A stretch of DNA of 64,000 nt from an uncultured Muribaculaceae bacterium. GTDB taxonomy: Bacteria > Bacillota_I > Bacilli_A > RF39 > UBA660. The notes under the pieces are model-generated. The model made no database searches, was not told the origin of the DNA, and worked only from the letters and a program-made list of their open reading frames with translations. Location of the stretch: positions 5,493 through 69,492 of the forward strand of contig CAZVQX010000002.1 of NCBI GenBank assembly GCA_964629735.1, written 5' to 3'. A program made the position numbers and the translations under genes. Shown here one piece after another: positions 1 through 64,000 of this stretch (within the stretch, counting starts at the first letter, position 1; every line of letters begins with the position of its first letter).

Positions 1-10252: not shown

Positions 10253-12175
10253 TTACAATAATTCATTTATTAATTCAACAATATTTTCTTTTGAACAACC
10301 ATTCATTTTCATTTTATTAGCACTATCAACTGATTTATTACTTAAATCATTAAAACCTAAAACTTTTATATTATTATTATATTTATATAATAATTGTTTT
10401 AAGGCTGAAGGATAACCATGAAAAACATATATAATGTTTTTACACTCATCAAATAAATTATGTTTTTCTTTTAAAATGGATATATCATAAATATATATTA
10501 GCTTTATTTTATAATTACTTTCTTTACAAACTGATAAACACTCTTTTAATTGATATATGCCTGTTGCTACTAATATAATATCCGGATTAACATAATTTTG
10601 AAAAATTAAATATTTATTCGTGATTAACTTGCTTGCTTTTTTTTTGCTTAATTCAATTAATTCGTGTTTTGTTATAACTATTACATTAATAAAATTATAT
10701 ATTTTATTAACATTTTTTAAAGTCAATATTAGTGAATAATAATCGATTGGGAAAAATACATTACAGTATTTATTTTCATCAATTAATAGATTATTCAAAA
10801 TTTCAGGATTTTGATGAGAATAACAATTTTCTTCCCAAAGACTAGTTAATAATAAATTTAACGAATGGTAACCTTTTTTAGTTTCATATATAAATTTTTT
10901 ATATTGGCTAATTATACTTAAAACAATCGAAGCAAATCCTTCATATGATATAAAAATTCCATTATTACCACCTCTAATATGACCAATTAAGGCAGTTAAA
11001 CAAACATTTTCATTTAATAATTCAAAAATATTTTCTCTATATTTAAGTAATTCTCCTAATTTATTTGAACCTAACTCATCAGGTGAAAAAATTACAAAGT
11101 TTTTATCTAATTTAATTATTGTTTCAAAATAATCAACGCAACAACTTAAGTTATTTGAATATTCATTTTTAAAAGAATAATCCGGATATTTTTTAAATTT
11201 TATTTGATTATAAAAAAATTTATTAATTTTATTTTTCTTAGGAACATATAACTTATTGTTAACGTTTTGTTGACATATATTATACTTTTTTAACCAATCA
11301 ATTACTATTTCTTTTTTTATATTATTAGCTTTTATTTTTAATAATGGATTTTTATGTGAACATAAATTATTTTCAATATTTATATAATTATTACATAAGC
11401 CGGTCATGCCTTTTGGTGTTTTTAAAATAATAATTGAATTTTTATCATAATTCGTTTTACTCAATAATTTATTTAATATTTTTGTGAATTGTAAATGATT
11501 ATTATTAACAATAAAAACTTTATAACCTAAACTATTAAAATGTTTTTTTAAATCTTTATTACTCATTTTAGATAATAAAGATTGACTCCCCATTTTATAG
11601 CCATTTAGATTAATAATTGGCAATATTTTTCCTTTTGACTTTATTATTTGATTTAGCTGCCACGAAGATGAAATAGAACCGGTCTCAGCTTCACCATCGC
11701 CGATTATAGGAATAACCAAAACATCATTTTTAAGGGCAATTCCATACGCTATTGGTAATGAATAACCTAATTCACCACCATCATAAAAAGTATATGGATA
11801 ACTTGCATTAATTTCACTACGATAACCTGTAGATGAACCAAATTGTTCTATTAATTTATTTATCTCTTTGTAATTTAATGGATATGTTTCTGTAAATTGT
11901 GACAAATAATTATTAGCTAAATAAGCATTACCGGCATGACCAGCACCTATTATTGTTACTATATTTAAATTGTTTTTAAAAGCAACATAATTTAAACTTG
12001 AATAAATAAAATTAATATTAGGTACAGCACCCCAATGACCAACTGAATATTTTTTTAATTTAATATTATTTAAGTTTTTGCCTATACTACCGCCTTCAAC
12101 ATACATTGTTGCCAGTGATATAAAATTGGCTAAATTATAATATTTTTTTATTATTCTAATATCTCGTCGGATCAT
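10253..12175 (-). CDS. Phosphoketolase (XFP) family protein. It is a divergent, short paralog of 640 aa with a TPP-binding N-terminal domain.
   Basis: Strong match to the XFP N-terminal signatures: VGHWGAVPNINFIY (GHWGTTPG), GAGHAGNAYLA (GPGHGGPA), YDGGELGYSLPIAYG (EGGELGY), IIGDGEAETGS (GDGEAETG), ILPIINLNGYKM. It is about 185 aa shorter than canonical Xfp, and an active-site His (HEGGELGY) is replaced by Tyr. Confidence 0.65.
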   Translation of the reverse strand: MIRRDIRIIKKYYNLANFISLATMYVEGGSIGKNLNNIKLKKYSVGHWGAVPNINFIYSSLNYVAFKNNLNIVTIIGAGHAGNAYLANNYLSQFTETYPLNYKEINKLIEQFGSSTGYRSEINASYPYTFYDGGELGYSLPIAYGIALKNDVLVIPIIGDGEAETGSISSSWQLNQIIKSKGKILPIINLNGYKMGSQSLLSKMSNKDLKKHFNSLGYKVFIVNNNHLQFTKILNKLLSKTNYDKNSIIILKTPKGMTGLCNNYINIENNLCSHKNPLLKIKANNIKKEIVIDWLKKYNICQQNVNNKLYVPKKNKINKFFYNQIKFKKYPDYSFKNEYSNNLSCCVDYFETIIKLDKNFVIFSPDELGSNKLGELLKYRENIFELLNENVCLTALIGHIRGGNNGIFISYEGFASIVLSIISQYKKFIYETKKGYHSLNLLLTSLWEENCYSHQNPEILNNLLIDENKYCNVFFPIDYYSLILTLKNVNKIYNFINVIVITKHELIELSKKKASKLITNKYLIFQNYVNPDIILVATGIYQLKECLSVCKESNYKIKLIYIYDISILKEKHNLFDECKNIIYVFHGYPSALKQLLYKYNNNIKVLGFNDLSNKSVDSANKMKMNGCSKENIVELINELL

Positions 12176-13767
12176 AACATTATTGAATTATCAAAATGAG
12201 TATACCATAGCGGTCGATAGCACTCCCATGATTGTGGACGACATTTTTTATCTGAGTATATTTTTTCTATATATTTTCTTAAAATTAGATAATACTCTAG
12301 GTCAACAGCTTTTTCATTTAAGATTTTCATATCTTTTTTACTATGTATTTGATATATATTAAAAGTTGGGAAATGTTTGGTTATATCTTTAAAATCAATG
12401 ATAAAATTAATAATATCATCAATCGGATCTAAACCTAATACAAATAAATAATTAGTAGTAATTCCAATACTATTACAGTATTTAATTGCTTCTTTATAAT
12501 CAATAATTGTCACTTTTCTTTTTATTTTGTGCAAAATCTGTTCACGATTATTTATACATTCTACTGTAAAACTAATCATTAAATTATCAATTTTTGTTTT
12601 TACTTTTTTGAGATCCTCTTTATCAATTAATTGAGAGCCTATATAGTGAATTACACCATTAAATCCTAATTTTTCACTAACTGCTTTTATTAATAATAAA
12701 TGATTTATTAGTGATACAGAATTTTCAAAACAACCCGTACAAATTGTAATATATTCTAAATCATCCATACTTTCGTTATTTATTATTTTTTTGAAATAAT
12801 TTGTTAACGATTCTTCGTCTTCTAGTATAATTTCTTCATTATTTACAATAAGATTATTCGGACAAAATAAGCAACCAAAACAATTACTTCTTTGATTAGA
12901 ATTAATTGTTAAAGATTTATTATTATTTCTAAAATAACTAGATGAACAATCATCATTTTCTAATTCGTTGAGCTCACCAATTTCTAATTTATCAAAATAA
13001 ATTCTATTGCCTTCTTCTATAAAGACAGAATTAGGATTATTATACAAACCTAATTTAAACAATTTAGGATAATCATTAAATTTTAATTCAAACCTAACTC
13101 TTGTTGTATTTACACTACTAGTATTAATACCAATCATATTTAAGTAAATTAAGATTATATCATAAAGATGAACATCATATTTTTTACTAATTTTTAGTAA
13201 CTCATCATAACTATATATAATATTTTGAAAATCATATAATTGAATTGCTTTTTCCATTATCTTATTTATAAAATCTCTTTTTTTATTAGTATAAGCTTTT
13301 CTATCTAATTCATTAGATTGTACGATTTTAACTTTTATTTCTTCATATTCTTTTGCCATGCTAAAATGCGTATTTAAATAATCGCGAAAATAAATTGATT
13401 CTTTATAACGAAGACTGTTTTTTTCAACAATATGAATGTAATGAGTTCGATTATTCTCTGGCCCTTTTCTAAGTAAATACTCCCCCTTTACACCATTATC
13501 ATCGCGAAAATCATAATCTTCTAATTTTTCAAAAATGGGAATAAACTGGCGGGCATCATCTAATTTATCAACCGTAATTAACATATCAATAATGGGTTTG
13601 GCTTTTATACCAATTATTGATGTACTACCAATATGTTCAATCTCAACATCATGATCGTTTAAATATGTTTTTAGTAATTTTTTTTCTTTTAAAAATTCTT
13701 TTTCCCATATTGGATTATAATCGTCTAACCTTACTTCATTTTTAGATAAACCTATTATTTTTTTCAT
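12172..13767 (-). CDS. GrpB (UPF0157) nucleotidyltransferase-fold domain fused to an uncharacterized C-terminal domain of about 360 aa with a CxxCxxC triad
   Basis: N-terminal 170 aa: IEHIGSTSIIGIKAKPIIDMLITV...HYIHIV...YFRDYL matches the GrpB family. The C-terminal part has NCFGCLFCPNN and ICTGCFENS but no recognizable family. There are 4-nt overlaps with both neighbouring genes. Confidence 0.6.
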   Translation of the reverse strand: MKKIIGLSKNEVRLDDYNPIWEKEFLKEKKLLKTYLNDHDVEIEHIGSTSIIGIKAKPIIDMLITVDKLDDARQFIPIFEKLEDYDFRDDNGVKGEYLLRKGPENNRTHYIHIVEKNSLRYKESIYFRDYLNTHFSMAKEYEEIKVKIVQSNELDRKAYTNKKRDFINKIMEKAIQLYDFQNIIYSYDELLKISKKYDVHLYDIILIYLNMIGINTSSVNTTRVRFELKFNDYPKLFKLGLYNNPNSVFIEEGNRIYFDKLEIGELNELENDDCSSSYFRNNNKSLTINSNQRSNCFGCLFCPNNLIVNNEEIILEDEESLTNYFKKIINNESMDDLEYITICTGCFENSVSLINHLLLIKAVSEKLGFNGVIHYIGSQLIDKEDLKKVKTKIDNLMISFTVECINNREQILHKIKRKVTIIDYKEAIKYCNSIGITTNYLFVLGLDPIDDIINFIIDFKDITKHFPTFNIYQIHSKKDMKILNEKAVDLEYYLILRKYIEKIYSDKKCRPQSWECYRPLWYTHFDNSIML

Positions 13768-14582
13768 TTGTTCCTCCTCATAATTAATTTTTTTATTTCT
13801 TCTTCAGGAATATTAACTCCAAAAAAATTGTTGCTTTCATAATTGTGAAAATCACTACCACCAGTCATTATTAATTTGTGACGAATACATATTTCTCTTA
13901 ACGCTTGTAACTCTTTTTTGGTGTGATATCGATAATAAACCTCTACTCCACCTGCACCTTGATTTTTTATTTTGATAATTTCATTTTCTATATTATTATC
14001 TTTAGCTAAACCAGAAAAAAACGGATGGGCAATCACTGCTACTCCACCGGCGGCTTTTATTATATTAATAGCTTCAGTTATACTATATTTGTTAATTGGT
14101 ATATAATAATGGGCTTTTTTACCTATGTATTTATCGTAAGCCTCTACTACTTGTGATACATAACCGTTAGCTATCATGGTTTTAACAATACTTTTTTTAT
14201 CAACAATTCCATCATGACTATTATTTTTTACTTCGTCTAAACTAATAAAAATACCATTATTATTTAATAATTCAATAACTTTATTACATATATCTATATT
14301 ACTCTCACGTAATTTTAACATTTTACCCTCAATTTTATCAATGTCTTTTATATTATAACCTAAAATATGTAATTTCCGATAATCGGTCGTTATTTCAATT
14401 GCTGGTATAATGTTTAATTTTAATTCTTCGGCCAATTTTTGATATTGATTATAGCCAATAATAGTATCATGATCAGTTATTGCTAGATTAATTATACCTA
14501 ATTGCTGACAAGTTGTTATAATTGTTTCTGGCTCTAAATCGCCATCCGAATAGGTACTGTGAATGTGAAAGTCTACTTTCAT
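13764..14582 (-). CDS. PHP-domain phosphoesterase (TrpH/YciV RNase AM-like)
   Basis: MKVDFHIHSTYSDGDLEPETII...AITDHDTIIGY...LHILGYN...IAHPF. Strong AGGAGG SD 8 nt upstream. First gene of the cluster. Confidence 0.75.
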   Translation of the reverse strand: MKVDFHIHSTYSDGDLEPETIITTCQQLGIINLAITDHDTIIGYNQYQKLAEELKLNIIPAIEITTDYRKLHILGYNIKDIDKIEGKMLKLRESNIDICNKVIELLNNNGIFISLDEVKNNSHDGIVDKKSIVKTMIANGYVSQVVEAYDKYIGKKAHYYIPINKYSITEAINIIKAAGGVAVIAHPFFSGLAKDNNIENEIIKIKNQGAGGVEVYYRYHTKKELQALREICIRHKLIMTGGSDFHNYESNNFFGVNIPEEEIKKLIMRRNK

Positions 14583-14703
14583 ATAATCACCTCCTAAAAG
14601 TACGTATAATAGCCTAGAAAATTATATTACTAGTTTTAAATAAATATTACCTTATTAATTATTTTATTAATTTTTTTGATTATACTATTTAATAGGTGAT
14701 GGT

Positions 14704-15282
14704 ATGAATCTTGATAAATTAAAAAAAGAATTAGAACAATGTCGCTTATGCGAAGAAAAATTTGGGTTTCGACCTAATCCAGTTTATTTTGGTAATCAAA
14801 ATGTAAAAATTATGCATATATCTCAAGCCCCTTCTAAAAATGTTCACTTAACTAAAAAATCATTTAATGATATTAGTGGTCAAAAATTAAAATATGAATG
14901 GTATCAAATAACAGATGAAGATTTTTATAATCCTAATAATTTTTATATTACTTCAGTCGGGCACTGTTATCCAGGTAAAAATAGAAAAGGCCGTGATAAT
15001 AAACCTCCTAAAATATGTAGAGATATATGGTTAAAAAAAGAAATTGAATTAGTTAACTGCCAATTATATGTAATAGTTGGTAAAGAAGCAGCTGATTTTT
15101 TATTCCCTAAAAGCAACTTTAAAGAACTAGTTTTTAATAATAATATATTTAATAATAAAATAGCATTAGTTCTTCCCCATCCTTCACCTGTTAATATTAA
15201 ATGGTTTTTGGATAATCCTGAATTTGAAAAAACAAGAATAATTGAGATAAGAGCAATAATAAAAGAAGTATTACAACTATAA
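14704..15282 (+). CDS. Uracil-DNA glycosylase superfamily protein (family 4/5-like, with an atypical motif A)
   Basis: N-terminal CRLC. SQAPS sits at the position of GE(A/G)PG motif A. LPHPSPVN matches motif B (HPSP.N). AGGTGATGG SD. Confidence 0.45.
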   Translation: MNLDKLKKELEQCRLCEEKFGFRPNPVYFGNQNVKIMHISQAPSKNVHLTKKSFNDISGQKLKYEWYQITDEDFYNPNNFYITSVGHCYPGKNRKGRDNKPPKICRDIWLKKEIELVNCQLYVIVGKEAADFLFPKSNFKELVFNNNIFNNKIALVLPHPSPVNIKWFLDNPEFEKTRIIEIRAIIKEVLQL

Positions 15283-16104
15283 TACTTCTTTATTTAAACG
15301 TTCTCTAACTTCATTCCAAATCTCCGGCTTAATATCTTCTAATCGTTCTGATAGTCCTAATTCATTCGCACGTTTTTTTACACCACGAATATATATACCT
15401 GTATAATCACTACCTGTAAGTAATGCTTTAGTTAAAACTTCACCCCATTTAATTGTTATATTATTTAATTCACTATTTTTAATTGAATTTATTGGTAAAT
15501 TAATATCATATTGCAGATGAATAAAATTTGGTTGCCAGTGATTATCTATAAATTCAATAATCATTAGACTAGTACCTTTTATTCCGTCAGCAGGTAAACC
15601 GGTGGAACCTGGATTAAAAAATCTAATATTGTTTTTTGAAAATAATAACTGATTATGTTGATGACCAAAAATAACATATTTATACTTAAAGTCTTTTTGC
15701 AAGTATGGAACTTCTTTAAATTTATGAGTAACGTATATTTCAGGGCAACCATCAATATTAACAACTGTTGAACTAGGCATTCTTTTTATATAATCTAAAT
15801 CACTTTGAGTTAACTGTTTATAAGCTAATAATAATGGAGCATTATTATTGTCCAGTGACCATTCACCTTGATTATTAAAATGATAATTAATGAAATAATC
15901 TTCTCGATTACCTTTTACTAACCAATGTTTATATTCATTATTTTTTAATTGAATAAAATCTAAGACCTCTCTTGAGTGAGGTACATCACTAATAAAATCA
16001 CCACACCAAACAATACCATCAAAATTATTATGATCAATATATTCAAAACATTTTTTCAAAGCAAAAATATTCCCGTGAATATCACTTAATACTGCTAACT
16101 TCAT
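15277..16104 (-). CDS. Calcineurin-like metallophosphoesterase (YfcE-like)
   Basis: LSDIHGN, CGDFISD, GNRED, FGHQHN motifs. GAGGAGG SD. Convergent with the UDG-like gene, overlapping it by 6 nt. Confidence 0.75.
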   Translation of the reverse strand: MKLAVLSDIHGNIFALKKCFEYIDHNNFDGIVWCGDFISDVPHSREVLDFIQLKNNEYKHWLVKGNREDYFINYHFNNQGEWSLDNNNAPLLLAYKQLTQSDLDYIKRMPSSTVVNIDGCPEIYVTHKFKEVPYLQKDFKYKYVIFGHQHNQLLFSKNNIRFFNPGSTGLPADGIKGTSLMIIEFIDNHWQPNFIHLQYDINLPINSIKNSELNNITIKWGEVLTKALLTGSDYTGIYIRGVKKRANELGLSERLEDIKPEIWNEVRERLNKEVL

Positions 16105-16123
16105 TTTGACCTCCTCATTTAAA

Positions 16124-16149
16124 ATCTTCTATGAATATTCATAGAAGAT
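16124..16149. promoter_or_regulatory. Perfect 26-bp palindrome between the 207-aa membrane protein gene and the metallophosphoesterase gene. It could be an operator or an attenuator-type hairpin.
   Basis: ATCTTCTATGAATATTCATAGAAGAT is its own reverse complement. On the minus strand it lies 8 nt upstream of the GAGGAGG SD of the downstream gene. Only 3 U follow it on the minus strand, so it is a weak terminator at best. Confidence 0.45.
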
Positions 16150-16154
16150 ATTTT

Positions 16155-16778
16155 TTATTTCATTTCAGCTATTTCTAATCTTTCACCATTATGAATTATT
16201 ACTAAGATTGATTCTGTTTGATAACCTAAATCTTTTTCATAATTAATTAAAGTTTTTATTAAATAAGCATCCTTATCTATTTTATCATTATACTCAAATT
16301 TAGTAGATTCAACTGAAACAATATTAATACCACTCACCACTGGTAATTCTTGTTTACGGTCACCATAAACATTATTTTCAACATGACTATATAATGTATC
16401 TTTAGCAAGTTTTATTAAATCATCTTGATAAGGTTTATAAACAAATTGAACACCGCCAACATCATTTTGATTAATTTTATTTTTCAGCGTAAATAAATCA
16501 CTCAAAAATAATTGACTAATTAATTTGGCATAATTTTCTTCATTTACTTCTTTTTTTGATAATTCTACTTTTAATTCATTAAATAAATTTTTATAGTAAG
16601 TTGTTGCCGTTTCTTTTAATTCATACCCTTTAATATCGTCTACTATTTTTACAGTTTTAACGACTGATTGTTTTTTGGTTTTTTTTAAAAAAACAAATGT
16701 AAAAGCAAAGACTATAAGTACAAATAATAAAATTATTATTATTTTAGATTGTTTTGATTTAAAATTCATTTTTATCAC
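16155..16778 (-). CDS. Membrane-anchored protein of unknown function, with an N-terminal TM helix. Co-transcribed with the LtaS-like gene.
   Basis: 207 aa. Hydrophobic segment IIIILLFVLIVFAFTFVFL. Its start overlaps the LtaS-like stop by 4 nt. Confidence 0.4.
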   Translation of the reverse strand: MIKMNFKSKQSKIIIILLFVLIVFAFTFVFLKKTKKQSVVKTVKIVDDIKGYELKETATTYYKNLFNELKVELSKKEVNEENYAKLISQLFLSDLFTLKNKINQNDVGGVQFVYKPYQDDLIKLAKDTLYSHVENNVYGDRKQELPVVSGINIVSVESTKFEYNDKIDKDAYLIKTLINYEKDLGYQTESILVIIHNGERLEIAEMK

Positions 16779-18793
16779 CCATAATTTTCTATTAATTTAA
16801 TTGTTTCTGATGATTTTTTTATTAAATCATATACAATTATTGAATTCGATACTGATATAACTTCCTCTGCGTGTTTATTATTTTGTTCAATCTCATTAAT
16901 ACTAATTGGTATTTCTGGATTTAATAATTTACCTTCCTTTTTTTGATTATTGTAATACATTTTATTACTAATCCAATTACCATCAGGGAAAACAACAACA
17001 TTATTTTCAACACCAAAAATATCATTACCTAAAGCATATTTATTTTTGAAGCCAAACATATTACCTAAGGTTGGTGCTATATCATACATACCCATTACCT
17101 CTTTAACTTCACCTTTTACTTTTTGGTCTTTTGTCCAGATTATAAATGGAACCTTTTTTAAAACAGCCATATCATAAAAATCTAACTCAATATAATTTGG
17201 ATCATCTTTATCTAAAATAGCATCTGTATATGGATCATAATTATATAATCTTTCATATTCGCTTCGTTTTAACTTAGCATCATGGTCACCATATATAACT
17301 ATAACTGTATTCTCTAATAAACCTTCTTGATCTAATTCTTCAATAAATTGTCCTATTGCTTCATCAGCGTAATGTACTGATTTAAAATAATTTCCAAGTT
17401 TAGTTCCTTCTAAAAATGGTGCTGAAACTTCTTCCATTTTTTTTGTTTCTTCATTATATCTTTCATATTTATAATCAACTTTATAATCAACAAGCCCTTT
17501 TTTTATAATATCTGAAAACGGTGTATGGTTAGTAAGCATAATCATTGTCCCATAAAAATTAGTATGTTGTTCGTTTATTTCTTTTATTTTAGGAATAGCT
17601 TGTTTAAAGAATGATTTATCACTAAGTCCTAATCCAATCTTTTCATTAATGTTAAAATCCTTTGAATGATAGAAACGATCATAACCAAATTCTTTATGAA
17701 CTACATTCCGATTCCAATATGTTCCGTTGTTACCATGCATACTAAATGAATAATATCCTAATTCTTTTAATAATTTAGGAATTGTTACATATTCACGATT
17801 CCAATAGTTAACAAAAACGGTTCCGTTACTAGTTGGCATTAATGATGTATTTAGTGTAAACTCACTATCACTACTTGTCCCTACACCTTCTTGGGCATAA
17901 AAGTTAGAGAAAAATAATCCTTCTCTAGCAAGTTTGTTTAAGTTAGGTGTAAGATCAAGGCCATTAAATTTTTGTTCCATCGTAATTGTTTGAATACTTT
18001 CGGCATGAATTGTAATAATATTTTTTCCTTTAAAAATATCAGTATATTTATTAGTTGTGCTCAAATCTGTTTTGTTTTCATAATATTCCCTAAACACCTT
18101 AGCATTTTCATCATAACCAAATAATGGATTTATTTGTGGTTTTAAACTACTTACTAAATCATTTACATGGTAAGTGTAAACCCCAAATTTCATAACTATA
18201 TATTCTCTATTCCATTGTTTTCCAAAGCGTCCTATATCAAGACCAGTTAAGGTTGATATGAAAAAGCCAATAACAATTAAACCGGCAACTAATGTATTTA
18301 GTGCTCGTACTTTTCCAACTTCTATTTTTTCAACCATTGTAAAATAATCTTTCTTTTTCAATTTATAATTAATATATATCAAAAATATAGGTTGCCATAT
18401 AAATATAAAATCTTTTATTTCTAATATATTTTCAACAACTGCATCAGCAACGTCGAATAATTGTACTGTTGTAGCTAATAATGACGCTGATGCAAATGAT
18501 ATATAATTGGTATAATAAATAGAATTAATTACACATAATGCAGTTAAGAAAATTGAAAAGCCAAAAAAATAACGAAATTGTTTTTTAGGTTTGAAAAAAT
18601 ATCCAAACGCTCCAATAATTAAGACTACTGCTAGGTCAGCCAATATTGGTTTTAATTCTAAATAGTTTTTAACAGTAAAAACTCTTAATAACCAACCATT
18701 TAAAACTAAAGTAATAACAAATGTAAAAAACAATATGTTAGTACTTAAATAAACTTTTGTATTATTTTTAAATCTATTAAGAAATTCTTGCAT
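16775..18793 (-). CDS. LTA synthase (LtaS)-like polytopic membrane protein with an extracytoplasmic sulfatase-fold domain
   Basis: Five N-terminal TM helices, then a sulfatase-like domain (ITIHAESIQ..., GYYSFSMHGNNGTYWNR, VIVIYGDHD). Start moved to the ATG at 18793 (MQEFLN), with a GAGGTG SD 7 nt upstream. Confidence 0.75.
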   Translation of the reverse strand: MQEFLNRFKNNTKVYLSTNILFFTFVITLVLNGWLLRVFTVKNYLELKPILADLAVVLIIGAFGYFFKPKKQFRYFFGFSIFLTALCVINSIYYTNYISFASASLLATTVQLFDVADAVVENILEIKDFIFIWQPIFLIYINYKLKKKDYFTMVEKIEVGKVRALNTLVAGLIVIGFFISTLTGLDIGRFGKQWNREYIVMKFGVYTYHVNDLVSSLKPQINPLFGYDENAKVFREYYENKTDLSTTNKYTDIFKGKNIITIHAESIQTITMEQKFNGLDLTPNLNKLAREGLFFSNFYAQEGVGTSSDSEFTLNTSLMPTSNGTVFVNYWNREYVTIPKLLKELGYYSFSMHGNNGTYWNRNVVHKEFGYDRFYHSKDFNINEKIGLGLSDKSFFKQAIPKIKEINEQHTNFYGTMIMLTNHTPFSDIIKKGLVDYKVDYKYERYNEETKKMEEVSAPFLEGTKLGNYFKSVHYADEAIGQFIEELDQEGLLENTVIVIYGDHDAKLKRSEYERLYNYDPYTDAILDKDDPNYIELDFYDMAVLKKVPFIIWTKDQKVKGEVKEVMGMYDIAPTLGNMFGFKNKYALGNDIFGVENNVVVFPDGNWISNKMYYNNQKKEGKLLNPEIPISINEIEQNNKHAEEVISVSNSIIVYDLIKKSSETIKLIENYG

Positions 18794-18820
18794 TAATTTC
18801 ACCTCATATAAATCTAAATA

Positions 18821-18850
18821 AGTATAACACTTTTTAAATTTTTTTTCAAA
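18821..18850 (-). promoter_or_regulatory. Candidate promoter for the LtaS-like operon
   Basis: On the minus strand: TTGAAA, 18 nt, TATACT, about 25 nt upstream of the SD. Confidence 0.4.
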
Positions 18851-18896
18851 TTAAAAAAGTCCATTACAGACTAATTGACATGGCAGCAATGGACTA
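18851..18896 (-). terminator. Terminator-like hairpin after the YihY gene
   Basis: AGTCCATT/AATGGACT 8-bp stem with a long loop of about 22 nt. Followed by TTTTTTAATTTG on the minus strand. Confidence 0.4.
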
Positions 18897-18906
18897 TTGA
18901 AAATTA

Positions 18907-19752
18907 TCAATATTTATCATTTAAATCTAAGTTATAAGTATTAATAGCAATACCTAAAACAAAAACATAAGATAAAATATACGCCCAGATCATAAGGACC
19001 ATAATCGATGATAAACTACCATAAAAAATATCATAATTAGCTATATTACTGGCATAATATGAATAGATTGAAGTTGCTACTAACCAAGAAAAAGTAGTGA
19101 AAACAGCACCTTTTCTAGTATTTTTACTTGTAACACTAATATCAGGAGCGATTGCGTATATAAAATTAATTGTAAAGAAAATAATAACAAAGCTAATTGG
19201 CCATTTTAATAATACAAATATTGAATACAATAGTTTTACTGTTTCTTTATTACTAATAAAGCTTAATAATAATTTTATTAAAACATTACCAAATGCTAAG
19301 ACAATTAATATAAACAAAAATAAAAATACTAATACAAATGATAAAATAAAAGCTTTTATTCTTCGTTTAATTTTAGATGATTCATCAATTTGATATAGTG
19401 TATTTGAAGCAATAATAACTGAATATAAGCCATTAGAAGCAATTACAAATCCTATTATTATAAATAGGCCAACATTAAAGTTAAAACCTTTACCCGATAT
19501 AATAGGTACTAATATCTTACTTACTTCTCTAGGAAATGTTCGATTCATAAAATTAATAAATGAAGCAATTGATATATTAAAAAAAGATGCAAAAAACACA
19601 AACAATGTAATTATGGGAACAATTGATAATACAAGTGAAAAGGCCAGATTACCTGGTAATATTTCCATTTCTGGTTTTTGAAATACGGTCGATAATTTTT
19701 GGCCTTCTTTAGTAGTAAAAATTTTTTTATTAGTCAATTTTTTGATCTTCAC
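18907..19752 (-). CDS. YihY/BrkB (ribonuclease BN-like) family membrane protein
   Basis: 281 aa, six predicted TM helices, typical YihY layout. Overlaps the GGDEF gene 3' end by 23 nt. Confidence 0.65.
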   Translation of the reverse strand: MKIKKLTNKKIFTTKEGQKLSTVFQKPEMEILPGNLAFSLVLSIVPIITLFVFFASFFNISIASFINFMNRTFPREVSKILVPIISGKGFNFNVGLFIIIGFVIASNGLYSVIIASNTLYQIDESSKIKRRIKAFILSFVLVFLFLFILIVLAFGNVLIKLLLSFISNKETVKLLYSIFVLLKWPISFVIIFFTINFIYAIAPDISVTSKNTRKGAVFTTFSWLVATSIYSYYASNIANYDIFYGSLSSIMVLMIWAYILSYVFVLGIAINTYNLDLNDKY

Positions 19753-21817
19753 TTTCTTTATTATCGCGCATATCTAATGTTGCTTCAATAATAGCATCAT
19801 CTACTGTTTTTATAGCGTCTACTATCATACTATAACCAATTGCAGCACCAAACCCGTGCGCTAATGACTTAAACTCTTTATTTAATTTACGAATATAAGA
19901 AACAACTTCTTTTTCTTCATGACCAACTAAATAAACAAGAAATTCATTACCATCAGTTCTTATAATATCACTGTTTTCAGTTTGATTTTTTATTAATATA
20001 TTAGCAGCATCTTTAATAACCATATCGCCTTCGCTATGACCATAGTTATCATTAATATATGCAATATTATTTAAGTCAATAATAACAATAGTTTGCGGAT
20101 ATACTTCACTCTCATCCCATATTTCTATATTATCATTTAAATAATTTCGATTTTTCAAAGATGTTAACAGATCAATATATTTTAATTTTTCTTCTTTTGA
20201 TAAAACGTTTTTGACTTTTTTCTTATCTTTACGAACAGATGTAAATAAAGCTGTAGTTGCACCAATAATTATAATTAATGATGTAAGAACAACTAAACTT
20301 TTAATTATAATTGGTTTTTTATCAATGTTAAATAGATTATAATACGCATCGTTTTCAATGCTTTTATTATTAACAAATGATAAATAAAAGTTAAAGAAAT
20401 CATTAAAGACTTTATTATCTTTTATATCCCTTGCTACAAAATTATAATTAGTTTTTAATTGTTCTTCATAATTAACTTGATAGTTTTTTAATTGATTATT
20501 TAAAAAATATTTATATACATTAGAATCAATAACAATAATTGAATCTTTGTTTATATTTTTTATTAATTCTAAAACATTATTAAATGATTTAACCTTTAAT
20601 TTTTGTTCCAACAAATAATTATTAATAACATCACCTTTTAATGTTAAAACTTCTACATTTTGTAATGAATTAAGTGAATTAATAATTAAATTGTTTTTAA
20701 TATGACTAACAACTACAAATGAGTTTGAATAAACTGGAATAGTGTTATAAATATCCATATCATATTCATTGATGCTAAGATTATTCATCATTAAATCTAG
20801 CTTATTACTATTAAAATCTTGTAACATCATTTTAATTGATTTATAACTCTTATAATTTATTTCAATATTAGCCATTTTAGAAAATGCTTTTAAAAATTCA
20901 CTGTTATAACCCTTTAATTTATTATTAATTAAAGTATCATATGGTGCATTTTCAACAAATCCATATGTATAACGTTTACTTCTAAAATCAACGCGTGATT
21001 TTTCCATAGTTTTGTTATAAGTAAAATAACTATTAGCTAAATGATTATTGTATTTACTTTCAAACTTTTCTTGTGACCATTTATCATAATATTTTTTCAA
21101 AATATTATTTAATTTATCTGTCTTTCCTAATGTTAAAACAATATACTTGTTCATTTCTGTTATGTTATAAGCAATATTTAATTTTGTTTCAATAATTTTT
21201 TCTAAATACATTGTTTTGGGTACAATTATAGCATTAATTGGATTAACTGTTTGATTAGTATTATCTTCACTTTCTATTTGAGCAGGCATCATATCATTAA
21301 ACATCTTATCTATATCATCATAAGTTTTAAAAACGTTATTAAATGAACCTTTTAAATAAGTATTAACAGTATCTACTTCTTTACTTAAAACCCCAATGGT
21401 TAATCCTTTTATTTCTTTTAAATCTTGAAATTTTTGTTTATTCCTAGTAACAATAACATATTCATCTTTATATAATAAAATATCGTTTTTAGTCAATTGA
21501 TCAACAACATTAAAAGAATATTCTGGAATATCTTTTTCATTATATTGAAAGGATACTTTATTGAGAACCAAACCTGTTGTATTTTCTAAACTTTTTAAAA
21601 AATCAAAGAAAACACCATTACCACCATAATTAAATATTGGAACATCGTTAATTAACCCAATATCAATTACACTATTTTTATTTTTATCAATCCATTGTTT
21701 TTCTATTAAGTTAAGCGTTGTTTTTTTGTCTTCTTTATTATATATAATATATATACTTCCGGCTAATAAAACTAATATTATAGCACTGATAATAATCATT
21801 ATTTTTTTATTTTTCAT
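19730..21817 (-). CDS. Sensor protein with an extracytoplasmic tandem solute-binding-like region flanked by two TM helices and a cytoplasmic GGDEF domain in which GGDEF is replaced by DGNEF
   Basis: GGDEF-domain signatures IIDLNNIAYINDNYGHSEGDMV and IIRTDGNEFLVYL. TM helices at residues about 5-25 and about 508-530. The region between them resembles SBP_bac_3-type binding domains. Confidence 0.7.
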   Translation of the reverse strand: MKNKKIMIIISAIILVLLAGSIYIIYNKEDKKTTLNLIEKQWIDKNKNSVIDIGLINDVPIFNYGGNGVFFDFLKSLENTTGLVLNKVSFQYNEKDIPEYSFNVVDQLTKNDILLYKDEYVIVTRNKQKFQDLKEIKGLTIGVLSKEVDTVNTYLKGSFNNVFKTYDDIDKMFNDMMPAQIESEDNTNQTVNPINAIIVPKTMYLEKIIETKLNIAYNITEMNKYIVLTLGKTDKLNNILKKYYDKWSQEKFESKYNNHLANSYFTYNKTMEKSRVDFRSKRYTYGFVENAPYDTLINNKLKGYNSEFLKAFSKMANIEINYKSYKSIKMMLQDFNSNKLDLMMNNLSINEYDMDIYNTIPVYSNSFVVVSHIKNNLIINSLNSLQNVEVLTLKGDVINNYLLEQKLKVKSFNNVLELIKNINKDSIIVIDSNVYKYFLNNQLKNYQVNYEEQLKTNYNFVARDIKDNKVFNDFFNFYLSFVNNKSIENDAYYNLFNIDKKPIIIKSLVVLTSLIIIIGATTALFTSVRKDKKKVKNVLSKEEKLKYIDLLTSLKNRNYLNDNIEIWDESEVYPQTIVIIDLNNIAYINDNYGHSEGDMVIKDAANILIKNQTENSDIIRTDGNEFLVYLVGHEEKEVVSYIRKLNKEFKSLAHGFGAAIGYSMIVDAIKTVDDAIIEATLDMRDNKESEDQKID

Positions 21818-21829
21818 GAAACCACCTTA

Positions 21830-22282
21830 CTACTTACTCCACTTAAATGCTGCTGACGTTTTATGTTTATATCCAAAAATTGGATATATTTCACTTTCTT
21901 TAGAATCACTATCAATAAATAGTTGAATATCAAAAAAATTAAGATCTGATTCTTGAAAATTTTCCAATATTTTTTGACCAATAGCTTGTGAACTAATTAA
22001 ATCTATTGTTTCATCAACTTTAACTGTAAAATTAACTACTCTTCCTTTTATATTTGATTTGACATCAACAACACCTTTAATATCTTTAATCTTTAAATTC
22101 GCCTTATTTAATCTATTATTATCAATATTATGTTTTTCGATTCCATCTAACCGACTACCATAATAACTTTTTCTACTATCTGGATATAATAATTCTTTAA
22201 GACCAAATAAGGTTAAAATAAGTAATATTAAAGCTACAAAAACTATTATGAATTTTACTTTATGTTTTTTTATATAATCCAT
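21830..22282 (-). CDS. Small membrane-anchored protein of unknown function
   Basis: 150 aa from the ATG at 22282 (MDYIKKHK), with a GGAGG SD 8 nt upstream. One N-terminal TM helix. First gene of the unit that includes the GGDEF and YihY genes. Confidence 0.4.
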   Translation of the reverse strand: MDYIKKHKVKFIIVFVALILLILTLFGLKELLYPDSRKSYYGSRLDGIEKHNIDNNRLNKANLKIKDIKGVVDVKSNIKGRVVNFTVKVDETIDLISSQAIGQKILENFQESDLNFFDIQLFIDSDSKESEIYPIFGYKHKTSAAFKWSK

Positions 22283-22305
22283 TTTGGTTCCTCCAATCGC
22301 CAAAC

Positions 22306-22334
22306 ATTATACTATAATTTTTATTAATGTGCAA
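22306..22334 (-). promoter_or_regulatory. Candidate sigma-70 promoter between gatB and the small membrane protein gene
   Basis: Minus strand: TTGCAC, 17 nt, TATAAT. Confidence 0.35.
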
Positions 22335-22335
22335 A

Positions 22336-23751
22336 TTAACGGTTAAGAGTTTCAACTAATAATTTATTTGCTAATTCTGGATTAACTTGCCCTTTGCTCT
22401 CTTTCATAATCTGACCCATTAAATATTTTAAAGCTCGATCTTGGCCGCTCTTATAATCATCAACTGATTTTGAATTATTGTTAATAACATTATTAATTAT
22501 TTTTAAGATTTCTTCTTCATTATTAATTTGTTTTAAACCAAGTTTATCTATTATATTTTGAATATTTTCTCCTGTTTCTAATAATAATGGAATAATAGTT
22601 TTTAATTGTTTTGAAGATATTTCATTTTTTTCATATCTATTAACTAAATCTTGAAAGTTATCTACAGTTAACTTTATGTTATTAAACTCAAGTTTATTTT
22701 TATTTAAATAACTACTAATTTCACCTGTTAAAATATTAGCACCAATCACAGGATTGATATTATTTATTATTTTTTCCAAAAACATACACATATCATAATT
22801 ACCAACAATTGTATTTATGTTGTTTTGATTAATACCTAAATCACTATACTTTTTTCTTAAATCCTTAGGCATATTTTGGATACTTCGTTGAACTTCTTTT
22901 ATTATATCATCAGTTAAATATATGTATGGGAGATTAGGCTCTGGATGATATCGATAATCAGTGTTTTCATCCTTAACTCTCATTAATAACGTCTTATTGG
23001 TACTATCATCAAATCGCCTTGTTTCAGCTATAACTTTTTTACCACTGCCTAATATTTCTTTTTGTCGATTTATTTCATATAAGATGCTTGTTCCTACATT
23101 GCTAACTGAACCAATATTTTTAATTTCAACTTTTGTCCCTAATTGATCACTTTCTTTTTCTTTTAAAGAAATATTAACATCACATCGCATACTACCTTCT
23201 TCAATCTTAACATCGCTAACCCCTAAATATAACAATGTTTCGCGAATAGTATCAACATATTTAACGGCTTCAATATCACTTGTTATAACTGGTTTAGTTA
23301 CTATTTCAATTAAAGGGACGCCCGCCCTATTAAAATCTAACAGGGTTCCTTTCTCACTATGAATACTCTTACAAGTATCCTCTTCAATATGGATTCTTTC
23401 TATCGCAATTTTTTTAAAATTACCATCAACTTCTATCTCAACATAACCATCATAACCTATTGGCGTCATATCTTGCGTTATTTGATAACCTTTAGATAAA
23501 TCAGGATAAAAATAATTTTTGCGATCAAAATGCATTTTTTTATTTATTTTACAATTAAATGCGAGTGCGGCTTTTAATGCCATGTTGACAACCTCTTTAT
23601 TTAAAGTTGGTAGCGTTCCCGGATAAGCTAAATCACCTAATGCAATATTTTCATTTGGAATTTCATTAAAACTATTTAATGAATTAGTAAACACTTTGCT
23701 TTGACTTTTTAATAAAACATGAATTTCAATTCCAATTGTTGGCTCAAGCAT
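22336..23751 (-). CDS. gatB: Asp-tRNA(Asn)/Glu-tRNA(Gln) amidotransferase subunit B
   Basis: MLEPTIGIEIHVLL... is a typical GatB N-terminus. 471 aa. Overlaps gatA by 8 nt. Confidence 0.9.
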   Translation of the reverse strand: MLEPTIGIEIHVLLKSQSKVFTNSLNSFNEIPNENIALGDLAYPGTLPTLNKEVVNMALKAALAFNCKINKKMHFDRKNYFYPDLSKGYQITQDMTPIGYDGYVEIEVDGNFKKIAIERIHIEEDTCKSIHSEKGTLLDFNRAGVPLIEIVTKPVITSDIEAVKYVDTIRETLLYLGVSDVKIEEGSMRCDVNISLKEKESDQLGTKVEIKNIGSVSNVGTSILYEINRQKEILGSGKKVIAETRRFDDSTNKTLLMRVKDENTDYRYHPEPNLPYIYLTDDIIKEVQRSIQNMPKDLRKKYSDLGINQNNINTIVGNYDMCMFLEKIINNINPVIGANILTGEISSYLNKNKLEFNNIKLTVDNFQDLVNRYEKNEISSKQLKTIIPLLLETGENIQNIIDKLGLKQINNEEEILKIINNVINNNSKSVDDYKSGQDRALKYLMGQIMKESKGQVNPELANKLLVETLNR

Positions 23752-25087
23752 TAAATTCGCCCCCTAACTCTAAATTTTCAAGTACAAGACCAAATTTATA
23801 TAATGATTCTTCACTTAAATTTTTTCCTAAAATACTTATATGTTTATTAAATAATGGCATTGATAAAACTGGTGTCCCTAGTATATTTGGTAATTTTAAT
23901 AATAATTCATCAGGATTAATAATTAAAATAAAATCATAATTTTGGAAAAATAATTTATATTCGTCAATTATTTTGGTCCTTAAAGCTAAAGCTTTGTAAT
24001 AATATTTCAAATTATCTTTACTTAAAACATATGCACCATTAATTATCAATTGTTTTATATTACGACCGAAACCATTAGTTCTTGTCTTTACATATATATC
24101 ATTATGACTATTGCCAGTCTCGCTATATCCATATCTAATTCCATCAAAGCGGGACATGTTTGAGCTTATTTCACCACTGGCGATAATATTATATACACTA
24201 CTTATATAATCTACATAAGGAATATTTACATATTCAACTGTAAAACCTTGTTTTTTTATTTCTTGAATTATATTTTTAAATAAATTATTTTCTCCTTCTG
24301 CTAAATTATCATTTAAATAATAATTAGGTATTGCTACTCTTTTATTTTTTAATTTCGTCTTTAAATTATTTATATTAAATTTATAATCCTTAACAGTCAT
24401 ATAATCTTTCTCATCAAAACCAATAATTGCATCAAACAAAATAGCATTATCTATTATGTTTTTACTAATAGGGGCAATTTGTTCAAAACTAGAGGTTGGT
24501 GATATTAAACCATATCTTGATACTAATCCATAAGTTGGTTTTAAACTAACAACTTGGCTAAGTGATGAAGCCAAACTTAAATTTTCATTAATAGATGTAG
24601 CCAAAGATATAGGAGTGTAACCCACACTAACGGAAACTACACTTCCCCCACTTCCACCTATATGTTCATCGTTTATTTTATTTTTAACTAAACCATAATA
24701 TCCTTCATCTAAACTAATATCAAACTCACTCATATTGGCTTTCCCAACAATAATCATATTTTTCTCTTTTACTCTTTCAACAACGCTAGCATCATAAATT
24801 GGATAAAAATTATCTAGCATAAGTGACCCACAACTCGTTTTAATACCTTTAGTTACTATGTTGTCGTTTATAACCAAAGGTATTGCAAATAAAAGATTGT
24901 CAACTTCTTTATTTTCTAATTCGTGTGCTTGTTTAATTGCACCTTCAATATCTAAGGTTATAAATGTATTAAATTGATCATTACTAACCTTTTCAACAAA
25001 TTCATTTACTAAATCAATTGGTAAAATCTTTTTGTTTTTTAATAACTCATTAATTTCTTTAATTGGTAAACTTAGATAATCACTCAT
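23744..25087 (-). CDS. gatA: Asp-tRNA(Asn)/Glu-tRNA(Gln) amidotransferase subunit A (divergent amidase-signature protein)
   Basis: Amidase signature GGSGGSVVSVSVG...LKPTYGLVSRYGLI. Position in a gatC-gatA-gatB operon. 447 aa, which is short compared with about 485 aa for typical GatA. Confidence 0.8.
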   Translation of the reverse strand: MSDYLSLPIKEINELLKNKKILPIDLVNEFVEKVSNDQFNTFITLDIEGAIKQAHELENKEVDNLLFAIPLVINDNIVTKGIKTSCGSLMLDNFYPIYDASVVERVKEKNMIIVGKANMSEFDISLDEGYYGLVKNKINDEHIGGSGGSVVSVSVGYTPISLATSINENLSLASSLSQVVSLKPTYGLVSRYGLISPTSSFEQIAPISKNIIDNAILFDAIIGFDEKDYMTVKDYKFNINNLKTKLKNKRVAIPNYYLNDNLAEGENNLFKNIIQEIKKQGFTVEYVNIPYVDYISSVYNIIASGEISSNMSRFDGIRYGYSETGNSHNDIYVKTRTNGFGRNIKQLIINGAYVLSKDNLKYYYKALALRTKIIDEYKLFFQNYDFILIINPDELLLKLPNILGTPVLSMPLFNKHISILGKNLSEESLYKFGLVLENLELGGEFNA

Positions 25088-25368
25088 TTTATCACCCTTG
25101 GCACTAAAATATAATCCCCTTCTCTATTAGGGGTATTTACTAAAATTTCTTCTTTTTTTATTGTGTTTTTTACTTTATCTTCATCAAAACAGTTAATTTG
25201 TTTTGATGGTGTAAAGGTAATCTCATCTTCACTTACTAATTGCTTTATTTTTTTAATATCTTCATACAGCTCATTTAAACTTTGTTCATAATAGATTAAT
25301 TCATCTTCTCTTACATTAATCATAACATTGTCTGCTACCTTTTTTATCATTTCTTTATTAATAATCAT
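25084..25368 (-). CDS. gatC: Asp-tRNA(Asn)/Glu-tRNA(Gln) amidotransferase subunit C
   Basis: 94 aa. Position immediately upstream of gatA with a 4-nt overlap. GatC-like charge pattern. Confidence 0.7.
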   Translation of the reverse strand: MIINKEMIKKVADNVMINVREDELIYYEQSLNELYEDIKKIKQLVSEDEITFTPSKQINCFDEDKVKNTIKKEEILVNTPNREGDYILVPRVIK

Positions 25369-25369
25369 T

Positions 25370-26413
25370 TTATCCTCCTATTATTGTCACAACACTCTTA
25401 GATGTATTACTATCTTTTGTAATTAGTGCAATTGTATCATTACTATTTTTAAAAGTTAATTTTACATAAATATTGTCATTAAAATTTGAACTTAGTTCTT
25501 CACCTACAAGCTTTGTTAAATATAATAACTCATCTTTATAATAAGTGTTATTATAAATGGTTATATCAATTTTTTGTAATTTATTATTATAATATAAACC
25601 TCGGCCAGTTAAATTAAGCGAATCAATTGCTTTTTTTAATTTTTGCTCAAAATTCGTAAAAGAATTATAAGTATTAATATCACTATTACTTACATGTTCC
25701 GATTTTAAATAATGATATTCATAACTTATTTTATTTAAATTTAAATTATCATTAGTAGTTAGTCCTATATATTTAATAGCGCCCGGGAGCATAGAATGTG
25801 GGCTGCTTAAAAAATAAACAGCAATTAATTTTTTAACATCTTTAAGTTCAGGAATATTATTAACATATTTAATAAGTTTGTTTGATTTATCAATAACTAC
25901 ATTATGCAAAATATCATCATTGATTTTTCGATGATTATAACTACCATACAAGCCTTTGTAAGCTTGATATGGATTAATTACTAAACCTAAAGTAATTCCT
26001 TTTAAGTTGCCATTACTAGCCAAATAATTTTGTTCAATTATTGTAGTAACATAATTAGGCTTAACTTTAATATCATCTATAATTATTTCTTTATCATTAT
26101 TTAAAACTTTATTAGATAATAATTCTTTTAATTGTTTTTCGCTAATATACTGTCCAGATTGGTATAGTGAATTAATTGGCTTAAAATAATTTTTTGACAA
26201 ATTTAATAAAGCATCTTCGGTTTCTGCATAATTATAATTATTTAAAAGGTTATTACTTATATAATTATTAGATACTGCTGACTTAAATGGAGTAAATACT
26301 TGATATTGCGAATCATCAAATAACACATCATAATTTTTAATTTCCTCTTTTTTAGGACGAACACAACCAGATATAAATAATAAAAAAATCATAATAAAGC
26401 CCAATTTTTTCAT
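25370..26413 (-). CDS. CamS/YerH-like lipoprotein
   Basis: Lipobox LFISGC after the signal peptide. 347 aa. Sits immediately upstream of gatCAB, as yerH (camS) does in Bacillus. Confidence 0.5.
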   Translation of the reverse strand: MKKLGFIMIFLLFISGCVRPKKEEIKNYDVLFDDSQYQVFTPFKSAVSNNYISNNLLNNYNYAETEDALLNLSKNYFKPINSLYQSGQYISEKQLKELLSNKVLNNDKEIIIDDIKVKPNYVTTIIEQNYLASNGNLKGITLGLVINPYQAYKGLYGSYNHRKINDDILHNVVIDKSNKLIKYVNNIPELKDVKKLIAVYFLSSPHSMLPGAIKYIGLTTNDNLNLNKISYEYHYLKSEHVSNSDINTYNSFTNFEQKLKKAIDSLNLTGRGLYYNNKLQKIDITIYNNTYYKDELLYLTKLVGEELSSNFNDNIYVKLTFKNSNDTIALITKDSNTSKSVVTIIGG

Positions 26414-26595
26414 AGTACCACCACATTTTAATTATAACATTAATATCTTTTTTTTTCTATATTTTATAATTAATTTTAATTAAACGATAGTACTAAATTT
26501 AGCTTATAAATCTTTAATTTATATATTAAAAAGTTTTTAGTCTTTTATCACATTATCTATTTTTTTACATATTTTAAAGTATGAGGAGTAAGAAT

Positions 26596-26841
26596 ATGGA
26601 AATATCATTATCTAAATTACCTTTTGGTAAATCAGCAATTGTTAAAAAAATTAAAAATGATGATTTTACTAAAAGACGATTATTAGATTTGGGACTTATT
26701 GAAGGTACTGAAATTAAAAGTGTACAAATAAGTCCATTTGGTGAACCTGTTGCCTATCTTATTAGAGGAGCCGTTATTGCTATAAGAAAGGAAATAACTG
26801 ATTTAATATTAGTTTGTCCTATTAGTGAGGTGAATATATAA
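26596..26841 (+). CDS. feoA: Ferrous iron transport protein A
   Basis: 81 aa from the ATG at 26596, with a GAGGAG SD 7 nt upstream. FeoA-like small SH3-type protein. Directly abuts feoB (TAAATG). Confidence 0.75.
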   Translation: MEISLSKLPFGKSAIVKKIKNDDFTKRRLLDLGLIEGTEIKSVQISPFGEPVAYLIRGAVIAIRKEITDLILVCPISEVNI

Positions 26842-28905
26842 ATGAATAATAATATTGTTGTAGCTTTAGCTGGAAACCCTAATGTTGGTAAAAGTACGAT
26901 TTTTAACAAACTTACTGGTTTAAAACAACACACTGGTAATTGGCCTGGTAAAACTGTATCCCAATCAATTGGCCATTTTGTTTTTAACAATAACCAATTT
27001 ATGGTTGTTGATCTACCTGGCACTTATTCACTTATGTCAAACTCACCAGAAGAAGAAATCGCTCGAGATTTTATTTGTTTTGAAAAACCTGATGTTACGG
27101 TTGTTGTGGTTGATGCAACTTGTTTGGAAAGAAATTTAAATTTAGTACTCCAAACTATGGAAATTACATCTAGAATAATAATATGTGTTAATTTAATGGA
27201 TGAAGCTAAACGGAAAGGAATTAAGATTGATTTAAAAGAGCTTGAAAAACAATTAGGAGTTAAAGTAATAGGAACGAGTGCGAATAAAGGATTTGGTATT
27301 AAAGATTTGAAGGGTGCTATTAATAATATAGTTAATAATAAAAATAAATTATTAAATTCTTTTGAGCATTACGATAATAATATAAGAGAAGAAATTCAGA
27401 AATTAAAAAAGACATTAAACATTAATAATGAATGGATTATCCTTAAGTTAATTGAAGGAAATGAAGATTTAAATATAAAAATTAATAATAAATTTAATTT
27501 AAAGTTAAATTACGAAAATATAAATGATTTAATAATGGATTCTAGAAATAGAATAATCAAAAATAATAACAACTTTAATATTCAAGAAATTCTTGTTGAA
27601 CAAATTGTTAAGAAAAGTGAATTCATTTTTAATAAAGTAGTTACCTCTAATAAAGATTATAATAAATTCGATAATACTATTGATAAATATTTAACGTCCA
27701 AATTATTTGGTATACCTATTATGATTTTGTTGTTTGGAATTATTTTTTTCATAACAATAAGCGGGGCGAATGTCCCTTCAGATATTCTGGCTAAATACTT
27801 ATTTAAACTTGGTAATTATTTTTCTGATTTTTTAAAATGGATTTCTCTTCCTATCTGGCTAAACGATATGATGATATATGGAATATATCGTACTTTAGCA
27901 TGGGTAGTATCCGTTATGTTGCCACCTATGGCTATATTTTTTCCGCTTTTTACTTTGTTAGAAGATTTAGGATATTTACCACGGATTGCTTTTAATTTAG
28001 ATAAACTCTTTAAAAAAGCCGGCACTTGTGGTAAGCAAGCATTAACAATGTGTATGGGGTTTGGTTGTAATGCGGCCGGGGTTGTCGGTTGTCGCATTAT
28101 AAATTCACCAAAAGAAAGATTAATTGCAATTATTACTAATAACTTTGTTCCTTGCAATGGACGATTCCCTATTTTAATTGCCGTTATTACTATGTTTTTT
28201 ACAAATGTTTTTTATAAACCTATCCAACCTTTTATGTTAACAATAATTTTAACACTTGTTATTATTTTTAGTATATTTATCACTTTAACAATCTCTAAAT
28301 TGTTATCAACAACTTTTTTAAAAGGTATTCCTTCAAACTTTACACTAGAACTTCCGCCCTATCGAAAACCACAAGTAAAAGATATTATTATTAGATCATT
28401 TATAGATCGAACATTGAAAGTTTTAGGTAGAGCCATTATAGTAGCAATACCGGCTGGCATTGTCATTTGGTTGATGGCTAATATTAATATTTATAATGCA
28501 AGTATTTTAACTTATTGTGCGGATTTTTTAAATCCTTTGGCCCAACTAATTGGAATGGACGGATATATACTAATGGCATTTATTTTAGGATTTCCAGCCA
28601 ATGAAATTGTTATACCTATCATCATTATGAGTTACATGGCTACTGGTAATATAACTGAATTAAATTCATTAAAAGAATTAAAAATATTATTTGTTGATAA
28701 TGGTTGGACTTGGTTAACTGCAATTTCAGTAATGCTTTTTACTTTAATGCACTGGCCTTGTGGAACAACATGCTTAACAATTAAGAAAGAAACCCAAAGT
28801 TTAAAATGGACCATTATTTCAATTTTAGTCCCTACGATAACAGGTATAATTATTTGTTTTGTTGGAATTAATTGTTTAAGATTAATACTTGCTTTTTTTG
28901 CATAA
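26842..28905 (+). CDS. feoB: Ferrous iron transport protein B
   Basis: N-terminal G-domain (ALAGNPNVGKSTIFN, DLPGTYSL), then a polytopic permease with Gate motifs. 687 aa. Confidence 0.9.
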   Translation: MNNNIVVALAGNPNVGKSTIFNKLTGLKQHTGNWPGKTVSQSIGHFVFNNNQFMVVDLPGTYSLMSNSPEEEIARDFICFEKPDVTVVVVDATCLERNLNLVLQTMEITSRIIICVNLMDEAKRKGIKIDLKELEKQLGVKVIGTSANKGFGIKDLKGAINNIVNNKNKLLNSFEHYDNNIREEIQKLKKTLNINNEWIILKLIEGNEDLNIKINNKFNLKLNYENINDLIMDSRNRIIKNNNNFNIQEILVEQIVKKSEFIFNKVVTSNKDYNKFDNTIDKYLTSKLFGIPIMILLFGIIFFITISGANVPSDILAKYLFKLGNYFSDFLKWISLPIWLNDMMIYGIYRTLAWVVSVMLPPMAIFFPLFTLLEDLGYLPRIAFNLDKLFKKAGTCGKQALTMCMGFGCNAAGVVGCRIINSPKERLIAIITNNFVPCNGRFPILIAVITMFFTNVFYKPIQPFMLTIILTLVIIFSIFITLTISKLLSTTFLKGIPSNFTLELPPYRKPQVKDIIIRSFIDRTLKVLGRAIIVAIPAGIVIWLMANINIYNASILTYCADFLNPLAQLIGMDGYILMAFILGFPANEIVIPIIIMSYMATGNITELNSLKELKILFVDNGWTWLTAISVMLFTLMHWPCGTTCLTIKKETQSLKWTIISILVPTITGIIICFVGINCLRLILAFFA

Positions 28906-28929
28906 AAAAAACAAGTATTAACTTGTTTA
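28904..28929. terminator. Bidirectional terminator between feoB (+) and efp (-)
   Basis: A8 run, then the ACAAGT-atta-ACTTGT hairpin, then TTAT. On the minus strand the hairpin is followed by T9. Confidence 0.6.
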
Positions 28930-61271: not shown

Positions 61272-61301
61272 AAAAGGCCAAGATTTTATTCTTGACCTTT
61301 T
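61272..61301. terminator. Bidirectional terminator between clpB (+) and the pilin-like gene (-)
   Basis: AAAAGGCCAAGA-ttttat-TCTTGACCTTTT hairpin with one mismatch. AT-rich on both flanks. Confidence 0.5.
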
Positions 61302-61314
61302 TAATATTTAAAAT

Positions 61315-63930
61315 TTATTTTGACGGAATTATTGACATATCAAAATTTCGCATTTCACTAATGTTTACACCATCGTGTTCAGTACTAACATTCCTCAAAG
61401 CATTAAATTTAATGCCGGTAAGTTTAGATTTCTTAGGCTTTAAATTAATATATGTTAATGGATAACTAGCAATACCAGTACTACCGTTTTCATTTATTAT
61501 ATCAAAAACAGTTGGCATCAATCCTGATGGTCTTCCTTCATTTGTTATTGATGATATTGTGACTAAAGGTTCTATATATCCATTGTTAACCGAATCTTTA
61601 ATATTTCCAATATAACTATCTTCAAAAATCAATTTTAAATTTGATATTTCCATATCTCCACCACTATAACCAAAATAAAATAATAATCGATGCCAGTTTT
61701 TAAAATTATCCGGTTGTTTAATTATATTAATTGTATTTTCCCCAATAGTAACTGGCACTGATCCACCTGCGTTCTCTGGTGAGCTTAACAATTTAAAATC
61801 ATCATCATTATATGGTCTTAAACAATTACCATAATAATAGTTACTGGTATTACCTGTTGTATAAATATTATAAGAGGTGCACCAATTATTTAAATCAATT
61901 TCAGGATTGTTAGTTGTATATAAATTTAAGTATTTAGATTCTATTTTAATACCATAATCAGGAGTTATTTCTTTTAGTTTATCGATTAAAACAACCGGTT
62001 CTTGAAACCCTTTAATTAAATTTAAACTTTTATCATATTTAACAAGTATTGCATCACTATGACCTTTATTAAAGTTTTTTAATTCAACATCACTTGAAAA
62101 AGTTGTACCAGCTACAACATAATTATTATCCTTTGTTTTTATCATTTTATAAAAAGCATCACTATTACTACCACCAAATATATGTTTATCTACAATCATT
62201 CCATTAGTAGCATTATACTTTATTAAAACTGCTTTTTTATATCCAGTATCTGCAATATTGAGGCTTTGTAAATCATAATCAACTGACTTTGAATAGCCAA
62301 CGCTAATAAAATAATCATCTGACAATTTTAATATATCATATAACAAATCCTCATTACTACCACCAAAACTCTTTTTAAATAATACATTTGTTAATGTTTT
62401 ATCATACTTTACTATAATTCCATCACTAATTATATTAGTTGTTTTTTTTATACCTTCCATCTCCATTTGTGAAGAATGACTATACCCAACGGCTATGTAC
62501 CCATCATTAACTTCAATAACTGTTAAAAATCTTTCATTTGACTCGCCCCTAAATGTTTTTTTATATTGGAGTTTACCAGTAGAATCATATTTTACAATTA
62601 AAGCTTCACTATTTAATTTTCCAGGATTATAGCCTAACCCTTCCATATCACCATCATTCGAGTTGGAATAGCCTACAGTTATATAGCCGCCATCTGATGT
62701 TTTTTTTACATCACTAAACATATCGTCATAAGTCCCACCAAATAAAGTTCTCCAAACCACTTTTAATTGCTCATCTAGTTTTAAAATAATAGCCTCATCC
62801 CTACGTGCTATTAAATCATAATTTAAAAAATCACCATTTTTAGGAGAAGGATCAACCAAACCAACTAGAACAAAACCATCATTTACTTTAATTATCCTTC
62901 TAAACTGTTCTGAGCCAGTACCACTTGTTCCATAACTTTTTTTAAATAATAATTCTCCCGTTTTACTATATTTTACAATTATAGCATCCGCTGTCCCACC
63001 ATTATATATATTTTGTAAATCACCATCAATACTATATGCTTGCCCTACCGCTATATATCCATCTTGGGTTTCAACAACACTATGAAAAGTATCATTATTA
63101 CTACCGCCAAAATTTTTACTCCATTCTACTAGCCCATTGGATGAAAATTTCACAATTATAGCATCATATTTTCCATTGTTTGTCGTTCCATATTTTGTTA
63201 TTATTTCTGAATTACTGCGACCAACAGCTACGTATCCACCATCACTTGTCTCTATAACATCATTAAACTCATCTAAATATTTTCCACCATAACTTACATA
63301 ATGACTAGCAAAAGTAGTTGCTTCTTGCAAACAATCCACAAATGCATTATAGTTATAATTATTGCTACTTGTTTTTTCAATTTCAACATATCCAACACAT
63401 CTGTTATTTAAGTCCATTGGTAATCTTAATTCATCAACTATACCATTATTCATTAATATATTTAAATCAATTGTTTTTTTATCACCTACATTAATAGGAA
63501 AATTATTTTTATCTTTTTTAATTCCATTTATCATTTGTTCTTGATACCATGCAAAAAATGAATCATTATAAAGTTGTAATGAGTATCCCACAGCTTTACC
63601 GTTTTTATAGAGTAATATTTTTGTATCATCACTTATTTTCATATTGTTTAATACATTTATTAAATCTTTTTTCAAATAATTCTCTTGTTTTAATTTACCT
63701 ACTTCAATATAGCTGACATTATCTTTCCATGTAAAATCAATTGAATTAGAAGCATAATATAACTCAGCAGCTCGTTCAATACCTTTTTTACTTGCATTAA
63801 AAGCACCATATTTTGCACGATTTATTACAATGTTAATAATTGGTACCGATATGACTAAAATTATTCCTAATATTACTATTACCGCTAATAATTCAATTAA
63901 TGTAAAACCTCTCTCAATATTTTTATTCAT
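61315..63930 (-). CDS. Large modular protein with a type IV prepilin N-terminus, a seven-bladed SBBP-type beta-propeller and a C-terminal domain of about 270 aa
   Basis: MNKNIER-G-FTLIELLAVIVILGIIL prepilin cleavage/methylation motif. Seven repeats of the type FGGSxxDxFxxVxxTxDGGYxxVGYSxSxDGD. Start set at the ATG at 63930. Confidence 0.65.
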   Translation of the reverse strand: MNKNIERGFTLIELLAVIVILGIILVISVPIINIVINRAKYGAFNASKKGIERAAELYYASNSIDFTWKDNVSYIEVGKLKQENYLKKDLINVLNNMKISDDTKILLYKNGKAVGYSLQLYNDSFFAWYQEQMINGIKKDKNNFPINVGDKKTIDLNILMNNGIVDELRLPMDLNNRCVGYVEIEKTSSNNYNYNAFVDCLQEATTFASHYVSYGGKYLDEFNDVIETSDGGYVAVGRSNSEIITKYGTTNNGKYDAIIVKFSSNGLVEWSKNFGGSNNDTFHSVVETQDGYIAVGQAYSIDGDLQNIYNGGTADAIIVKYSKTGELLFKKSYGTSGTGSEQFRRIIKVNDGFVLVGLVDPSPKNGDFLNYDLIARRDEAIILKLDEQLKVVWRTLFGGTYDDMFSDVKKTSDGGYITVGYSNSNDGDMEGLGYNPGKLNSEALIVKYDSTGKLQYKKTFRGESNERFLTVIEVNDGYIAVGYSHSSQMEMEGIKKTTNIISDGIIVKYDKTLTNVLFKKSFGGSNEDLLYDILKLSDDYFISVGYSKSVDYDLQSLNIADTGYKKAVLIKYNATNGMIVDKHIFGGSNSDAFYKMIKTKDNNYVVAGTTFSSDVELKNFNKGHSDAILVKYDKSLNLIKGFQEPVVLIDKLKEITPDYGIKIESKYLNLYTTNNPEIDLNNWCTSYNIYTTGNTSNYYYGNCLRPYNDDDFKLLSSPENAGGSVPVTIGENTINIIKQPDNFKNWHRLLFYFGYSGGDMEISNLKLIFEDSYIGNIKDSVNNGYIEPLVTISSITNEGRPSGLMPTVFDIINENGSTGIASYPLTYINLKPKKSKLTGIKFNALRNVSTEHDGVNISEMRNFDMSIIPSK

Positions 63931-64000
63931 AAGACACACCCTTTCCATTTATTATAACCAATTTAATCATCTTTATTTAACGGATAATATAATGAATATA

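Follow-up and report, generated by a model that had tools for sequence, protein, structure and literature searches.

Radical SAM enzymes (PF04055), GrpB/UPF0157 proteins (PF04229) and xylulose-5-phosphate/fructose-6-phosphate phosphoketolases are the described systems closest to the locus analyzed here. Several accepted radical SAM enzymes carry cysteine motifs whose spacing departs from the canonical CX3CX2C, including QueE (CX14CX2C), HmdB (CX5CX2C), ThiC (CX2CX4C) and PhnJ, and such spacing defeats bioinformatic recognition (PMC4389238). The sole published role of a GrpB protein is that of a folding aid for CoaE (PMC2765170), thus no mechanism can be taken over from the family; our search of the literature and the PDB found no demonstrated reaction for any GrpB protein. 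No relevant literature was found on radical SAM enzymes combined with a phosphoketolase or with GrpB, or on the Clostridium perfringens plasmid cluster described below.

In the window (the whole stretch of 64,000 nucleotides that was analyzed), one gene encodes a GrpB domain followed by a Cys-rich C-terminal region of ~350 aa (Table 1). Its limits coincide exactly with those given in the first-pass annotation, and the motifs quoted there, IEHIGSTSIIGIKAKPIIDMLITV (residues 43-66), NCFGCLFCP (295-303) and ICTGCFEN (342-349), are all present. We propose, with a probability of about 0.7, that the C-terminal two-thirds of this fusion is a genuine, divergent radical SAM enzyme within a bifunctional enzyme, and that it catalyzes a radical reaction within a small-molecule pathway that starts from nucleotides.

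Table 1. Predicted features of the operon, listed in the direction of transcription (window coordinates)
Feature	Coordinates	Strand	Evidence
Promoter-like site upstream of the PHP gene	14679..14708	-	10/12 consensus matches; consensus match only
PHP-domain phosphoesterase, first operon gene	13764..14582	-	Pfam PHP, E 1e-11
GrpB::radical-SAM-like fusion gene, 531 aa	12172..13767	-	Single ORF, ATG start, stop codon within coordinates
GrpB (UPF0157) nucleotidyltransferase-fold domain, residues 12-173	13249..13734	-	Pfam PF04229, PDB 2NRK
Family-specific N-terminal subdomain of the radical-SAM-like module, residues 180-290	12898..13230	-	AF2 pLDDT 94, conservation
Radical-SAM-superfamily barrel core and C-terminal tail, residues 291-531	12175..12897	-	Foldseek vs PDB, PF04055
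Contracted cluster-binding loop C296-F-G-C299-L-F-C302 (CX2CX2C)	12862..12882	-	Conservation, spacing survey, RlmN alignment
ICTGCFEN, end of β-2	12721..12744	-	AF2 secondary structure and conservation
Divergent phosphoketolase-like ThDP enzyme, 640 aa	10253..12175	-	XFP_N, XFP, XFP_C matches
HD-domain phosphohydrolase, probable last operon gene	9559..10221	-	Pfam HD, E 3e-5
Terminator-like hairpin and T-run, just after the HD gene	9532..9549	-	Sequence pattern

The N-terminal ~170 residues are a bona fide GrpB domain, as had been claimed. The full-length PF04229 match covers profile positions 2-159 of 159 (146.3 bits against a cutoff of 25.5, E 1.1e-42), and PDB 2NRK aligns at E 1e-24 with an identical pattern at the family signature. 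Both the signature EHIGSTS...AKPIID (HxGST...AKPxxD) and the RTHYIHI motif are intact. The domain thus resembles 2NRK and the C-terminal domain of M. tuberculosis CoaE, but it is joined to a radical SAM enzyme instead of being stand-alone or CoaE-fused. The earlier statement that GrpB usually occurs in these two arrangements needs to be widened, since other GrpB proteins are joined to GNAT, NUDIX, several nucleotide kinases, PHP, pyrophosphatase, APH and RNase III domains.

The identical fusion protein occurs on two other, independent metagenome contigs, and seven other fused homologues (P0002-P0008) share 35-41% identity with it; an assembly or frameshift artefact is thereby ruled out. Fusion to the Cys-rich module is unusual, as had been suspected: it was found in 3 of the 150 best family representatives (50% identity). 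In neighbor-joining trees, the only ones built, the fused forms group in one radical SAM clade but have GrpB parts of three separate groups, with a split locus branching among the fused forms, so that one single origin of the fusion is not clear-cut.

The C-terminal region, previously described as ~360 aa of no recognizable family, can be assigned to the radical SAM superfamily by its fold, PF04055 similarity, intermediates with CX3CX2C and the names of homologues. The AF2 model (pLDDT 94, pTM 0.92) contains a partial (β/α)6 TIM-barrel core, and the best 15 Foldseek matches in the PDB are all radical SAM enzymes, as are 18 of the 21 matches at E <= 0.001. The first match is LipA (5exj, E 4e-6), followed by MqnE, SkfB, SuiB, HydE, a viperin-like enzyme, BioB and PFL-AE; anSME is also among the fold matches. 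Target-normalized TM scores do not exceed 0.57, and sequence identity is 17-18% to MqnE and 11-14% to LipA. Further defining marks of LipA are the auxiliary-cluster motif CX4CX5C at the N terminus and the serine ligand of a C-terminal RSSY. The structure search thus places the region in a common superfamily, which by the first-pass annotation's own criterion speaks in part against its reading; the specific family, however, is uncharacterized. The barrel is preceded by a subdomain of ~110 residues, modeled as two helices and a β-rich part, which ends in a conserved ENDDCxSSYFR motif (Y278 in 76/78 and R280 in 71/78 homologues) and has no significant match among PDB folds (best E 0.88).

Sequence models capture this relationship less completely. 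PF04055 matches residues 297-451 with 24.3 bits (25.2 for the isolated domain), below the gathering cutoff of 29.5; such sub-threshold matches recur in six of nine family members (best E 3.5e-6). The NCBIfam radical SAM models, including the lipoyl synthase model and NF038283 (viperin_w_prok), do not match the window protein, and two distant relatives reach 16-18 bits with NF038283 (cutoff 180). Searches of the PDB with the C-terminal region gave chance matches only (plakoglobin, uL23) for the single sequence or a 9-sequence profile, and only non-significant RlmN alignments for a 78-sequence profile. Relatives with the canonical motif provide no bridge to a named subfamily, their matches being weak and scattered (CofH, PylB, viperin, QueE, a tungsten-cofactor maturase). 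By its modeled barrel fold, we classify the region as a divergent radical SAM superfamily domain. It shares with the superfamily, of which LipA, MqnE, RlmN and viperin are nearest, the partial TIM barrel, three cysteines after β-1 and an aromatic residue before the last of them, and differs in its contracted loop, sub-threshold Pfam score, lack of a curated subfamily, N-terminal subdomain and pairing with a ThDP enzyme.

The cysteine triad follows β-1 (strand E106-109 of the AF2 model) and is nearly invariant among 78 diverse homologues (C296 and C299 in 78/78, C302 in 77/78), as is the aromatic residue before the last cysteine (F301 in 74/78). The possibility that these cysteines are not conserved, raised beforehand as an objection, is thus removed, and the suspected metal or Fe-S module very likely binds an Fe-S cluster. 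The first-pass comparison with a radical SAM loop of the wrong spacing was also correct: HMMER aligns the loop to CALECKFC of RlmN with a one-residue gap, and CX2CX2C, one residue shorter than CX3CX2C, characterizes the window protein and the core family. At the same position CX3CX2C is confined to P0070, P0080, P0131 and distant relatives. Because accepted members with variant spacing exist (PMC4389238), the missing CX3CX2C bars the status of a canonical member and not homology to the superfamily. The departure from CX3CX2C is shared with QueE, HmdB, ThiC and PhnJ; unlike in QueE and HmdB, however, the first spacer is one residue shorter, not longer, than the canonical one, and unlike in ThiC and PhnJ, the motif lies at the canonical N-terminal position of the barrel.

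Other conserved positions may correspond to SAM-binding motifs. In the register of sequence and secondary structure, from which alone they are derived, these patterns are TGCF on β-2, TxE on β-4 (T401-x-E403) and IxGxD on β-5 (I-x-G445-x-D447). The β-4 and β-5 patterns and the invariant K416 and R408 appear to resemble the SAM-binding motifs of radical SAM enzymes. The ICTGCFEN stretch probably occupies the place of the glycine-rich GGE-type motif of many such enzymes; T344 (69/78) and G345 (72/78) are well conserved, and C343 (21/78) and C346 (57/78) are clade-specific and therefore do not form a family-wide metal site. A family-wide auxiliary Fe-S cluster at C274, C343, C346 and C516 was rejected, as all four occur together in only 10 of 78 homologues, those of the subclade of the window protein, where they may form a lineage-specific second site.

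The radical-SAM-like family comprises 337 representatives at 50% identity, which are mostly stand-alone. No curated family model matches its members, and their source records give only the name "hypothetical protein", apart from two homologues named "radical SAM protein" by PGAP.

In the window, the PHP, GrpB::radical-SAM, phosphoketolase-like and HD genes are predicted to form, in this order, a translationally coupled operon. The start of the fusion gene overlaps the stop codon of the PHP gene (ATGA), its stop overlaps the start of the phosphoketolase-like gene (ATGA), and a 31-bp gap precedes the HD gene, which lacks conservation across the other loci (at E 1e-5). The PHP protein scores 138 and 135 bits with the NCBIfam models for nucleoside-bisphosphate phosphatase and RNase RNM (cutoffs 400 and 375). 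No riboswitch or other RNA regulator was detected in the window or in eight related loci. A flanking metallophosphoesterase has a weak PDC-S10 match in PADLOC.

Of 83 loci, 80 have a phosphoketolase-like gene within 7 kb of the radical SAM gene, and in 58 it is the next gene downstream. The window copy retains the three XFP domains and, by comparison with PDB 9cd3, the ThDP motif GDGEAETG...NLNGYK and the GHWG, SYE.FA and HQNP stretches of phosphoketolases, but it is shorter (640 aa vs about 790-825 aa) and reaches at most 365 bits with the NCBIfam phosphoketolase models (cutoffs at least 777). All cluster-linked copies tested score 158-590 bits and fall below these cutoffs, whereas the control, locus L008's second XFP gene (L008:1906-4230), passes (1206 vs 962); the cluster-linked copies thus form a separate subfamily, probably with a different substrate. 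Among relatives with the canonical loop, one is paired with a sulfopyruvate-decarboxylase-like split ThDP enzyme instead of XFP; P0070 has a ThDP enzyme downstream, and P0080 has NUDIX upstream, a kinase-GrpB gene downstream and no ThDP neighbor.

PHP accompanies the radical SAM gene in 19 of 26 low-GC loci, and GrpB does so in low-GC lineages (fused in three loci). GGDEF-type genes lie directly upstream in 18 loci from two phyla; NUDIX, HAD, HD, Sua5/YrdC and MR/MLE genes recur, and single loci contain an adenosine deaminase or a nucleoside hydrolase with a pyrF paralogue. On 30 C. perfringens plasmids, the radical SAM/ThDP pair lies amid genes for ACP, adenylating enzymes, a BtrH-N protein, a methyltransferase and an ABC exporter, and a Streptomyces avidinii cluster also includes an oxygenase, a methyltransferase and an APH-family kinase.

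The operon could be an anti-phage or antiviral nucleotide-modifying system in which the radical SAM enzyme, like viperins, would make a toxic or chain-terminating nucleotide, and the supply, sensing or detoxification of nucleotides would fall to GrpB, kinase, PHP, NUDIX and GGDEF-type proteins. The viperin-like structural matches and the weak viperin_w_prok scores of two distant relatives are in line with this, as are partners rich in nucleotide kinases, NUDIX proteins and nucleotidyltransferase folds, in which prokaryotic viperin neighborhoods are similarly rich. Some loci also lie beside a type I restriction-modification system or a Cas3 gene, and homologues occur on mobilizable plasmids. 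We nevertheless consider this function improbable: PADLOC-DB 2.0 defense models have no matches to the four operon proteins, no phage homologues were found, and the window operon lies amid cell-envelope and transport genes. Moreover, many loci combine ACP, adenylation enzymes, methyltransferases, ABC exporters and LysR or GntR regulators, as is typical of metabolite biosynthesis, and we know of no defense system that uses a ThDP C-C lyase.

The near-obligate one-to-one pairing of the two genes, their direct adjacency and overlapping stop and start codons would also suit a dedicated maturase or activase, which would install a radical or a post-translational modification in the phosphoketolase-like protein, by analogy to PFL-AE with PFL and anSME with sulfatase. 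The fold matches include PFL-AE and anSME, and the family-specific N-terminal subdomain could dock a protein. However, the exchange of the partner in one lineage for a split ThDP decarboxylase of unrelated architecture, together with the absence of a ThDP neighbor from P0080, is more readily explained by a shared metabolite than by a shared protein target. Other enzymes separate the two genes in 20 loci, and the accessory enzymes all act on small molecules or nucleotides. We consider a maturase very unlikely.

Also very unlikely is a barrel of radical SAM descent without radical chemistry, which would catalyze a non-radical reaction or serve GrpB as a binding module, and in which CX2CX2C, a classic ferredoxin-type spacing, would hold a structural, redox or sensing Fe-S cluster or zinc: the canonical spacing is gone, PF04055 stays sub-threshold, the β-2 GGE-type position reads TGCF and our search of open-access text turned up no working radical SAM enzyme with CX2CX2C, but F301, the apparent ribose-type and GxIxGxxE-type patterns and the invariant K416 and G445 are kept, canonical-loop members are interspersed in the family and have the same gene partners, and most members are stand-alone, so that the domain is no accessory to GrpB.

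For the preferred reading, a radical SAM enzyme in a nucleotide-derived small-molecule pathway, we suggest the following scheme, entirely inferred as to its substrate, its product and the sequence of its reactions. The triad would hold a [4Fe-4S] cluster, SAM would bind to the fourth iron of this cluster, and reductive cleavage of SAM would yield a 5'-deoxyadenosyl radical. This radical could take hydrogen from, or add to, the sugar moiety of a nucleotide or of a sugar-phosphate, making or exposing a carbonyl, and the ThDP enzyme would then attack beside that carbonyl to cleave a C-C bond or transfer a C2 unit. The fused GrpB domain may perform nucleotidyl transfer on the same substrate or intermediate, and the PHP and HD proteins may remove phosphate. 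The product would most likely be a nucleotide- or sugar-derived small molecule, which the larger clusters elsewhere might acylate, methylate and export; since the window operon has no tailoring and export genes, it may yield the core metabolite only, or differ in role.

A wider claim, which we make tentatively and hold a little more open to doubt than to acceptance, is that the family is a previously unrecognized radical SAM clade with a working CX2CX2C loop, and that with its dedicated ThDP enzyme it is the core of an undescribed nucleotide-derived pathway found across Bacillota, Actinomycetota, Myxococcota, Spirochaetota and, apparently, archaea, and on C. perfringens plasmids. GrpB would then couple nucleotidyl transfer to radical chemistry, the first functional context for GrpB/UPF0157.

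The rule by which radical SAM enzymes are recognized would be broadened by a conserved CX2CX2C that hundreds of sequences carry at the canonical position, and the contracted loop would account for the "hypothetical" annotation of the family. The near-obligate partnership between radical SAM enzyme and ThDP C-C lyase, a combination we did not find in the literature, persists despite the swap of the ThDP family and represents a compact two-enzyme core. The presence of GrpB fused or adjacent to radical SAM enzymes, as well as to PHP, NUDIX and nucleotide kinases, leads to a nucleotide-centered hypothesis for this widespread domain within a small operon. Finally, the core lies in a biosynthetic-looking, exporter-linked cluster on 30 C. 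perfringens plasmids and in many actinomycetes; its product may be a bioactive small molecule, with possible medical relevance.

The GrpB-radical SAM fusion is genuine. The gene is a single ORF, an identical copy of its protein was called on two independent metagenome contigs, and there are seven further fused homologs (35-41% identity). The motifs quoted in the first-pass annotation were each found at their position in the protein, and its assignment of the N-terminus to GrpB/UPF0157 was borne out for residues 12-173 by Pfam PF04229 (E 1e-42; 146 bits, cutoff 25.5) and PDB entry 2NRK (E 1e-24), with which the EHIGSTS...AKPIID signature was aligned. The accompanying view that GrpB proteins are either stand-alone or fused to CoaE proved too narrow, since our search also gave many other fusion partners, including GNAT acetyltransferases (the commonest among the matches), NUDIX, cytidylate/adenylate/uridine-type kinases, PHP (for example, the 560-aa protein P0022), inorganic pyrophosphatase, APH and RNase III. 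GrpB-radical SAM fusions number three among the best 150 representatives, at 50% identity, of the family formed by the C-terminal domain.

The C-terminal domain, in which no known family had been recognized, indeed constitutes a separate unannotated family, which by fold and sequence is nevertheless assignable to the radical SAM superfamily. With a profile of the isolated domain (∼350 residues), we collected 337 representatives at 50% identity, including 105 with E ≤ 1e-30. Nearly all members are stand-alone proteins of ∼355 aa named 'hypothetical protein' in public sources (PGAP names two plasmid-borne homologs 'radical SAM protein'), and neither Pfam nor NCBIfam holds a model specific to the family. 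Uncharacterized radical SAM families are common. The PF04055 profile matches the window protein at residues 297-451, beginning exactly at the Cys loop, with a score of 24.3 bits that is below the cutoff of 29.5; the same sub-threshold match is common to six of nine family members. The AlphaFold2 model of the domain, built with 78 homologs in the alignment, has pLDDT 94 and pTM 0.92. In a Foldseek search against PDB with this model, radical SAM enzymes occupied the top 15 positions and accounted for 18 of the 21 matches with E ≤ 0.001, among them lipoyl synthase (E 4e-6), MqnE, SkfB, SuiB, HydE, viperin-like enzymes, anSME, BioB and PFL-AE.

The Cys triad is almost invariant among the 78 diverse homologs (C296 and C299 in 78, C302 in 77), and the aromatic residue before the last cysteine, F301, is kept in 74. 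The loop of the core family reads CxGCxFC, i.e., CX2CX2C, whereas the canonical CX3CX2C occurs at the same alignment position in a few members (P0070, P0080 and P0131) and in most distant relatives. HMMER places the family loop on the C-ALE-C-KF-C loop of RlmN with a one-residue gap; although this alignment falls short of significance by E-value, its register is informative. Taken together, the PF04055 matches, predicted fold, Cys triad and loop register assign the family to the superfamily and identify the domain as a radical SAM barrel with a cluster loop shortened by one residue, which most probably works like a radical SAM enzyme. The window protein lacks a strict CX3CX2C motif, falls below the Pfam threshold and fits no curated subfamily. 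A published list of cluster-motif variants names ThiC (CX2CX4C), HmdB (CX5CX2C), QueE (CX14CX2C) and PhnJ (PMC4389238); CX2CX2C is absent from this list. Text searches of the open-access literature gave no report of CX2CX2C in radical SAM enzymes.

The second motif noted earlier, ICTGCFEN, is present in the window protein but is not a family-wide site, as C343 is conserved in 21 and C346 in 57 of the 78 homologs. Together with C274 and C516, these cysteines form a complete set only in the subclade of the window protein (10 of 78), where they could possibly provide a second site for a metal or Fe-S cluster that is specific to this lineage. Several conserved patterns are located at strand ends (T-G-C-F at β2, T-x-E at β4 and I-x-G-x-D at β5), K416 is invariant and R408 is near-invariant; by sequence and secondary structure, these elements appear to resemble SAM-binding motifs. 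Ahead of the barrel, residues 180-290 are predicted to fold into a subdomain of two helices and a β-rich part (pLDDT 94), which ends with the conserved motif ENDDCxSSYFR (Y278 in 76 and R280 in 71 of 78 homologs). Foldseek gave no significant PDB match for this subdomain (best E 0.88).

In the window, the fusion gene belongs to a translationally coupled operon, together with genes for a PHP phosphoesterase, a divergent phosphoketolase-like (XFP-like) ThDP enzyme of 640 aa and an HD phosphohydrolase. The PHP stop overlaps the start of the fusion gene, and the stop of the latter overlaps the start of the XFP-like gene (ATGA in both cases); the HD gene follows after 31 bp. A promoter-like site precedes PHP and a terminator-like hairpin directly follows HD. 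A riboswitch search of the window and of eight related loci found none. The flanks contain ordinary cell-envelope, transport and repair genes. A GGDEF sensor protein encoded 6 kb from the operon did not match the profiles of the cluster-type GGDEF proteins described below.

Features of the window (with strand) and of homologous loci (coordinates of the respective locus)
Feature	Coordinates	Strand	Remark
GrpB-radical SAM fusion gene, one ORF, 531 aa	12172-13767	-	ORF call
Subdomain ahead of radical SAM barrel, ∼110 residues	12898-13230	-	predicted structure
Extra cysteine C274	12946-12948	-	
Extra cysteine C343	12739-12741	-	
Extra cysteine C346	12730-12732	-	
Extra cysteine C516	12220-12222	-	
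Two tRNA genes	9332-9402, 9413-9483	+	opposite strand to operon
Family-4-type uracil-DNA glycosylase	14704-15282	+	divergently transcribed
YfcE-like metallophosphoesterase	15277-16104	-	weak PADLOC PDC-S10 match
SBP_bac_3-GGDEF sensor protein, 695 aa	19730-21817	-	
GGDEF-type gene, L030	7324-7992		
GGDEF-type gene, L047	6907-7983		
GGDEF-type gene, L090	11840-12466		Nocardia
C. perfringens plasmid cluster, L088	1579-16246		NZ_CP075936.1; also L087
Bona fide phosphoketolase, L008	1906-4230		
Radical SAM-linked paralog, L008	9032-10990		
P0070 locus, L091	6001-8621		canonical loop
P0080 locus, L093	3126-6763		canonical loop
P0007 locus, L002	4522-5046, 8001-9569		

Our comparison covered 83 non-redundant loci; they come from MAGs of Bacilli and Clostridia, numerous Actinomycetota, Sorangium, Treponema and other sources, and ORF calls in the high-GC loci are approximate. 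In 80 loci, an XFP-like gene is found no more than 7 kb from the radical SAM gene, and in 58 it is directly downstream. The NCBIfam phosphoketolase models, with cutoffs of 777 or higher, gave scores of 158-590 bits for all XFP-like copies tested. One locus (L008) holds two such genes: a bona fide phosphoketolase that passes (1206 against a cutoff of 962) and a radical SAM-linked paralog that fails. In the XFP-like enzymes the ThDP motif is kept, as are several stretches of the phosphoketolase signature, and by sequence they represent a distinct phosphoketolase-like subfamily. P0070, found in an apparently archaeal setting with EF-1α and wyosine genes nearby, has no XFP-like neighbor; the gene after it encodes a split ThDP enzyme akin to sulfopyruvate/phosphonopyruvate decarboxylase; thus, the partnership outlasts a swap of the ThDP enzyme family. 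P0080 has no ThDP neighbor. The gene upstream of it encodes a 353-aa protein that combines an N-terminus weakly similar to nucleotide cyclases with NUDIX, and the gene directly downstream encodes a 341-aa protein in which a P-loop kinase-like domain is fused to GrpB.

GrpB and PHP are both present in 15 of the 26 low-GC loci (fused in three), whereas of the 57 high-GC loci only 2 have GrpB and none has PHP. Both the radical SAM-ThDP pairing and the association with GrpB are evolutionarily conserved. Recurrent neighbors also include a protein of the MR/MLE enolase superfamily (44 loci), SAM-dependent methyltransferase, Sua5/YrdC, HAD, NUDIX and HD. A gene for a small GGDEF-type protein lies directly upstream of, or overlaps, the radical SAM gene in 18 loci, 6 of them from Firmicutes and 12 from actinobacteria; hhalign relates the proteins of these two groups with a probability of 95%. 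The Nocardia cluster L090 instead has a GGDEF gene (annotated by PGAP) that separates the radical SAM and phosphoketolase-like genes. Among annotated plasmids, the N. farcinica cluster also has two more radical SAM proteins, with a nucleoside hydrolase and a pyrF paralog nearby. The Streptomyces avidinii cluster additionally contains creatininase-family, phytanoyl-CoA-dioxygenase-family, Sua5/YrdC and APH-family kinase genes. In C. perfringens, 30 mobilizable plasmids of 70-75 kb carry the pair, its radical SAM member being a stand-alone homolog (41% identity, 'hypothetical protein'), in a co-directional cluster of ∼15 kb that encodes an ABC-2 exporter, BtrH-N, an adenylate-forming enzyme, ACP, HAD, an amino-acid adenylation protein, phosphoketolase-family, PHP and methyltransferase proteins, and looks like an uncharacterized secreted-metabolite gene cluster.

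The association with GrpB is old and was rearranged more than once. In neighbor-joining trees, the only type constructed, the fused forms group in one clade of the radical SAM tree with one split locus nested within, whereas their GrpB domains form three separate groups. P0007 and P0008 make up one of these, in which the signature is degenerate (ETSG or VGRG, the AKP part being gone); since the P0007 locus has also retained an ordinary, unfused GrpB gene, its fused copy may have degenerated or become specialized.

We propose that the Cys triad would bind a [4Fe-4S] cluster cleaving SAM, and that the resulting radical would attack a nucleotide or sugar phosphate at its sugar moiety. Next, the ThDP enzyme would work beside a carbonyl in this product, GrpB would transfer a nucleotidyl group onto the same substrate or intermediate, and PHP and HD would trim phosphates. 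The nucleotide theme is suggested by recurring nucleotidyltransferase, GGDEF/cyclase, NUDIX, HAD, HD, PHP and kinase partners, as well as by deaminase, nucleoside hydrolase and pyrF genes, each at single loci, and the biosynthetic reading by the tailoring and export genes of the larger clusters. An antiviral system modifying nucleotides is an unlikely alternative: restriction-modification or Cas genes border some loci and viperin-like folds occur among the structural matches, but the operon has no PADLOC matches and no phage matches, and many neighbors are of biosynthesis type. Even less probable is a maturase of the XFP-like protein, as the ThDP partner can be swapped or missing, although the tight pairing would fit. 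A degenerate Fe-S barrel devoid of radical chemistry, which the non-canonical loop might suggest, is marginally less credible still, given that members with the canonical loop share the family and gene partners.

The analysis thus adds a radical SAM clade that had no annotation, marked by a contracted loop and an N-terminal subdomain of its own, the conserved ThDP-enzyme partner of this clade, and the rare GrpB fusion in the window. Of interest are the conserved loop variant, the radical SAM-ThDP core and a lead on GrpB function.

Follow-up and report, generated by a model that had tools for sequence, protein, structure and literature searches.

A compact phosphoketolase-family protein with a predicted non-canonical active site, encoded next to a putative radical-SAM-fold protein

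What is the function of an open reading frame that carries the motifs of a phosphoketolase (PK, Xfp) in only 640 aa? Phosphoketolases are regarded as functionally uniform enzymes which convert F6P or X5P to acetyl-P, and they are much used in metabolic engineering. In the window, that is the whole 64-kb stretch of DNA analysed here, a first-pass annotation had noted such an ORF and described it as a truncated PK paralog with a changed catalytic histidine, either recruited for a different TPP chemistry or decaying.

Reading frame, domains and fold

The intact 640-aa ORF at 10253-12175 on the minus strand was confirmed, as were the four motifs noted before, GHWG (aa 46-49), GAGHAG (aa 77-82), TFYDGGELGY (aa 129-138) and GDGEAETG (aa 159-166). 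At the level of the fold the protein belongs to the PK family: the three XFP domains follow each other in order, all above the Pfam gathering scores, with 201.6 bits (2e-59) for XFP_N (cutoff 23.7), 92.4 bits (4e-26) for XFP (cutoff 22) and 30.5 bits (3e-7) for XFP_C (cutoff 23.4). The NCBIfam phosphoketolase cutoffs are not reached, the best model scoring 365.5 bits versus a cutoff of 777 and the remaining PK models 191-293 bits versus cutoffs of 962-1518. The AF2 model (pLDDT 87, pTM 0.90) matched PKs in Foldseek with an E value of 2e-43, whereas transketolases followed at about 1e-24.

The description as truncated does not stand, as all three domains align end to end with PK structures (Foldseek TM 0.88-0.89 over the query). 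The length gap of about 160 aa is instead made up of about 12 scattered loop deletions comprising 112 aa, plus shorter termini. A mis-called stop was ruled out as well: the alignment with 9CD3 starts at aa 6 and extends to aa 611, with the deletions confined to internal loops.

The reported AT-richness is real insofar as the ORF has the lowest GC content of the 32 large ORFs of the window (21.6%, median 26.9%) and the highest content of Asn, Ile and Lys; three other ORFs have 21.8-22.6% GC and the genome is AT-rich with 26% GC. The long runs of Asn and Ile come down to four residues at most. The identical protein was recovered in two independent sequencing runs. More than 100 homologs with 35-41% identity were found, and across 30 homologs of about 40% identity 62 columns are invariant.

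Table 1. Features of the PK-like gene and of its operon (AF2, Foldseek, Pfam and NCBIfam as basis where named; Xfp residues in B. longum numbering)
Feature	Position	Strand	Basis or remark
PK-like ORF, 640 aa, Glu142/Lys321 clade of PK family (assigned)	10253..12175	-	ORF call, Pfam, NCBIfam, PDB match, AF2, Foldseek
XFP_N domain, aa 6-307; GHWG (His47 = His64), GAGHAG (His80 = His97), GDGEAETG, Asn191 (ThDP/Mg motif)	11255..12160	-	Pfam, alignment
XFP middle (Pyr) domain, aa 349-488; Glu367/Ser370 (= Glu437/Ser440), Glu389 (= Glu479, cofactor activation), Tyr411 (= Tyr501)	10712..11131	-	Pfam, alignment
XFP_C domain, aa 528-610; weak match, compacted	10346..10594	-	Pfam
Tyr131 (= His152); marks inner subclade only	11783..11785	-	alignment
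Glu121 (= catalytic His142 of Xfp)	11813..11815	-	Glu in 119/120 close homologs, 76/76 clade representatives
Lys275 (= Gln321), adjoins His274 (= His320)	11351..11353	-	Lys in 120/120 homologs; coupled to Glu142
WEENCYSHQNP loop; Asn450 (= Asn549) and His454 (= His553) kept	10805..10837	-	alignment
GrpB (aa 12-173) fused to radical-SAM-fold Fe-S domain (aa 186-531), predicted	12172..13767	-	Pfam, AF2, Foldseek; stop overlaps PK-like start by 4 bp
CFGCLFC, invariant CX2CX2C motif of radical-SAM-like domain	12862..12882	-	homolog alignment
Further invariant Cys in DDC	12940-12954	-	homolog alignment
Further invariant Cys in CTGC	12727-12741	-	homolog alignment
PHP-domain phosphoesterase, 272 aa, short type (TrpH/YciV-like); first operon gene	13764..14582	-	Pfam, NCBIfam
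HD-domain phosphohydrolase, 220 aa; 31 bp downstream of PK-like gene	9559..10221	-	ORF call, Pfam
Promoter-like site TTCATA-18-TATAAT upstream of PHP gene	14679..14708	-	consensus match only
Terminator-like hairpin and T-run directly past HD gene	9532..9549	-	consensus match only

Active site and the Glu142/Lys321 clade

Five histidines of Xfp, namely His64, His97, His142, His320 and His553, count as catalytic in published work and have mutants in the PDB (PMC10547157; PMC6435721). Four of these five are present in the PK-like protein, and His142 is replaced by Glu121, so that the catalytic residues are not all conserved. The first-pass annotation had placed the decisive change elsewhere, in the IHEGGELGY segment, where Tyr131 indeed takes the place of a histidine. 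This residue corresponds to His152, which lies outside the studied catalytic set. We rejected it as the key catalytic change, since position 152 is absent from the published active-site sets and variable in canonical PKs, many of which have Leu, Asn, Cys or Ser. Overlooked were the exchange of His142 for Glu121, that of Gln321 for Lys275 and a shortened loop at positions 544-549; both substituted residues are themselves strictly conserved among the homologs.

In Xfp, His97 donates the proton in dehydration, a step in which His142 and Gly155 help (PMC10547157; PMC6435721); His64, Tyr501 and Asn549 form the Pi site (PMC6435721). Together with His320, Glu479, His553 and Lys605, the residues His64, His97, Tyr501 and Asn549 are each kept in 120 of 120 homologs. 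The phosphate site is thus complete in the PK-like protein (His47, Tyr411, Asn450), and its GDGEAETG motif, Asn191 and Glu389 (= Glu479) are invariant across the homologs. Conservation of the Pi site does not amount to proof of phosphorolysis, because His64 is conserved in transketolases too. The substrate side of the Xfp pocket consists of Gln321, Gln546, His548, Glu437 and Ser440 (PMC10547157). Only the last two are kept, as Glu367 and Ser370; Gln321 is lost, and a shorter W-E(E)-N replaces the W-RQDH-N segment of Xfp with its Gln546 and His548. As judged from the alignments, the machinery for binding and activating ThDP (GDGE...N, Glu479) is kept, and the leaving-group and substrate side of the pocket is remodelled by the exchanges His142 to Glu and Gln321 to Lys and by the shortened 544-549 loop.

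An exhaustive profile search of 1.84 billion proteins was carried out, and the 150 best-scoring representatives at 50% identity were analysed. At positions 142 and 321, 76 of these have Glu/Lys, 35 His with Gln or Gly, and none Glu/Gln. In a tree built with the two signature columns excluded, a single branch splits 70 Glu/Lys sequences from 27 canonical ones. The coupling of Glu and Lys consequently traces to one ancestral split and is not independent covariation. As Glu142/Lys321 is likewise found at a genomic GC of 50-69% and in proteins reaching 839 aa, the pair is neither a product of AT-drift nor an effect of size. Sequence data thus define a distinct, previously uncharacterised branch of the PK family, with Glu142 and Lys321 as its hallmark. 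That the gene is a paralog, as proposed at first, is directly visible in one locus only, L016, in which 5 kb separate a canonical PK of 775 aa from the Glu/Lys form; no canonical xfp was found within the 64-kb window.

The operon and its counterparts in other genomes

In the window the PK-like gene appears to be the third of four genes in a translationally coupled operon (PHP, GrpB fused to a radical-SAM-like domain, PK-like, HD). This reading is based on the 4-bp gene overlaps and on the promoter-like and terminator-like sites (Table 1). An AGGAGG ribosome-binding site, likewise a consensus match only, precedes the PHP start codon at 14582. The best NCBIfam match of the PHP protein is a 3',5'-nucleoside bisphosphate phosphatase, below the cutoff, and the HD gene fills the slot that a HAD phosphatase has in related loci. 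GrpB is itself uncharacterised and has a nucleotidyltransferase fold. Genes for HAD, long-type PHP and c8, which are present in relatives, and for LysR were absent from the window. No riboswitch or other RNA element was detected upstream of the operon in the window or in loci L005, L013 and L017. The neighbouring UvrD, GGDEF and PHP genes prompted us to consider anti-phage defence. This was rejected, as PADLOC gave no match for the PK-like, GrpB-radical-SAM-like, PHP, HD, HAD, c8 and GGDEF proteins. The flanking helicase alone matches PADLOC models, which are GajB-like.

In all 41 informative loci (27-69% GC) a gene for an unannotated radical-SAM-fold protein with the CX2CX2C motif lies within 3 kb of the Glu/Lys PK; these comprise 32 of 32 genome loci with flanking sequence and 9 of 9 further loci, some of them with 38-69% GC. 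The usual companions are HAD, PHP and GrpB genes. The fusion of GrpB to the radical-SAM-like domain is found in at least 10 clusters, and in one case (P0120) the PK-like protein is fused to PHP. The accessory genes depend on the lineage, with PHP and GrpB in Bacillota, ACP and glycosyltransferase in Clostridia, and MR_MLE and methyltransferase outside these groups, and the end products may differ as a result. In the Clostridial clusters L035 and L036 an ACP gene is situated directly upstream of the PK-like gene, and ACPs also occur in L013 and L017; the window and the Bacilli-type cassettes contain none. Some clusters resemble BGCs, with glycosyltransferase, methyltransferases, ABC exporters, BtrH_N and a SARP-type regulator. 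Versions of the cluster occur in cultured Sellimonas intestinalis and Clostridium beijerinckii. A literature search for PKs combined with radical SAM, GrpB, PHP or BGCs returned nothing relevant, and no publication on the Glu/Lys clade turned up in the literature searched.

The AF2 model of the partner (pLDDT 88) has the partial TIM-barrel fold of radical SAM enzymes: the top 31 Foldseek matches are all such enzymes, among them LipA, BioB, SuiB, HydE and MqnE, with E values of 1e-6 to 9e-4. Its sequence does not conform to the Radical SAM superfamily, as the cysteine spacing is CX2CX2C and not CX3CX2C and the Pfam Radical_SAM score is 24.3 bits versus a cutoff of 29.5; for stand-alone homologs no Pfam or NCBIfam match was obtained. 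From the model the partner would be a radical-SAM-fold Fe-S protein in which SAM cleavage is putative, given the non-canonical CX2CX2C spacing.

Proposed function and comparison with known systems

The ORF is probably the gene of a functional, compact ThDP/phosphate enzyme from a separate PK-family clade, one that acts on a non-canonical substrate within a pathway yet to be characterised. The earlier suggestion of a PK recruited for a different TPP chemistry thus holds in spirit, whereas the basis given for it, the Tyr at position 152 and the truncation, does not; the divergence shows in the Glu142/Lys321 pair, in the remodelled loop and in the constant radical-SAM-like neighbour, and these support recruitment. 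In such an enzyme the ThDP-bound carbanion/enamine would still be made and the acyl-ThDP resolved by phosphate. The keto substrate would be one other than F6P or X5P, possibly with an anionic or different leaving group beside the carbonyl carbon which the Glu/Lys pair handles, and might be made by, or passed to, the radical-SAM-like partner. A phosphatase step would follow. The pathway would then serve the synthesis or breakdown of a phosphorylated small molecule derived from a sugar or nucleotide and not central pentose or hexose fermentation.

More tentatively, and with the odds slightly against us, we propose that the Glu142/Lys321 PK and the CX2CX2C radical-SAM-fold protein constitute a two-enzyme module, with chemistry new to the PK family, at the core of a small-molecule pathway. 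As an example, a keto-sugar or nucleotide intermediate might be generated or rearranged by radical chemistry, after which a ThDP-dependent step would cleave the C-C bond, expel a leaving group that is not water and trap the product as acyl-phosphate. In Clostridia and high-GC lineages the module would have been elaborated to full biosynthetic gene clusters, whereas in the window organism it would comprise four genes. The two genes are found together in low-GC gut Bacillota and, at the other extreme, in genomes of 69% GC.

Three other explanations were weighed against recruitment to a new substrate. It is unlikely, though worth considering, that the protein is a ThDP enzyme without phosphorolysis, in which loss of His142 blocks dehydration and the dihydroxyethyl-ThDP unit either goes to an acceptor, in the manner of transketolase, or is oxidised with the help of the Fe-S partner and handed as glycolyl or acetyl to a thiol or ACP in natural-product assembly. 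In the biosynthesis of quinocarcin and naphthyridinomycin, transketolase-type enzymes do load C2 units onto ACPs, which together with the ACP genes of L035, L036, L013 and L017 and the BGC-like clusters speaks for this explanation. So does the assignment of His142 to the dehydration step (PMC6435721), but neither the Pi-site triad nor the proton donor His97 varies, the window and the Bacilli-type cassettes lack an ACP, and the partner has the fold of radical SAM enzymes and not that of a ferredoxin or PFOR-type electron-transfer domain.

We consider it very unlikely that the ORF is an ordinary X5P/F6P phosphoketolase of central carbon metabolism, compacted and drifted by AT-biased genome reduction. 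The three XFP domains, most of the catalytic residues and the AT-rich host genome would agree with this. Moreover, Csac PK H132S, altered at the equivalent of His142 (9CD3/9CD4), still forms acetyl-ThDP and acetyl-P with an altered substrate preference, so that PK chemistry survives the loss of this residue. On the other hand, the Glu142/Lys321 state is found at 50-69% GC and up to 839 aa, the score stays at 365 bits versus the 777-bit cutoff, and Gln321, Gln546 and His548 are gone. The gene is also linked to radical-SAM-like, phosphoesterase and BGC-type genes and not to pentose or glycolytic genes, and L016 has a canonical PK alongside the variant. Finally, a decaying or non-functional remnant with a chance open frame, in favour of which one could cite the lowest GC and highest Asn+Ile+Lys content among the large ORFs and the weak XFP_C score, is hardly credible and was refuted by the invariant columns and conserved substitutions, the recovery of the identical protein in two runs, the confident AF2 model, the overlapping genes of the predicted coupled operon and the gene context conserved across lineages.

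If recruitment to a new substrate is correct, the pairing of PK and radical-SAM-like protein points to a hitherto undescribed metabolic route in gut bacteria and in other organisms. Among the 150 best representatives there are at least 76 Glu/Lys clusters, about twice the canonical number. Much of what is labelled "phosphoketolase family protein" would accordingly belong to a separate clade, with a different predicted first-shell residue pair and an obligatory radical-SAM-like partner. We flag this as systematic over-annotation; gut-metagenome models inferring a PK pathway from Glu/Lys genes would be wrong. For ThDP enzymology the clade offers a natural replacement of His142 beside the engineered H132S. 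The compact four-gene operon and the versions in Sellimonas intestinalis and Clostridium beijerinckii provide a direct test system for the pathway and for the non-canonical radical-SAM family.

The structures of Xfp from Bifidobacterium longum (3AI7), B. breve (3AHC), Lactococcus lactis (6GUA) and a cyanobacterium (8IO8) show the same three-domain fold (TM 0.88-0.89) and share with the PK-like protein the ThDP motif, Glu479, His64, His97, His320, His553, Tyr501, Asn549 and Lys605. At 21-31% identity the PK-like protein differs from them by the loop deletions that shorten it by about 160 aa, by Glu for His142, Lys for Gln321 and Met for Ile219, by the loss of Gln546 and His548, and by its neighbours, which are radical-SAM-like and phosphoesterase genes and not genes of sugar metabolism. 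The best PDB sequence match (E 5e-64, end to end) is the engineered Candidatus Saccharibacteria PK M4 (9CD3/9CD4), which natively has Leu at position 152 and thus also lacks the His. 9CD3 was rejected as a natural precedent for the loss of His142, since its Ser is the engineered H132S and only Leu152 is native. Unlike the PK-like protein, the Saccharibacteria PK has the canonical length of about 790 aa, Gln321 and the full RQDH loop, and no radical SAM partner is known for it. Transketolase, of the same superfamily and domain order, is far more distant (13-16% identity), with second-tier Foldseek E values of about 1e-24 and weak NCBIfam matches; the PK-like protein, in contrast, shows motifs specific to PKs (EGGELGY-type, SHQNP) along with the three XFP Pfam domains. 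The partner has the partial TIM-barrel fold in common with LipA/LIAS, BioB, HydE and SuiB (Foldseek E 1e-6 to 1e-3), and its cluster motif ends in C-x-F-C as in radical SAM enzymes with auxiliary clusters. As in these enzymes, its extra invariant cysteines could hold a second cluster. It differs from LipA, BioB, HydE and SuiB in its CX2CX2C spacing, its low identity to them (10-17%) and the lack of an NCBIfam match, and unlike them it has an N-terminal domain of its own of about 100 aa.

Integrity and fold of the phosphoketolase-like protein

The phosphoketolase (PK)-like ORF is intact, and its 640-aa product matches Pfam XFP_N (2e-59), XFP (4e-26) and XFP_C (3e-7) above the gathering scores; its best NCBIfam phosphoketolase model reaches 365 bits, below the cutoff of 777. 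The motifs named in the first-pass annotation were all found (GHWG at aa 46-49, GAGHAG at 77-82, TFYDGGELGY at 129-138 and GDGEAETG at 159-166). The proposed truncation, however, does not agree with the alignments. The best PDB match in phmmer, 9CD3, aligns continuously (aa 6-611 with residues 19-727, E 5e-64), and the 112 residues lacking relative to 9CD3 are distributed among roughly a dozen internal deletions, each 4-22 aa long; both termini are also shorter. When a confident AlphaFold2 model (30 homologs; pLDDT 86.8, pTM 0.90) is compared with the solved phosphoketolases, each gives a TM of 0.88-0.89, taken over the query (E about 1e-43 to 1e-38); transketolases follow as second-tier matches (E about 1e-24). 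According to this model the PK fold is compact yet complete.

The reported extreme AT-richness is real: at 21.6% GC the ORF is the lowest of the 32 large ORFs in the window (GC about 26% throughout), and its Asn+Ile+Lys content of 35.6% is the highest. The long Asn and Ile runs are not, the longest comprising at most 4 residues. Since three further large ORFs have 21.8-22.6% GC and the runs are this short, the composition reflects genome bias acting on a non-housekeeping gene and not decay.

Active-site residues and the Glu142/Lys321 clade

Residues were assigned by counting along the alignment with B. longum 3AI7, in which GHWG contains His64, GPGHGG His97, GGIPSHFAPE His142 and IHEGGELGY His152. 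The His to Tyr exchange noted earlier in the last motif is consequently His152 to Tyr131; it exists, but His152 had been taken for a catalytic residue and is absent from the published active-site set, namely His64, His97, His142, Gly155, His320, Gln321, Glu437, Ser440, Glu479, Tyr501, Gln546, His548, Asn549 and His553 (PMC10547157). The mutant structures of B. breve PK in the PDB are H64A, H142A, H320A and H553A, none at His152. Only 20 of 36 canonical PK representatives have His at this position; the native Saccharibacteria PK has Leu there, and the canonical PK encoded at locus L016 has Asn.

More significant are three changes that had been overlooked: Glu121 replaces His142, Lys275 replaces Gln321, and the loop W544-RQDH-N549 has shrunk to W-EE-N with loss of Gln546 and His548. 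Retained are His47 (=64), His80 (=97), His274 (=320), Glu367/Ser370 (=437/440), Glu389 (=479), Tyr411 (=501), Asn450 (=549), His454 (=553) and Lys503 (=605). We considered whether 9CD3 shows a natural exchange of His142 and rejected this, as it carries the engineered exchanges H58W and H132S; only the Leu in place of His152 is native. The deposited sequence of chain A is offset by 12 residues from the numbering of the paper.

A search of 5.8 billion proteins yielded more than 100 full-length homologs (35-41% identity, mostly 610-730 aa). Their sources are gut metagenomes and MAGs, and their annotation does not go beyond "hypothetical protein" or "phosphoketolase family protein". Among 120 homologs, position 142 is Glu in 119, position 152 Tyr in 118, position 153 (Glu in Xfp) Asp in 117 and position 321 Lys in all; residues 64, 97, 320, 437, 440, 479, 501, 549, 553 and 605 are unchanged in all 120. 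Searching 1.84 billion representatives exhaustively with a profile, we obtained 851 matches at E<=1e-30. In the best 150 of these that have an intact core, the residues at 142 and 321 change as a pair (76 Glu/Lys, 35 His/Gln or His/Gly, 1 His/Lys and 0 Glu/Gln), and position 219 also separates the groups (Met in Glu/Lys, Ile in canonical PKs). A neighbour-joining tree calculated without columns 142, 321 and 219 is split by a single branch, with 70/70 full-length Glu/Lys proteins on one side and 27/27 canonical PKs on the other, from which we conclude that the switch arose once and was kept. Tyr152, Asp153 and Arg140 are markers of just the inner subclade to which the window protein belongs. 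Short length is a gradient and not a defining trait (611-839 aa, median 713; canonical median 791). Both types occur on one contig in L016, where a canonical 775-aa PK (2108-4435; XFP_N 546 bits; His142/Gln321) and a 652-aa Glu/Lys form (9237-11195) are separated by about 5 kb, so that they can coexist as paralogs.

The cassette and its radical-SAM-like partner

On the minus strand the PK-like ORF takes third place in a compact gene unit, in which genes 1-3 overlap by 4 bp and a 31-bp gap precedes the HD gene. The unit is preceded by an AGGAGG site and a promoter-like site and followed by a terminator-like hairpin.

Features of the operon and its surroundings in the window
Feature	Position	Strand	Remark
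PHP phosphoesterase	13764-14582	-	gene 1
GrpB domain fused to Cys-rich rSAM-like domain	12172-13767	-	gene 2
PK-like protein	10253-12175	-	gene 3
HD phosphohydrolase	9559-10221	-	gene 4
tRNA-Cys(GCA) and tRNA-Gly(GCC)	9332-9486	+	just downstream of operon
67-aa ORF	9284-9487	-	rejected as gene; antisense of the two tRNAs
SBP_bac_3-GGDEF protein	19730-21817	-	about 5 kb from operon
764-aa protein	6907-9201	-	LytR_cpsA_psr (LCP) domain, C-terminal PASTA domain

A scan of 185,579 species genomes gave 34 loci; apart from Sellimonas intestinalis, nearly all come from MAGs of gut Bacillota. In 32 of 32 loci with flanking sequence, the PK-like gene has a homolog of the Cys-rich radical-SAM-like (rSAM-like) domain no more than 3 kb away; the Glu142/Lys321 clade is monophyletic and always encoded with this protein. 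PHP genes occur in 28 loci and GrpB, a nucleotidyltransferase fold without known function, in 25. In the commonest arrangement LysR is followed by rSAM-like, PK-like, two PHP genes (about 365 and about 276 aa), GrpB and HAD-IA phosphatase; the nearest architectural relatives of the window read GrpB, PHP, PHP, unknown, GrpB::rSAM-like, PK-like, HAD. The window operon is a minimal version of this cassette, with the HD hydrolase in the HAD slot. Six loci (L013, L017, L025, L035, L044 and L045) have a HAD-IA phosphatase directly after the PK-like gene, and HD homologs were found at none of the other loci compared; this looks like a non-orthologous replacement of the phosphatase step. Neither a riboswitch (window operon and related loci scanned) nor a defence-system signature of the cassette was found.

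The partners are tied together by fusions: GrpB::rSAM-like in at least 10 clusters, and PK-like::PHP in the 1019-aa metagenomic protein P0120, whose PHP phosphoesterase is of the long type absent from the window. Clostridial versions carry an ACP immediately upstream of the PK-like gene and add a macrolide-type glycosyltransferase, an approximately 155-aa protein of unknown function, ABC exporters and more tailoring genes, so that they look like biosynthetic gene clusters. The extended cluster of cultured S. intestinalis (L013) includes an ACP::FkbH fusion (12365-13570). In cultured Clostridium beijerinckii (L035, 17432-22199) a PP-loop ATPase, a carbamoyltransferase::PHP fusion and a deoxynucleoside kinase are present; flanking transposases suggest a mobile biosynthetic cluster. 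A stand-alone GGDEF protein (about 221 aa, without sensor domain) directly precedes the rSAM-like gene in L002, L004, L012, L015, L019 and L021. The cassette may have a link to nucleotide signalling.

Next to five distant Glu/Lys members (38-69% GC) an rSAM-like gene is again present, with 29-33% identity to that of the window (E 1e-47 to 1e-62), alongside a HAD phosphatase, an enolase-superfamily (MR_MLE) protein and a class-I methyltransferase. The distant loci L039-L043 share the latter two genes and two proteins of unknown function (about 145 and 220-240 aa), sometimes with PhyH dioxygenase, creatininase-family or ATP-grasp genes, an accessory set unlike that of Bacillota.

The rSAM-like domain belongs to no curated family; it scores 24.3 bits with Pfam Radical_SAM, below the cutoff of 29.5, and its stand-alone homologs match no Pfam or NCBIfam model. 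Word-based searching found only about 32 clusters; homologs nonetheless occur in genomes whose GC reaches 69%. Six Cys are invariant (D-x-C, C-x2-C-x2-C, C-T-G-C). The top Foldseek matches of the AlphaFold2 model (pLDDT 88) are all radical-SAM enzymes (lipoyl synthase, SuiB, biotin synthase, SkfB, MqnE, a viperin-like enzyme and HydE; E 1e-6 to 1e-3). Together with the Cys pattern this indicates a divergent radical-SAM-fold Fe-S protein with non-canonical CX2CX2C spacing, possibly with a second Fe-S cluster.

Proposed chemistry and alternatives

In PK, His97 is the proton donor in dehydration, assisted by His142 and Gly155, and the phosphate site consists of His64, Tyr501 and Asn549 (PMC6435721). 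From the residues kept, we infer that cofactor activation, phosphate site and proton donor are preserved in the Glu/Lys PKs. The most economical chemistry would therefore be formation of an acyl-ThDP that is then captured by phosphate. The changed residues cluster on the side of the pocket for the C1 leaving group (His142) and the substrate (Gln321, Gln546, His548), so that the donor substrate or the leaving group most likely differs from that of F6P/X5P. Loss of this His is compatible with acetyl-ThDP and acetyl-P formation, as both are still formed by the engineered Saccharibacteria PK H132S (9CD3), with shifted substrate preference. The constant phosphoesterases (HAD or HD, PHP) and the nucleotidyltransferase-fold protein suggest phosphorylated or nucleotide-linked pathway intermediates.

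The main alternative is a non-phosphorolytic C2 transfer to an acceptor or ACP, which we regard as rather improbable. Still less probable is an ordinary Xfp that has merely drifted. A decaying gene with intact frame is effectively excluded by the number of homologs and the conservation of the substituted residues themselves; the gene is intact, encodes a complete PK fold and is under purifying selection.

No description of the clade or the cassette was found in the literature searched, and public annotation is generic. The Glu/Lys PKs are a large unrecognised sister clade with a distinct catalytic pocket in a well-known family, and the rSAM-like protein is their dedicated, equally uncharacterised partner.

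Follow-up and report, generated by a model that had tools for sequence, protein, structure and literature searches.

A solitary gene for a putative three-module minor type IV pilin with a beta-propeller and a terminal beta-sandwich in an uncultured member of the Bacilli

The gene and its surroundings

The gene occupies positions 61315..63930 on the minus strand of the window (i.e., the whole 64-kb stretch of DNA that was analyzed) and comprises 871 codons and a stop codon (61315-61317), as given by the ORF list and the database protein P0001. These are the coordinates proposed by an earlier sequence-only reading, and the start coincides with the database gene call: P0001 (871 aa) shows 100% identity to the protein translated from 63930. 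The length of 877 aa given by that reading holds for the single intact minus-strand ORF 61315..63948 counted from its first ATG, but not for the protein from the likelier start. The upstream in-frame ATG (63948), as read directly from the sequence, overlaps the Shine-Dalgarno-like GGAAAGGG (63946-63939; together 63939..63948, minus strand). The ATG at 63930 is the likelier translation start, since it matches the database call, gives a short leader as in the relatives, and is preceded 8 nt upstream by a Shine-Dalgarno-like AAAGGG (direct sequence reading). The product has a computed mass of 97.5 kDa and a pI of 5.4, and the GC content of the gene is 27.7% versus 26.3% for the window. Two independent assemblies carry identical copies of the intact 2.6-kb ORF. 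A DNA tandem repeat search found nothing relevant in the gene, so the repeats described below exist at the protein level only. A promoter and terminator scan returned 31 promoter-like sites, where 23 would be expected, and no terminator, an uninformative outcome in DNA of 26% GC.

The gene is solitary, located between clpB and a divergent HTH gene, with no adjoining pilin gene, and the prepilin motif was found once in the 64-kb window, in this gene only. Absence of other pilus or competence genes from the window, already proposed from the sequence, was borne out by Pfam assignments for nearly all ORFs of at least 120 aa and by a whole-window tblastn search, which found no homologs of PilB, PilT, PilC, PilD, or PilM. 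Neither the 5.3 kb beyond the window end nor about 75 loci in related MAGs, each covering up to +/-10 kb around a prepilin-type gene, gave a homolog of these proteins; the later loci L091-L093 were checked by Pfam gene lists only. The machinery search suggested earlier was thereby run on the window, its flank, and related loci, but PilB, PilC, and PilD were found in none of them. Two candidates were rejected upon closer reading: a MAG locus (L040) picked up as T2SSE by a Walker A regular expression is an ABC transporter pair, and a 726-aa ORF (42444..44624) considered as ComEC is PriA. One family-bearing MAG encodes both ComEA and ComEC, functional partners of a type IV pseudopilus in Gram-positives. 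Genes for PBP2, an LCP-PASTA protein, an LtaS-like sulfatase, and PcsB are present in the window, which indicates that the organism is walled.

N-terminal pilin module

The leader peptide MNKNIERG (residues 1-8; 63907..63930, minus strand) is recognized above cut-off by both Pfam N_methyl (PF07963; 28.5 bits versus 21.2) and TIGR02532 (28 bits versus 16.3). The class III signal peptide recognized in the sequence-only reading was therefore confirmed, but the cleavage bar, which had been set before the glycine, belongs after it. In the resulting N-terminus, MNKNIERG followed by FTLIELLAVIVILGIILVISVP, the predicted prepilin-peptidase cleavage after Gly8 puts Glu at position +5. G-1, F+1, and E+5 are invariant in 50 of 50 full-length relatives, whose leaders are short and basic, with a modal length of 5 residues including the glycine, versus 8 in the window protein.

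The mature pilin begins with the alpha1 helix (residues 9-61; 63748..63906, minus strand), which carries F1-T-L-I-E5, Gly14, and Pro22. AlphaFold2 (AF2) predicts a 51-residue helix spanning residues 11-61, with a beta-sheet head behind it. The helix is better conserved than any other part of the protein, Pro30 (Pro22 of the mature chain) being at least 90% conserved in the family, and according to a hydropathy scan it harbors the sole hydrophobic segment; an LPXTG motif is absent. The pilin head (residues 62-143; 63502..63747, minus strand) consists in the AF2 model of strands 72-76, 104-110, and 113-119 and a helix at 123-139.

The pilin module shares 31-44% identity with PilA proteins of 144-172 aa from cultured Bacillota. 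In BLASTP alignments, residues 6-147 match the whole 150-aa PilA of a Brevibacillus pil operon at 31% identity, and residues 6-121 match a PilA of 144 aa from Bacillota Lsc_1132 at 44%. Their operons have the order pilB-pilT-pilC-pilA-pilD-pilMNO, with pilC and pilD as the neighbors of pilA. The full-length fold search was dominated by propeller matches, and the evidence for the pilin head comes from the AF2 helix and strands together with the PilA alignment. Judged by its sequence, the N-terminal part is a genuine type IV pilin module; a plain membrane anchor would not need G-1, F+1, E+5, and Pro22, and their conservation favors a pilin. A candidate for the major pilin subunit is L017, a short pilin of 139 aa from a MAG that also carries a member of the family (L009); the N-terminal region of L017 shows 47% identity to the window protein across 73 aligned residues.

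Connector, propeller, and terminal beta-sandwich

AF2 modeled the whole protein with a pLDDT of 89.1 and a pTM of 0.85, as five parts: alpha1 with the pilin head, a Cys-bridged connector, a seven-bladed propeller, a linker, and a C-terminal beta-sandwich. The pilin head, propeller, and C-terminal domain expected from the sequence are thus all predicted, the propeller and the beta-sandwich being folded with confidence. The connector (residues 144-205; 63316..63501, minus strand) contains a beta-hairpin formed by AF2 strands 179-188 and 191-199 and flanked by Cys178 and Cys200, which are invariant in the family and probably form a disulfide. Residues 144-200 also match separately, with 46% identity, in another prepilin-type protein (L053).

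The propeller (residues 206-635; 62026..63315, minus strand) is supported by AF2, phmmer, and Foldseek. In the AF2 model, residues 211-632 contain 28 strands, i.e., seven blades of four strands each, which agrees with the seven tandem repeats noted before; their period, however, is 57-64 aa rather than about 45. Each blade carries the motif F/YGG(S/T)xxDxF ... DGGY.AVG.S.S.DGD. The proposed SBBP type found no support in Pfam: the window protein has no match to the SBBP model (PF06739) at E <= 1, and the precomputed Pfam lists of its best 120 homologs do not contain it either. Among solved structures, the closest propeller is that of CylK, both by sequence (phmmer, E 1.5e-8) and by fold (Foldseek, PDB ID: 7fh8, E 3.9e-23, identity 18%). 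Propellers of this type recur in secreted or surface proteins with dockerin/cohesin, Big_2, or T9SS tails.

The remainder behind the propeller amounts to 236 aa, not 270 as first estimated, and consists of a 35-aa linker and a beta-sandwich of about 200 aa. The linker (residues 636-670; 61921..62025, minus strand) is largely without regular secondary structure in the AF2 model; its sequence is conserved, with a regional identity of 61%. The beta-sandwich (residues 671-871; 61318..61920, minus strand) is the most divergent module of the protein and contains Cys684 and Cys703, which probably form a second disulfide. The protein has only these four cysteines, in two conserved pairs, as expected of an extracellular protein. 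The C-terminal domain is rare and always terminal in its carriers; where N-termini are readable, it mostly occurs on other prepilin-like proteins, behind Ig, fn3, or lectin stalks. A BFVD fold search with the domain gave no match at E <= 0.001, and phmmer found nothing among PDB sequences. A phage receptor-binding origin of the domain was considered and is unsupported, as ten carriers that do not look like pilins had no match in PHROGs.

Relatives and sequence variation

The window protein belongs to an unannotated family of proteins of about 865 aa with hundreds of database members, found in uncultured low-GC Bacilli. Members are 46-57% identical, with motifs and both Cys pairs strictly conserved. 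Conservation declines from the pilin module (71/63%) through the propeller (53%) to the C-terminal domain (47%), and an entropy profile places the variation hot spots in blades 3-4 and the C-terminal domain. In related genomes, the genes form tandem arrays of 3 to at least 9 paralogs, often beside housekeeping operons (e.g., rpoBC and mraZ), and many large prepilin-type proteins (300-1400 aa) are scattered among housekeeping genes in related lineages. Within the arrays, the pilin module is retained and the paralogs differ in blades 3-4 and the C-terminal domain, a pattern suggestive of a set of different binding specificities or antigenic variants. Tandem amplification with variation on two surfaces would mark a likely ligand-binding or antigenic interface, and the family offers a concrete target for binding studies in little-known uncultured Bacilli with small genomes.

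Comparison with known systems

Modular pilins combine an N-terminal pilin module with modules that are not specific to type IV pilus biology (Raynaud et al. 2021, PMC8179133). The window protein has this composition, with a pilin part (residues 1-143), a connector (144-205), a CylK-like propeller (206-635), and a beta-sandwich (671-871). The modular pilin architecture proposed at the outset is upheld by the motif scores, the invariant residues, alpha1, the identity to PilA, and the confidently modeled propeller and beta-sandwich. Such proteins show how simple type IV filaments gain many functions, and few have been studied. Those catalogued so far are the ones whose modules carry database signatures, whereas the cargo of the large family documented here (a CylK-like propeller and a rare beta-sandwich) is invisible to Pfam. 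The window protein adds a well-supported example to a known class and does not represent a new kind of system.

The window protein, at about 96-97.5 kDa, is about twice the size of the characterized modular pilins of Streptococcus sanguinis. There, PilB joins a pilin to a vWA domain and PilC joins one to a concanavalin-A-like lectin (PMC8179133; Shahin et al. 2023, PMC9934059). Like them, the window protein has a monoderm host, a canonical class III signal peptide, and a small pilin module followed by bulky non-pilus modules, and by analogy its expected role may likewise be ligand binding while presented on a filament. It differs in carrying two grafted modules and a connector, neither module having a Pfam signature, and in that its gene lies outside a pil locus and its relatives form tandem paralog arrays. 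Large minor pilins are also represented by CofB, a type IVb minor pilin of ETEC with a beta-repeat and a beta-sandwich domain, and by the ComZ/GspK type (PMC8179133). As in the window protein, their extra domains lack sequence signatures; their place is the filament tip, where they act as initiator or cap. CofB and the window protein both end in a beta-sandwich; however, CofB is encoded in its own pilus operon, forms a tip trimer, and has a beta-repeat domain where the window protein has a propeller, and neither CofB nor ComZ/GspK-type proteins gave a sequence or fold match to it.

The PilY1/PilC tip adhesins of Pseudomonas and Neisseria (IPR008707) link a seven-bladed propeller to type IV pili and adhesion. 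PilY1 itself does not belong to the pilins; it carries a Sec signal and a C-terminal propeller and docks on a minor-pilin tip complex. The likeness to PilY1 drawn in the sequence-only reading is accordingly valid just in the sense of a propeller on a pilus. The window protein has no Pfam match to this family (IPR008707/PF05567), a pilin N-terminus, and no neighboring pilin genes, and no PilY1 structure was among its best 50 fold matches. The CylK/BrtB propeller (PDB ID: 7fh6 and 7ron), in turn, shares with the window protein seven blades of about 60 aa and Gly/Asp-rich junction motifs, the junctions of CylK binding Ca2+ (PMC8916777). CylK is a cytoplasmic biosynthetic enzyme whose N-terminal Ca-binding beta-roll forms half of the active site, whereas in the window protein the propeller is preceded by the pilin module and connector, with neither a beta-roll nor Arg105. 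No entry with a propeller or SBBP architecture was found in the accessible portion of the supplementary lists of Raynaud et al., and a full-text literature search found no paper combining SBBP and pilin.

Proposed function and alternatives

The gene probably encodes a three-module minor type IV pilin, and the sequence features point to an adhesin carried on a pilus as its most likely function. The preprotein would enter the membrane via its single N-terminal hydrophobic helix, after which a prepilin peptidase would remove the 8-residue leader behind Gly8 and methylate Phe1. The alpha1 helix, with Glu5, Gly14, and Pro22, would allow incorporation of the subunit by type IV filament machinery; given the bulk of the 82-kDa C-terminal cargo, a place at the tip or rare incorporation is the most likely. 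Carried by the filament across the Gram-positive wall, the propeller and terminal beta-sandwich would then serve as a binding head whose target is probably a glycan or a different surface ligand. As no pilus machinery was seen in the window, its flank, or the about 75 related MAG loci, display on a filament is something we infer, and cleavage, polymerization, tip location, and ligand binding likewise have the status of predictions. Counting against a pilin are the lack of machinery near the gene, its solitary position, and the unusual size of the subunit.

The same lack of assembly machinery beside the window gene and related giant prepilin genes would also fit a surface protein tethered to the membrane, for which the class III signal peptide serves export and anchoring only and which, cleaved or uncleaved, stays a monomer or forms short stubs without ever joining a long pilus. 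Archaeal sugar-binding 'bindosome' proteins provide a model for such membrane-retained forms, and the scattered prepilin-type proteins of 300-1400 aa look more like a general route of surface display than a dedicated pilus locus. We nevertheless regard such tethering as rather unlikely: the strict conservation of Glu5 and Pro22 and the homology of the head to PilA point to subunit packing in a filament, and in a walled cell a tethered ectodomain of this size would presumably barely clear the wall. A broader and more speculative proposal, which we hold to be quite unlikely, is that the class III signal peptide serves reduced-genome uncultured Bacilli as a general display system for giant, fast-diversifying surface proteins, with the repertoire providing variable attachment or antigenic variation and the C-terminal beta-sandwich constituting a new pilin-specific receptor-binding family. 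If true, the cells might live as epibionts or attached to a host and might lack a long pilus of the conventional type.

The kinship with CylK raises the question of whether a pilus- or surface-displayed enzyme is encoded instead of an adhesin, with a catalytic propeller and the beta-sandwich as an accessory substrate-binding module. This is improbable, as CylK has an interdomain active site to which the N-terminal Ca-binding domain contributes the essential Arg105 (PMC8916777), and the window protein lacks that domain. Identity to CylK is only 18%, no catalytic family of Pfam or NCBIfam matched the window protein, and the variability is highest in blades 3-4, which would be unusual for a conserved active site. 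The gene might also be a non-functional relic or an artefact of annotation, i.e., an orphan pilin gene left after loss of the pilus machinery, which could explain why it stands alone and why about 69 kb of sequence showed no machinery. This reading is very improbable in view of the intact ORF shared by two independent assemblies, the confident AF2 prediction for all modules, the motifs and Cys pairs strictly conserved across a family of 46-57% identity, and the active amplification of that family in relatives.

Gene and domain architecture

The giant pilin gene is best interpreted as encoding a modular minor pilin. It constitutes an intact single open reading frame on the minus strand (61315..63948), in which the first ATG gives an 877-aa product and the ATG at 63930 an 871-aa product. 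The latter start is preferred because it coincides with that of the public annotation (P0001, 100% identity), is preceded by a Shine-Dalgarno-like AAAGGG element 8 nt upstream, and leaves a short, basic leader like those of the relatives, although at 8 residues counting the Gly it exceeds their modal length of 5 (MNKNIERG|FTLIELLAVIVILGIILVISVP, cleavage mark after Gly). The sequence-only reading placed the gene correctly at 61315-63930 but gave it the length of the longer frame, 877 aa. Its proposal of a prepilin N-terminus holds, as PF07963 (28.5 bits, curated threshold 21.2) and TIGR02532 (28 bits, curated threshold 16.3) both match. The encoded protein contains a single hydrophobic segment and lacks an LPXTG motif. 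Its only cysteines are the four at positions 178, 200, 684, and 703; in a 60-sequence family alignment Cys178, Cys200, and Cys703 are invariant and Cys684 is at least 90% conserved.

The AlphaFold2 model built from this alignment is confident (mean pLDDT 89.1, pTM 0.85). It comprises a continuous helix of pilin-α1 length (residues 11-61), a small α/β head (62-143), a connector (144-205) with its final hairpin flanked by Cys178 and Cys200, a propeller of 28 strands forming seven four-stranded blades (211-632), a linker (636-670), and a C-terminal β-sandwich domain (671-871). The pilin-like N-terminus, seven-bladed propeller, and C-terminal domain expected from sequence are all confidently modelled. 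Seven repeats of roughly 45 aa had been described; the number stands, while the blades measure 57-64 aa and the shorter period covers their conserved core only. Tandem Repeats Finder detected no repeats in the DNA of the gene, so the blades repeat at the protein level only.

Pilin identity and genomic context

Gly-1, Phe+1, and Glu+5 show no variation among the 50 full-length relatives inspected, and conservation of Pro22 in the family alignment is at least 90%. In type IV pilins, these residues serve peptidase recognition and helix packing, not membrane anchoring. The alignment of the N-terminal module with short pilins reaches well past the hydrophobic segment: residues 6-121 are 44% identical to a 144-aa protein from Bacillota Lsc_1132, residues 6-112 are 39% identical to a 172-aa Paenibacillus protein, and residues 6-147 are 31% identical to an entire 150-aa Brevibacillus protein. 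In all three loci the matching gene lies between pilC and pilD, within a pilB-pilT-pilC-pilA-pilD-pilM... operon, which on sequence grounds makes the pilin module a homologue of genuine PilA.

The window is a housekeeping region (26% GC) of a cell-walled Firmicute, encoding PolA, DnaE, PriA, AlaRS, GatAB, RuvAB, EF-P, trigger factor, PBP2, an LCP-PASTA protein, an LtaS-like sulfatase, PcsB, and ClpB; clpB and the pilin gene are convergent. As had been noticed, other pilus genes are absent from it: tblastn with PilB, PilT, PilC, PilD, and PilM gave no match, and six-frame motif scanning of the 64 kb revealed no other prepilin. Upstream of 63930, past the window end, two independent assemblies carry a divergent HTH_3 gene of 77 aa followed by frr, dnaJ, and pepF, and no pilin or pilus genes. 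Assembly machinery was found neither in the window and flank nor in ~75 loci surrounding prepilin-type genes in related MAGs; as these loci span a few percent of each genome, the null is absence of evidence. It is the main weakness of the modular minor pilin reading. Indirect support for a filament comes from one family-bearing MAG (L009) that also encodes a 139-aa short pilin (L017), whose N-terminal region shares 47% identity with the window protein across a 73-residue alignment, and from ComEA/ComEC in another.

The protein might instead use its prepilin-type N-terminus merely as the anchor of a surface protein. Scattered genomic positions and the abundance of large prepilin-type proteins in these lineages favor such an anchor, but conservation of Glu5 and Pro22, homology to PilA, and the thick cell wall render it rather unlikely.

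A candidate for local regulation is the 77-aa XRE-family HTH gene (8618-8851 in L084, just past window position 64000), ~165 bp upstream of the pilin gene; its conservation does not extend to the ortholog loci examined (L005). Elsewhere in the window, a 695-aa protein (19730-21817, minus strand) combines SBP_bac_3, a periplasmic-type solute-binding domain, with a GGDEF diguanylate cyclase; in Firmicutes, type IV pili are often under cyclic-di-GMP control. A lysine-rich 642-aa ORF with a coiled-coil-like tail, flanked by greA and the gene for trigger factor (46091-48019, minus strand), matches no Pfam family at E <= 1e-4.

Propeller and C-terminal domain

The nearest solved relative of the propeller by sequence is that of the cyanobacterial enzyme CylK, also seven-bladed (E 1.5e-8), which is also its nearest fold (Foldseek E 3.9e-23, 18% identity). 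The SBBP type suggested earlier is not borne out, as Pfam SBBP has no match to the protein at E <= 1 and is missing from the precomputed domain lists of the 120 homologs listed; the likeness to PilY1 likewise does not extend to class membership. The protein falls outside SBBP (Pfam), PilY1, and CylK-type enzymes. The resemblance to CylK could indicate a displayed enzyme. This is improbable: the CylK active site requires an N-terminal Ca-binding domain supplying Arg105 (PMC8916777), which the window protein lacks, and the variable blades count against a conserved catalytic centre.

The propeller also occurs in non-pilin secreted proteins with dockerin/cohesin, Big_2, or T9SS sorting domains and in one Saccharibacteria protein. 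The C-terminal domain is rare, with 65 clusters in 1.84 billion representatives; it always occupies the extreme C-terminus and mostly follows N-termini of prepilin type combined with Ig, fn3, LamG, or Bsp-like stalks. Eight of its carriers (P0142, P0144, P0145, P0156, P0158, P0159, P0166, and P0177) have a pilin-like N-terminus (K-G-I-T-L-I-A-L-V...) with Ala replacing Glu at +5, and constitute a second, Glu5-less carrier type. Six others (P0141, P0155, P0162, P0163, P0174, and P0179; 220-270 aa) share a conserved 'MSHRLL..DEGTSFP' N-terminus and end in the domain; the two scanned, P0141 and P0163, gave no Pfam and/or PHROGs match.

Family variation and paralog arrays

A word-indexed search returned 914 homologs; among the matches listed, ~55 are full-length (840-880 aa, 46-57% identity), nearly all from MAGs labelled Bacilli, Mollicutes, or Tenericutes and annotated solely as 'prepilin-type N-terminal cleavage/methylation domain-containing protein'. 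Across 46 full-length members, mean pairwise identity is 71% in α1, 63% in the head, 53% in the propeller, and 47% in the C-terminal domain. Entropy is highest in blades 3-4 (residues 326-465) and, within the C-terminal domain, at 680-750 and 790-850, and the α1N segment and head-propeller junction are almost fixed.

While the window holds a single ordinary-looking copy, the ~865-aa gene is tandemly amplified in relatives, with arrays adjoining core operons (rpoBC-rpsL, mraZ/dcw, and greA). At least nine consecutive paralogs occupy 1-22598 of L002 (DHPM01000005.1); four lie between rpoC and rpsL (L085/L086, 10001-20662), four upstream of mraZ (L093, 4848-14726), three upstream of a NUDIX-family gene, rpsL, rpsG, and fusA (L088), and two, with a 475-aa prepilin-Ig protein, beside greA (L091). 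L088 appears to combine two array settings found apart in other assemblies, suggesting inter-array recombination. A relic gene is hardly credible given the ORF, intact and identical in two assemblies, the constraint across the family, and ongoing amplification.

A further four-paralog array (L092, 7380-17881) adjoins a 295-aa tyrosine recombinase (Phage_integrase family, 19091-19978) just downstream, which could be a housekeeping XerC/D or an array-acting enzyme; a 358-aa protein with no Pfam match on record lies between. About 6 kb upstream (1166-3779) are comEA (SLBB and HHH_3) and comEC (DUF4131, Competence, and Lactamase_B), which imply a capacity for DNA uptake; the genome presumably also encodes a Com-type pseudopilus.

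Proposed role and known modular pilins

As a modular minor pilin, the protein would use its pilin module as a carrier for grafted modules; a type IV filament would expose the propeller and terminal β-sandwich beyond the wall as a binding head, with specificity set by the variable surfaces of blades 3-4 and the C-terminal domain. The protein is presumably cleaved, polymerised, located at the tip, and engaged in ligand binding. In relatives, the arrayed paralogs may represent a repertoire, either of specificities or of antigenic variants.

The earlier suggestion of a modular pilin agrees with the structural definition (pilin module, propeller, and β-sandwich), a concept established for PilB and PilC of S. 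sanguinis. A survey that counted >1,200 modular pilins across 264 architectures predicted numerous others whose modules go unrecognised (PMC8179133). Unlike characterised modular pilins, the window protein is larger (96 kDa mature), carries a two-module cargo without database signatures, and is encoded outside any pil locus, and its family is tandemly amplified in relatives. The more interesting biology may lie in the arrays of paralogs, in a C-terminal domain associated with pilins, and in a possible general class-III display system in these lineages, all of which rest on related genomes.

Many further large prepilin-type proteins (475-1419 aa; L088 1-1876, L091 5705-7132, and L026 9977-14233), with Ig-like, HYR, or Glug modules, occur in these MAG lineages and point to a broad modular-pilin expansion. 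Record titles of L004, L005, L007 (CAYNHT01, CAYXLG01), and L091 (JBLNAG01) read 'uncultured Muribaculaceae' or 'Ignavibacteriales'; these labels look wrong, since the cell-wall, division, and pilin genes resemble those of low-GC Gram-positives.
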